The notes: generated by a model from the sequence alone, not told the origin. A stretch of 41,115 nt of DNA from Candidatus Daviesbacteria bacterium RIFCSPHIGHO2_01_FULL_40_11 (GCA_001776635.1 MFCP01000040.1:12552-53666), one strand, 5' to 3'; shown: positions 1-41,115, counted from the stretch's first letter. Made by a program: numbers and translations.

Positions 1-1
1 G

Positions 2-322
2 TATGCCTTAGTGGGAATCGTTAGCGCTTTAAAAGAAGAACCCAATTTAAAATTTCACTTTTTTGCAGGGTTACTGGCAATTATAGCCTCTGCTGTTTTG
101 AATATCTCCAGAGAAGATTGGATGATAGTTATTTTCCTGATTGGGTTTGTAATTTCAGTTGAACTAACTAATACAGCCATCGAAGCGGTAGTTGATGCAT
201 TTACAGACAAAGAACACCCCGGGGCAAAACTGGCCAAAGATATCTCGGCCGGGGCAGTTTTGATGGCCGCCCTAACTTCCGCAGTTGTAGGGATCATAAT
301 ATTTTTACCATACCTCAGATAA
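2..322 (+). CDS. dgkA: Diacylglycerol/undecaprenol kinase (DgkA family), 5' end truncated by window
   Basis: Motifs EPNLKFH, ELTNTAIEAVVD, AKLAKDISAGAV; three hydrophobic helices; frame open from base 2 (YALVGIVSAL). Confidence 0.9.
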   Translation, partial: YALVGIVSALKEEPNLKFHFFAGLLAIIASAVLNISREDWMIVIFLIGFVISVELTNTAIEAVVDAFTDKEHPGAKLAKDISAGAVLMAALTSAVVGIIIFLPYLR

Positions 323-843
323 TGGACAATGTAAGCTTATTCTTCCTTATATTTAATTTAAATGGGCGTTTTCCAGTTTTAGACAACCTCATGGTTTTTG
401 GGGCCACATCCCTATTTTATCTTACAGCCTTTTTAGTTTTATTCTTAGGTCTTAAAGGCAGCACAAAGGACAAAAAAGCTTGTCTATTAATACTTTTGGG
501 GCTACCTATTGCTATTTTACTCATCAAGTTTATACATCTTTTTTTCTATGAAAGCCGCCCCTTTGTAACTTTTAATCTCTCTCCGATAGTAGCTGCAGAA
601 GCAGACGCATCATTTCCATCCAGACATGCAGTTGTCTCCTCCGTTTTAGCCTTTGCTTTCGCTTATTTTAAATCAAAATGGGCCTTGCTTTTAATCCCTA
701 TAGCGGCTTGTATAGGATTTTCCAGGATTTATGTTGGTGTACACTATCCCCTGGATATAGTCGGAGGATTTGCAGTTGGAGCAATTTCTTTAATTTTTGC
801 ATTAAGAATTAAAGAATATTTAAGGATTTATCTTTTGAGATAA
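322..843 (+). CDS. PAP2-family membrane phosphatase (undecaprenyl-diphosphatase/BcrC-like)
   Basis: K...RP, SFPSRH and SRIYVGVHYPLD motifs; hydrophobic; start overlaps dgkA stop (TAATG). Confidence 0.88.
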   Translation: MDNVSLFFLIFNLNGRFPVLDNLMVFGATSLFYLTAFLVLFLGLKGSTKDKKACLLILLGLPIAILLIKFIHLFFYESRPFVTFNLSPIVAAEADASFPSRHAVVSSVLAFAFAYFKSKWALLLIPIAACIGFSRIYVGVHYPLDIVGGFAVGAISLIFALRIKEYLRIYLLR

Positions 844-2106
844 CCTTTGCAGTGCCAAGATATAAGCCGCTGTCCTAAGATCCACTTTTCTATCTTGATA
901 AATTTTCCAAATTTCCTCAAATGAGTGTTCCATTTTATTTTTCAAATCTTTATTTACCTTTTCTAAACTCCACCTCTCGCCCTTGACATTTTGTAACCAT
1001 TCAAAATATGACACGATCACTCCGCCGCCATTGCATAAAACATCCGGCACCACTAAAATTCCTTTTTTGTTTAAGATCTCATCCGCTTCCGCGCTGACCG
1101 GGCCATTAGCCATCTCAAAAATTATTTTGGCTTTTATTTTACTGGCATTTTTGTTAGTTACCACATTTTCCAAAGCAGCAGGAATCAGAATATCTACAGG
1201 CAGCTCCAGAAGCTGCTCGTTTGAAACGATACCACCTTTCTTTTTCTCTGCCAGATCACAAACAGAACCGATGCAATAACAGCCGGCCAAGAATCCTTTT
1301 TCTTCTCTACATTTTTTCACCAGTTCAATATTGAATCCAACCCCGCTATTCTCAAAAATTCCACCGCGAGAGTCAGAAACTGCTACCACTTTGAATCCAT
1401 TTTGATAAAGTATCTTCGCCAGATGTGACCCCACATTACCAAACCCTTGTATTGCCACAGTTAGCGGTTTCTTAAGACTTAAGCTTTTTATCAATTGCTC
1501 TAAAATAAAGAACCCTCCCAACCCTGTTGCTTCCTCCCGTCCCAAAGATCCCCCATTTCCCACCGATTTCCCAGTCACTACTGCCTTCAATTCATTTTTA
1601 TTGTATTTAATTTTGAATTTTGAACTTTGAATTTTGAATTCTTCTGCCATCCAATCCATAATTTTGGAATTGGTATTAACATCCGGTGCCGGCACGTCGA
1701 TTTCTGGTCCAATGTTCGGCGAAAGCATTTGGGTAAAACTTCTGGTCAATCTTTCCAGCTCTTTTTCGGAAAGCTTCTTAGGATCAATTACTATACCGCC
1801 TTTGCTGCCGCCAAAAGGATTATCTACTATGGCATTTTTTATCATCATCCAAAAGGCAAGAGACTTAACTTCATCCATATCAACATTAGGATGAAATCGC
1901 AAACCTCCTTTGTAAGGACCTAACAAATTATTATGTTGGACCCTGTAACCTTCCATCAGCTCCACGTTACCCGAATCGCGCTTTAATGGGAAACTCACTT
2001 CGATAGTCCGCTCAGGAGTTGAAAGAGATGTTAGAAACCAATCAGGAATTTTTTCATATTTTGCCGCCTGTTTTAAGCGTTTCAGTGCTGATTCAAAAAT
2101 ATTCAT
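820..2106 (-). CDS. gdhA: Glu/Leu/Phe/Val-family glutamate dehydrogenase
   Basis: GYRVQHNNLLGPYKGGLRFHP, GGSKGG, DVPAPDVNT, IQGFGNVG, EMANGP, NGGGVIVSYFEW. Confidence 0.93.
   Translation of the reverse strand: MNIFESALKRLKQAAKYEKIPDWFLTSLSTPERTIEVSFPLKRDSGNVELMEGYRVQHNNLLGPYKGGLRFHPNVDMDEVKSLAFWMMIKNAIVDNPFGGSKGGIVIDPKKLSEKELERLTRSFTQMLSPNIGPEIDVPAPDVNTNSKIMDWMAEEFKIQSSKFKIKYNKNELKAVVTGKSVGNGGSLGREEATGLGGFFILEQLIKSLSLKKPLTVAIQGFGNVGSHLAKILYQNGFKVVAVSDSRGGIFENSGVGFNIELVKKCREEKGFLAGCYCIGSVCDLAEKKKGGIVSNEQLLELPVDILIPAALENVVTNKNASKIKAKIIFEMANGPVSAEADEILNKKGILVVPDVLCNGGGVIVSYFEWLQNVKGERWSLEKVNKDLKNKMEHSFEEIWKIYQDRKVDLRTAAYILALQRLSQKINP
1604..1638. repeat. In-frame heptamer tandem repeat (YTTTGAA)x4 plus one degenerate unit within gdhA
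   Basis: tatttaa ttttgaa ttttgaa ctttgaa ttttgaa; encodes FKIQSSKFKIK. Confidence 0.8.
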
Positions 2107-2109
2107 AAG

Positions 2110-3372
2110 TTACTTCAAAATACTCTCAAACTTACTAGAATCTTTAAAAGGACCAATGACTTGAAGATTATATTTTTTTCTTACGAACAGTTGCCTTGCC
2201 AAATTTTGTAAATCTTCCTTGGTTATTTTATCTATTTTTTGTAAGATTTCTTCAAACGTTTCTACCTTTCTATCCAAGACAAAATTGGTGCCAAAATATT
2301 CTGCCAAAAAATTTGTGGATTCGGACTGCAGGGCAATCCTTCCCCTGATCATTTCTTTGGCTTTTTTAAGTTCCTCATCTGTAACTTTTTCGGAAGTCAA
2401 AATCTGAAGTTCTGCTAAAATTACTTCTAAACCCTCATATACTTTTTCCAGTTTCAACCCTCCATAAACAGTAAATGCTCCCGTGTCTTTATAGGTTCCA
2501 TGATTGGCGCCTACATGATAAGCCAAGCCCCTACGCTCCCGAACCTGGATAAATAATCTTGAGGACATTCCCTCACCCAAAAGAATAGACAGCACTTTGG
2601 CAACGTAACGCTTGCTATCATACCGGTCAAACCCTTCCATCCCTAAAACAAGGTTCGCTTGATCGGTAGCTTTGTAAAAAACATTAACTTTAGGTTTTTC
2701 TTGCCCCATTTTCTTAAAAGGTTTAAAAGCATACTTACGTCTTTCCGGAAGATTCAAAAAATAATCTCTGGCAAGTTTTTCAATATCTTTAGGCAATTTT
2801 CCTACAAAAACCAATGCCATGTTGTTGGGCGAATAGAGTGAATCCATGTAAGAAACCATTTCTTCATGGGTAACTGATGCAACTGTTTTCTCGTCACCCC
2901 CAATATCCCAACCAAGAGGCTGGTCGCCGAATTGTAACCTTTCATATAATACCCAAACGAATCTGGCCGGATTATCCTTATACATTCTCAGTTCTTCTAC
3001 GATCACTCCTTTTTCTCTTTCAATTTCTTCTCTAGAAAGCAGGGATTCTTTAACCATCGAGGACAGGATGTCGGCGGATAATTCTACGTGTTTAGCAGCT
3101 GATTTAATCCAATAATATGTTACTTCCTTATCTGTGGCAGCATTATTGACAGCTCCGATTCCGTCAACTAAAGTGGCTATTTGCTCGGCACTGGGATATT
3201 TTCTGGACCCTTTAAAAAACATATGTTCCAGAAAATGCGACATACCGTTAATCTTTTTTGTTTCATAACGGGATCCGGCACCTACGGCAACCAAGGTCGT
3301 CACCGAATCAAGATGTGGCATATCTACCGTAATTAATGTTAAACCATTTTTTAAAGTAGTAATTTTATGCAT
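2110..3372 (-). CDS. M16-family (pitrilysin-like) zinc peptidase
   Basis: Inverted zincin HFLEH; SSRLFIQVRERRGLAY motif. Confidence 0.92.
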   Translation of the reverse strand: MHKITTLKNGLTLITVDMPHLDSVTTLVAVGAGSRYETKKINGMSHFLEHMFFKGSRKYPSAEQIATLVDGIGAVNNAATDKEVTYYWIKSAAKHVELSADILSSMVKESLLSREEIEREKGVIVEELRMYKDNPARFVWVLYERLQFGDQPLGWDIGGDEKTVASVTHEEMVSYMDSLYSPNNMALVFVGKLPKDIEKLARDYFLNLPERRKYAFKPFKKMGQEKPKVNVFYKATDQANLVLGMEGFDRYDSKRYVAKVLSILLGEGMSSRLFIQVRERRGLAYHVGANHGTYKDTGAFTVYGGLKLEKVYEGLEVILAELQILTSEKVTDEELKKAKEMIRGRIALQSESTNFLAEYFGTNFVLDRKVETFEEILQKIDKITKEDLQNLARQLFVRKKYNLQVIGPFKDSSKFESILK

Positions 3373-4027
3373 GGATGCGTCTTAACATTTCCTCCACTGT
3401 CTGTTCAATGGTTAAATTGGAATTATCAATTACGATGGCGTCTTCCGGGATCCTTAGCGGTGAAACTTCGCGCGTCTCGTCTTGTTTGTCCCGCTCTTCC
3501 ATGGCCGCCAAAACATCCTCATATTTTACAGCAGGGTCTTTTTCAACCAGCTGCTTAAATCGCCTTCCGGCTCTTTTCTCTACTGAAGCAGTTAGATAAA
3601 ATTTGTGTTTTGCCTGCGGAAAAATCTCCGAACCAATATCCCGGCCTGTCATCACCGTACTTTTGGATTCCACTAATTCATATTGGATTTTTTTAGTTGC
3701 CTCACGGACTTCTTTGATGGCAGAAACCATCGGTACTATTTTCGTTACCTCCGGATCATGCAATAGATTGGTTAAATCCTCATCGTTTGCGTAAAACCTT
3801 TGCGCGCTGTCTTCCGATTTAATCTCGATCTGAAGGTTTTTATATATATCAACTACTTTTTCCAGATCATCAAGTGTAATGTTATTTTTTAGGATAAAAA
3901 AACAACCGGCCCGGTAAATGGAACCGGAATCAATATATTGGTAGCCCAACTTTTGGGCCAATAAAAAACCGACACTATTTTTGCCGGAAGATGTCGGCCC
4001 GTCAATAGTTATAACTTGCGTTTCCAC
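3365..4027 (-). CDS. cmk: Cytidylate kinase
   Basis: ITIDGPTSSGK, YIDSGSIYRA, GRDIG, RDKQDETREVSPL. Confidence 0.93.
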   Translation of the reverse strand: METQVITIDGPTSSGKNSVGFLLAQKLGYQYIDSGSIYRAGCFFILKNNITLDDLEKVVDIYKNLQIEIKSEDSAQRFYANDEDLTNLLHDPEVTKIVPMVSAIKEVREATKKIQYELVESKSTVMTGRDIGSEIFPQAKHKFYLTASVEKRAGRRFKQLVEKDPAVKYEDVLAAMEERDKQDETREVSPLRIPEDAIVIDNSNLTIEQTVEEMLRRIHA

Positions 4028-4072
4028 TAAGGAGATAGTTTACCATAATTTAGCTCAAAACTGGAATAGAAA

Positions 4073-4459
4073 TTACTGAGATTGTGGAGGGACTGACTGT
4101 ATAAATTCAGCTATAGATACATAAGAAGCACTCGCTGGATCCAAGGCACTCAAATGAAGCCTAAGATTGCGCACGACAGTTTCTTGATCTCCGACTAAGA
4201 CATGCCCCTCACTAACACCAAACAAAAACTCATCTTTACCATTTGCCCTATAAGGTATTTGAGATTCAACTTGAAGTAATTTCACCCCTGAGATTCTTGC
4301 TGCTGTTAGATCTAATTCTAAAGGATAGCTTGCTCCGTCTGGATAAACAGCTTGGTTACCCTCAGTTGTAGATACAACTGCCATTAAAGGGGTAGGAAAA
4401 ATATTAAACAGAGGATTCACATAACCTATTAACCTCATTTCTGCTTCTTGCGAACTCAT
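4073..4459 (-). CDS. Hypothetical protein (ORFan-like)
   Basis: 128-aa ORF filling the cmk-cysS gap; TGtTATATT -10-like box 6 nt before ATG; no recognised motif. Confidence 0.6.
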   Translation of the reverse strand: MSSQEAEMRLIGYVNPLFNIFPTPLMAVVSTTEGNQAVYPDGASYPLELDLTAARISGVKLLQVESQIPYRANGKDEFLFGVSEGHVLVGDQETVVRNLRLHLSALDPASASYVSIAEFIQSVPPQSQ

Positions 4460-4490
4460 AGGGTGAATATAACATACTGAAAAAAACTTT

Positions 4491-5888
4491 TCAACTATGG
4501 GATGACGTGGCTTTTATTCTTGGGCCTTCCGGAGTATCTTCTATTCCATAACCCAGCTTTTTGATTTTCTTACGCAGTTCATCTGATTTCTTAAAATCTC
4601 CTGATTTTCTGGCTTGCTCCCGCTGATTTACTAACTTTTGCACCTCAGCCGGCACCTCTATCTTTTTTCCTAAATACTCCTCCAGTTTTAGTCCCAAAAC
4701 TTTATCCATTTCTAAAATTGATTTGGCTTTGGCAGAAGATGGATAGTCGGACTTAACCATATCCCAAAGTACTGCCAGGGCTTGGGGGGTATTTAGATCA
4801 TTATTTAAAGCTTCCATAAAATCCTGCTCATATTGTGCGCAGCCAATTTTGAGTTCATCCCAATCCCTGATAATCTCTCTTAAATTATCTAAAGCATTTT
4901 GGGCTGCTTCCAACGACTTCCAGGTAAAATTTAGCTTATCTCGCCAGTGGGCAGTTAAAAATAAATACCGAAGAGCCAGTGGATCAAAACCTTTCTTCAC
5001 AATTTCATCAATCTTGTAAAAATTCTTTTTAGACTTGGACATTTTTTCCCCATCAACTATCAGGAAATTATGGTGGACCCAGTATTTAACAAATGGTTTT
5101 CCCGACGCTCCTTCGCTTTGAGCAATTTCATTAGGGTGGTGTACCGGAATATGATCAATTCCCCCTGTGTGAATATCAAAAGAATCTCCTAAATATTCCA
5201 TACTCATGGCGGAACATTCAATGTGCCAACCGGGAAACCCTTCTCCCCAAGGAGAAGGCCATCTCATTGTATGATCCTTAAAATGGCCGACTGTAAAAAA
5301 CCAAAGAGCAAAATCTTGCGGATTTTTCTTTTGTTTATCTACAAAGACATCTTCTCTGGCACCTATTTCTTTCTCTTCTAACTTCTGTCCGGATAACTTT
5401 GAATAATCGGCAAACTTACTAATATCAAAGTAGATGGCATGAGTTGTTTGATAAATAAACCCATTTTTTTCTAATCTGTGGATCAATTTAATTTGTTCTT
5501 TAATATGTTCCGTAGCTTTGGCTACGATATTCGGCCTTTTGGTATTGACTGTTTCAACTGACTTCCAGAAATAATCTTCAAAAAATTTAGCAGCTTCCCA
5601 GACAGATTTCCCCGACTCCCTCGCACCCTTTTCCATTTTATCCTCACCCGCATCTTCGTCGGAAACTAAGTGTCCAACATCGGTAATATTCATGACATGC
5701 TTTACCTCGTACCCGTTAATTTCCAAAATCCGTCTTAAAATATCATCTCCAACATATTTCCTGAGATGGCCGATATGTGTATAGTCATAAACCGTCGGAC
5801 CACAAGAGTATATTCCCACTTTTGGTGGATTAATTGGTTCAAAGTTTTCTATTCTTCGAGTTAAGGTGTTGTAAAGTTTTAGCATCAT
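4491..5888 (-). CDS. cysS: Cysteine--tRNA ligase
   Basis: [25 protein letters not shown]. Confidence 0.97.
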
Positions 5889-6289
5889 CCTCCCACTCCT
5901 CTTTTGAATTCTACCTTTCCGGCATACGCAACTACCGGATTAACTGGTTGTTTTTTCTTTTCTTCTTTTTTTATTTCAATAACCTGTTTTTCCTGCTGCT
6001 GTACTTGAATTCTTTGCATTTCTTTTTGTTTATTTTGCTGCCTGACCATTTTTTGCGCTTGGTCTGTTTGCTGATAAAAAGCTATTTTTCTTCTGGCCTC
6101 GGCTATTTTCTTTTGATCATCGGCTTGCTTTTGCTGAATCTGTTGAGGAGTAAGTTGTGTGCCGGTTGCTGACTGGGCACCCTGTTCCAAGGCTTGTCCC
6201 AAAGAGTCTTTAACCTCTTCCGTAACCTCTTTTACGACTTCAGCTGTTTCCTCTGCAACTTGTTTTATCCCACTTCCTAAATCAGCCAT
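5885..6289 (-). CDS. Hypothetical Q/K/E-rich coiled-coil protein
   Basis: 134 aa; ATGA-type overlap with cysS; TGcTAGAAT 6 nt before ATG. Confidence 0.7.
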   Translation of the reverse strand: MADLGSGIKQVAEETAEVVKEVTEEVKDSLGQALEQGAQSATGTQLTPQQIQQKQADDQKKIAEARRKIAFYQQTDQAQKMVRQQNKQKEMQRIQVQQQEKQVIEIKKEEKKKQPVNPVVAYAGKVEFKRGVGG

Positions 6290-6306
6290 GGATACATTCT
6301 AGCATA

Positions 6307-6903
6307 TTAATATTCCTTTCTACCCTCCAGCGCCCTAGATAAAGTTGTCTCGTCTGCATATTCCAAATCCGATCCGACCGGCAAACCTCTGGCTATTCTG
6401 GTTATTTTAACTCCTAAAGGAGTAATTAACCTTTGGATATACATGGCAGTGGCCTCTCCTTCCATGGTCGGATTTGTAGCCAGGATGATCTCTTTAACTT
6501 TGTTACCTCTCAGCCTGGGCAAAAGTTCTCTTATATGAATCTCCGACGGTCCAATATTTTCCAAAGGTGATATAACTCCATGTAAAACATGGTAAAGTCC
6601 CTTAAAGTTTGCTTTCTCTAAAGCCAAAACATCCAACGGATTTTCTACCACTGCAATAACTTCTTTGTCACGACCGGGATCGGAACAAATTTGGCATGGA
6701 TCTTCTTCGCCAATGTTAAAGCAAATTGAACAAATCTTTGTTTTCTCCTTCATCCCCAAAGCAGCCTCAGCCAAAGCCTTGGCTTCCTCTATGGGAGCAT
6801 GTAGAAGATAGTAAGTTAGCCTCTGGGCAGTCTTTGGCCCAATACCGGGCAGTCTTTCGAAAGCCTCTATTAAACTTCGTACACTCTTGGGAACTTGCAC
6901 CAT
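6307..6903 (-). CDS. recR: Recombination mediator RecR
   Basis: LPGIGPKTAQRL HhH, C4 zinc finger, ATNPTMEGEATA TOPRIM, LEYADETTL. Confidence 0.97.
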   Translation of the reverse strand: MVQVPKSVRSLIEAFERLPGIGPKTAQRLTYYLLHAPIEEAKALAEAALGMKEKTKICSICFNIGEEDPCQICSDPGRDKEVIAVVENPLDVLALEKANFKGLYHVLHGVISPLENIGPSEIHIRELLPRLRGNKVKEIILATNPTMEGEATAMYIQRLITPLGVKITRIARGLPVGSDLEYADETTLSRALEGRKEY

Positions 6904-6945
6904 GATGAAGCAAATCTTAGCACTTTTTTTAATATTCTTCGAGTG

Positions 6946-7434
6946 TTAAAAGTCACAATTAGGAGACATCTTAGATCTGATAAACCCAATACCTGCAGCT
7001 AATCTTCCAACTAGGGAGTTCTCAAACCTACTTCTCTTGTCTTCTGCCTGAATCTGTCTCACTTGACCCTCTAAACGATCAACTATCGCAGGATCTATTC
7101 TTGGGTCATATAAATAAAGCGTATATTGATCTCCATATTTTACCCCTCTTGGCGTAACATCAACTTCATTTCCTCCCCTATGCATTCTATAATTGAAACT
7201 GGTATCTCGCCTAACCAGAAATACAGGCATTGAATTATTTGGTAATCCTGGCAAAGGATCTGGACGACTACACATAAACGATCCCTCTTGTGGATGATAA
7301 TTTGATGGTTTGTGTATAGAAAGCACTCCCTCTCGAAGATCTGCTATATCCGTAAGAGCCATAGCTACTTCTCTTTCATTAGTTCCTTTAATCTCAATAG
7401 TTAGTATTCTTGTTTCAGGATTATTATTATTCAT
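6946..7434 (-). CDS. Hypothetical protein (ORFan-like) between ybaB and recR
   Basis: 162-aa ORF filling the gap; no recognised motif. Confidence 0.6.
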   Translation of the reverse strand: MNNNNPETRILTIEIKGTNEREVAMALTDIADLREGVLSIHKPSNYHPQEGSFMCSRPDPLPGLPNNSMPVFLVRRDTSFNYRMHRGGNEVDVTPRGVKYGDQYTLYLYDPRIDPAIVDRLEGQVRQIQAEDKRSRFENSLVGRLAAGIGFIRSKMSPNCDF

Positions 7435-7435
7435 T

Positions 7436-7714
7436 TTACATCCCTGGGATTCCCATCCCGCCCATTAAGCCTTTCATTTCATCTGCTGCCACTTTTTGAG
7501 ATTGCTTTAAGGCTTCATTGATCGCTTCTGTAATTTTTCCAAAATCCGCCTCTCCGGAAATTGACTGGACTTTTTGATCCGCAGTCATTACCACAGTTAC
7601 ACCTTTGTGTTCAATAGTAATCCTAATTCCAGACAGCCTTTTCTGCACCTCCATGGCCTGATCTCTCATCTTCTTAAGATCCCCTAATTGTTTTAAATTG
7701 TCCATGAAACCCAT
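7436..7714 (-). CDS. ybaB: YbaB/EbfC-family nucleoid-associated protein
   Basis: Size, M/G-rich C-terminus (GGMGIPGM), AINEALKQ helix, position near recR. Confidence 0.85.
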   Translation of the reverse strand: MGFMDNLKQLGDLKKMRDQAMEVQKRLSGIRITIEHKGVTVVMTADQKVQSISGEADFGKITEAINEALKQSQKVAADEMKGLMGGMGIPGM

Positions 7715-7717
7715 AGG

Positions 7718-8557
7718 CTATTTCGTACTCCTTTTGGCTGATTCTATCACATTTTCAAGAAGTGATACAATTGTTAAAGGCCCAATCCCACCGATTGTGG
7801 GACAATATAATTTGGCAATTTTGCTAATTTCCTCCTCATTAATATCTCCATAAATTTTTTTCTTTCCCTCCACTATCTCTCTGCCAACACCTACTCCAAT
7901 TACATACGCTCCTTTTTTAACATTTGATGCATTCACAATATTTTTAACACCTGTTGCAGAGATCACTACATCTCCACGTTTGATTATGGTATTAGGATTT
8001 TCTGTTTGGCGGTTAATACTAAAGACTTCAAATCCATGATTTTCCAAAGTTTGAGTAATTGGCCCGCCTGCTGTTTTACCCCTTCCCAAAACCACAATTT
8101 TTTTATTTTCTAGAAACTCTTCCGTCTTCGAAAATCCTTCAAGGTAAGCGAAAGCTGTCAGCATCTCCCAGGTAGCCAAAGCTGTTGCTTTTCCGTACGG
8201 CGACTCCTCGCTAAACCCATCAACATCTTTTTTGGGGTCAATCTTAGAGACTAAATTGTCAAAATCCCAACCCTTATATATCGGGTATTGGATAATCATC
8301 CCGTGGACACTTTTGTCTTCATTCAACCTCTCAATAGTACGCACACACTCGTTAAATTGGTTTTCGGAGAATTCAAGAAATATAATCTTAACTCCGATTT
8401 GCTTAGCCCTTTTTATCTTAAAATCTACATAAATCCGGGAGGCCGGGTCTTCTCCCGCCAAAATTATGGCAAATGTTGGTTTAACTTTTAACTGTTTTAC
8501 CTTTTCTTTGAGTTTTTTTGCAATAGCATCAGCAACTACTTTACCTGATACCTTCAT
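7718..8557 (-). CDS. folD: Methylenetetrahydrofolate dehydrogenase/cyclohydrolase
   Basis: DPASRIYVDFK, PKKDVDG, GGIGPLT. Confidence 0.92.
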   Translation of the reverse strand: MKVSGKVVADAIAKKLKEKVKQLKVKPTFAIILAGEDPASRIYVDFKIKRAKQIGVKIIFLEFSENQFNECVRTIERLNEDKSVHGMIIQYPIYKGWDFDNLVSKIDPKKDVDGFSEESPYGKATALATWEMLTAFAYLEGFSKTEEFLENKKIVVLGRGKTAGGPITQTLENHGFEVFSINRQTENPNTIIKRGDVVISATGVKNIVNASNVKKGAYVIGVGVGREIVEGKKKIYGDINEEEISKIAKLYCPTIGGIGPLTIVSLLENVIESAKRSTK

Positions 8558-8569
8558 AAATGATTATCC

Positions 8570-8638
8570 TTCGAGCGAAGCGAGAAGTTACCTAAAGAAA
8601 TGTTATAGTCTTTAAGGTAGGTTCTCACTACGTTCGAA
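8570..8638. repeat. Intergenic REP-like imperfect palindrome (glyA-folD)
   Basis: Arms TTCGAGCGAAGCGAGAA / TTCTCACTACGTTCGAA, inner stem TACCTAAAGA / TCTTTAAGGTA. Confidence 0.8.
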
Positions 8639-8650
8639 CAATAATGATTC

Positions 8651-9943
8651 TCAATCATTTATCCCCGGTACCGGAAATTTTCCGGCAAAGTTTTCTACTT
8701 CTTTTCTAATCCTCTTCAGATTTTTGTTTTTGTGTAATTTAATTTTGATTTCCTTTAAGAAATCCTTTCTTTTTTCTTGTTTCCTTGGCAAATCAAGTCC
8801 CCTGATTTCTTCCAATACTCTCTTAATCCAATCAGCAATCTTAACCATATCCTCCTCCTTCATTCCTCTTGAAGTTAGAGCCGGTGTCCCCAGGCGAATG
8901 CCTGACGGGTAAAAAGGCGAAGCAGGTTCTCCCGGGATTGTATTTTTATTAACTGTAATACCGGCCTCCTCCAAAGCATATTGGGCTTGATAACCCATGC
9001 CGTATCCGTATTTAGTTAAACTGAAAAGTATCAGGTGAGTTTCCGAAACAGTCCCTAACTCTTTGGCCAAAACTGCTGCATTTTTAGCCACCTGTATAGC
9101 GTATTTTTTAAATGAAGGCTTTAATGCCTCCTCCAAACTTACTGCAATAGCTGCGGTTTGGTGGTTGTGTGGCCCACCCTGAATGCCAGGAATTATCGCC
9201 CTTTCAATTTTTGACTTTATCTCCGAATCTCTCTTCAACCCTCTTTCGGTTACTAAAATTATCGCTCCTCTCGGACCTCTCAACGTTTTATGCGTTGTTG
9301 TCATAATGATATCAACATCAGGCACGGGTGATTCGTGTACACCGCCAATAATTAAACCGGTGATATGGGAAATGTCTGCTACCAAGCTCGCTCCAACCAT
9401 ATCGGCAATTTTTCTAAACTTTTTGTAATCCAACTTAAAAGGATATGCCGTTGTTCCAACCCAAATTAGTTTTGGTTTATGAATTTTGGCTAACGTTTCC
9501 AACTCCCCAAAGTTAATTTTCCAATCATCACCAACTGTATAATTAACAGCCTTATAAAAAATACTGGAAAAGTTTAAATTAGCGCCGTGGGTTAAATGTC
9601 CGCCGGAAGAGAGTGCCAGTCCCATCACCACATCGCCCGGTTCACAAACTGCCATGGTAATAGCCAGATTGGCCGGAGAACCGGAATAAGGTTGCACTAG
9701 GGCAACCGGCACTCTAAATAATTTCTTGGCTAAATCGCAAGCGTAATTTTCAATCTTATCTATAATCTCATTCCCACCATAATATCTTCTGCCGGGAAAA
9801 CCTTCCGAGTATTTGTTGGTTAAAATAGAACCCAAAGCTTTTAAAACATCTTTGGAAACATAATTTTCCGAGGGGATCATCTCCAAACCATACTTTTGAC
9901 GATGGGCTTCTTCGGAAATTAATTTAAAAACCCTTGATGCCAT
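8651..9943 (-). CDS. glyA: Serine hydroxymethyltransferase (start could be 9955)
   Basis: IPSENY, NKYSEGFPGRRYYGG, GGHLTHG, TTTHKTLRGPRG, SGIRLGTPA. Confidence 0.97.
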   Translation of the reverse strand: MASRVFKLISEEAHRQKYGLEMIPSENYVSKDVLKALGSILTNKYSEGFPGRRYYGGNEIIDKIENYACDLAKKLFRVPVALVQPYSGSPANLAITMAVCEPGDVVMGLALSSGGHLTHGANLNFSSIFYKAVNYTVGDDWKINFGELETLAKIHKPKLIWVGTTAYPFKLDYKKFRKIADMVGASLVADISHITGLIIGGVHESPVPDVDIIMTTTHKTLRGPRGAIILVTERGLKRDSEIKSKIERAIIPGIQGGPHNHQTAAIAVSLEEALKPSFKKYAIQVAKNAAVLAKELGTVSETHLILFSLTKYGYGMGYQAQYALEEAGITVNKNTIPGEPASPFYPSGIRLGTPALTSRGMKEEDMVKIADWIKRVLEEIRGLDLPRKQEKRKDFLKEIKIKLHKNKNLKRIRKEVENFAGKFPVPGIND

Positions 9944-9996
9944 GAAGGAATTCATTGTTAATCAGGAGTAGTTAATTGTCAAGAGGAAATTATGTT

Positions 9997-10025
9997 TTGA
10001 TTAAATCTTTCATTCCTGCTACTAT
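9997..10025 (+). promoter_or_regulatory. Sigma70-type promoter, leaderless arrangement
   Basis: TTGATT-N17-TACTAT with TG extension, 6 nt before ATG 10032. Confidence 0.6.
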
Positions 10026-10031
10026 AACTTC

Positions 10032-10871
10032 ATGGAAGTAGAAGAAGTATCACCTAAATTAACAGAAACCTTTCAAGAAGGTTATATGCAAGTTGTTGAC
10101 AGATCCCCAGAAAATCCTAAATCAGAAATACCGGTGATTCTATCTCCGGGTTGGAGTGAAAATCCTAAAGTGTTTAAGGATGCTATTCAGGTGTTTTTAA
10201 ATTCCGGACGCCGAGTGATAGCCTTTAACTTTCCCGGGATCAGAAATAGCACCCGGGAAACTAGTTATCCTAATCTTGAAGTAGGTAAAGCTGAGACCAT
10301 ATTAGAATTAATGCGAACCAAAGGTATTAAAAAAGCCGATGTAGTTTGCCATTCGGAAGGATCGATCGGACCAATCATTGCAGCCTCACTTGAACCGGAC
10401 AAATTCAGAAATCTGATCCTGGTAGGACCGGCAGGTTTTATAGGAAAAGATAGCTTCCCTAAACTAGCAGGAAGGTTTTCTGTAAAGACACTAACCGATC
10501 CACATAGACTTTTAGGAGGCGACAAACCAATGAGACCTTTTTTCCGTTATTTGAAAGAAGGTATCAAATTCGCTTTTCGCCACCCTATCCAAGGCCTAGA
10601 AGAAGCTATGGCTATTTCTCAAGTCCAATTGGAAGACACACTGCAGGAATTACACAACAACGGCGTCGGTATTGCCATTGTCAGTGGTGTTAATGACCCG
10701 GTATTCCCCATGAAAAGATTGCAAAAAATCGTTAAAAGAAACATGATTGATGGATTTGTCTCAGTTGCCGGAGGCCATGATGAAATTCATCTTCAGCCCA
10801 AATACGCCAGAGCTGCGGAACAGTTAATAACAAATTTGGAGAATAAGCAGAAAAATAATCCTACTAGTTAA
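10032..10871 (+). CDS. Alpha/beta-fold hydrolase
   Basis: ILSPGW oxyanion region, CHSEG nucleophile elbow, GVNDPVFP, GGHD. Confidence 0.85.
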   Translation: MEVEEVSPKLTETFQEGYMQVVDRSPENPKSEIPVILSPGWSENPKVFKDAIQVFLNSGRRVIAFNFPGIRNSTRETSYPNLEVGKAETILELMRTKGIKKADVVCHSEGSIGPIIAASLEPDKFRNLILVGPAGFIGKDSFPKLAGRFSVKTLTDPHRLLGGDKPMRPFFRYLKEGIKFAFRHPIQGLEEAMAISQVQLEDTLQELHNNGVGIAIVSGVNDPVFPMKRLQKIVKRNMIDGFVSVAGGHDEIHLQPKYARAAEQLITNLENKQKNNPTS

Positions 10872-12471
10872 CAGAGTCGGAATTGAAGATTTCGGCAGCT
10901 GCCCTGATAATTTCATCATCGGAAGCAACTTCAATATTGGCAATATCTTCTTTTCTTTCCGGGCGATTTCCTAACACTGTAGATATTTTGATATTTCTTC
11001 CTAGAATATCGGAGAGGATTGATTCTAAAAGAACTTTATTTTTAGGAGCTTCCAATATTCGCTGATGGAAAGAATATGGAACCTTCATGATTACAGTCGT
11101 TTCGTTGCATTCTACAACATTGATAGACCGAAGGAGTGCTTCCAAGGAAAAATTAAAAGGCCGAATAGTTTCCAATACAAAAGTCCATTTCTCTTTGATT
11201 TTTAAGATATCGTTGTTGGACGATGGATCATGGATGGTAGAAGGTAGATCTTCCACTACTATCTTCGATTTTCCATCATCTACCGTCTCTACCTTGTCAT
11301 TCTGAACGATTAGTGAAGGATCTTCCGAGCTTGGAAGACCTGTCTCGAGCGGAGTCGAGAGATTCCTCGTTTCACTTGGAATGACGGGGGTAGGACTGCA
11401 TATTTCCACAATCGCCAGTTCCAGCGGGAGTGAAGGAATGGGCGCAAATTTTAATTTTTCTATAGCTTTTTGTAGAATATCCAATAATCTTACTAACTCC
11501 TGATTAGACAAACGATCCGACAACGCCATAACTTCTTCGTATTTATCTTCCGTAAATTGAGGTTTTACTAATTCTTCTCCCAATCCATTTTTAATAAATA
11601 CCAAACTTCTTAAGATATCCATTAAAGATAACATTAACTCGCGCGTATCAACCCCATTCCCCATCTGTTTTGAAATATTCAATAAACTCTTGCTGGTATT
11701 TCTCTCGGAAAGACTTTCTAAAAGATCCCGGAGATCGTCAAATTGTGTTGATCTTAAATTTTCTTCCAAAGATTTGGCTGTAATTTTTTCTTCTTTAATA
11801 CTTACTTGATCCAAGAGCTTAACCCCGTCTCGAAAACTGCCTTCAGCTCTTTTTATCAAGATCTTCAGCGCTTCCGGTTCGATATCAATCTTTTCCTTTT
11901 TGATAATTTTTGAAAGCTCCTCCGAAATCTCATCCGGTCTCGCTAACTTAAAATCTAATCTTTGAACTCTTGACAAAATGGTCTGCGGAATCTTCCCAAT
12001 TTCGGTCGTTGCCAAAATGAATAAAGCATGTTTCGGAGGCTCTTCCAACGTCTTAAGTAATGCATTAAAAGCCTCCATAGTTAACATATGAACTTCATCA
12101 ATTATGTAGACCTTTTTCCTGGCACTAGTTGGAGAAAGCTTAATTTTATCCCGCAGCGATCTAATGTCCTCTATGCCTCGGTGTGATGCGGCATCGATTT
12201 CGATAAGGTCTAGATTTGATCCATCTGTGATCGATAAACAATTATTACACTTATTGCAAGGTGCATTATCCAAAATCTCGCAATTAACCATCTTTGCCAG
12301 AATCCGAGCCGTTGATGTTTTACCCGTTCCCCGGGGACCAACGAAAAGATAGGCATGTGATAGTCTGTTTTCCTGGAAAGATGAAAGAAGTGTTTTTTTT
12401 ACAGCCTCTTGACCTACAAGCTCCAAAAGGGTTTGCGGACGATACTTTAAATAAAAGGCTTTGTTTTCCAT
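10864..12471 (-). CDS. dnaX: DNA polymerase III subunit gamma/tau
   Basis: KYRPQ, GPRGTGKT, C4 zinc module, IIDEVHML, NALLKTLEEPP. Confidence 0.97.
   Translation of the reverse strand: MENKAFYLKYRPQTLLELVGQEAVKKTLLSSFQENRLSHAYLFVGPRGTGKTSTARILAKMVNCEILDNAPCNKCNNCLSITDGSNLDLIEIDAASHRGIEDIRSLRDKIKLSPTSARKKVYIIDEVHMLTMEAFNALLKTLEEPPKHALFILATTEIGKIPQTILSRVQRLDFKLARPDEISEELSKIIKKEKIDIEPEALKILIKRAEGSFRDGVKLLDQVSIKEEKITAKSLEENLRSTQFDDLRDLLESLSERNTSKSLLNISKQMGNGVDTRELMLSLMDILRSLVFIKNGLGEELVKPQFTEDKYEEVMALSDRLSNQELVRLLDILQKAIEKLKFAPIPSLPLELAIVEICSPTPVIPSETRNLSTPLETGLPSSEDPSLIVQNDKVETVDDGKSKIVVEDLPSTIHDPSSNNDILKIKEKWTFVLETIRPFNFSLEALLRSINVVECNETTVIMKVPYSFHQRILEAPKNKVLLESILSDILGRNIKISTVLGNRPERKEDIANIEVASDDEIIRAAAEIFNSDSVN
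11217..11290. repeat. Inverted pair of heptamer arrays in frame within the dnaX linker
   Basis: + strand: tggacga tggatca tggatgg tagaagg tagatct; opposite strand: agacggt agatgat ggaaaat cgaagat. Encodes TVDDGKSKIV...LPSTIHDPSS. Confidence 0.7.
11296..11385. repeat. REP-like palindromic element in frame within dnaX
   Basis: Arms GTCATTCTGAACGATTAGTGAAGGATCT / AGATTCCTCGTTTCACTTGGAATGAC enclosing hairpins TCTTCC-N6-GGAAGA and TCTCGA-GCGGAG-TCGAGA; 90 nt. Confidence 0.8.
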
Positions 12472-12884
12472 TAGTTATGATTAAACCCCAAAAGGTGATT
12501 CAAACCATGCTCTACCAAATTCCTAATCTCTTCATCAACTGAAATCCCATCAAGTGAGGCATCCTCTACGGCTTGCGGGTATGAAATAACAATATCACCG
12601 AGCCGAAGCCATTTATCGGGAGAGGCCACAAAACCGACTTTGGGAATATGTCGCAAGCTGACAGGATTTGGATCTTCTAAAGCAAAGGATAAAATATTCG
12701 TGGTAGAATCTAAACCACGATACTTTCGATTAAGCTCATGCATTTTTCTATCGCCCACAATATTGATCCCCAGTTCGATGCGCCCGGAAATGCGAAGCTT
12801 CTTAAGCATTTCCGAAACTGTAGCCCTTATGCTGGCTTTATTGATATTATATCTTGGATCAGAACTTACAATAATATTAACCAT
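12471..12884 (-). CDS. ybeY: rRNA maturation endoribonuclease YbeY (start reassigned to MVNIIV)
   Basis: LNRKYRG...TNILSF, LGDIVIS, HGLNHLLGFNH zinc motif; the 12929 start would overlap yqeY. Confidence 0.92.
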   Translation of the reverse strand: MVNIIVSSDPRYNINKASIRATVSEMLKKLRISGRIELGINIVGDRKMHELNRKYRGLDSTTNILSFALEDPNPVSLRHIPKVGFVASPDKWLRLGDIVISYPQAVEDASLDGISVDEEIRNLVEHGLNHLLGFNHN

Positions 12885-12885
12885 G

Positions 12886-13329
12886 CTATTTAGATAACTT
12901 CTCTTTAACCATCGCAGATACCATTCCACCGTCTGCTCTTCCTTTTACCTCACTCATCACCACCCCCATCACTTTCCCCATATCAGCAATTGTTGTAGCC
13001 CCCAATTCATTTATAGTATCTAGAACTATTTTAGTCAATTCCTCATTTGAAAGCTTCGATGGTAAATACCCTTCCAGAATCTTCAGTTCGGCTTCCTCTT
13101 TCAGGGCTGCTTCTTCTCTGTCACCTGATCTAAATGCGGCAGTTGCTTCCTTTCTTTTTTTTGCTTCGCGTTGGAGAACTAAAATTACATCCTGGTCAGA
13201 AACTTTAGCACCCTTTTGAATCTGGGCATTGTGAATTTCTGATAACAAGAGTCGCAAGGTGGAAACTTTTATCTCATCACGAGCCAACTGAGCATTTTTC
13301 AAATCAGTTTGAATTTGATCCAGTAACAT
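12886..13329 (-). CDS. yqeY: GatB/YqeY domain protein
   Basis: KKRKEA...F, YLP..LS, DMGKVMG, GRADG; follows rpsU. Confidence 0.92.
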   Translation of the reverse strand: MLLDQIQTDLKNAQLARDEIKVSTLRLLLSEIHNAQIQKGAKVSDQDVILVLQREAKKRKEATAAFRSGDREEAALKEEAELKILEGYLPSKLSNEELTKIVLDTINELGATTIADMGKVMGVVMSEVKGRADGGMVSAMVKEKLSK

Positions 13330-13337
13330 AAAAGGGG

Positions 13338-13535
13338 TTATCTGCCGTATCTTTTTGCCCGCATGATTTTTCTGCGCTTTTCCGCTAAATATTCTTGACG
13401 GATTTCAGATGGTTTCCTATAAACAGATCTTTCCCTAATTTCTTGAACTATTCCCTCTGCTACAGCTTTTTTTTGAAATTTTCTAATGACTGAATCCGTA
13501 CTATCGCCCGGACCGGCTTTAACTACAATAGACAT
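13338..13535 (-). CDS. rpsU: 30S ribosomal protein S21 (start reassigned to MSIVV)
   Basis: IRKFQKK...GIVQEIRER.VYRKPSE; HIT-rpsU-yqeY synteny; AAGGAGGTG upstream. Confidence 0.88.
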   Translation of the reverse strand: MSIVVKAGPGDSTDSVIRKFQKKAVAEGIVQEIRERSVYRKPSEIRQEYLAEKRRKIMRAKRYGR

Positions 13536-13566
13536 AAGTTTTAAAAAAACACCTCCTTTTTGTTTA

Positions 13567-13902
13567 TCAAACCATCTTTTTCCATTGTCCACCTAAAAGA
13601 TGGAAATGTAAATGGGGCACATGTTGAGCCTTTCCTCCATTTACCACCACCCTGTATGAATCATTTTCCAAATTATTTTCCGTAACTAATTTATTAACAG
13701 CTTCATAAATTTCAGAAAGCAAACTGTCGTGAGAGCGATTTAAATCTTTAATTCCCCCGATATGTTCTTTTGGAACAATCAAAATATGAATATCTGCGGA
13801 TGGATTAATATCTGCAAAAGCAACCAAGTTCTCAGACTCAAGCTCAAAGTCTTTTGGTATCTCACCGTTAATAATTTTACAGAAGATACAATTATCCATC
13901 AC
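13567..13902 (-). CDS. HIT-family nucleotide-binding protein
   Basis: CIFCKI start, HILIVPKEH, HLHFHLLGG triad. Confidence 0.93.
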   Translation of the reverse strand: MMDNCIFCKIINGEIPKDFELESENLVAFADINPSADIHILIVPKEHIGGIKDLNRSHDSLLSEIYEAVNKLVTENNLENDSYRVVVNGGKAQHVPHLHFHLLGGQWKKMV

Positions 13903-15014
13903 CCACCAATCATCTTTTTCAGTAGATCCAAAGTTCTGGTCTGTCGCAAAGCGTGTCTTAGATGTAACCTTGGTTCTTGTGCCTCAAATTGCTGTTTAAC
14001 TTTATTATCCTGGATCTTATCAATTTCTGCTTTTAATTCCTCATCAGAAATTGTCACATTTTCCGCTCTGGCAACTTCTGCCAGTCCTAATTCCATTCTG
14101 ACATTTTTCTCAGCTTGCACTCTCCATTCGTTTTTGAGTTGCTCTAAAGTTTTCCCCTGGCTTTTTAAATAATCCTCAAGCAAGAGTCCCATATCTGCAA
14201 CTCTCCTCTGGAGAGAAACCAGCATCCTGTTTAGCTCATCAGCAATTAATATTTCGGGTAGCTCTACTGTCGTAATTTTCTCCACCTCTTGTAAAATGGC
14301 CTCTTCAAAATCCAATTCATTATTGTAAGAAACATTGGCCTCCAAATCTTTGCGGATTTTATTCTTAAGATCTGCCAGGCTTATAGCACCCATAGCTTTG
14401 GCAAATTCTTCGTTCGGCCCTTCTGCTTGTCCGTTAGTTGGAGCTTGTGTCTGTTGTCCGCCCTGAAAACTAATTGATCCCGATTGAGTCGGGGTTGATC
14501 CGGTTTGTCCCCCGCTAGATTGCTGTTGTCCACTATTTACCGGCTGTATCCCCGGCCTTGATTTCCATCTTTTGAAAAGATCGTCTAAAACTTTCTGTAC
14601 TTCTTCCTCGATGACTGGCTTTGGGGTAGGCCGGCTGACTTTAATAGTTTTATAATTACCGACACTAACCGCCGGTCTATTAGTAATAGTTGCTTTAAAC
14701 TGAAGTTGTTGACCCTTAACAAAAGAAATAAGATCGTACTTTGGATAATCAATGGGGATAATATCTGTACCCTTCAGTGCTTCAATCAGAAAATTGGGCA
14801 TGGCGACTTTTAAAACCTCATCCTGAAGTTTAATTCCTAAGTTTTGTTCAACCATCGCAAGCGGCGCTTGCCCTTTTCTAAAGCCTGAAAGTTCCACATC
14901 GGAAGCTTCTCTCTGCAAAGTCTGATCCCAAGTTGCCTGTAAATCTGTCCAAGGGACAGTAATTGTTACTTCGACTATTGATTTAGGTTGTTTAAGTATA
15001 TTTTTGGTTACCAT
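13899..15014 (-). CDS. tig: Trigger factor lacking FKBP PPIase domain (start reassigned to MVTKN)
   Basis: GFRKGQAP ribosome-binding signature; C-terminal SurA-like helical domain; low-complexity middle region. Confidence 0.88.
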   Translation of the reverse strand: MVTKNILKQPKSIVEVTITVPWTDLQATWDQTLQREASDVELSGFRKGQAPLAMVEQNLGIKLQDEVLKVAMPNFLIEALKGTDIIPIDYPKYDLISFVKGQQLQFKATITNRPAVSVGNYKTIKVSRPTPKPVIEEEVQKVLDDLFKRWKSRPGIQPVNSGQQQSSGGQTGSTPTQSGSISFQGGQQTQAPTNGQAEGPNEEFAKAMGAISLADLKNKIRKDLEANVSYNNELDFEEAILQEVEKITTVELPEILIADELNRMLVSLQRRVADMGLLLEDYLKSQGKTLEQLKNEWRVQAEKNVRMELGLAEVARAENVTISDEELKAEIDKIQDNKVKQQFEAQEPRLHLRHALRQTRTLDLLKKMIGG

Positions 15015-15049
15015 CGTGCAACGTAATTTAACAGAAAATCGGATTAAAA

Positions 15050-16285
15050 TCAATGAGAAAACCGTATAATTTTAAGGAATTCTTCAAAAGAAACAAATTT
15101 GGTCTCCTTTTCTGATCTTTTTTTAATTTCAAGTTTATCACCCGTTTTCTTAGAGATAACCACCCGATATGGAATTCCAATTAAATCACTATCTGCAAAT
15201 TTAGCTCCGGCAGATACTCCCGCTCTATCATCAAACAATACTTCCACTCCCTCTGCTTGAAGTAATTTGTAAATCTTCCCAGCATTATTCAAAACTTCCT
15301 TATTTTCCAGATCAAAACCCACTAGATGAACTTGAAATGGCGCTACGCTCTCCGGCCAAATGATTCCCTTATCATCATGATAAATTTCTACAATTGCTCC
15401 CATTGTTCTGGAAATTCCCAATCCATAACAGCCGGCGGAAACGATTCTCCTCTCTCCATCTTTATCTGTAAAACTTAGATCAAAAACTTCTGCATAGGCA
15501 CGTTTAAGCGGAAAGATATTTCCCACTTCAATTGCCTTTTCCTCTTTTAAATCCCCTCCGCACTCAGGACATTTTTTATTTTCTACAATCTCTTTATTAA
15601 TTGCAGCACTACATTTTTGACAGACAAAAATTATATCCTCACCGAAAGGAGTCAGAACTTGGAATTCTTCCGAAAGATCGGAAAAGGTCCCACCCGAGGC
15701 TTTAGTCACTAGCGCCGGTATTCCTAAATCTTTAAAAATTTTTACGTAAGCATCTCTTGCCTGTTTGTAATATTCGTTTCTTTCTTCATCAGTGGTATGG
15801 AATGCATAAAGATCTTTCATAATAAACTCTCTAGTGCGCAACAAACCTGCTTTAGCCCGCGGCTCATCACGGAACTTAGTCTGGATTTGGTACAAATAAA
15901 GCGGCAGGTCTTTGTATGACTTGATATGTTCGGCAAGCAAAGGATAGATAATTTCTTCATGCGTCGGCCCTAGCACCAAATCTTTATTTCCTGCGCCCTT
16001 TAACTTAAACAAAGTGTCAAAACTTTTAAACCTGCCAGTTTTCTTCCAATTTTCGCCAGGATGTAGAACCGGCATGAGCATCTCCTGCCCACCGATTTTA
16101 TTCATTTCAACTCTCACAATATTGGAAATTTTTTCGATGACTTGCCAACCTAAAGGCAAATAGGTGTAGACCCCTGCTATTTCCTGATGGATAAACCCAG
16201 CACGAACAAGAAGCTGATGGTTTAACGACTGCGCTCCGCTTGGAACTTGTTTTAATGTCTTAGGAAAAAGCTTTGAATAAAGCAT
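15050..16285 (-). CDS. proS: Proline--tRNA ligase, short form without INS editing domain
   Basis: LGPTHEE, KFRDEPRAKAGLLRTREFIMKDLY, IEVGNIF, GCYGLG, DSDLIGIP; 411 aa. Confidence 0.95.
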   Translation of the reverse strand: MLYSKLFPKTLKQVPSGAQSLNHQLLVRAGFIHQEIAGVYTYLPLGWQVIEKISNIVRVEMNKIGGQEMLMPVLHPGENWKKTGRFKSFDTLFKLKGAGNKDLVLGPTHEEIIYPLLAEHIKSYKDLPLYLYQIQTKFRDEPRAKAGLLRTREFIMKDLYAFHTTDEERNEYYKQARDAYVKIFKDLGIPALVTKASGGTFSDLSEEFQVLTPFGEDIIFVCQKCSAAINKEIVENKKCPECGGDLKEEKAIEVGNIFPLKRAYAEVFDLSFTDKDGERRIVSAGCYGLGISRTMGAIVEIYHDDKGIIWPESVAPFQVHLVGFDLENKEVLNNAGKIYKLLQAEGVEVLFDDRAGVSAGAKFADSDLIGIPYRVVISKKTGDKLEIKKRSEKETKFVSFEEFLKIIRFSH

Positions 16286-16638
16286 TACTTAACCCCTCTT
16301 CCTAATGGTACATCCTTTAAAGTAGTCAGCGCAATCCAGTTGCTCGAGTCTTCGGTTCCGTCATCCGGTCCTAGTGTTAAAACCTCTGAAGTAAAAGGAC
16401 CAATTTGTTTTGGAGGAAAGTTTACTACACAAACAACTTGTTTCCCTAATAATTCTTCTTTTGTTTGGTTTTTGATAAACTGTCCGCTGGATCTTTTAAT
16501 GCCAATTTCCTGGCCGAAATCTATAGTTAATTTATATGCGGGCTTACGGGCTTCCGGAAAATCTTCGACCTTAATAACTCTTCCCACTCTAATATCAACC
16601 TTATCAAAATCTTTATAACTTATTTGTGGTTTCATCAT
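16285..16638 (-). CDS. csaA: CsaA/tRNA-binding OB-fold protein
   Basis: DFDKVDIRVG, FPEARKPAYKL, VVNFPPKQIG, SEVLTLG. Confidence 0.9.
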   Translation of the reverse strand: MMKPQISYKDFDKVDIRVGRVIKVEDFPEARKPAYKLTIDFGQEIGIKRSSGQFIKNQTKEELLGKQVVCVVNFPPKQIGPFTSEVLTLGPDDGTEDSSNWIALTTLKDVPLGRGVK

Positions 16639-16709
16639 TAAAAAATTATATCATCCTTTTCATTTTTCCCACGGCCGGAGGAGAATTTGAATAAAAAGTT
16701 AATTTTAGT

Positions 16710-17807
16710 TTAAGGTAGTAGCTTCCGGATATCCGAAAATGTAATAAGAAGAACCAGAGCGAGCAGAATTATAAAACCAACCTGGTGTACCATCCTTTCA
16801 ACATCTTCCCTAACCTTTTTTCTGGTTACCGCCTCAATGACCAAAAATAGTAACCTTCCCCCATCCAAAGCAGGTACTGGCAAAACATTAAATATAGCGA
16901 GCGTTAAAGAGATAACTCCCACAAACCAAACATAAGGCAGAACCGCTGCCCAGCCCGAAGATAAAATATCATTTGTCACCACAGCCAATCCTACCGGTCC
17001 TGCCACGGATTTTGAAATTTGTCCAAAATTTCCATAAAAAAGTTCACGCAAAATACCACCTAACCCGGCAAAAGTGACTCTTGTTATATCCCAAGAATAG
17101 CTGATGCCGGAAAATGTTTTTTCGGTAAAACTTGTGTATTCCCTGAAAGGAATCGGACTGAATATTACTCCTATTAATACATCACCGCTTGCCGTCTTTT
17201 TGGGGGTTACCTCAACCTGTCTAGAACTATTTCCATCACTATCAGTAAGGGTCAAGATCAAGGGTTTTTCGTCTTTAGACCTGATAAGATTCCTTGCTTG
17301 TTCAATGTCCTTAGGTTCTTGATTATCAACAGCAACTAATTTATCTCCTACCTTTATCCCTGCTTTTTGTGCCGGGAAGTCGTTTTCTACCTTCGCAATA
17401 TATACTGCCGGCGAAAGCATGGGATAAATGATTTTAAAATTTTGCGAAATTATGACGGCGTAGAAAAGCACCCAAGCCAGAATCAAATTCATAGTCACTC
17501 CTGCCACCACAACTATGATTCTCTGGCTTACCGGCTTGGTCCTAAAATCCCTGTTTTGTTTTTCTTTGTTCACAGTCACTGTATCCACTTCATCTTCTCC
17601 CATAAGTTTGACAAATCCCCCAAAGGGTAACCAATTTATGGAATAGATCGTCTCTCCAATTTTTTTACCCCAAATTCTCGGAGGGATACCAAACCCAAAC
17701 TCCTCTACCTTAATGCCGAATCTTTTGGCCATGATAAAGTGTCCAAATTCATGGATCAGGACTAAGAGTAATAGTGTAGCGATGAAAATAAGGATAGATA
17801 CAACCAT
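16710..17807 (-). CDS. rseP: Site-2 (M50) intramembrane protease RseP with PDZ domain
   Basis: HEFGH, LPFGGFV, PAQKAGIKVGD, NVLPVPALDGG. Confidence 0.95.
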   Translation of the reverse strand: MVVSILIFIATLLLLVLIHEFGHFIMAKRFGIKVEEFGFGIPPRIWGKKIGETIYSINWLPFGGFVKLMGEDEVDTVTVNKEKQNRDFRTKPVSQRIIVVVAGVTMNLILAWVLFYAVIISQNFKIIYPMLSPAVYIAKVENDFPAQKAGIKVGDKLVAVDNQEPKDIEQARNLIRSKDEKPLILTLTDSDGNSSRQVEVTPKKTASGDVLIGVIFSPIPFREYTSFTEKTFSGISYSWDITRVTFAGLGGILRELFYGNFGQISKSVAGPVGLAVVTNDILSSGWAAVLPYVWFVGVISLTLAIFNVLPVPALDGGRLLFLVIEAVTRKKVREDVERMVHQVGFIILLALVLLITFSDIRKLLP

Positions 17808-17814
17808 ACTAATT

Positions 17815-17910
17815 AATTTTCAATTTACAATTTTTCAGTTTTCAATGAATTTTCATTGTCACAATGATCAATTGTAAACTCACTGAAAATTGAGAACTGA
17901 CAACTGAGAA
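17815..17910. repeat. Intergenic inverted heptamer-array element (frr-rseP)
   Basis: Left aattttc aatttac aattttt(c) agttttc; right ctgaaaa ttgagaa ctgacaa ctgagaa; arms 17832-17848 and 17880-17896 are near-complementary. Confidence 0.8.
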
Positions 17911-18465
17911 CTAAATTTGTGTCAGCTCTTCTTCCTTAAGCTTACCTAACTGCTCAACCTCTGCAACTTTTTTATCTACCAGCTCCTGCAAAATTTTTTC
18001 TCTCCTGAAGAATTCATCTTCTCCAAACTGACCTTCTTCTTGAGCTTTCTTCCATACATTTCTAAAATCATGTCTAATCTGTCTGATGGAAACATTGGTC
18101 TCTTCCTTTTTTTGATGTAAAAGTTTGATAAATTCTTCCCTTCTTTCCGCACTGAGTGGCGGGATCGGCAAGCGGATTAGGTTACCTTCATTTGAAGGAT
18201 TTAAACCTAAGTTTGATTCCTGGATAGACTTGATTACTTTATCCAAAATAGATACATCCCAAACTTGGACCGTTAAAAGGGTCGGCTGCGGAGCGGAAAT
18301 ATTTCCCACTTCTGAAAGTCTCATTTTAGAACCATATGCTTCAACCGAAATATTTTCTATTAAAGCCGGATTGGCCCTGCCTGCCCTGATCCCTGCAATC
18401 TCCACCTTAAAATGATGCATTGCTGCCTCTATTTTTTGATTAGGTTCAGTTAAGACTGGATCCAT
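17911..18465 (-). CDS. frr: Ribosome recycling factor (start reassigned to MDPV)
   Basis: IRAGRANP, LGLNPSNEG..IRLPIPPLSAERREE. Confidence 0.95.
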   Translation of the reverse strand: MDPVLTEPNQKIEAAMHHFKVEIAGIRAGRANPALIENISVEAYGSKMRLSEVGNISAPQPTLLTVQVWDVSILDKVIKSIQESNLGLNPSNEGNLIRLPIPPLSAERREEFIKLLHQKKEETNVSIRQIRHDFRNVWKKAQEEGQFGEDEFFRREKILQELVDKKVAEVEQLGKLKEEELTQI

Positions 18466-18480
18466 AATTCTTGTAATAGA

Positions 18481-18498
18481 TAGCGAAGTCACGAGCTA
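18481..18498 (+). repeat. Minimal joined-ends copy (D) of the GA-loop element
   Basis: TAGCGAAGTCACGAGCTA = left end AGCGAAGTC fused to right end ACGAGCT of copy B. Confidence 0.65.
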
Positions 18499-18499
18499 G

Positions 18500-18949
18500 C
18501 TACTCTCCCAAAGCTATCCTTTCAAATCTTCCTACTTGTATATTTTCTCCTACTTTTCCAATCACCGTTTTTATCAACTCTTCTACAGTCAAAGAATTAT
18601 CCCTAATATACTCCTGGGACAAAAGTTCTTCAACGCTTGATGGGTTCATTGAGGCAATTTGTAAAGCCAATTCATGAGCTAAATTCTTAAAATCTTCTGT
18701 CCTTGCTACAAAATCTGTTTCACAAAGTACCTCTACCAAAACCCCAACTCTCCCACCATGAGAATAAACTTCCACCATTCCTGCTTTAACTTCCCTTTCA
18801 GCCTTAGAAGAAGCTTTATCAAGACCTTTTTTCTTAAGCCACTGTTTGGCTTTTGCCAAATCCCCATCAGACTCTTTCAAAGCCTCCCGGCAACCAGCAA
18901 TACCAGCCCCAGTTTCTTCTCTTAGTTTTTTAATAAATTCTATATCCAT
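18500..18949 (-). CDS. tsf: Elongation factor Ts, short form (start reassigned to MDIEF)
   Basis: IKKLREETGAG, EVLCETDFVART, GENIQVGRF; AGGAG 5 nt before ATG; 149 aa. Confidence 0.95.
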   Translation of the reverse strand: MDIEFIKKLREETGAGIAGCREALKESDGDLAKAKQWLKKKGLDKASSKAEREVKAGMVEVYSHGGRVGVLVEVLCETDFVARTEDFKNLAHELALQIASMNPSSVEELLSQEYIRDNSLTVEELIKTVIGKVGENIQVGRFERIALGE

Positions 18950-18967
18950 AAAAACTCCTAGTAGGAC

Positions 18968-19104
18968 GGCGAAGTCTGAGACAACAAGGTAATCGGTACA
19001 GTTGAGCGCACCACTTACTCCATGACCCAAACCTTACTCGGCGCGAAACAAACCGATAGCGAGCGATGTGGTCGCGCGAGCGGTACTTTGTGTCCAGACG
19101 AGCC
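18968..19104 (+). repeat. Structured intergenic element, copy A (rpsB-tsf)
   Basis: GGC-GAA-GTCTG...CAGAC-GA-GCC outer stem; shares ACTCGGCGCGAAACAAAC with copy C. Confidence 0.85.
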
Positions 19105-19111
19105 AGACTCT

Positions 19112-19954
19112 TTATTCTACCACCCTCTCCGATTCCTTAACCGCTTTCTTTTCTACCATCTCCTCAGCCTCTGCCACTTCCTCCTTTAATTCCTCCTGTA
19201 TCTCCTCATCTGTCTGTTTTGCTGCTTCTTTTTCCTCTTTTTTCAAAAGCTTCTCAGCTACTTTCCCTGCTTCCTTTTTACCCTCAGCATAGGCCAAAGC
19301 TACAGCTCCCACTAATATTTTAATAGATTTTATAGCATCATCATTACCAGGGATAGGATAATCAATTTCAGTTGGGTCAGAATTTGAATCTGCAATTGCC
19401 ACTACTTTTACGTTTAATCTCTGAGCTTCCCTAATGGCAATATTATCTGACACTGCGTCTACTACAAAAATTGCATCAGGAAGCTTATCAAGATTCATCG
19501 CTCCGGCAAAATCTTTTTGAAGCTTACTCATTTTTCTCTCTAAAAGTAATTGTTCTTTTTTGGTATATTTGGAAAGTTGCCCTTTTTCTTTCTGCTCTAA
19601 ATATTCTTTGAGTCTTTTAATATTTTTCTGAATTTGCTCAAAATTGGTTAAAAAACCTCCCATCCAACGCTCTACCAAAAATGGCGCTTGTAGTTCCTTC
19701 GCCAACTCCTCTATGATAGGTTTTGCTTGTTTTTTTGTTCCGACAAACAGTAATACTTTACCCTCTTTGCCTAGATTGTAAACAAACTCGCAGGCTTCTT
19801 TTAAGTATTGTTCGGATTGGGTTAAGTCAATAACATGGACACCCTCCCTGGCACCATAAATATATGGGCGCATTCTCGGGTGGCCACGTCTAACCTGGTG
19901 TCCAAAATGGACTCCGGCTTCCAGTAATTCTTGTAAACTAGGTAATTTGTACAT
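19112..19954 (-). CDS. rpsB: 30S ribosomal protein S2
   Basis: LLEAGVHFGH, LFVGTKKQA, RWMGGFLTNF, IPGNDDAIKSI. Confidence 0.98.
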   Translation of the reverse strand: MYKLPSLQELLEAGVHFGHQVRRGHPRMRPYIYGAREGVHVIDLTQSEQYLKEACEFVYNLGKEGKVLLFVGTKKQAKPIIEELAKELQAPFLVERWMGGFLTNFEQIQKNIKRLKEYLEQKEKGQLSKYTKKEQLLLERKMSKLQKDFAGAMNLDKLPDAIFVVDAVSDNIAIREAQRLNVKVVAIADSNSDPTEIDYPIPGNDDAIKSIKILVGAVALAYAEGKKEAGKVAEKLLKKEEKEAAKQTDEEIQEELKEEVAEAEEMVEKKAVKESERVVE

Positions 19955-20012
19955 AGTCTCTTAATCCTCCTCATAGTCAGTGGTTTCTCAGAGACTTAAA
20001 CTATGAGTGTGT
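19955..20012 (-). promoter_or_regulatory. rpsB 5' leader, putative pseudoknot around SD and start codon
   Basis: mRNA ACACA CUCAUAGU UUA AGUCUCU ... ACUAUGAG GAGGAUUA AGAGACU AUG. Confidence 0.65.
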
Positions 20013-20021
20013 AATAGCGGT

Positions 20022-20050
20022 ATTCTATCAGGATCAAACTAATTAAGCAA
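20022..20050 (-). promoter_or_regulatory. rpsB sigma70 promoter
   Basis: TTGCTT-N17-TAGAAT with TG extension. Confidence 0.7.
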
Positions 20051-20090
20051 GACTAATATTTTGACAAATATGATACAATTTATAACCGTT

Positions 20091-20312
20091 ATGGAAAAAA
20101 TAGAAGTCAGGGTTGGTAGAGAATATCCAAACGGTAACATACCGGGGATATCAAAAGTAGGCGGTCAAATACTCTGTCGGCCAATAATGGAATCTGTAGA
20201 TCCCAGAGTACAGTATTCCAAGTTAATAGGAGGAGAGCTTAAACCAGCAGAATTTGATCCTACAACCGGACAAGAAACAGTATTTGAACATCCACAACAT
20301 CCGCACTTTTAA
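20091..20312 (+). CDS. Small hypothetical protein (ATG 20091 preferred over TTG 20061)
   Basis: Fills the gap; TGaTACAAT -10 box upstream; no motif recognised. Confidence 0.5.
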   Translation: MEKIEVRVGREYPNGNIPGISKVGGQILCRPIMESVDPRVQYSKLIGGELKPAEFDPTTGQETVFEHPQHPHF

Positions 20313-20323
20313 AAATTCTTAAA

Positions 20324-20818
20324 TTATCTTTCCAACTCCAAAAATCTATACTTAAACCCATCTGATTCCTGCTCCTGTGACTGCCAGACTTTTCTTTTAA
20401 ATTCCGAATAATCGGGGAAAAATGTGTCGCCTTCTATCTCCGTATCAATCACTGTGAGATACAGCTTATCTGCTAAAGGCAAAGCCTGCTTGTAAATCTC
20501 TCCTCCACCAATTATAAAAACTTCTTTATCGCCCGCTTTGCCCACCACCTCTCTTAGAGCTTCTTCCAGCGAATGTACAACTATTATACTCTCTGATGCA
20601 TAGTTTGATTCCCGGGTGATCACAATATTTGTTCGACCAGACAAAACTTTTCCAATAGACTCATGGGTTTTTCTACCCATAATAATAGGATGCCCCATGG
20701 TAATTTCCCTAAACCTTTTTAGCTCTTCGGGGATATGCCATGGCATTCCACCCTTTTTCCCAATCACTCTTTTACTTCCTGCTACAGCTACTATGATGCT
20801 AATTCTTGGTTTTTTCAT
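20324..20818 (-). CDS. folA: Dihydrofolate reductase (start reassigned to MKKPRIS)
   Basis: MPWHIPEELKRF, IIMGRKT, GRTNIV, FIIGGGEIY, GDTFFP. Confidence 0.96.
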   Translation of the reverse strand: MKKPRISIIVAVAGSKRVIGKKGGMPWHIPEELKRFREITMGHPIIMGRKTHESIGKVLSGRTNIVITRESNYASESIIVVHSLEEALREVVGKAGDKEVFIIGGGEIYKQALPLADKLYLTVIDTEIEGDTFFPDYSEFKRKVWQSQEQESDGFKYRFLELER

Positions 20819-21752
20819 AATATCCACCTGCCACAGTGAGCTCTGCTTTAATAACGGGAAGAGGATCATAGTTTTCCAAAGTCACAAGAATCGGCTTAAA
20901 ATCATCAATCTTTTTAATGCCAGGATCTAATTTAACAGTTGGAAAAGGCCTTGGTTTTCTTTTAATTTGTTCTTTAACTTGGGCGAGGTGATTTTCATAG
21001 ATATGGACATCACCGAAGGTGTGAATAAATTCTCCAGGCTTAAAACCTGTAATTTTAGCCAAAATCATCGTTAATAAAGCGTAGCTTGCGATATTAAAAG
21101 GCACACCCAAGAAAACATCACAACTCCGGTGGTAAAGCTGCAAAGAAAGCTTACCGCCTCTCTGGTTGATCTGGAACATATTATGACAGATCGGAAAATA
21201 AGAGGTATCCTCCTTTGTAGCCATGGTATAAAGATATTCCGGATTCCAGGAATTGACAATCAAATTTTTGGCATCCGGGTCTTCCTTTAATTCCTGGACT
21301 ATCCATTTTAGCTGGTCAATAGTTCTACCTGTCCTGGTGGGCCAGCGCCTCCACATCTCTCCGTAGATCCTGGGTAGATTTCCCCATTTTTTAGCAAACT
21401 TATCATCGGTTCTAATTTTTTCAATAAATTCTTCTTTTGTTAGTGAATCGTTGTTTTTAAGTTTGGAAATTTTATAGGGGTAATCATCCCAAATGTGGAC
21501 ATTGCGGTCGACTAAATATTTTATATTTGATTGTCCTGAAAAAAACCAATAAAGTTCCTCTAAAACCCCCTTCCAATACACTTTTTTTGTGGTGAGTAAT
21601 GGAAAGCCTTGCGAGAGATCAAAACGGATCTGGCGACCGAAAACACTGTAAAGTGCTACATCAGTACCTCGGTCAATCTTCTTGACTCCGTTTTTTAGGA
21701 TATCTTTTAATAAATCTAAATACTGATATTCCTGATGCCTTGGTCTAGCCAT
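20799..21752 (-). CDS. thyA: Thymidylate synthase
   Basis: FPLLTTKKV, PICH catalytic Cys, RSCDVFLGVPFN, GDVHIYENH. Confidence 0.97.
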   Translation of the reverse strand: MARPRHQEYQYLDLLKDILKNGVKKIDRGTDVALYSVFGRQIRFDLSQGFPLLTTKKVYWKGVLEELYWFFSGQSNIKYLVDRNVHIWDDYPYKISKLKNNDSLTKEEFIEKIRTDDKFAKKWGNLPRIYGEMWRRWPTRTGRTIDQLKWIVQELKEDPDAKNLIVNSWNPEYLYTMATKEDTSYFPICHNMFQINQRGGKLSLQLYHRSCDVFLGVPFNIASYALLTMILAKITGFKPGEFIHTFGDVHIYENHLAQVKEQIKRKPRPFPTVKLDPGIKKIDDFKPILVTLENYDPLPVIKAELTVAGGYYEKTKN

Positions 21753-21771
21753 AATTTTCTCTTATGATAAC

Positions 21772-21918
21772 AGCAGCGAAGTCACAAGTAAACAAAAAAT
21801 GTTGAGGATTTTGTGCTAATTGACTAAATGACTCGAGCCCATTGGTAGACACAAAATTCTCACAAGCGAGCAACGATACTAGCGTGCGAGCGATTTTTTG
21901 TACTGTGACGAGCTCGCT
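21772..21918 (+). repeat. Structured intergenic element, copy B (dUTPase-like gene to thyA)
   Basis: AGC-GAA-GTCACA...TGTGAC-GA-GCT outer stem; inner TGAGGATTTTGTG/CACAAAATTCTCA hairpin. Confidence 0.85.
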
Positions 21919-22486
21919 ATACTTGTCTCTCTGTTTTTTTCGGACTCACTCTTCCACCTTGATGTTGACCCCTGTAAGAAATAGTTTTGCCTTTTATCTT
22001 ATGAAAAATAATATTACAAATCCTGGCCCCCAGTTGTAACTTTACAGGAAAGGGGCTTAAATTAGTCAATCCCATGGTCAGTTTACCACTGTATCCCGGG
22101 TCTGTTTTTGAATTAAGAAGCAGCAGTCCTGCTCTAAAAAGAGAGGTTCTGGTGTGAACTATCGGCATTAAATCTAAGGGGGTATTGACCGACTCTACTG
22201 TTTGAACCAGGTAATATTGTCCCGGCTTTATCACAATTTTCTTCTGCAGTCTACTCCCATCCACATATTCTGCCACCAGTGTTGTTTCCACCCCTTTCCT
22301 TTTGCCCAATTTAATATCACCATCTGCTTCAATAAAAGCCCCACCTCCCACTATTTTGCGAACAGCACCCAACCGAAGATCAATTCCCGCTCCTTCCGGG
22401 TTTTTAAGATCTCTCTGTCCTAAATTCTTGATTAAGGAATGCTTCTTAATTCTTTTATGAATTTCATCAAGTCCAAGCACACTCAT
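21917..22486 (-). CDS. Trimeric dCTP deaminase/dUTPase-family protein, probably archaeal-type dUTPase
   Basis: GIDLRL, RTSLFRAG, DPGYSGKL, YRGQHQ; no Glu at the Dcd catalytic position (LTMG). Confidence 0.75.
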   Translation of the reverse strand: MSVLGLDEIHKRIKKHSLIKNLGQRDLKNPEGAGIDLRLGAVRKIVGGGAFIEADGDIKLGKRKGVETTLVAEYVDGSRLQKKIVIKPGQYYLVQTVESVNTPLDLMPIVHTRTSLFRAGLLLLNSKTDPGYSGKLTMGLTNLSPFPVKLQLGARICNIIFHKIKGKTISYRGQHQGGRVSPKKTERQV

Positions 22487-22496
22487 AGTTTGTATG

Positions 22497-22642
22497 GAGT
22501 GGCGAAGTCACAAGTAATCAAAAAATGTAGTGCAGTTGAGCGTACTACTAACTTTATGCTCCAGACCACACTCGGCGCGAAACAAACTTCAAGCGAGTGA
22601 CGTGGTCGCGTGAGCGGTTTTTTGTACTGTGACGAGCCACTC
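22497..22642 (+). repeat. Structured intergenic element, copy C (dcd to dUTPase-like gene)
   Basis: GAGTGGC-GAA-GTCACA...TGTGAC-GA-GCCACTC outer stem; B-like ends with an A-like core. Confidence 0.85.
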
Positions 22643-23294
22643 ATTTCCTTCCAGACTTTTTGCCATGACGAGCCCGTTTACCCATTAAATTCGAAACCTG
22701 CGGTAGGTTACTGCCTCCGTATCTATTATTTGGACTTTTATGGTACGGACGCTTCACCGGAGCAGCCAGCTTCTCAAAAGAAAATGCACAAATCGGGCTA
22801 CCCTCATAAATCACTAACTTTTTGCCTTTCAAAAAGGTGCCAAATTCCAAAACCGGATGGCCATCCCAACCCGGATCAAACCTGGCTGCTGTTGAGTGAA
22901 CCACTACACCTAACCTAGCCAAAGAACTTTTTCCATGCAAATACCCCACAATATTATCGGGCAAAGTTAACCTTTCATAAGTCGTGGCAATCACAAAGTC
23001 ATGTTCGGTCAAGATAAATGGTTGTCCCGGTTTTAACTCCACCAACCTCATCATAGATTCCATATCTTCTTTGCTGGCATACCTGGTATCAATGGTGTTT
23101 AACCCCTCATCAGTAAAAACCCGCAGTTTATTCCCCAGATGAAAATCAATTGTCACCTCATCTACTGCCTCTTCCCAATTTTTTGGCAAAGGATCTATTT
23201 TTATAATCCCCTTTTTAATATGTTCTTTAATTGCCCAATCCGGCAAGGTTCCGAGAATATCTTCCACTTCCTTTTTATTCCTTCTTTTTGGCAT
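22641..23294 (-). CDS. dcd: dCTP deaminase
   Basis: IDFHLG, GKSSLARLG..VH.TA..FDPGWDG, VLEF (catalytic Glu), ICAFSFE. Confidence 0.9.
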   Translation of the reverse strand: MPKRRNKKEVEDILGTLPDWAIKEHIKKGIIKIDPLPKNWEEAVDEVTIDFHLGNKLRVFTDEGLNTIDTRYASKEDMESMMRLVELKPGQPFILTEHDFVIATTYERLTLPDNIVGYLHGKSSLARLGVVVHSTAARFDPGWDGHPVLEFGTFLKGKKLVIYEGSPICAFSFEKLAAPVKRPYHKSPNNRYGGSNLPQVSNLMGKRARHGKKSGRK

Positions 23295-23343
23295 AGATCA
23301 GATCCTAATCAAACAGCCCACTTTTTTCAAGTAGGAAAAAATT

Positions 23344-23376
23344 CTTGACATTATCTTGACATTATTAAGACAAAAT
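23344..23376. promoter_or_regulatory. 11-bp phased direct repeat in divergent intergenic region
   Basis: CTTGACATTAT CTTGACATTAT TAAGACAAAAT. Confidence 0.45.
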
Positions 23377-23396
23377 GTAAATATCTACACTTAATT

Positions 23397-23675
23397 ATGA
23401 ACAACTCTCCTGAAATCCGGAAAGCTTGCTGTTTACCCGATCCAAAACTAACATCTAACGACGGTCTGACTCGTGTACCATTTGTAGAATACGATCCCAA
23501 CAGCGAAGACATCCCTTGCAATGGTCTATACAAACCTGATGCGGAAGATATAGACGTAAGATCAGTTATAAAAGTTATCTCTGTGCCTGTCCCTGCTGAT
23601 CGATGTGCAAAGCAAATAGCTGCCGGACTTTGCCCAAGAGGTTCTGGACTAAAGCCAGAAGAAATAAAAGCTTAA
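23397..23675 (+). CDS. Small cysteine-rich hypothetical protein
   Basis: 92 aa, five Cys; TACACT 5 nt before ATG; stop overlaps lysA stop. Confidence 0.55.
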   Translation: MNNSPEIRKACCLPDPKLTSNDGLTRVPFVEYDPNSEDIPCNGLYKPDAEDIDVRSVIKVISVPVPADRCAKQIAAGLCPRGSGLKPEEIKA

Positions 23676-24928
23676 AGCCCTAAGAAATCCAAAGTGGCAA
23701 AATAATCATTCACTGTTTCCGCTCTCCTGATTTGTTTTACCTTTCCATTTGGTAGTAACAACAGCTCTGCTGAACGCAGTTTCCCATTGTAATTAAAACC
23801 CATTGCAAAACCATGTGCTCCTGTATCGTGAATCACTAAAATATCCCCAATATCTATTTTTGGCAGTTTCCGGTCAATAGCAAATTTATCATTATTTTCA
23901 CAAAGCGACCCGGTCACATCATAAATATGGGTTTTAGATTTACTCTCTTTACCTAAAACGGTTATGTGATGGTATGCGCCGTAGAGAGCCGGTCTCATCA
24001 GATTAGCCATACAAGCATCTACTCCAATATATTCTTTATAAATATGCTTTTCATGAATAACTTTCGTCACCAAGTAGCCATGCGGCCCGGTGATTGCCCG
24101 ACCACATTCCATTACCAGTCGTATGGGGGCTAAACCATTTTTCTCAATTTTCTGCTCGTATAATTTCTGGATCTTTTTTGAAATATATTCTAAATCAGGA
24201 GCTTTTTGTTCCGGTTTATACGGAATCCCTACACCACCACCCAGATTGATGAATTCAAATTTAATACCAAGCTTTCTAGAAATCTCTACCACCAGATCAA
24301 ATAACATTTCTGCCGTTTCCACCAATGCGTCGTTATCCAATTCATTTGAGACCACCATGGTATGCAAACCGAATCTTTTAACTCCCTTCTCACCCATAAT
24401 TTTGTAAGCTTCAAAAAGTTGATTTTTAGTCAACCCATACTTCGCCTCCTCAGGCTTGCCAATAATTACATTTCCTTTGTGCTTCCGGAGTGACCCTGGG
24501 TTGTATCTAAAACAAATAATTTCCGGGATTCCGGCTGCTTCTTCTAAAAAAGGAATGTGGGTAATATCATCCAAATTAATAATTGCCCCAAGTTCCTTAG
24601 CTTTTTTAAACTCCGCTGCCGGAGTGTCATTAGAAGTAAACATTATGTTTTCTCCCTTAATCCCAACTTTTTCCGCCAAAATCAGCTCTGGTAGAGAGCT
24701 ACAATCAGTTCCCATTCCAACTTCAGCTAAAATCTTTAAAATATAAGGGTTGGGATTAGCTTTGACTGCAAAATAATTCTTAAAACCTGGAGCCCAAGAG
24801 AATGATCTGTAGAGTCTCCTGGCAGTATCTCTAATCCCTTTCTCGTTATAAATATGGAAAGGGGTCGGATACTCCTTAATAATCTCTTTTGTCTTATTTT
24901 TTGTAAATGGTAATTTCTTACTAGTCAT
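23672..24928 (-). CDS. lysA: Diaminopimelate decarboxylase
   Basis: YPTPFHIY, FAVKANPN (PLP Lys), NLGGG, ECGRAI, GSLCENNDKF, GAHGFAMGFNYNG. Confidence 0.95.
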   Translation of the reverse strand: MTSKKLPFTKNKTKEIIKEYPTPFHIYNEKGIRDTARRLYRSFSWAPGFKNYFAVKANPNPYILKILAEVGMGTDCSSLPELILAEKVGIKGENIMFTSNDTPAAEFKKAKELGAIINLDDITHIPFLEEAAGIPEIICFRYNPGSLRKHKGNVIIGKPEEAKYGLTKNQLFEAYKIMGEKGVKRFGLHTMVVSNELDNDALVETAEMLFDLVVEISRKLGIKFEFINLGGGVGIPYKPEQKAPDLEYISKKIQKLYEQKIEKNGLAPIRLVMECGRAITGPHGYLVTKVIHEKHIYKEYIGVDACMANLMRPALYGAYHHITVLGKESKSKTHIYDVTGSLCENNDKFAIDRKLPKIDIGDILVIHDTGAHGFAMGFNYNGKLRSAELLLLPNGKVKQIRRAETVNDYFATLDFLGL

Positions 24929-26121
24929 AATTTCAAATTATTCTGAATACTTTTAACAGCCCTTTCAATATCTTCTTTGTGCCCAAAAGCACTAAGCCTA
25001 AAGTAACCTTCCCCCGCCCGACCAAAACCAGACCCGGGGGTTCCCACCACATACGCCTCTTCCAATAATTTATCAAAGAAGTCCCATGAAGACACCTCCC
25101 TGGGGGTTTTCAGCCAGATGTATGGCGCATTCTCTCCACCGAAAACTTTTAAGCCCAACTTCCCTAGCCCCTTTTTGATGATTTTGGCATTATTCATATA
25201 ATAATTAATTAACTTATTACACTCTTTCCGTCCTTTTGCGGATAAAACTGCCAAACCTCCTTCTTGGACGATATTGGAGGCGCCGTTAAACATGGTTGCC
25301 TGGCGCCTATTCCACAGGCTGTTTACTTTACCTCGTTCTGTCCCTTCAACAATTAACTCTATCGGCACCACGGTCCAACCCAAGCGCACTCCCGTAAATC
25401 CTGCCCACTTGGAGAAACTATTTATTTCAATAGCGCACCCTTTTGCTCCCTTAATTTCATAAATGCTTTTGGGTAATGACTTATCCGAAATATACTCGGA
25501 GTATGCGGCATCAAAAACGATCACTGCTTTATTTTTCAGGGCATATTCAACAAAAACTCGCAACTTTCTTTTCGTGGCCACCGCGCCTGTGGGATTATTA
25601 GGGCTACAGATAAAAATCAAATCAACTTTGCCTTTTGGAGGGTTAGGTATAAATCCCTCATCTTCACTACATTCCATATATACAACTTTTTTTCCCGAGA
25701 TAACATTGCTATCTAGATACACGGGATACACAGGATCAGCCACTGCCACAATACTCTCAGTACCAAAAATGGAAGAAATATTTGCAGAATCTGACTTTGC
25801 ACCATCGCTTACAAAAATTTCCTGTGTATCAAGAAAGATACCCCTCTTTTTATAAAATGTAACCAATTCCTTCCGTAATCTGATATCACCCTGTTCGTCC
25901 CCATAGCCTGTGTAGGTTTTGGTATCTGCAAGTTTTTTTACTCCCTTTATCAAGCCTTCAATAACTGTAGCTGTGAGCGCTTCAGTAGTATTACCTATAC
26001 CAAGCCTCAAAATTTGCACACCGGGATTTTCTTCCATAAAAGCTTTTGTCCGCTTGGCTATCTCTGAAAAGAGGTATGACGATTGGAGCTTATCGTAATT
26101 TGCATTAATAGTCGCCATCAA
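24925..26121 (-). CDS. dapL: LL-diaminopimelate aminotransferase
   Basis: YLFSEIAKR, LGIGNTT, GYGDEQG, SDGAKSD, SFSKWAGFTGVRLG, NAPYIW, GEGYFRLSAF. Confidence 0.93.
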   Translation of the reverse strand: MMATINANYDKLQSSYLFSEIAKRTKAFMEENPGVQILRLGIGNTTEALTATVIEGLIKGVKKLADTKTYTGYGDEQGDIRLRKELVTFYKKRGIFLDTQEIFVSDGAKSDSANISSIFGTESIVAVADPVYPVYLDSNVISGKKVVYMECSEDEGFIPNPPKGKVDLIFICSPNNPTGAVATKRKLRVFVEYALKNKAVIVFDAAYSEYISDKSLPKSIYEIKGAKGCAIEINSFSKWAGFTGVRLGWTVVPIELIVEGTERGKVNSLWNRRQATMFNGASNIVQEGGLAVLSAKGRKECNKLINYYMNNAKIIKKGLGKLGLKVFGGENAPYIWLKTPREVSSWDFFDKLLEEAYVVGTPGSGFGRAGEGYFRLSAFGHKEDIERAVKSIQNNLKL

Positions 26122-27191
26122 ATATAACCTTTCTTTTTTAATAACTCTGCTGTTAAAATTGCTCCTCCGGCAGCCCCTCGAATAGTGTTGTGCGAAAGCC
26201 CTACAAAGCTAAAATCAAGTACAGAATTCTGCCGGAGTCTGCCAACGCTAATTCCCATACCGCGGCTTACACTCCGATCTAGTCTGGTCTGCGGTCTATC
26301 CTCTTCGCTCATAATGGTGATAAAGGGATGAGGACTAGAGGGAAGATTTAATCCCGCCAGGGGATTGAATTTCTTCCACTCGGCAATAATTTTTTCCGTT
26401 GTGAGTTTTTTCCCAAATGCAACAGAAACTGCTGCCATATGACCGTCTTCAACCGGCACTCTGATACATGTGGCGCTGATGCTTGGTTTTACTGCCGGGA
26501 CAATCGCTCCACCTTTTACCGTACCCCAAATTTTCAGCGGTTCTTTCTCGCTTTTTTCTTCTTCCCCGCCGATAAAGGGAATTACATTTTCCTGCATTTC
26601 GGGCCAAGTGTTCAACGTCTTCCCGGCTCCGGAAACCGCTTGCAAAGTTGTGACAATCACTTTTTTAGGTTGGAATTTTAGAAGCGGAGTCAAAAGCGGC
26701 ACATAAGATTGGATGCTACAATTCGGTTTCACCACAACGAATCCATTTTTCCAACTGTGATTTTTCTGTTGCGCTCTAATAAGTTTTAGATGGTCAGGAT
26801 TAATCTCCGGCATGATCATTGGTACATCCGGAGTCCAACGATGGGCTGAATTATTGGAAACAACCGGGATGCCACGGCTGGCAAATGTATTTTCAACAGA
26901 GGCAATTTTCTCTTTTTCCATATCCAAACAAGAAAAAACAAAGGCTACTTCTTTTGCAATTTGATCCATATCATCCTCTACCTTAAAAACTAAAAGGTCT
27001 GCAATAGTTTGTGGAATCGGGTCTTTCATAACCCAGCGGTCGCCTACAGCTTCTTTGTATTTTTTACCGGCTGATCTGGGGGAAGCAGCAAGGCAAACAA
27101 CTTCAAACCAGGGGTGGTTATTTAAAAGGGTAATAAATCGTTGCCCAACCATACCGGTGGCGCCTAAAATACCGACCGGAATCTTTTTCAT
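26118..27191 (-). CDS. asd: Aspartate-semialdehyde dehydrogenase (archaeal/fungal-like subtype)
   Basis: GATGMVGQRF..LL..HPWFE, PNCS, QAVSGAG, HNTIRGAAGG. Confidence 0.95.
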   Translation of the reverse strand: MKKIPVGILGATGMVGQRFITLLNNHPWFEVVCLAASPRSAGKKYKEAVGDRWVMKDPIPQTIADLLVFKVEDDMDQIAKEVAFVFSCLDMEKEKIASVENTFASRGIPVVSNNSAHRWTPDVPMIMPEINPDHLKLIRAQQKNHSWKNGFVVVKPNCSIQSYVPLLTPLLKFQPKKVIVTTLQAVSGAGKTLNTWPEMQENVIPFIGGEEEKSEKEPLKIWGTVKGGAIVPAVKPSISATCIRVPVEDGHMAAVSVAFGKKLTTEKIIAEWKKFNPLAGLNLPSSPHPFITIMSEEDRPQTRLDRSVSRGMGISVGRLRQNSVLDFSFVGLSHNTIRGAAGGAILTAELLKKKGYI

Positions 27192-28072
27192 ATCAGTCTG
27201 TGCGCAGTGAGTACTTCTTTTAATTTCTCTTTATTTTTCTCTTCCATACTAACTAAAGGCAACCTGAAAACTTCTTGTATCATACCCATTAAGACCAGCG
27301 CTGTTTTAACCGGCTGCGGGTTTGTTTCAATAAAATTAATATTCATTAAATCAAGCCATTCGAAGTGTAATCTTCTAGCTTTTTTGAAGTCACCTTCTAA
27401 CGCAGCTTTAGTAAGCACTGACATTTCTTTTGGTATTTCATTGGAAACCACCGAAATTACTCCATCCCCGCCCAGCGCCATCACCGGAAAAGTAATTCCG
27501 TCATCTCCGGAAAGTACGGAGAAACTCTTTGGTGCACCTTTAATAATATCCATTATTTGGCTGATTTGACCTGATGCCTCTTTTACCCCTATTACCTGCG
27601 GCACTTCTCTTGCTACTCTTAAAGTGGTCTCTGCAGTCACATTTGATCCAGTTCTTCCGGGAACGTTATATAAAATTATGGGCAAATCAACTGCTTCGGC
27701 AATTGCTTTAAAATGGGCTACCAAACCCTTGGGAGTTGGCTTATTGTAGTAAGGGGTAACATGAAGCAGTGCATCTGCACCTGCTTCTTTAGCAATCTGG
27801 GATAATTTTACAGCCTTTATCGTATCATTACTACCGGCTCCGGCAATAACCAGCACTCTTTTTTTAACCTGTTTCACCACAGTTTTTATTACTAACCCCT
27901 TTTCTTCGTCACTTAAGGTAGCTGCTTCACCTGTTGAACCACAAGGTACAATAGCGTTTATCTTACTTTTAATCTGAAACTCCACCAGCTTTTTTAAAGC
28001 CTCAAAATCTACCTCGCCTGTTGGGAGGAACGGTGTCACTATGGCTGTAATTGCTCCGCTAAATTTTTTCAT
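27188..28072 (-). CDS. dapA: 4-hydroxy-tetrahydrodipicolinate synthase
   Basis: GSTGE, PYYNKP, LYNVPGRTG, GVKEASG, SGDD, ETNPQPVK. Confidence 0.97.
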   Translation of the reverse strand: MKKFSGAITAIVTPFLPTGEVDFEALKKLVEFQIKSKINAIVPCGSTGEAATLSDEEKGLVIKTVVKQVKKRVLVIAGAGSNDTIKAVKLSQIAKEAGADALLHVTPYYNKPTPKGLVAHFKAIAEAVDLPIILYNVPGRTGSNVTAETTLRVAREVPQVIGVKEASGQISQIMDIIKGAPKSFSVLSGDDGITFPVMALGGDGVISVVSNEIPKEMSVLTKAALEGDFKKARRLHFEWLDLMNINFIETNPQPVKTALVLMGMIQEVFRLPLVSMEEKNKEKLKEVLTAHRLI

Positions 28073-28797
28073 GCTTTAAATACCTCATCAAAACTGTAAA
28101 AACCCTTTTTCCCTTTAATAAATTCTGCTGCCACCAAAGCCCCTTCTGCAAATCCCCGCCTGCCATGAGCACTGTGAGAGAGCTTTATCTCGTCTGACAT
28201 GCTGTCAAAGATGACTTCGTGGTAACCGGGATTCCGTCCTGCTCGAAGTGAAGCAAAGTGCAGTTCATCTTTACTGATTTGCCTGTCTAGCCTGTCGGTT
28301 TCAAGTTTTTTCTTTTTTGGGAAATTTTCCATGATAACGCTGGCTAATTTCTTAGCTGTACCACTGGGGCTATCTTTTTTGCCTCTATGGTGAATTTCTA
28401 GTCCGGCTACGTCATAGTTACCAAACTTACCAAAAAGCGAGCTGGCAAAACCAACAATCTTAAAGAAAATATTTGCCCCAATGGAAAAGTTTTGGGCATA
28501 AATTAATCCGGTTTTGGACTTTTTCACCACTGCTTTGACTTCCGGAAGAAAATCATACCAACCTGTGGTACCCACCACCATATTTTTACCCATGCCGGCC
28601 ACTTCTTTTATGGTGCTTACCACCACTTCCGGAGAGGTAAAATCAATTACCACATCAGCTTTTCCAATGCCATCTTTATCCAATTTTTCCGATGGATCTT
28701 TATAACTTATTGAAACAATCTGATGAGTATCTGACTCATTGATCAAATCCTCAATCTCATGTCCCATATTGCCGTAACCTATCAGTGCAATTTTCAT
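28069..28797 (-). CDS. dapB: 4-hydroxy-tetrahydrodipicolinate reductase
   Basis: GYGNMG, DFTSP, VGTTG, EIHHRGKKDSPSGTA, FAEGA. Confidence 0.96.
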   Translation of the reverse strand: MKIALIGYGNMGHEIEDLINESDTHQIVSISYKDPSEKLDKDGIGKADVVIDFTSPEVVVSTIKEVAGMGKNMVVGTTGWYDFLPEVKAVVKKSKTGLIYAQNFSIGANIFFKIVGFASSLFGKFGNYDVAGLEIHHRGKKDSPSGTAKKLASVIMENFPKKKKLETDRLDRQISKDELHFASLRAGRNPGYHEVIFDSMSDEIKLSHSAHGRRGFAEGALVAAEFIKGKKGFYSFDEVFKA

Positions 28798-28819
28798 TTT
28801 CGAGCATCCGCGAGAAAAT
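28796..28819 (+). repeat. Mini tandem-GA hairpin at the dapB start
   Basis: ATTTTC-GA-GC-ATCC-GC-GA-GAAAAT. Confidence 0.5.
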
Positions 28820-28884
28820 AGTCCTACGGTTTATTCGGAAGCGATTGTACCACTATTTAGCAATTCGAGGAACTTTTGGGAGTT

Positions 28885-29469
28885 CTATCTAGCCATTTTA
28901 GTTTGAGGTAAGCGATGAGTTGAAAGAAAATCTGATCGCATTTTCTCCATCATTGGCGAAAGAACAAAATCTAAATGGTTTTCTCCTATCCCTTTTTGTT
29001 CGGATAAAGTCTGTGCACGGTAACCTATTGCCTCAGTACCAGCAAAACCCATCTCTTCTGCTTCAAAGATCAATCCATAAAGCGTTACTACTATTTCCCC
29101 TATTCTTACCCCTACTTTATATTCACCGTTTTTTACTTTAGCTGGAATATCTAATAAAGAAGCGTTACTAGAAATAGAAGCTACAGCATAAAAATCCTTC
29201 ATTACTCTTGAATCGTGTTTAAATCTAGCAGCTTCAGTAAGACTAAATCCTGCATCATCTCCTTTTGATTCTCCCCTATGAGCAATAGCCACTGCCTCAG
29301 CTAAATGTGCAAGATCACTTCTTCTCAGCTCTCCTGTGAAAACCTCCATGCTTTCTACTCCAGGCGTTATAACTGGCATTGGTCTGGATTCACGCGTATC
29401 ACGATTTAAAGTCGAAAGATTAGTTGCTAATGTTTGAACCAGTTCTGCAGCTGTTTCAATTTCTTTCAT
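28885..29469 (-). CDS. Hypothetical protein (ORFan-like) inside the lysine cluster
   Basis: 194 aa; has its own promoter; no Cys; no recognised family. Confidence 0.65.
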   Translation of the reverse strand: MKEIETAAELVQTLATNLSTLNRDTRESRPMPVITPGVESMEVFTGELRRSDLAHLAEAVAIAHRGESKGDDAGFSLTEAARFKHDSRVMKDFYAVASISSNASLLDIPAKVKNGEYKVGVRIGEIVVTLYGLIFEAEEMGFAGTEAIGYRAQTLSEQKGIGENHLDFVLSPMMEKMRSDFLSTHRLPQTKMAR

Positions 29470-29478
29470 GAATTAAAC

Positions 29479-29507
29479 ATTCTATGACAGAAATACTAAA
29501 AAGTCAA
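29479..29507 (-). promoter_or_regulatory. Sigma70 promoter of ORF 28885-29469
   Basis: TTGACT-N17-TAGAAT, 9 nt before ATG. Confidence 0.7.
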
Positions 29508-29509
29508 AA

Positions 29510-30850
29510 TTAAGATTGCTTTAGTAGTAGCCGATCATGAAGAGCTTTAACTGCCTGCTCTATCTTTTCCGATTCCACCACAATACTGATATTAATATCT
29601 GTTGCACCTAAAGAAACCATTCTGGTTAGTATCTTCTCCTTGTCCAAAATATCAAAAATTTTCTTGATCGTACGGGTCGATGTTGTTATCCCCTCACCAA
29701 TCAAGGATACCATACCCAAACCTTGAACAACTGAAGCATTTGCAAATTCATTAATCCCCTTAATGGCATTTTCAAGGTTTTCATTATCATCTAGAGTTAC
29801 AGAAACACTGACCTCAGATACACTAACTAAATCCACTGAGATAGCATTTTTTGCAAAAACTTTAAAGATTCGCGCCAGGAACCCTTTCTGAAGCAGCATT
29901 TCAGTTGCATAGATATTAACTAAAAAAGTTTTTCTTTTAAAAGAAACGGCCTTGATGTAACTTATACTGCTGCTTTTTTCTTCAATTAAAGTGCCACTAT
30001 TTTTAGGATTAAAGGTATTTAGGACTTTAACAGGGATTCCTGCCTTGATAGCCGGACGTATGGTCCGAGGGTGCAAAACTCTCGCTCCAAATGCGGCAAG
30101 TTCGGAGGCTTCCTTAAAAGAAACAGTTTGTAAAGCTCTGGCATTTTCTACGAGTCTTGGATCGGCAGTAAATATTCCATCAACATCTGTCCAAATTTGA
30201 ATTTCTGAAGCTTTTAGACAAAACCCGATAATAGAAGCTGTATAATCAGATCCCCCTCTGCCCAATGTTGTTACTCGACCACCTTTGGTTGAGCCAATAA
30301 ACCCCGTCACAACAGGTACTACTCCCATTTTTATAATGGGAGGTAAAATCCTTTTGATGTTTCTTTTGGAAGGTTGCAGAAGAAAATCTGCCGATCCAAA
30401 ATTGTTATTGGTAGTGATTAAATCTGTTGCGATAACCTGAGCAGCCTCAATCCCTTTGCTACGAAGAGCATGAGTAATAATATGCGATGACATAATCTCT
30501 CCATATGAAACCAGCTCATCAAGAGATTCTTTTGTGAGATTGTCCCTAAAAGTTAATTTTGCTAGATCTTCAAGTTGGCTATCAATAAACTGCATAATTT
30601 CTTGTTGCAACTTTTTGTTGCTCCATAATTTCCCCACCAGATTCTTGTGCAGATTTTTAATCACCCGTATTGTTTTGCCGACCTTACTTTTGGATAAAAC
30701 AGGAAGAGATAATAATAAATCCGTAACCCCGCTTAAGGCAGACACCACCACTACCGGTTGCCTTCCCAGTTCCGTACCCACAATGTTACAAAGAGTCAAA
30801 ACTCTTTCTTTGCTGCTGACCGATGTCCCCCCGAACTTTGCAACAATCAT
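29510..30850 (-). CDS. lysC: Aspartate kinase
   Basis: KFGGTSV, VVSALSGVTD, TTLGRGGSDYTA, WTDVDG, two ACT domains. Confidence 0.96.
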   Translation of the reverse strand: MIVAKFGGTSVSSKERVLTLCNIVGTELGRQPVVVVSALSGVTDLLLSLPVLSKSKVGKTIRVIKNLHKNLVGKLWSNKKLQQEIMQFIDSQLEDLAKLTFRDNLTKESLDELVSYGEIMSSHIITHALRSKGIEAAQVIATDLITTNNNFGSADFLLQPSKRNIKRILPPIIKMGVVPVVTGFIGSTKGGRVTTLGRGGSDYTASIIGFCLKASEIQIWTDVDGIFTADPRLVENARALQTVSFKEASELAAFGARVLHPRTIRPAIKAGIPVKVLNTFNPKNSGTLIEEKSSSISYIKAVSFKRKTFLVNIYATEMLLQKGFLARIFKVFAKNAISVDLVSVSEVSVSVTLDDNENLENAIKGINEFANASVVQGLGMVSLIGEGITTSTRTIKKIFDILDKEKILTRMVSLGATDINISIVVESEKIEQAVKALHDRLLLKQS

Positions 30851-30881
30851 AAAATTGTCAGGATTATATCAAAACCAACCA

Positions 30882-30910
30882 TTGCATTGCTATTTTTCTT
30901 CTGATAGAAT
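30882..30910 (+). promoter_or_regulatory. Sigma70 promoter of hom, divergent from lysC
   Basis: TTGCAT-N17-TAGAAT with TG extension. Confidence 0.6.
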
Positions 30911-30933
30911 CCTTAAATCCCGCCCAAATAATT

Positions 30934-32242
30934 ATGAATTCTCTAGAAAACAGGCCTGTAAATGTTGGGTTGATTGGAATGGGAAATATTGGAACAGGTG
31001 TAGTACGCTGGTTCCAAAATGGCGGCGGAGACAAATTTAATCTTCACTTAAGACGCGTAGCTGTAGCTAATCTTGCTAAGCCTCGGGGACGGGGAGATGA
31101 ATTTTCTCATTTCGCTCATCATCTTACAGATAATCCGGTAGATATTCTAAGAGATCCCTCTATAGATATCATCGTTGAACTTATGGGCGGTGTAGATATT
31201 CCAAGGATGATTGCGCTGGATGCAATAGACAGCCGGAAAAGCGTTGTTAACGCGAACAAGCTTTATTGGCACGCCATATGAAAGAAATCTTTGATGCTGC
31301 CCGCTCAAGACAAGTAAGCCTGGGTTTTGAAGCATCTGTTGCTGGAGGTATACAAGTTATCAATACTTTTAACAGACTTCGTGGCGAAAGAGTAAATAGG
31401 TTAATGGGCATTATAGACGGAACCACAAATTACATGCTTACAAGAATGACAGAAGAGGGAATAGACTTTAGTTCAGCTCTCGGGGGTGCACAAGAGGCTG
31501 GCTTTGCTGAAGCAAATCATATTCTTGACACGGGAGGATTTGATGCTCAAAGTAAATTAGCAGTACTTACATCACTTGCGTTTAATACGCAAATAGATGT
31601 GGCTAAGATTCCCTGCAGAGGCATCACTGAAATAACCCCTATAGATATGGACTTCGCTAAAGAGAATGGTTACGTAATCAAACTTTTGGCAATAGCTAAC
31701 AAAGAAAATGATACTGTAGCACTCCAAGTTACTCCTGCTTTACTTCAGAGAGAGCATCCCCTCGCCTCCGTAAGAAATGAATTCAATATGATTTACATTG
31801 AAGGAGAGTGGGCTGGACCACAAACATTTTATGGTAAAGGTGCGGGCGAAAGGCCAACCGCCAGTGCAGTGATTACTGATATATTAGATGTGGCGGAACA
31901 CATCCAACATGGCACAACTAATAGATTGCCTCGCTTAGACTCAAAAGTGTGAACTACGCCGATCCCGGCAATCTTCAACAAAGTGGGTATATTAGGGCAA
32001 ACCTGCTTCATAAACCCGGAAGCGGGGCAGAGATACTCCGCATCATTGCTGACCATAACTTAAATGTAGAAGATTCCATACAAAGGAAAAAGTTCGGCGA
32101 AAAAATATACGGAAGCATGTACATTCCAGATATTATTACCTTCGCCCCAGCCGCGCAAAACAATATAAAACAGGCAATGGAAGATATTACAAATTCTGAT
32201 AGAATTTGGGGGGAGCCTTTCTTTTTACCTTTTGTGGATTAA
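30934..32242 (+). pseudogene. hom: Homoserine dehydrogenase split into three ORFs by two -1 frame changes (pseudogene or sequence error)
   Basis: GMGNIGTG, VELMGG, NANK|ALLARH, FEASVAGGI, GTTNYML, GKGAG..PTASAV, then an ACT-like C-terminal ORF. Confidence 0.85.
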
Positions 32243-32249
32243 TTAGAAG

Positions 32250-32741
32250 TTATTTAATCTCTTCCAACTTATCTAAATATAGGCCTAAATAGTTAAAATC
32301 ATCCTGGATATATTTCCATTCTACATTGTCAGGGATATTTTTCGGATATGCCACATATAGCTCGTCTAAAAGTTTTTGATGATTAAGAAATTGTTGTTTG
32401 ATTCCGGGAACCTTATCAGTCAGGTTATTGGTAACTACTAAATCTGCGATTTCGCCTGCCAAGCTAGAATACCTCAGAGAAGAGCGTAACACATAAGTAT
32501 AATTTTTATTCTTAACCACATTTTGAAGCTCTTCCAGGCGAGAGTCCAAAAGGCGACTCATAAAATCAACCCTATCCTGGGGGGTAGATTTAAGCTTCAG
32601 GAAAGCTTTTTCCTGTAATCTTTTCAAAGCAAAAAAAGGAGGCATATCCGGATTTGCCTTCAGTGAAAGAAGAAGTGACAGGGCAAGAAATGACAATATG
32701 ATTATTAGCCCTAACTGGATTCTAAATCTTGTCATATACAA
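32250..32741 (-). CDS. Membrane-anchored helical protein, DUF5667-like
   Basis: N-terminal TM helix then PDMPPFFALKRLQEKAFL...RLEEL. Confidence 0.6.
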   Translation of the reverse strand: MYMTRFRIQLGLIIILSFLALSLLLSLKANPDMPPFFALKRLQEKAFLKLKSTPQDRVDFMSRLLDSRLEELQNVVKNKNYTYVLRSSLRYSSLAGEIADLVVTNNLTDKVPGIKQQFLNHQKLLDELYVAYPKNIPDNVEWKYIQDDFNYLGLYLDKLEEIK

Positions 32742-33378
32742 TACGCATTATTTCTTGGTGGATGTCGTCCCGTGATCTCATTTTCCCATCTTTCATGCAG
32801 TCGACAACATACCAGTTAGCTTCTTTTTTTGCAAGTGACAAATAAATCTGATTTGCTTCCTCTAAGTGCTTTATATTCCCCTCATGAAGATCAGGCAGCC
32901 TACCTGCAACATTCTTTTGTCCAATCTTGGGGTCAACTGCTAAAAGTATAGTTAAATCTTCTTTTAGTATACCATTAGTTCGATATTCTAACTCATTTAG
33001 CCACTTAAAAAATTCTTCCCTTTTTTCTTCAGGCAGCTTCGCCCCCATATGGGCTTTATTGGCAGAAACATACCTGTTGACTAAAACCCACCTCCCCTCC
33101 TCTAACCATTTTTCAATTACTGACTTTGCTAAAAGCCTATCCCCTGCAAACGGTAGAGCCATTAAATATGGATTCACCTCATGTATGGAGCCAAACTCAC
33201 CTTCCAAGTATCTTGTGACTAACTCTGCATAAATATTATCTTCATATCTTGGAAAACTAATTACTGCATGGGGAATTTTCTGCTCTTCCAGCCTTTTTGC
33301 AAGAAGATTGATCTGGGTCGTCTTCCCCGACCCGTCAATCCCTTCTATAACAATTAATAACCCTTGTTTTTTATCCAT
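32722..33378 (-). CDS. tmk: Thymidylate kinase
   Basis: IEGIDGSGKTTQ, SFPRY, FAGDR, NRYVSAN. Confidence 0.93.
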   Translation of the reverse strand: MDKKQGLLIVIEGIDGSGKTTQINLLAKRLEEQKIPHAVISFPRYEDNIYAELVTRYLEGEFGSIHEVNPYLMALPFAGDRLLAKSVIEKWLEEGRWVLVNRYVSANKAHMGAKLPEEKREEFFKWLNELEYRTNGILKEDLTILLAVDPKIGQKNVAGRLPDLHEGNIKHLEEANQIYLSLAKKEANWYVVDCMKDGKMRSRDDIHQEIMRIVYDKI

Positions 33379-33406
33379 AAATATGTTAGTGTATATTTAT
33401 CACGAT

Positions 33407-33454
33407 GAGAGGACTACCAAAGGGTTTTATCCCGCGGGAATGCCTCTCTTTTTT
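33407..33454 (+). terminator. Long hairpin followed by T6, oriented against the NYN gene (terminator-like; possible sRNA)
   Basis: GAGAGG..CC AAA GGG TTTTAT CCC GCG GG..CCTCTC TTTTTT. Confidence 0.55.
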
Positions 33455-33474
33455 ATTGCGAAGCAAGAACTTGT

Positions 33475-33966
33475 TCATATCTTTTTAACCTTATCTTTAA
33501 ACAAATTCACAGAAACTATATACTTCGCAAATTTCCTTAATAAGGAAGAATATTTATTGTTAGGAACAATGATTTTAGCAAGTTTATGCGTGCGATCCAA
33601 GTATTCAGCCAAACAGTAAAAATCACCATCTCCTGAAATAATTATTGCCTTATCGTAATTTGTAAACTCGATCATGGAATGTAACACTAATTCTGCATCC
33701 ACATTACCTTTAGTTTCACCTAAACCCTTCTTTTTCCCTTTTACTGTAGGTTTAAAAATCATTTTGTAGCCTGCTTGTCCCAAAGATCCATAAAGGAACC
33801 TGTATTTTGGAATATAGCCAATAAACAAAAAGGCGATTTTTACCTGATACTTTGCGGCCAGATACTTTCTAAATCTTGCAAAATCCAGTTCCCATCCACT
33901 ATCTTTAACTCCTAAGTTAAGATTTTGGCTGTCAATAAAAGCATAAACTCTTTCCTGCTTCCTCAT
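33475..33966 (-). CDS. NYN/LabA-DUF88 (PIN-like) domain protein, predicted nuclease
   Basis: FIDSQNL, KGNVDAELV, ISGDGDF, SSLL acidic-tetrad motifs. Confidence 0.9.
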   Translation of the reverse strand: MRKQERVYAFIDSQNLNLGVKDSGWELDFARFRKYLAAKYQVKIAFLFIGYIPKYRFLYGSLGQAGYKMIFKPTVKGKKKGLGETKGNVDAELVLHSMIEFTNYDKAIIISGDGDFYCLAEYLDRTHKLAKIIVPNNKYSSLLRKFAKYIVSVNLFKDKVKKI

Positions 33967-34003
33967 ACTAAAACCACTTTAAATCAAATGGAAAAATATT
34001 CAA

Positions 34004-34030
34004 GAGGCAATTAGTTTACATAATTGCCTC
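34004..34030. repeat. Perfect 10-bp hairpin upstream of the NYN gene
   Basis: GAGGCAATTA-GTTTACA-TAATTGCCTC. Confidence 0.7.
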
Positions 34031-34062
34031 AAGAGGGAAATATCATTTATGCACGAGAGAAA

Positions 34063-34397
34063 CTATTGATCAATTGATGGTTTATTTACAACGTGTCCTG
34101 TGTACATAAGACTATCCAGTGCTGAAGAAAAGTAGAGACTCCTTAAATTGTTTTCTTTCGTAGAATCTCCTTGAACAATATCTGCTATAATTCCTGCAAA
34201 TTCGGGGCTTAATCCTTCTCTCCATCGTTTGTATCCAACTTCAATAGAACTACCTCTGTGCCTCCCAGGAATTCTTGCATGGTACGTAATGCTGCTTCTT
34301 TATCTCCAGATTGGAATTGCTCCACTACTTCTATAACCGGCCCAAGAACTGCACTTTTTCGGGCTAAACTAGTTTCTCTTTCCATATTACAGGGCAT
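34063..34397 (-). pseudogene. Hypothetical gene, probably frameshifted (34209-34397 continues in the -1 frame to TAG 34063)
   Basis: The -1 frame reads ...GSSIEVGYKRWREGLSPEFAGIIADIVQGDSTKENNLRSLYFSSALDSLMYTGHVVNKPSIDQ*. Confidence 0.4.
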
Positions 34398-34426
34398 TTT
34401 AAAAGAACTATCTAGTATTTGTCAAA

Positions 34427-36043
34427 TCAGGTAAGTTTTATTTCTGAGGCAGCTTTAATGAATCCTACAAACAGCGGATGGGGGGATAATGGTCTGGATT
34501 TTAGTTCCGGATGAAACTGAGTCCCCACAAAAAACGGATGATCTTTTAGTTCAATTATCTCCACCAATCTTCCGTCAGGCGAAGTCCCGGAAATAATCAG
34601 CCCTTTTTTCATAAATTGTTCCAAAAATTCATTATTAAATTCAAATCTGTGTCTGTGTCTTTCGGCAATCTCCGATTTTCCATACAAACTACGCACTAGT
34701 GTTCCCTCTTTCAATTTGCAATCCCAAGCCCCCAACCGCATAGTGGCCCCATATTCCCGGTTTAACATCTTTTTCTCCTGATCCGGCATGATATGAATAA
34801 CCGGATATTTAGTCTCCGGATCTATTTCCGTGGTATGCGCTCCGGGAAGTTCCAAAACATCCCTGGCATATTCCACTACCGCAAGTTGCATTCCATAACA
34901 GAGTCCAAAATAGGGAATTTTATTAACTCTTGCATATTTAATTGCCTCGATTTTCCCTTCAATATCCCTTGATCCGAAACCTCCGGGAACAATAATACCT
35001 TGGAATTTCCGCAATGTCTCAACATTATCCAAAACCTTTCCGGAATCAAGCCAGGTTATCTCCGGTTTTAACCCCTCACTCCAGACCGCATGCTTCACCG
35101 CTTCAATCACGGAAATATAGGAATCTGCCAGCGTAAAAGCGCCTGTTGAAAAATACTTTCCCACTATTGCAATCTTGACTTCTTTTCGGGCAACATCAAT
35201 CTTGTTGACAAACTCGCTCCATTCCTTCAGATCCTTTTTCTTTCTTTCTAAACCCAATTTATCAAGCAGCCTACTGGTTAAGTTTTGTTTATCAAACCCA
35301 ATCGGGACTTTATAGATGCTGTCCACATCTGGAGCCGAAATTATATCTTCCGGTTCTAGTCCAGTGGAAATAGATAATTTTTTAATTCTTTGTAGGTCCA
35401 AGGGTTTTTCACTTCTTGCCAAAAGTATGTCCGGCTGAATACCGACGGCATTTAAATCCCTAACAGACATCTGAGCCGGCTTAGACTTCATCTCCCCAAT
35501 GGAGGCAGGAATTGGCAGATATGTGATATGAGCATGGAGAACATCCTCGGGATTTTTTAGCTTCATCAACCTGTTTGCTTCTAAAAATAGGATATTTTGA
35601 TATTCACCCGTAGTTCCTCCAATTTCTATTACCACTAAATCCGCGTTGTTTGCTCTTCCCGCTTCTTTAATTCTTTTGATAATTTCTTCTGTCACATAAG
35701 TCACCACATCCACACATTCCCCGTCATATTCCAAATTTCTCTCCCGCTGAATTACCGACAGATAAATTGATCCTTGAGTAGCAATACTTTTTTCACTTAA
35801 TGATTCATTTAAAAATCGCTCGTAATGACCCAAGTCTTGATCAGTTTCCGTACCATCATCCAACACAAATACCTCACCGTGTTCAATCGGATTCATGGTC
35901 CCGGCATCAACATTCAAATATGGATCCATCTTGATAGGGGTAACTTTGTAACCAGCGGATTTTAAAAGGAGGGCAATCGAAGAGGTAGCAATACCTTTAC
36001 CTAAACCACTTATAACACCACCTGTAACAAAAATATACTTCAT
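34427..36043 (-). CDS. pyrG: CTP synthase
   Basis: GGVISGLGKG, DPYLNVDAGTM, GLCYGMQ, ERHRHRFE, QFHPE. Confidence 0.98.
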   Translation of the reverse strand: MKYIFVTGGVISGLGKGIATSSIALLLKSAGYKVTPIKMDPYLNVDAGTMNPIEHGEVFVLDDGTETDQDLGHYERFLNESLSEKSIATQGSIYLSVIQRERNLEYDGECVDVVTYVTEEIIKRIKEAGRANNADLVVIEIGGTTGEYQNILFLEANRLMKLKNPEDVLHAHITYLPIPASIGEMKSKPAQMSVRDLNAVGIQPDILLARSEKPLDLQRIKKLSISTGLEPEDIISAPDVDSIYKVPIGFDKQNLTSRLLDKLGLERKKKDLKEWSEFVNKIDVARKEVKIAIVGKYFSTGAFTLADSYISVIEAVKHAVWSEGLKPEITWLDSGKVLDNVETLRKFQGIIVPGGFGSRDIEGKIEAIKYARVNKIPYFGLCYGMQLAVVEYARDVLELPGAHTTEIDPETKYPVIHIMPDQEKKMLNREYGATMRLGAWDCKLKEGTLVRSLYGKSEIAERHRHRFEFNNEFLEQFMKKGLIISGTSPDGRLVEIIELKDHPFFVGTQFHPELKSRPLSPHPLFVGFIKAASEIKLT

Positions 36044-36117
36044 ATGTTTCGGGGGTTCCGTCTAAATATGAGGTATTTTTGAGGCCCTCAATATAATACT
36101 AAAGTAAGTCTTAAATT

Positions 36118-38100
36118 TCAAGCAGCAATTTTCTTATCCTCTCCTTTGGGTTTGGTCCAGGAAGCGAACTTACAAACCGGCCAGTTTTTGCAGCCGTAAA
36201 AAGTTTTACCCCTTTTGGTATGCCTAACTATAATTTCTCCACCATCATCCGGACATTTGACATTAATTTTTTCTTCTAAGCTCTCCGTATGTTTGCAATC
36301 AGGAAACCCTGAGCAGGCCAAAAATTTTCCAAATTTGCCTATTCTGATAATTAATTCCTTCCCGCACTGCGGACACTTTTTCCCGGCCAACTGCACTTCC
36401 ATCTTGACTTTTTTAGCCACCTTTTCGGTTTCTTCTAACTTTTTTTCAAAGGGTTCATAAAACGAACTAATTGTCGGTCTCCATTCCCTTTCTCCCCTCG
36501 CTATCTCATCCAGTTCGTCTTCCATTCTGGCTGTAAAAGAATAATCGATAATGTCTGAAAAATATTTCACCAGAAATTCAATCACAGCTATTCCTAAAGC
36601 GGTTGGAATGAATTTCCGATTTTCCTTTTCCACATAGAATCTTTCTTGGATTGTGGAAAGTATGGGAGCATAAGTTGAGGGTCTACCAATCCCTAACTCT
36701 TCCAGTTTTTTAATTAAAGAAGCTTCATTATATCTGGGAGGAGGTTCTGTAAAATGCTGACCCGGTAAAAGTTGGACCAGATTCAGAGGTTGTGTCTTAA
36801 GAAGTTTAGGTAAAGCTTGTTTCTTTTCATCTCCCTCTTCTTCCACCTCTTTTCCATATAGCTTTAACCAACCATCAAACTTAACCACGCTTCCGGTTGC
36901 ACGGAGAAGGTAACTGTCGGCTGTTACATCAATCGTAGTTTGATCCATCACCGCCTCATTCATCTGGCAAGCCACAAACCTCTTCCAAATCAAATCATAA
37001 AGCCGGACATGATCCTTATTCAAACCTGAAACCTGTCTGACGACTGACGACTGACGACTGACATCTGTTACTCTGATCGCCTCATGCGCCTCTTGGACAT
37101 TTTTGGATTTAGATTTAAAAATTCTGGCTACAGTTGGCAAATAAGCTTTGCCTATGAAACTTTCAATATAGCTTCTCACTGCCCCGATGGCTTGGACAGA
37201 CAAATTAACAGAATCCGTTCTCATGTAAGTAATAAGACCATGTTCATACAGTGCCTGGGCTAACATCATGGTTTTCTTGGCAGACATCCCCAGCTTATTA
37301 GCTGCTGCCTGCTGCAAGGTTGAAGTTGTAAAAGGAGGGTAAGGGAAACGACGGACTTCTTTTTTTGTAACTTTGGAAACTCGATACTCCGATTTTTCCA
37401 GGTTTTTAACATGCCCATCCGCCTCTTCTTTATTTTTAATCTCCAGTTTTTTCCCATCTTTTTCTATTAAAGTTGCAAGAAAGGAATCCGAGCCGGCAGG
37501 ACCCGCGGGAGATAACTCTACCTCTATAATCCAATATTCTTCTGTCTTAAAAGCAGCAATCTCTTTTTCCCGCTCAACTATCAAACGCAAGGCAACCGAC
37601 TGCACCCTCCCGGCAGACAACCCCCTTTTGACTTTTTCCCAAAGCAAGGGAGACAGTTTATACCCTACTAATCTATCCAACACTCTTCTGGCCTGCTGAG
37701 CATCTACCAGCTTGAGATTGATATCCCGAGGAACCTCAAAAGCCTTCTTTATTGCTTCTTCTGTAATTTCATGAAAAACTACCCTATGAATATTGGAGTC
37801 TTTATCTCCCAATATCTGCGCTATATGCCAGGCTATCGCCTCACCTTCACGGTCCGGATCTGTAGCCAGCCAAAGAGTATCCGCTTCCCCTGCCACTTTC
37901 TTTAGTTCATTAACTCTTTTCTTTTTATCACGGGGAATAATATATTTGGGCTCAAAATTTTTGCTCACATCCACCCCAAAATCACTTTTAGGCAAGTCTC
38001 TCACATGTCCCATTGAAGCCTCAATTTGATATTTATCACCCAGAAACTTTTGCAGCGTCCGGGCTTTAGTAGGTGATTCCACAATTACTAAATTATTCAT
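36118..38100 (-). CDS. topA: DNA topoisomerase I
   Basis: IVESPTKA, ATDPDREGEAI, SAGRVQS, ITYMRTDS, GIGRPSTYA, two C-terminal zinc ribbons. Confidence 0.98.
   Translation of the reverse strand: MNNLVIVESPTKARTLQKFLGDKYQIEASMGHVRDLPKSDFGVDVSKNFEPKYIIPRDKKKRVNELKKVAGEADTLWLATDPDREGEAIAWHIAQILGDKDSNIHRVVFHEITEEAIKKAFEVPRDINLKLVDAQQARRVLDRLVGYKLSPLLWEKVKRGLSAGRVQSVALRLIVEREKEIAAFKTEEYWIIEVELSPAGPAGSDSFLATLIEKDGKKLEIKNKEEADGHVKNLEKSEYRVSKVTKKEVRRFPYPPFTTSTLQQAAANKLGMSAKKTMMLAQALYEHGLITYMRTDSVNLSVQAIGAVRSYIESFIGKAYLPTVARIFKSKSKNVQEAHEAIRVTDVSRQSSVVRQVSGLNKDHVRLYDLIWKRFVACQMNEAVMDQTTIDVTADSYLLRATGSVVKFDGWLKLYGKEVEEEGDEKKQALPKLLKTQPLNLVQLLPGQHFTEPPPRYNEASLIKKLEELGIGRPSTYAPILSTIQERFYVEKENRKFIPTALGIAVIEFLVKYFSDIIDYSFTARMEDELDEIARGEREWRPTISSFYEPFEKKLEETEKVAKKVKMEVQLAGKKCPQCGKELIIRIGKFGKFLACSGFPDCKHTESLEEKINVKCPDDGGEIIVRHTKRGKTFYGCKNWPVCKFASWTKPKGEDKKIAA
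37022..37064. repeat. In-frame heptamer tandem repeats within topA
   Basis: aaacctg aaacctg t ctgacga ctgacga ctgacga ctgacat; encodes DVSRQSSVVRQVSG. Confidence 0.8.
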
Positions 38101-38143
38101 ATCTTACTTAATTAACTCTCGGATATTGTACAGAAGATGTCAA

Positions 38144-38170
38144 GATACGATCATGATAACTGATTGTATC
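38144..38170. other. Intergenic hairpin upstream of topA
   Basis: GATACGATCA-N7-TGATTGTATC. Confidence 0.4.
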
Positions 38171-38173
38171 AAG

Positions 38174-38440
38174 TTATTCTTCAAAATCACTATCACTCAC
38201 TTGCGGGTTCACAGAATCCAATTCTTTTTGTAAATCAGTACTGCTGTCATATTTAATTTCTTTTGGAGGGTTATAGGAAGGAGTTAATGGAGCAGGCGAA
38301 GATTGTTGTACTCCGGCTTGAAGTCCAATCTGCTTAGGGATCGGACTGATAAGCGAATCATTTCTCCTGATGACAAAAAACACTACTATTACTCCTAAAA
38401 TTGTCAACAGAATTATTAAAAATATTTTCCCTTTACTCAT
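38174..38440 (-). CDS. Small membrane-anchored hypothetical protein
   Basis: N-terminal TM helix, P/S-rich tail. Confidence 0.7.
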   Translation of the reverse strand: MSKGKIFLIILLTILGVIVVFFVIRRNDSLISPIPKQIGLQAGVQQSSPAPLTPSYNPPKEIKYDSSTDLQKELDSVNPQVSDSDFEE

Positions 38441-38813
38441 CCAGAGCCTTTCTCACCTCACCCTTAGCTTTGAGGATTTTATTTTTTAAAACTTCTAAAC
38501 TGCTTCGAAGCTGCGCTTTTGAGGAATATTTTTGGGCCCGCTGGTATGCTAGTGCTTCGGCGGCATAAGTAATCTGGTAATCAGCGCTTTTAATCTGTGT
38601 ATCCACCCCTCCAAAAGCCACCCTGGTTTCCGTGATCCCCTTTCTTCTCCTCAGTTCCTCCATAATTGCCGCCAGTTTAGTTACATCTTCCTCAAACCTG
38701 TCACAAACTTTTTGATTAATTTGGTATAAAGAATCTGTTGATGGAGTTACTGCAAAAACGCTAACCGGTAGAAAAACTGCCAACATCCCGAGGAGGAAAA
38801 TTATTTTCTTCAT
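38433..38813 (-). CDS. Secreted helical hypothetical protein
   Basis: Sec signal peptide MKKIIFLL...VFA; TGtTATGCT 6 nt before ATG. Confidence 0.7.
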   Translation of the reverse strand: MKKIIFLLGMLAVFLPVSVFAVTPSTDSLYQINQKVCDRFEEDVTKLAAIMEELRRRKGITETRVAFGGVDTQIKSADYQITYAAEALAYQRAQKYSSKAQLRSSLEVLKNKILKAKGEVRKALDE

Positions 38814-38843
38814 CTCTCTAGCATAACATTTTTAGAGGATAAA

Positions 38844-39419
38844 TTATGCCGGTCCGCCAGCTCCCGCTTCTCTTCTTTCCCTTAATCCTCTGATATATGC
38901 AGGTACCCCTCCCAGCACACCTATCGCACCGAGGATAATCATCGGTACACCAGCAGCCACCGAAACTATATTTCCTAGTCGGGACAATATAAGTGGAGTT
39001 TGCTGTTTCAGCTTTGTTGCATAGCTATTTCTCTCGCTCTTTAGTGTCATTATAGCCATGTCCTGAGCCGCTTCTTCACTGTTTAATCCTGCACTAATTT
39101 GGCTTAAGGCGCTAATCCTCCGTTTTAAGTCTTCAACATCAACAAGATTAAGGTCTCGATTCCATTCTGCACCTGTCACCTCCTTTATCTGAGCACCCAC
39201 ATTGAATCTTCGCACAGCAGCATTCACTGCTTCATCTGACAATGGTCCCTTTGCCTGATCTACTTGCCTATTAATCTGTTGTTCATAATCCACTATACCT
39301 GTAACCCCTGTATAAGTTGCTCCTGTTCCCACTAGAAGAACCAAACCGGCTGTTGTAACCATGTTTCGAGGCCGACCTATCCAATGCAGAAAGGGCTTAA
39401 TTTTTGCTTCAGCGCTCAT
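38844..39419 (-). CDS. Hypothetical membrane protein (two TM segments)
   Basis: Hydrophobic segments near both ends with a helical middle. Confidence 0.6.
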   Translation of the reverse strand: MSAEAKIKPFLHWIGRPRNMVTTAGLVLLVGTGATYTGVTGIVDYEQQINRQVDQAKGPLSDEAVNAAVRRFNVGAQIKEVTGAEWNRDLNLVDVEDLKRRISALSQISAGLNSEEAAQDMAIMTLKSERNSYATKLKQQTPLILSRLGNIVSVAAGVPMIILGAIGVLGGVPAYIRGLRERREAGAGGPA

Positions 39420-39448
39420 TTGATAATCTTATAGCACAGATATTTAAG

Positions 39449-41083
39449 TTATGCAACCGATAGTAGATCTACTCCTGCCTTAAATGCTTGTCCTTTTGTA
39501 AGTTGGTTTTGCAAAATTAATTTGGAAAGTTTGGCTTCCAGGGTGTCTTGCATTAAGCGGCGCATCGGTCGGGCTCCCAGCACCGGGTCAAATCCCCTTT
39601 TGGCAAATTCTGCCACCAGGGCAGGATCAAATTCCACCAAAAAACCTTTTTCCTTCATCTGTTTTTGCAAAGAAGTTAGTTTAATCTTCACAATCTTTTG
39701 CAGATCCTCCGGTGATAACGGCTTAAATAGCACTACATCATCAAATCTATTAATAAGTTCCGGCTTAAAAATCTTCAAGAGTTCCTCGTTGATCCCTTTT
39801 TCTATCTGTTCCAAGGTCCGACCCTGCTTTAAACCTTCAGCAATAATTAGCGATCCGGCATTTGAAGTAGCAATAATAATAGTATTGGTAAAATCTATTG
39901 TCCTTCCATCCGCATCAGTTAACCTCCCGTCCTCCAAAACTTGCAAAAACAAAGTTAAAATCTTCGGGTCTGCTTTTTCAAACTCATCCAAAAGCAGTAA
40001 AGCGTAAGGGCGCTGCCTGACAGCTTCTGTTAATTGCCCTTCTTGTCCCGACCCACCGATTAACCGGCTCACCGATTCACTGCTCTGGTACTCAGACATA
40101 TCAAATCTGATAAAAGCACCTTCTGTTTTGAAATATACCTCTGACAATGTCTTAGCGAGTTCTGTTTTACCGACTCCAGTAGGACCCACAAATAGGAAAG
40201 ACCCAATCGGCCTGGCTTCTTCACGAAGGCCGGTGGCGCTGCGCCTTAGAGCATCGGCCACAGTTTTGACTGCTTGTTCCTGGTCTATCAACCTTTGATG
40301 TATTTCATCCTCCAAATTGAGCAGTTTATTCTTATCGGTGTTGTCAACTTCCATCAGAGGAACCTTAACTCTGGCAGAAATCACTCTCCTAATTACCTCC
40401 TTCGTCACCCATCCGTTTAAGGGTTGTGTTAAAGCTTCCTTTAAAACGCTTATGGCACTGTCAGGCAAAACGCGGTCGTGAATCAGTTTTTGAGAAAGCG
40501 CCACTGCAGTCTTGATGGCGACAAAAGTCATCTTAACCTTACTCTTCCTCTCGGCTTCTATGGCCCGATCTTCTAAAATCTTTAGAGTATCATCTTCGGT
40601 GGCTGGAGACAGTTCAACTTTACGGAATAATCTGGCAAAAGAACTGTTTTTTTCTAAAATCCGGCTGTAATTTTCCGCTTCAGTGGTACCGATAAACTGG
40701 AAACTATCCGACTCTAAATAGGGCTGCATTAGGGAATATAGATTCAAACTGGTTCCTACCTCTCCCATCCCTAGCTCATGAATCTCTTCTATGACAATAA
40801 TGATATTTTGGGCAAGCCCCACTTCCTCAAAGATCGCCTTCACCCGTTCTGCCAAGTCCCCCTGGGTTTTGATCCCTGATAAAAGCTTTGTTAAATCCAA
40901 TAAAACTATTCTTTTAGTAGCCAAGGCTTCCGGCGCATCTCCGGTCACTATTTGTTTGGCCAAATATCGCAAAGTGGCTGTTTTCCCGGAACCCGGAGGC
41001 CCTACTAAAATGACACTCCTACCGCCCTCTTGGGATAAAATGTTTATGATTTCCTTCAAAACCCCATTGTCTCTGACCAAATC
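39449..41083 (-). CDS. ClpA/ClpB/ClpC-family double-ring AAA+ ATPase, 5' truncated
   Basis: GPPGSGKT, DRVLPDSAI, FLFVGPTGVGKTELAK, RFDMSEY, LLDEFEKA, GARPMRR; no middle coiled coil. Confidence 0.9.
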   Translation of the reverse strand, partial: DLVRDNGVLKEIINILSQEGGRSVILVGPPGSGKTATLRYLAKQIVTGDAPEALATKRIVLLDLTKLLSGIKTQGDLAERVKAIFEEVGLAQNIIIVIEEIHELGMGEVGTSLNLYSLMQPYLESDSFQFIGTTEAENYSRILEKNSSFARLFRKVELSPATEDDTLKILEDRAIEAERKSKVKMTFVAIKTAVALSQKLIHDRVLPDSAISVLKEALTQPLNGWVTKEVIRRVISARVKVPLMEVDNTDKNKLLNLEDEIHQRLIDQEQAVKTVADALRRSATGLREEARPIGSFLFVGPTGVGKTELAKTLSEVYFKTEGAFIRFDMSEYQSSESVSRLIGGSGQEGQLTEAVRQRPYALLLLDEFEKADPKILTLFLQVLEDGRLTDADGRTIDFTNTIIIATSNAGSLIIAEGLKQGRTLEQIEKGINEELLKIFKPELINRFDDVVLFKPLSPEDLQKIVKIKLTSLQKQMKEKGFLVEFDPALVAEFAKRGFDPVLGARPMRRLMQDTLEAKLSKLILQNQLTKGQAFKAGVDLLSVA

Positions 41084-41115
41084 GGCGGTAGGAGTGTCAT
41101 TTTAGTAGGGCCTCC

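Follow-up and report, generated by a model that had tools for sequence, protein, structure and literature searches.

The window analysed here is a stretch of 41,115 nucleotides from Candidatus Daviesbacteria bacterium RIFCSPHIGHO2_01_FULL_40_11 (GCA_001776635.1, MFCP01000040.1:12552-53666). It contains three copies of a repeat, A, B and C, lying between genes of the minus strand. The strand of the repeat that carries GA loops, here called the GA strand, is the plus strand in all three. Bit scores of the copies are those of a covariance model (CM).

18500..18952, minus strand: tsf (short EF-Ts; PF00889)
18968..19104, plus strand (GA strand): copy A, subtype 1, between rpsB and tsf (134.1 bits)
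18971-18973 and 19100-19101: copy A, GAA loop and its GA partner, beside P1 (GGC/GCC)
18985-18991 and 19084-19090: copy A, P3, CAAGGTA paired with TACTTTG
19001-19008 and 19042-19049: copy A, central arm, GTTGAGCG / CGCGAAAC
19059-19065 and 19076-19082: copy A, right arm (GCGAGCG)
19112..19954, minus strand: rpsB (ribosomal protein S2; PF00318, 277.6 bits), stop codon 7 nt from copy A
20799..21752, minus strand: thyA (thymidylate synthase), downstream of copy B
21772..21918, plus strand: copy B, subtype 2, between a dCTP-deaminase-like gene and thyA (122.1 bits); central arm a plain 9-bp helix; GCGAAG 21776-21781, ACGAGC 21908-21913; outer stem overlapped by the TAG stop (21917-21919) of the upstream gene
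21917..22486, minus strand: dCTP-deaminase/dUTPase-like gene (PF22769, PF00692), with copy C upstream and copy B downstream
22497..22642, plus strand: copy C, subtype 1, between two dCTP-deaminase-like genes (138.3 bits); P1 GAGTGGC/GCCACTC, overlapped by the TGA stop (22641-22643) of the upstream gene; GCGAAG 22502-22507, ACGAGC 22632-22637
22641..23294, minus strand: dCTP-deaminase-like gene (PF22769), stop codon overlapping copy C

The stop codons thus lie where the original prediction had put them, 7 nt from copy A and overlapping copies B and C. The tsf start is found downstream of copy A, and a short spacer with an AGGAG ribosome-binding site separates the two. With a mean column identity of 75% and motif positions that agreed on checking, A, B and C are genuine repeats.

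On the GA strand the element is predicted to fold into a three-way junction, in which the outer stem P1 leads through a GAA/GA loop and P2-P3 to a junction with two arms; the stems vary in a compensatory manner around three fixed Y-GA(A)-R internal loops. The central arm of copies A and C has the form GTT-GA-GCG/CGC-GA-AAC, the other arm GC-GA-stem-loop-GA-GC. The shared branched fold described originally was recovered together with the covarying stems named at that time (GGC/GCC vs. AGC/GCT; GTCTG/CAGAC vs. GTCAC/GTGAC; ATCGGT/ACCGAT vs. TGTAGT/ACTTCA), and covariation strongly supports the three-way junction. In 14 genomic copies, standard pairs made up 92.8% of 499 pair cells vs. 77.5 ± 1.1% in shuffled alignments, and double changes occurred at 24 of 36 pairs vs. 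14.5 ± 1.7; none of 500 shuffles matched the observed value of either measure, and slid pairing registers were only 31-49% paired. Loop letters are conserved in 39-47 of 47 copies from 25 genomes (about 95% for the GAA/GA and GA/GA loops), and the termini GCGAAG ... GACGAGC are kept in 39-47 of the 47. The GA loops, which had been expected to be fixed, are kept across copies, but the GA/GA loop of the central arm is not general, being replaced by a plain helix in subtypes 2 and 3. Y-GA-R is the loop context of tandem sheared G.A pairs, in DNA and RNA alike. With DNA parameters, the predicted fold of the GA strand is more stable than that of the complementary strand in 68 of 80 copies (mean 1.8 kcal/mol); with RNA parameters it is slightly better in 61 of 80 (mean 3.1 kcal/mol). 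Counts of G.U and A.C mismatches were about equal (43 vs. 55), so that wobble pairs favour neither strand.

A CM search of this genome and of CPR relatives returned further copies in one lineage only. There are 14 full copies (135-146 nt) and about 4-5 degraded or partial ones in this 0.96-Mb genome. The element was found in 24 of 36 genomes of the same taxonomic family (public titles Candidatus Daviesbacteria, CPR); the count ranges from 0 to 19 per genome among close relatives, and 12 of the 36 genomes have none at the threshold used. Other families gave 0/24 positives when one genome of each was sampled, and no element was detected in 143 genomes from 50 other families of the class. A pattern scan of the genomes of 185,579 species yielded 69 loci; the CM confirmed 41 of these, all from the same lineage, but no locus among the 28 that came from other phyla. 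Rfam had no match at gathering score in the whole window and none at E ≤ 1 between 18900 and 22700, in keeping with the initial view that no named family was involved. The ~140-nt family is previously undescribed and, as far as searched, confined to one CPR family of small-genomed groundwater bacteria.

A co-oriented ORF ends near 50 of 82 distinct copies, with a median of 5 nt between stop codon and core (interquartile range 3-8), and the next start lies a median of 20 nt past the fold. Most copies are intergenic. Yet the element is not strictly so, contrary to its first description, since 8 of 47 examined copies lay in frame within ORFs, flanked on both sides, or adjoined, by Pfam domains. 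The hosts are GT1, WecG, Wzy_C (Wzy-like), NusG, L7/L12, S16 and L1; in NusG and the three ribosomal proteins the element sits in terminal tails, and in WecG the Pfam match is divided in two by the in-frame copy. In the GT1 protein the element encodes about residues 229-276, which lie between well-folded domains, and residues 234-274 of this segment have AlphaFold2 pLDDT values below 50. As judged from this model, in-frame copies add a probably disordered segment of roughly 47 residues to proteins. The claim that the GA strand is antisense to every host gene applies to the three copies of the window but fails family-wide: of the intergenic copies, 37 of 39 run antisense to the adjoining genes, whereas 6 of the 8 in-ORF copies have the GA strand in the sense direction of their host gene. 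Sense copies are rarer between genes than within ORFs (Fisher p = 2e-5, for copies that are not independent).

Comparison of orthologous sites showed both filled and empty ones, at rpsB|tsf, at thyA and in GT1. Among 19 genomes of the genus, the rpsB|tsf junction is empty in 10 (gap -5 to +31 nt), carries this family in 5 and other inserts in 4; the 5 copies at this one junction belong to three subtypes. The thyA junction is filled in G000 and G012 and empty in G018, with an overlapping ATGA, and in G014; in these two relatives the thyA start overlaps or nearly abuts the upstream stop. The GT1 loop is filled or empty across 13 orthologues, and the NusG open frame varies from 193 to 373 aa across the genus. 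At one site a remnant adjoins a full copy, and one copy, with 45 nt, is internally deleted. Orthologous gene junctions and protein loops have both acquired and lost copies. Filled and empty junctions, differing subtypes at one junction and remnants beside full copies demonstrate mobility, and the element behaves as the non-autonomous mobile element that had been proposed, with its enzyme not in the window. No target-site duplication was found: the direct-repeat score of own flanks was 5.13 vs. 5.09 ± 0.14 for mismatched flanks (66 copies). None of the genomes contains near-identical copies (best within-genome identity 0.88-0.92, median 0.59 in G000), and therefore no recent transposition was seen.

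Orientation, tabulated against host gene and replichore, proved non-random and linked to the replichore. In 10 of 10 contigs, GC skew is negative on the strand that bears the GA loops, and 29 of 30 multi-copy contigs have a single orientation. In the one mixed contig (770 kb) the orientation changes at the origin (skew minimum, next to dnaA) and again at the terminus (skew maximum), and all 8 copies are consistent; in the four genomes in which dnaA was located, 19 of 19 copies fit the replichore rule. The host genes of sense in-ORF copies show a lagging-strand GC3 skew. All contigs tested place the GA strand on the lagging strand of the respective replichore, and the polarity tracks replication, not transcription. 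Replication polarity of the intergenic copies is confounded with gene orientation through their near-uniform antisense position, although on contig G018:C1 only about 67-69% of genes lie on the leading strand. As the template of the leading strand, the GA strand is the one that becomes less exposed in single-stranded form.

We found no convincing enzyme linked to the element. RAYT-like Y1 genes, whose co-occurrence had been suggested as a lead, are present in these genomes, but they are not flanked by the element and their numbers do not follow its copy number (G012, 8 elements and 0 Y1 matches; G011, 0 and 8; G000, 16 and 1). The Y1-like gene of G000 (C14:13764-14414) and 8 on G018:C1 are flanked instead by private ~15-nt hairpins. 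In five high-copy genomes RT, TnpB, IS110, DDE_Tnp_1 and DDE_3 were not found, and rve gave two weak or single matches only. There was no gene-bearing version of the element among the G000 matches.

On balance, we think it somewhat probable that A, B and C belong to a new family of ~140-nt, replication-polar, non-autonomous palindromic insertion elements. Insertion, or survival afterwards, would need single-stranded DNA at the replication fork, as for IS200/IS605 and REP/REPIN. The conserved loops and the termini GCGAAG ... GACGAGC may be recognition features of a trans-acting enzyme, for which the RAYT-like Y1 HUH proteins of these genomes, the sole ones found, are weak candidates. The fold may have been retained since, where cistrons follow one another so closely, compactness does the least harm or has been exapted.

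The nearest analogues, compared by description, are the Rickettsia palindromic elements (RPE), which according to PMC10969869 occur between genes and in frame inside unrelated protein genes, where the fold tolerates the added peptide. As far as that description goes, both are palindromic, multi-copy and non-autonomous elements of ~100-150 bp without a known enzyme, and both enter unrelated genes in frame while the host frame stays open; insert-free orthologues of the present hosts exist. RPE differ in belonging to Alphaproteobacteria rather than CPR, and the element described here has a three-way junction, fixed GA loops, a mostly intergenic location and an absolute replichore polarity, of which the passage cited for RPE makes no mention. 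The two host lineages are unrelated and sequence homology is therefore not expected. REP/REPIN are extragenic palindromes thought to be moved as single-stranded DNA by Y1 HUH enzymes (PMC6006769); they too lie just behind genes, and RAYT-like genes are shared. REPs are 20-40 nt hairpins with a 5′ GT[AG]G foot, reach high copy number and flank their own RAYT. Membership was rejected for our element, which is ~140 nt and branched, has GCGAAG/GACGAGC termini and flanks no Y1 gene. With IS200/IS605 and PATEs (PMC5027513) it shares the lack of strict terminal inverted repeats and of target duplication, left and right ends that are unlike each other, folded ends and a fork-tied orientation; both the missing duplication and the replication-linked orientation bias are expected of PATEs. 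However, the active strand of IS608 is given there as the lagging-strand template, so that by this precedent the fork-exposed strand would be the complement of the GA strand. The ends of the present element pair together and do not form separate subterminal hairpins, it has no linked IS200-type tnpA, and no conserved 4-5 nt target word adjoining its ends was seen by eye at the boundaries inspected. A classical MITE was rejected on the absent duplication signal and an imperfect inverted repeat with unlike conserved ends (GAA vs. GA), as well as on the DDE_Tnp_1 and DDE_3 negatives and the sparse rve matches in the five genomes. Integron attC sites are likewise imperfect palindromes directly behind ORFs, present in a single orientation and recombined as one folded strand; this assignment was rejected as well, since the ends have no attC core sites and the element adjoins core genes (rpsB, tsf, thyA, nusG) rather than cassettes. 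The branched fold and the dispersal of copies round the chromosome also differ from attC.

Resident copies evolve slowly. Copies at the same site differ by 17.5-23% vs. 46-62% at four-fold sites of rpsB, so that the element, taken as a whole, changes at about a third of the rate of the four-fold sites nearby, and two same-site copies differed at 3 of 71 paired vs. 29 of 67 unpaired positions. Synonymous divergence beside the junction showed no dip. By this comparison, resident copies are under purifying selection on stems. Purely selfish DNA would not be expected to show such selection, which may indicate a role for the host.

This constraint would also suit a cis-acting RNA element, exapted or primary, of the mRNA strand (the complement of the GA strand), a reading that we regard as fairly unlikely. 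Here a large intercistronic or 3′-end hairpin behind stops would act in the manner of REP/BIME or phage RNase III sites, in mRNA processing, attenuation, translational coupling or protection of the 3′ end, and mobility would merely be how it arrived. The antisense bias of intergenic copies, the rarity of sense copies there, the tight spacing from stop to fold to next start, and a short T run that follows the outer stem in the mRNA sense all point in this direction. Yet junctions are empty in most relatives (as at rpsB|tsf), so no junction needs the element; in-ORF copies of either orientation cannot serve such a role, and the sense ones follow the replichore rule, not a transcription rule. Near-equal wobble counts lend no support to the mRNA strand, a simple terminator scan gave nothing above shuffles, and the conserved loops would become UC/UUC mismatches, for which we know of no structural role.

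It is also unlikely, in our estimate, that the element is a signal in folded single-stranded form, composed of three sheared G.A motifs and recognised on one template strand at the fork by a putative dedicated protein of these reduced bacteria. This could take either of two forms, given that low probability jointly: a new strand-specific mobilisation whose active strand is the leading-strand template or the nascent lagging strand, opposite to IS200/IS605, or a domesticated replication- or expression-linked signal. Either form, if true, would account for the roughly threefold better conservation of resident copies relative to silent sites nearby.

We consider a host replication signal in DNA quite improbable. 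The ssi, sso and primosome assembly sites are folded stretches of single-stranded DNA, ~70-200 nt long, that have conserved loops and depend on orientation, and a site like these plasmid or phage initiation sites, working on one template strand only, would be kept in one orientation per replichore. The absolute polarity agrees with this, as do the fact that resident copies keep their sequence and not just their pairing, Y-GA-R loops suited to sheared pairs in DNA too, and the predicted stability of the GA strand as DNA. Those sites, however, are single functional sites on replicons, whereas here we see a dispersed family with empty sites, truncations and in-frame inserts that resemble insertion debris. 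Copies cluster within a few kb with uneven spacing, their number varies down to none among family genomes, and the GA strand is the less exposed template. Small antisense RNA genes transcribed off the GA strand, the second option of the original prediction, are very improbable: tandem G.A loops are typical of protein-binding structured RNAs and the GA strand is the slightly better RNA fold, but promoter-like or terminator-like sites are not in excess, no Rfam relative appears even at E ≤ 1, some copies lie inside ORFs in sense orientation, copy number varies with sites that can be empty, and G.U is not in excess over A.C.

If A, B and C are insertion elements, a structured 140-nt repeat has entered translationally coupled junctions and essential proteins (NusG, L7/L12, S16, L1) of CPR genomes, which are tiny and tightly packed and whose mobile DNA is very little known. 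It would be a second, independent example of the Rickettsia-type "protein-coding palindrome" phenomenon. It would also offer a natural system for folded single-stranded DNA or RNA recognition, made testable by its polarity, fixed G.A loops and filled/empty pairs. The covariance model can flag such repeats, which are a source of assembly breaks and of spurious or extended ORFs.

Copies A, B and C of the repeat element occupy short gaps in two operons of the window, whose genes lie nearly all on the minus strand:

18968-19104, plus strand: copy A, in the minus-strand operon rpsB – A – tsf
21772-21918, plus strand: copy B, in the operon dCTP-deaminase-like – C – dCTP-deaminase/dUTPase-like – B – thyA – DHFR
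22497-22642, plus strand: copy C, in the same operon as B

The three copies can be aligned end to end with a mean column identity of 75%, share the plus-strand ends GCGAAG and GACGAGC, and form the longest repeat families within the window. The original prediction had assigned them to no named family, and Rfam searches agreed with this: no match was obtained at the gathering score for the whole window, or at E ≤ 1 for 18900-22700. In the literature searched, such a repeat is undescribed for Daviesbacteria or CPR. The best-supported reading is that of a non-autonomous palindromic insertion element. As regards the surroundings, the two tandem dCTP-deaminase-like genes ahead of thyA and DHFR (21917-23294) make up a small pyrimidine/folate operon; since the listed DHFR ORF overlaps thyA by 71 nt, the actual DHFR start is probably further inside the ORF. 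A promoter-like site (21764-21792, minus strand; TTTACT, 17 nt, TATCAT, plus a TG) extends across the terminal part of copy B and the adjoining tail, immediately 5′ of thyA.

On the GA strand, i.e., the element strand carrying the GAA/GA and GA/GA internal loops, the fold starts with an outer stem P1 (3-bp core, often lengthened to 7-10 bp) next to a 3 × 2 internal loop, GAA/GA. Beyond it come P2 (5 + 4 bp, one A bulged) and the 7-bp stem P3, either CAAAAAA/TTTTTTG or a covarying variant, leading to a three-way junction from which P4-P5 (left arm) and P6 (right arm, GC-GA-GCN...NGC-GA-GC) branch. RNAalifold alone recovered 26 of the modelled pairs from 14 copies of G000, the genome holding the window. 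Three subtypes were distinguished: the left arm contains a GTT-GA-GCG/CGC-GA-AAC loop in subtype 1 (A, C), is a plain helix in subtype 2 (B), and is short and accompanied by a long right arm in subtype 3. The prediction of one shared fold with fixed GA loops holds for the GAA/GA and right-arm GA/GA loops, retained in 39-47 of the 47 copies compared (25 genomes); the central-arm GA loop, which the prediction gave for A and C, is lacking in subtype 2. Every GA loop is preceded by a pyrimidine and followed by a purine, as in sheared tandem G.A pairs. Predicted folding energies somewhat favoured the GA strand over its complement, by a mean of 3.1 kcal/mol with RNA parameters (61/80 copies) and of 1.8 kcal/mol with DNA parameters (68/80).

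In G000 (964 kb in 42 contigs), a profile made from A, B and C gave 19 hits, 14 full-length and 5 partial. The 14 full copies were used to build a covariance model (R1), and the search of this genome and of CPR relatives proposed with the prediction did yield further copies. In G000, R1 found the same 14 copies at 116-147 bits and 4 weak matches at 22-30 bits; this bimodality shows that the copies are intact or truncated rather than slowly decayed. Among 60 relatives searched, 24 of the 36 genomes of the same family had matches (1-19 each), and one genome from each of 24 other families gave none. The element was present in 11/43 genera, that of G000 among them, and a wider sample of the class comprising 143 genomes from 50 other families contained no match. 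An exact-pattern scan of one genome per species (185,579 species) returned 69 loci, of which R1 confirmed 41, with 50 matches. The other 28, from other phyla, were not confirmed, and their number is about that of the chance matches estimated for the pattern; three pattern matches in viral contigs also failed confirmation. The confirmed loci come from records titled Candidatus Daviesbacteria (27), unclassified 'bacterium' (2), 'Patescibacteria group' (1) and 'uncultured Gammaproteobacteria' (11: L133, L136, L140, L148, L174, L180, L182-L184, L190 and L191). The last title looks wrong and is doubtful, as at least two of these records have the same coordinates and score as genomes placed in the Daviesbacteria-type family. 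Judged from the titles and from the sequencing runs listed, the host is a CPR bacterium of groundwater; among those runs, 20 of DNA contained it and none of RNA. Within genomes, the best pairs of copies were 0.88-0.92 identical (G000 median 0.59). As none of the genomes compared held near-identical copies or recent bursts, the element family is old, or slow.

Comparison of orthologous junctions revealed both filled and empty sites, the two states that the prediction had suggested looking for. Among 19 genomes of the genus, the rpsB|tsf junction was empty in 10 (stop/start gap -5 to +31 nt) and filled by the element in 5, with subtype 1 in G000, G018 and G008, subtype 2 in G014 and subtype 3 in G012. 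The other four carried unrelated inserts of a palindromic or repetitive nature, 47-134 nt in length (L052 in G017, 134 nt; L057 in G001, 126; L054 in G006, 70; L053 in G016, 47), and in this genus small repeats in general seem to land at this junction. Site B was filled in G000 and G012 and empty in G014 (16 nt) and in G018, whose upstream gene and thyA share an ATGA stop/start overlap. Site C was filled in 5/5 genomes compared, with differing subtypes; next to its full copy, G012 has a 27-nt remnant of a copy of another subtype. Internally deleted mini-copies of ~45-57 nt (G000:C35:17537-17576 and G000:C3:13658-13705) retain both ends: the outermost ~30 nt on the left are fused directly to the outermost ~13-25 nt on the right, and the outer stem and GAA/GA loop are kept. 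Each partial match in G000 is either an internally deleted or a half copy, and none has the ends placed around a gene as in an autonomous parent. Contigs from four metagenome runs were in many cases short and ended inside or beside repeats, and their joints, at 88% likeness, were of uncertain origin; they yielded no clean empty-site allele.

Element copies are often grouped within a few kb. In 50 of 82 distinct copies the upstream ORF is co-oriented, with a median of 5 nt from its stop to the P1 core; the next start follows at a median of 20 nt. Because the empty junctions are so narrow and the downstream gene needs a ribosome-binding site, placement behind stops can be explained by tolerance, without a stop-codon target. 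The boundaries compared had no shared target word visible by eye, and target-site duplications were in general absent. As exceptions, the former stop/start junction is imperfectly repeated, in direct orientation and over about 12-20 nt, on either side of the element at two loci, namely site B (21768-21920 with flanks) with its orthologue L127 (12-15 nt) and one other, L191 (~19 nt). Insertions at overlapping stop/start junctions may survive only if the junction is duplicated.

The element had been predicted to be intergenic and its GA strand antisense to every host gene. Of the 47 copies whose flanks were examined, 39 are intergenic and 8 are embedded in ORFs that stay open, so the first claim holds for most copies but not for all. 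The second is right for nearly all intergenic copies (1 sense and 1 mixed of 39) but fails for 6 of the 8 in-ORF copies, which are sense-oriented (Fisher p = 2e-5, the copies not being independent). The hosts of the in-ORF copies are as follows:

GT4/GT1 glycosyltransferase: copy in the linker joining two domains
WecG/TagA-type transferase: Pfam match broken into two stretches by the copy
Wzy_C membrane protein: copies in two species
NusG, L7/L12 and L1: copy in the N-terminal tail
S16: copy in the C-terminal tail

All six sense copies are read in one frame (AK[SP]E...GAKQ...PDEP), while the two antisense copies are those in GT1 and WecG. Four species have an empty GT1 loop, and others carry shorter remnants in it. 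In an AlphaFold2 model of GT1 (13-sequence alignment, mean pLDDT 76), residues 234-274, within the element-coded segment, have pLDDT below 50 and are flanked by two confidently folded halves. NusG open frames span 193-373 aa across the genus, and a search with the sense-frame peptide found it in 11 proteins (NusG, S16, L1) among lengths of 166-529 aa. Read in sense, the element gives an open, hydrophilic frame, so copies of this orientation close to a gene end become part of a protein tail; sense positions elsewhere may be selected against. A passage in PMC10969869 describes RPE (Rickettsia palindromic elements) as behaving likewise, in-frame within protein genes.

To assess constraint after insertion, same-site copies were compared. 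Divergence was 17.5% at site A for G000 vs. G018, 23% at site A for G000 vs. G008 and 21% at site B for G000 vs. G012, whereas four-fold degenerate sites of rpsB differed by 62, 59 and 46%. Recent import of an allele is unlikely, as third-position divergence was no lower near the junction (0.56 and 0.50 in the 30-codon windows next to it). Two site-B copies differed at 3/71 paired vs. 29/67 unpaired positions, and seven non-independent same-site comparisons gave 25 compensatory double, 6 pair-keeping single and 15 pair-breaking changes. Some of the changes swap whole stem versions found also in other copies, and recombination between copies may therefore contribute.

This in-situ constraint is the observation worst explained by a purely selfish reading. 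A cis-acting mRNA element, active through the folded transcript, is an unlikely alternative. A functional strand-specific RNA should have a marked surplus of G.U, whereas 36 modelled pairs in 47 copies contained about equal numbers of wobble cells, 43 G.T vs. 55 A.C; 15 of the G.T and many of the A.C cells arise because subtypes 2 and 3 are out of register in the model alignment. A hand count from the per-pair table, limited to robust helices, gave 19 G.T vs. 15 A.C. Wobble pairs were thus rejected as an indicator of the folding strand, as no strand preference can be claimed from them. A terminator scan gave no excess over shuffles.

We also examined orientation with respect to replication. 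In G000 the GA strand is the negative-GC-skew strand in all 10 contigs with copies, and in a sample of 137 matches on 80 contigs from 25 genomes orientation was uniform in 29 of the 30 contigs with at least two copies. The sole mixed contig, G018:C1 (769,731 bp), has its cumulative GC skew minimum at ~120-130 kb, beside dnaA (132.7 kb), and its maximum at ~620-630 kb; its copies are on the plus strand at 16 and 43 kb, on the minus strand at 136, 163, 207, 508 and 555 kb, and again on the plus strand at 689 kb. dnaA was also located in G008, G012 and G023, and in these four genomes the GA strand proved to be the lagging strand for 19/19 copies; the orientation is thus not random with regard to replichore. 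Gene orientation and replication are confounded, about two thirds of the genes of G018:C1 being on the leading strand. The sense in-ORF copies, however, lie on the strand that also carries the remaining copies of the contig (C35 in G000, C5 in G014), and their host genes have a third-position GC skew as in lagging-strand genes (on C35, ~-0.10 for seven minus-strand genes vs. +0.217 for majority-strand and -0.078 for minority-strand genes), which indicates that the polarity rule tracks replication. On the same contig, a 2407-aa ORF on the majority strand (G000:C35:30190-37413) has a third-position GC skew of -0.25, unlike its neighbours, and may be recently acquired or compositionally odd.

The polarity could also mark a replication-linked DNA signal, which we regard as improbable. 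An antisense RNA gene transcribed from the GA strand is very improbable, and a promoter scan found 10 sites vs. 7.8 ± 2.9 in shuffles, i.e., no excess.

In the favoured account, that of a non-autonomous palindromic insertion element, insertion or survival would depend on the replication fork, the element would be tolerated behind stop codons and in disordered protein parts, and selection would afterwards keep its shape. The polarity might arise by loss of the orientation that places the better-folding GA strand on the lagging-strand template; hairpin cleavage systems (SbcCD) would form the background to such loss of wrongly oriented folds. Alternatively, it might arise because the element inserts into single-stranded DNA of one strand only, like IS608, whose active strand lies on the lagging-strand template according to a passage in PMC5027513. 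Applied here, that location corresponds to the complement of the GA strand. The element joins known kinds such as RPE, REP/REPIN and IS200/IS605-derived repeats, but has the defining features of none; there is a minority chance that its fixed G.A architecture and in-situ constraint point to something mechanistically new.

Searches for enzymes in five high-copy genomes gave no match to reverse transcriptase (RVT_1), TnpB (PF07282), IS110, DDE_Tnp_1 or DDE_3, while rve matched once in G000, below cut-off, and once in G008. G000 encodes one Y1 HUH protein (216 aa, C14:13764-14414), which matches PF01797 and scores below the cut-off of the REP-associated tyrosine transposase model (51.9 vs. 80 bits). 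Y1 genes occur in 36/41 genomes sampled across the family and in 18/19 of the genus, in 1-12 copies. The co-occurrence with HUH/RAYT genes suggested in the original prediction was rejected as evidence of the enzyme, since Y1 and element counts are uncorrelated and none of the Y1 genes examined is flanked by the 140-nt element. Y1 proteins are therefore candidates by kind only. On G018:C1, eight Y1 genes (377-722 kb) have intact HUH and Tyr motifs, and each has its own private ~15-nt hairpin on both sides. These genes and that of G000 are RAYT-like, ~215-275 aa, with private hairpins up- and downstream. All eight are lagging-strand genes, an unusual arrangement on a contig with a leading-strand majority of genes; in other genomes Y1 genes agree, by eye, with the element's strand only partly.
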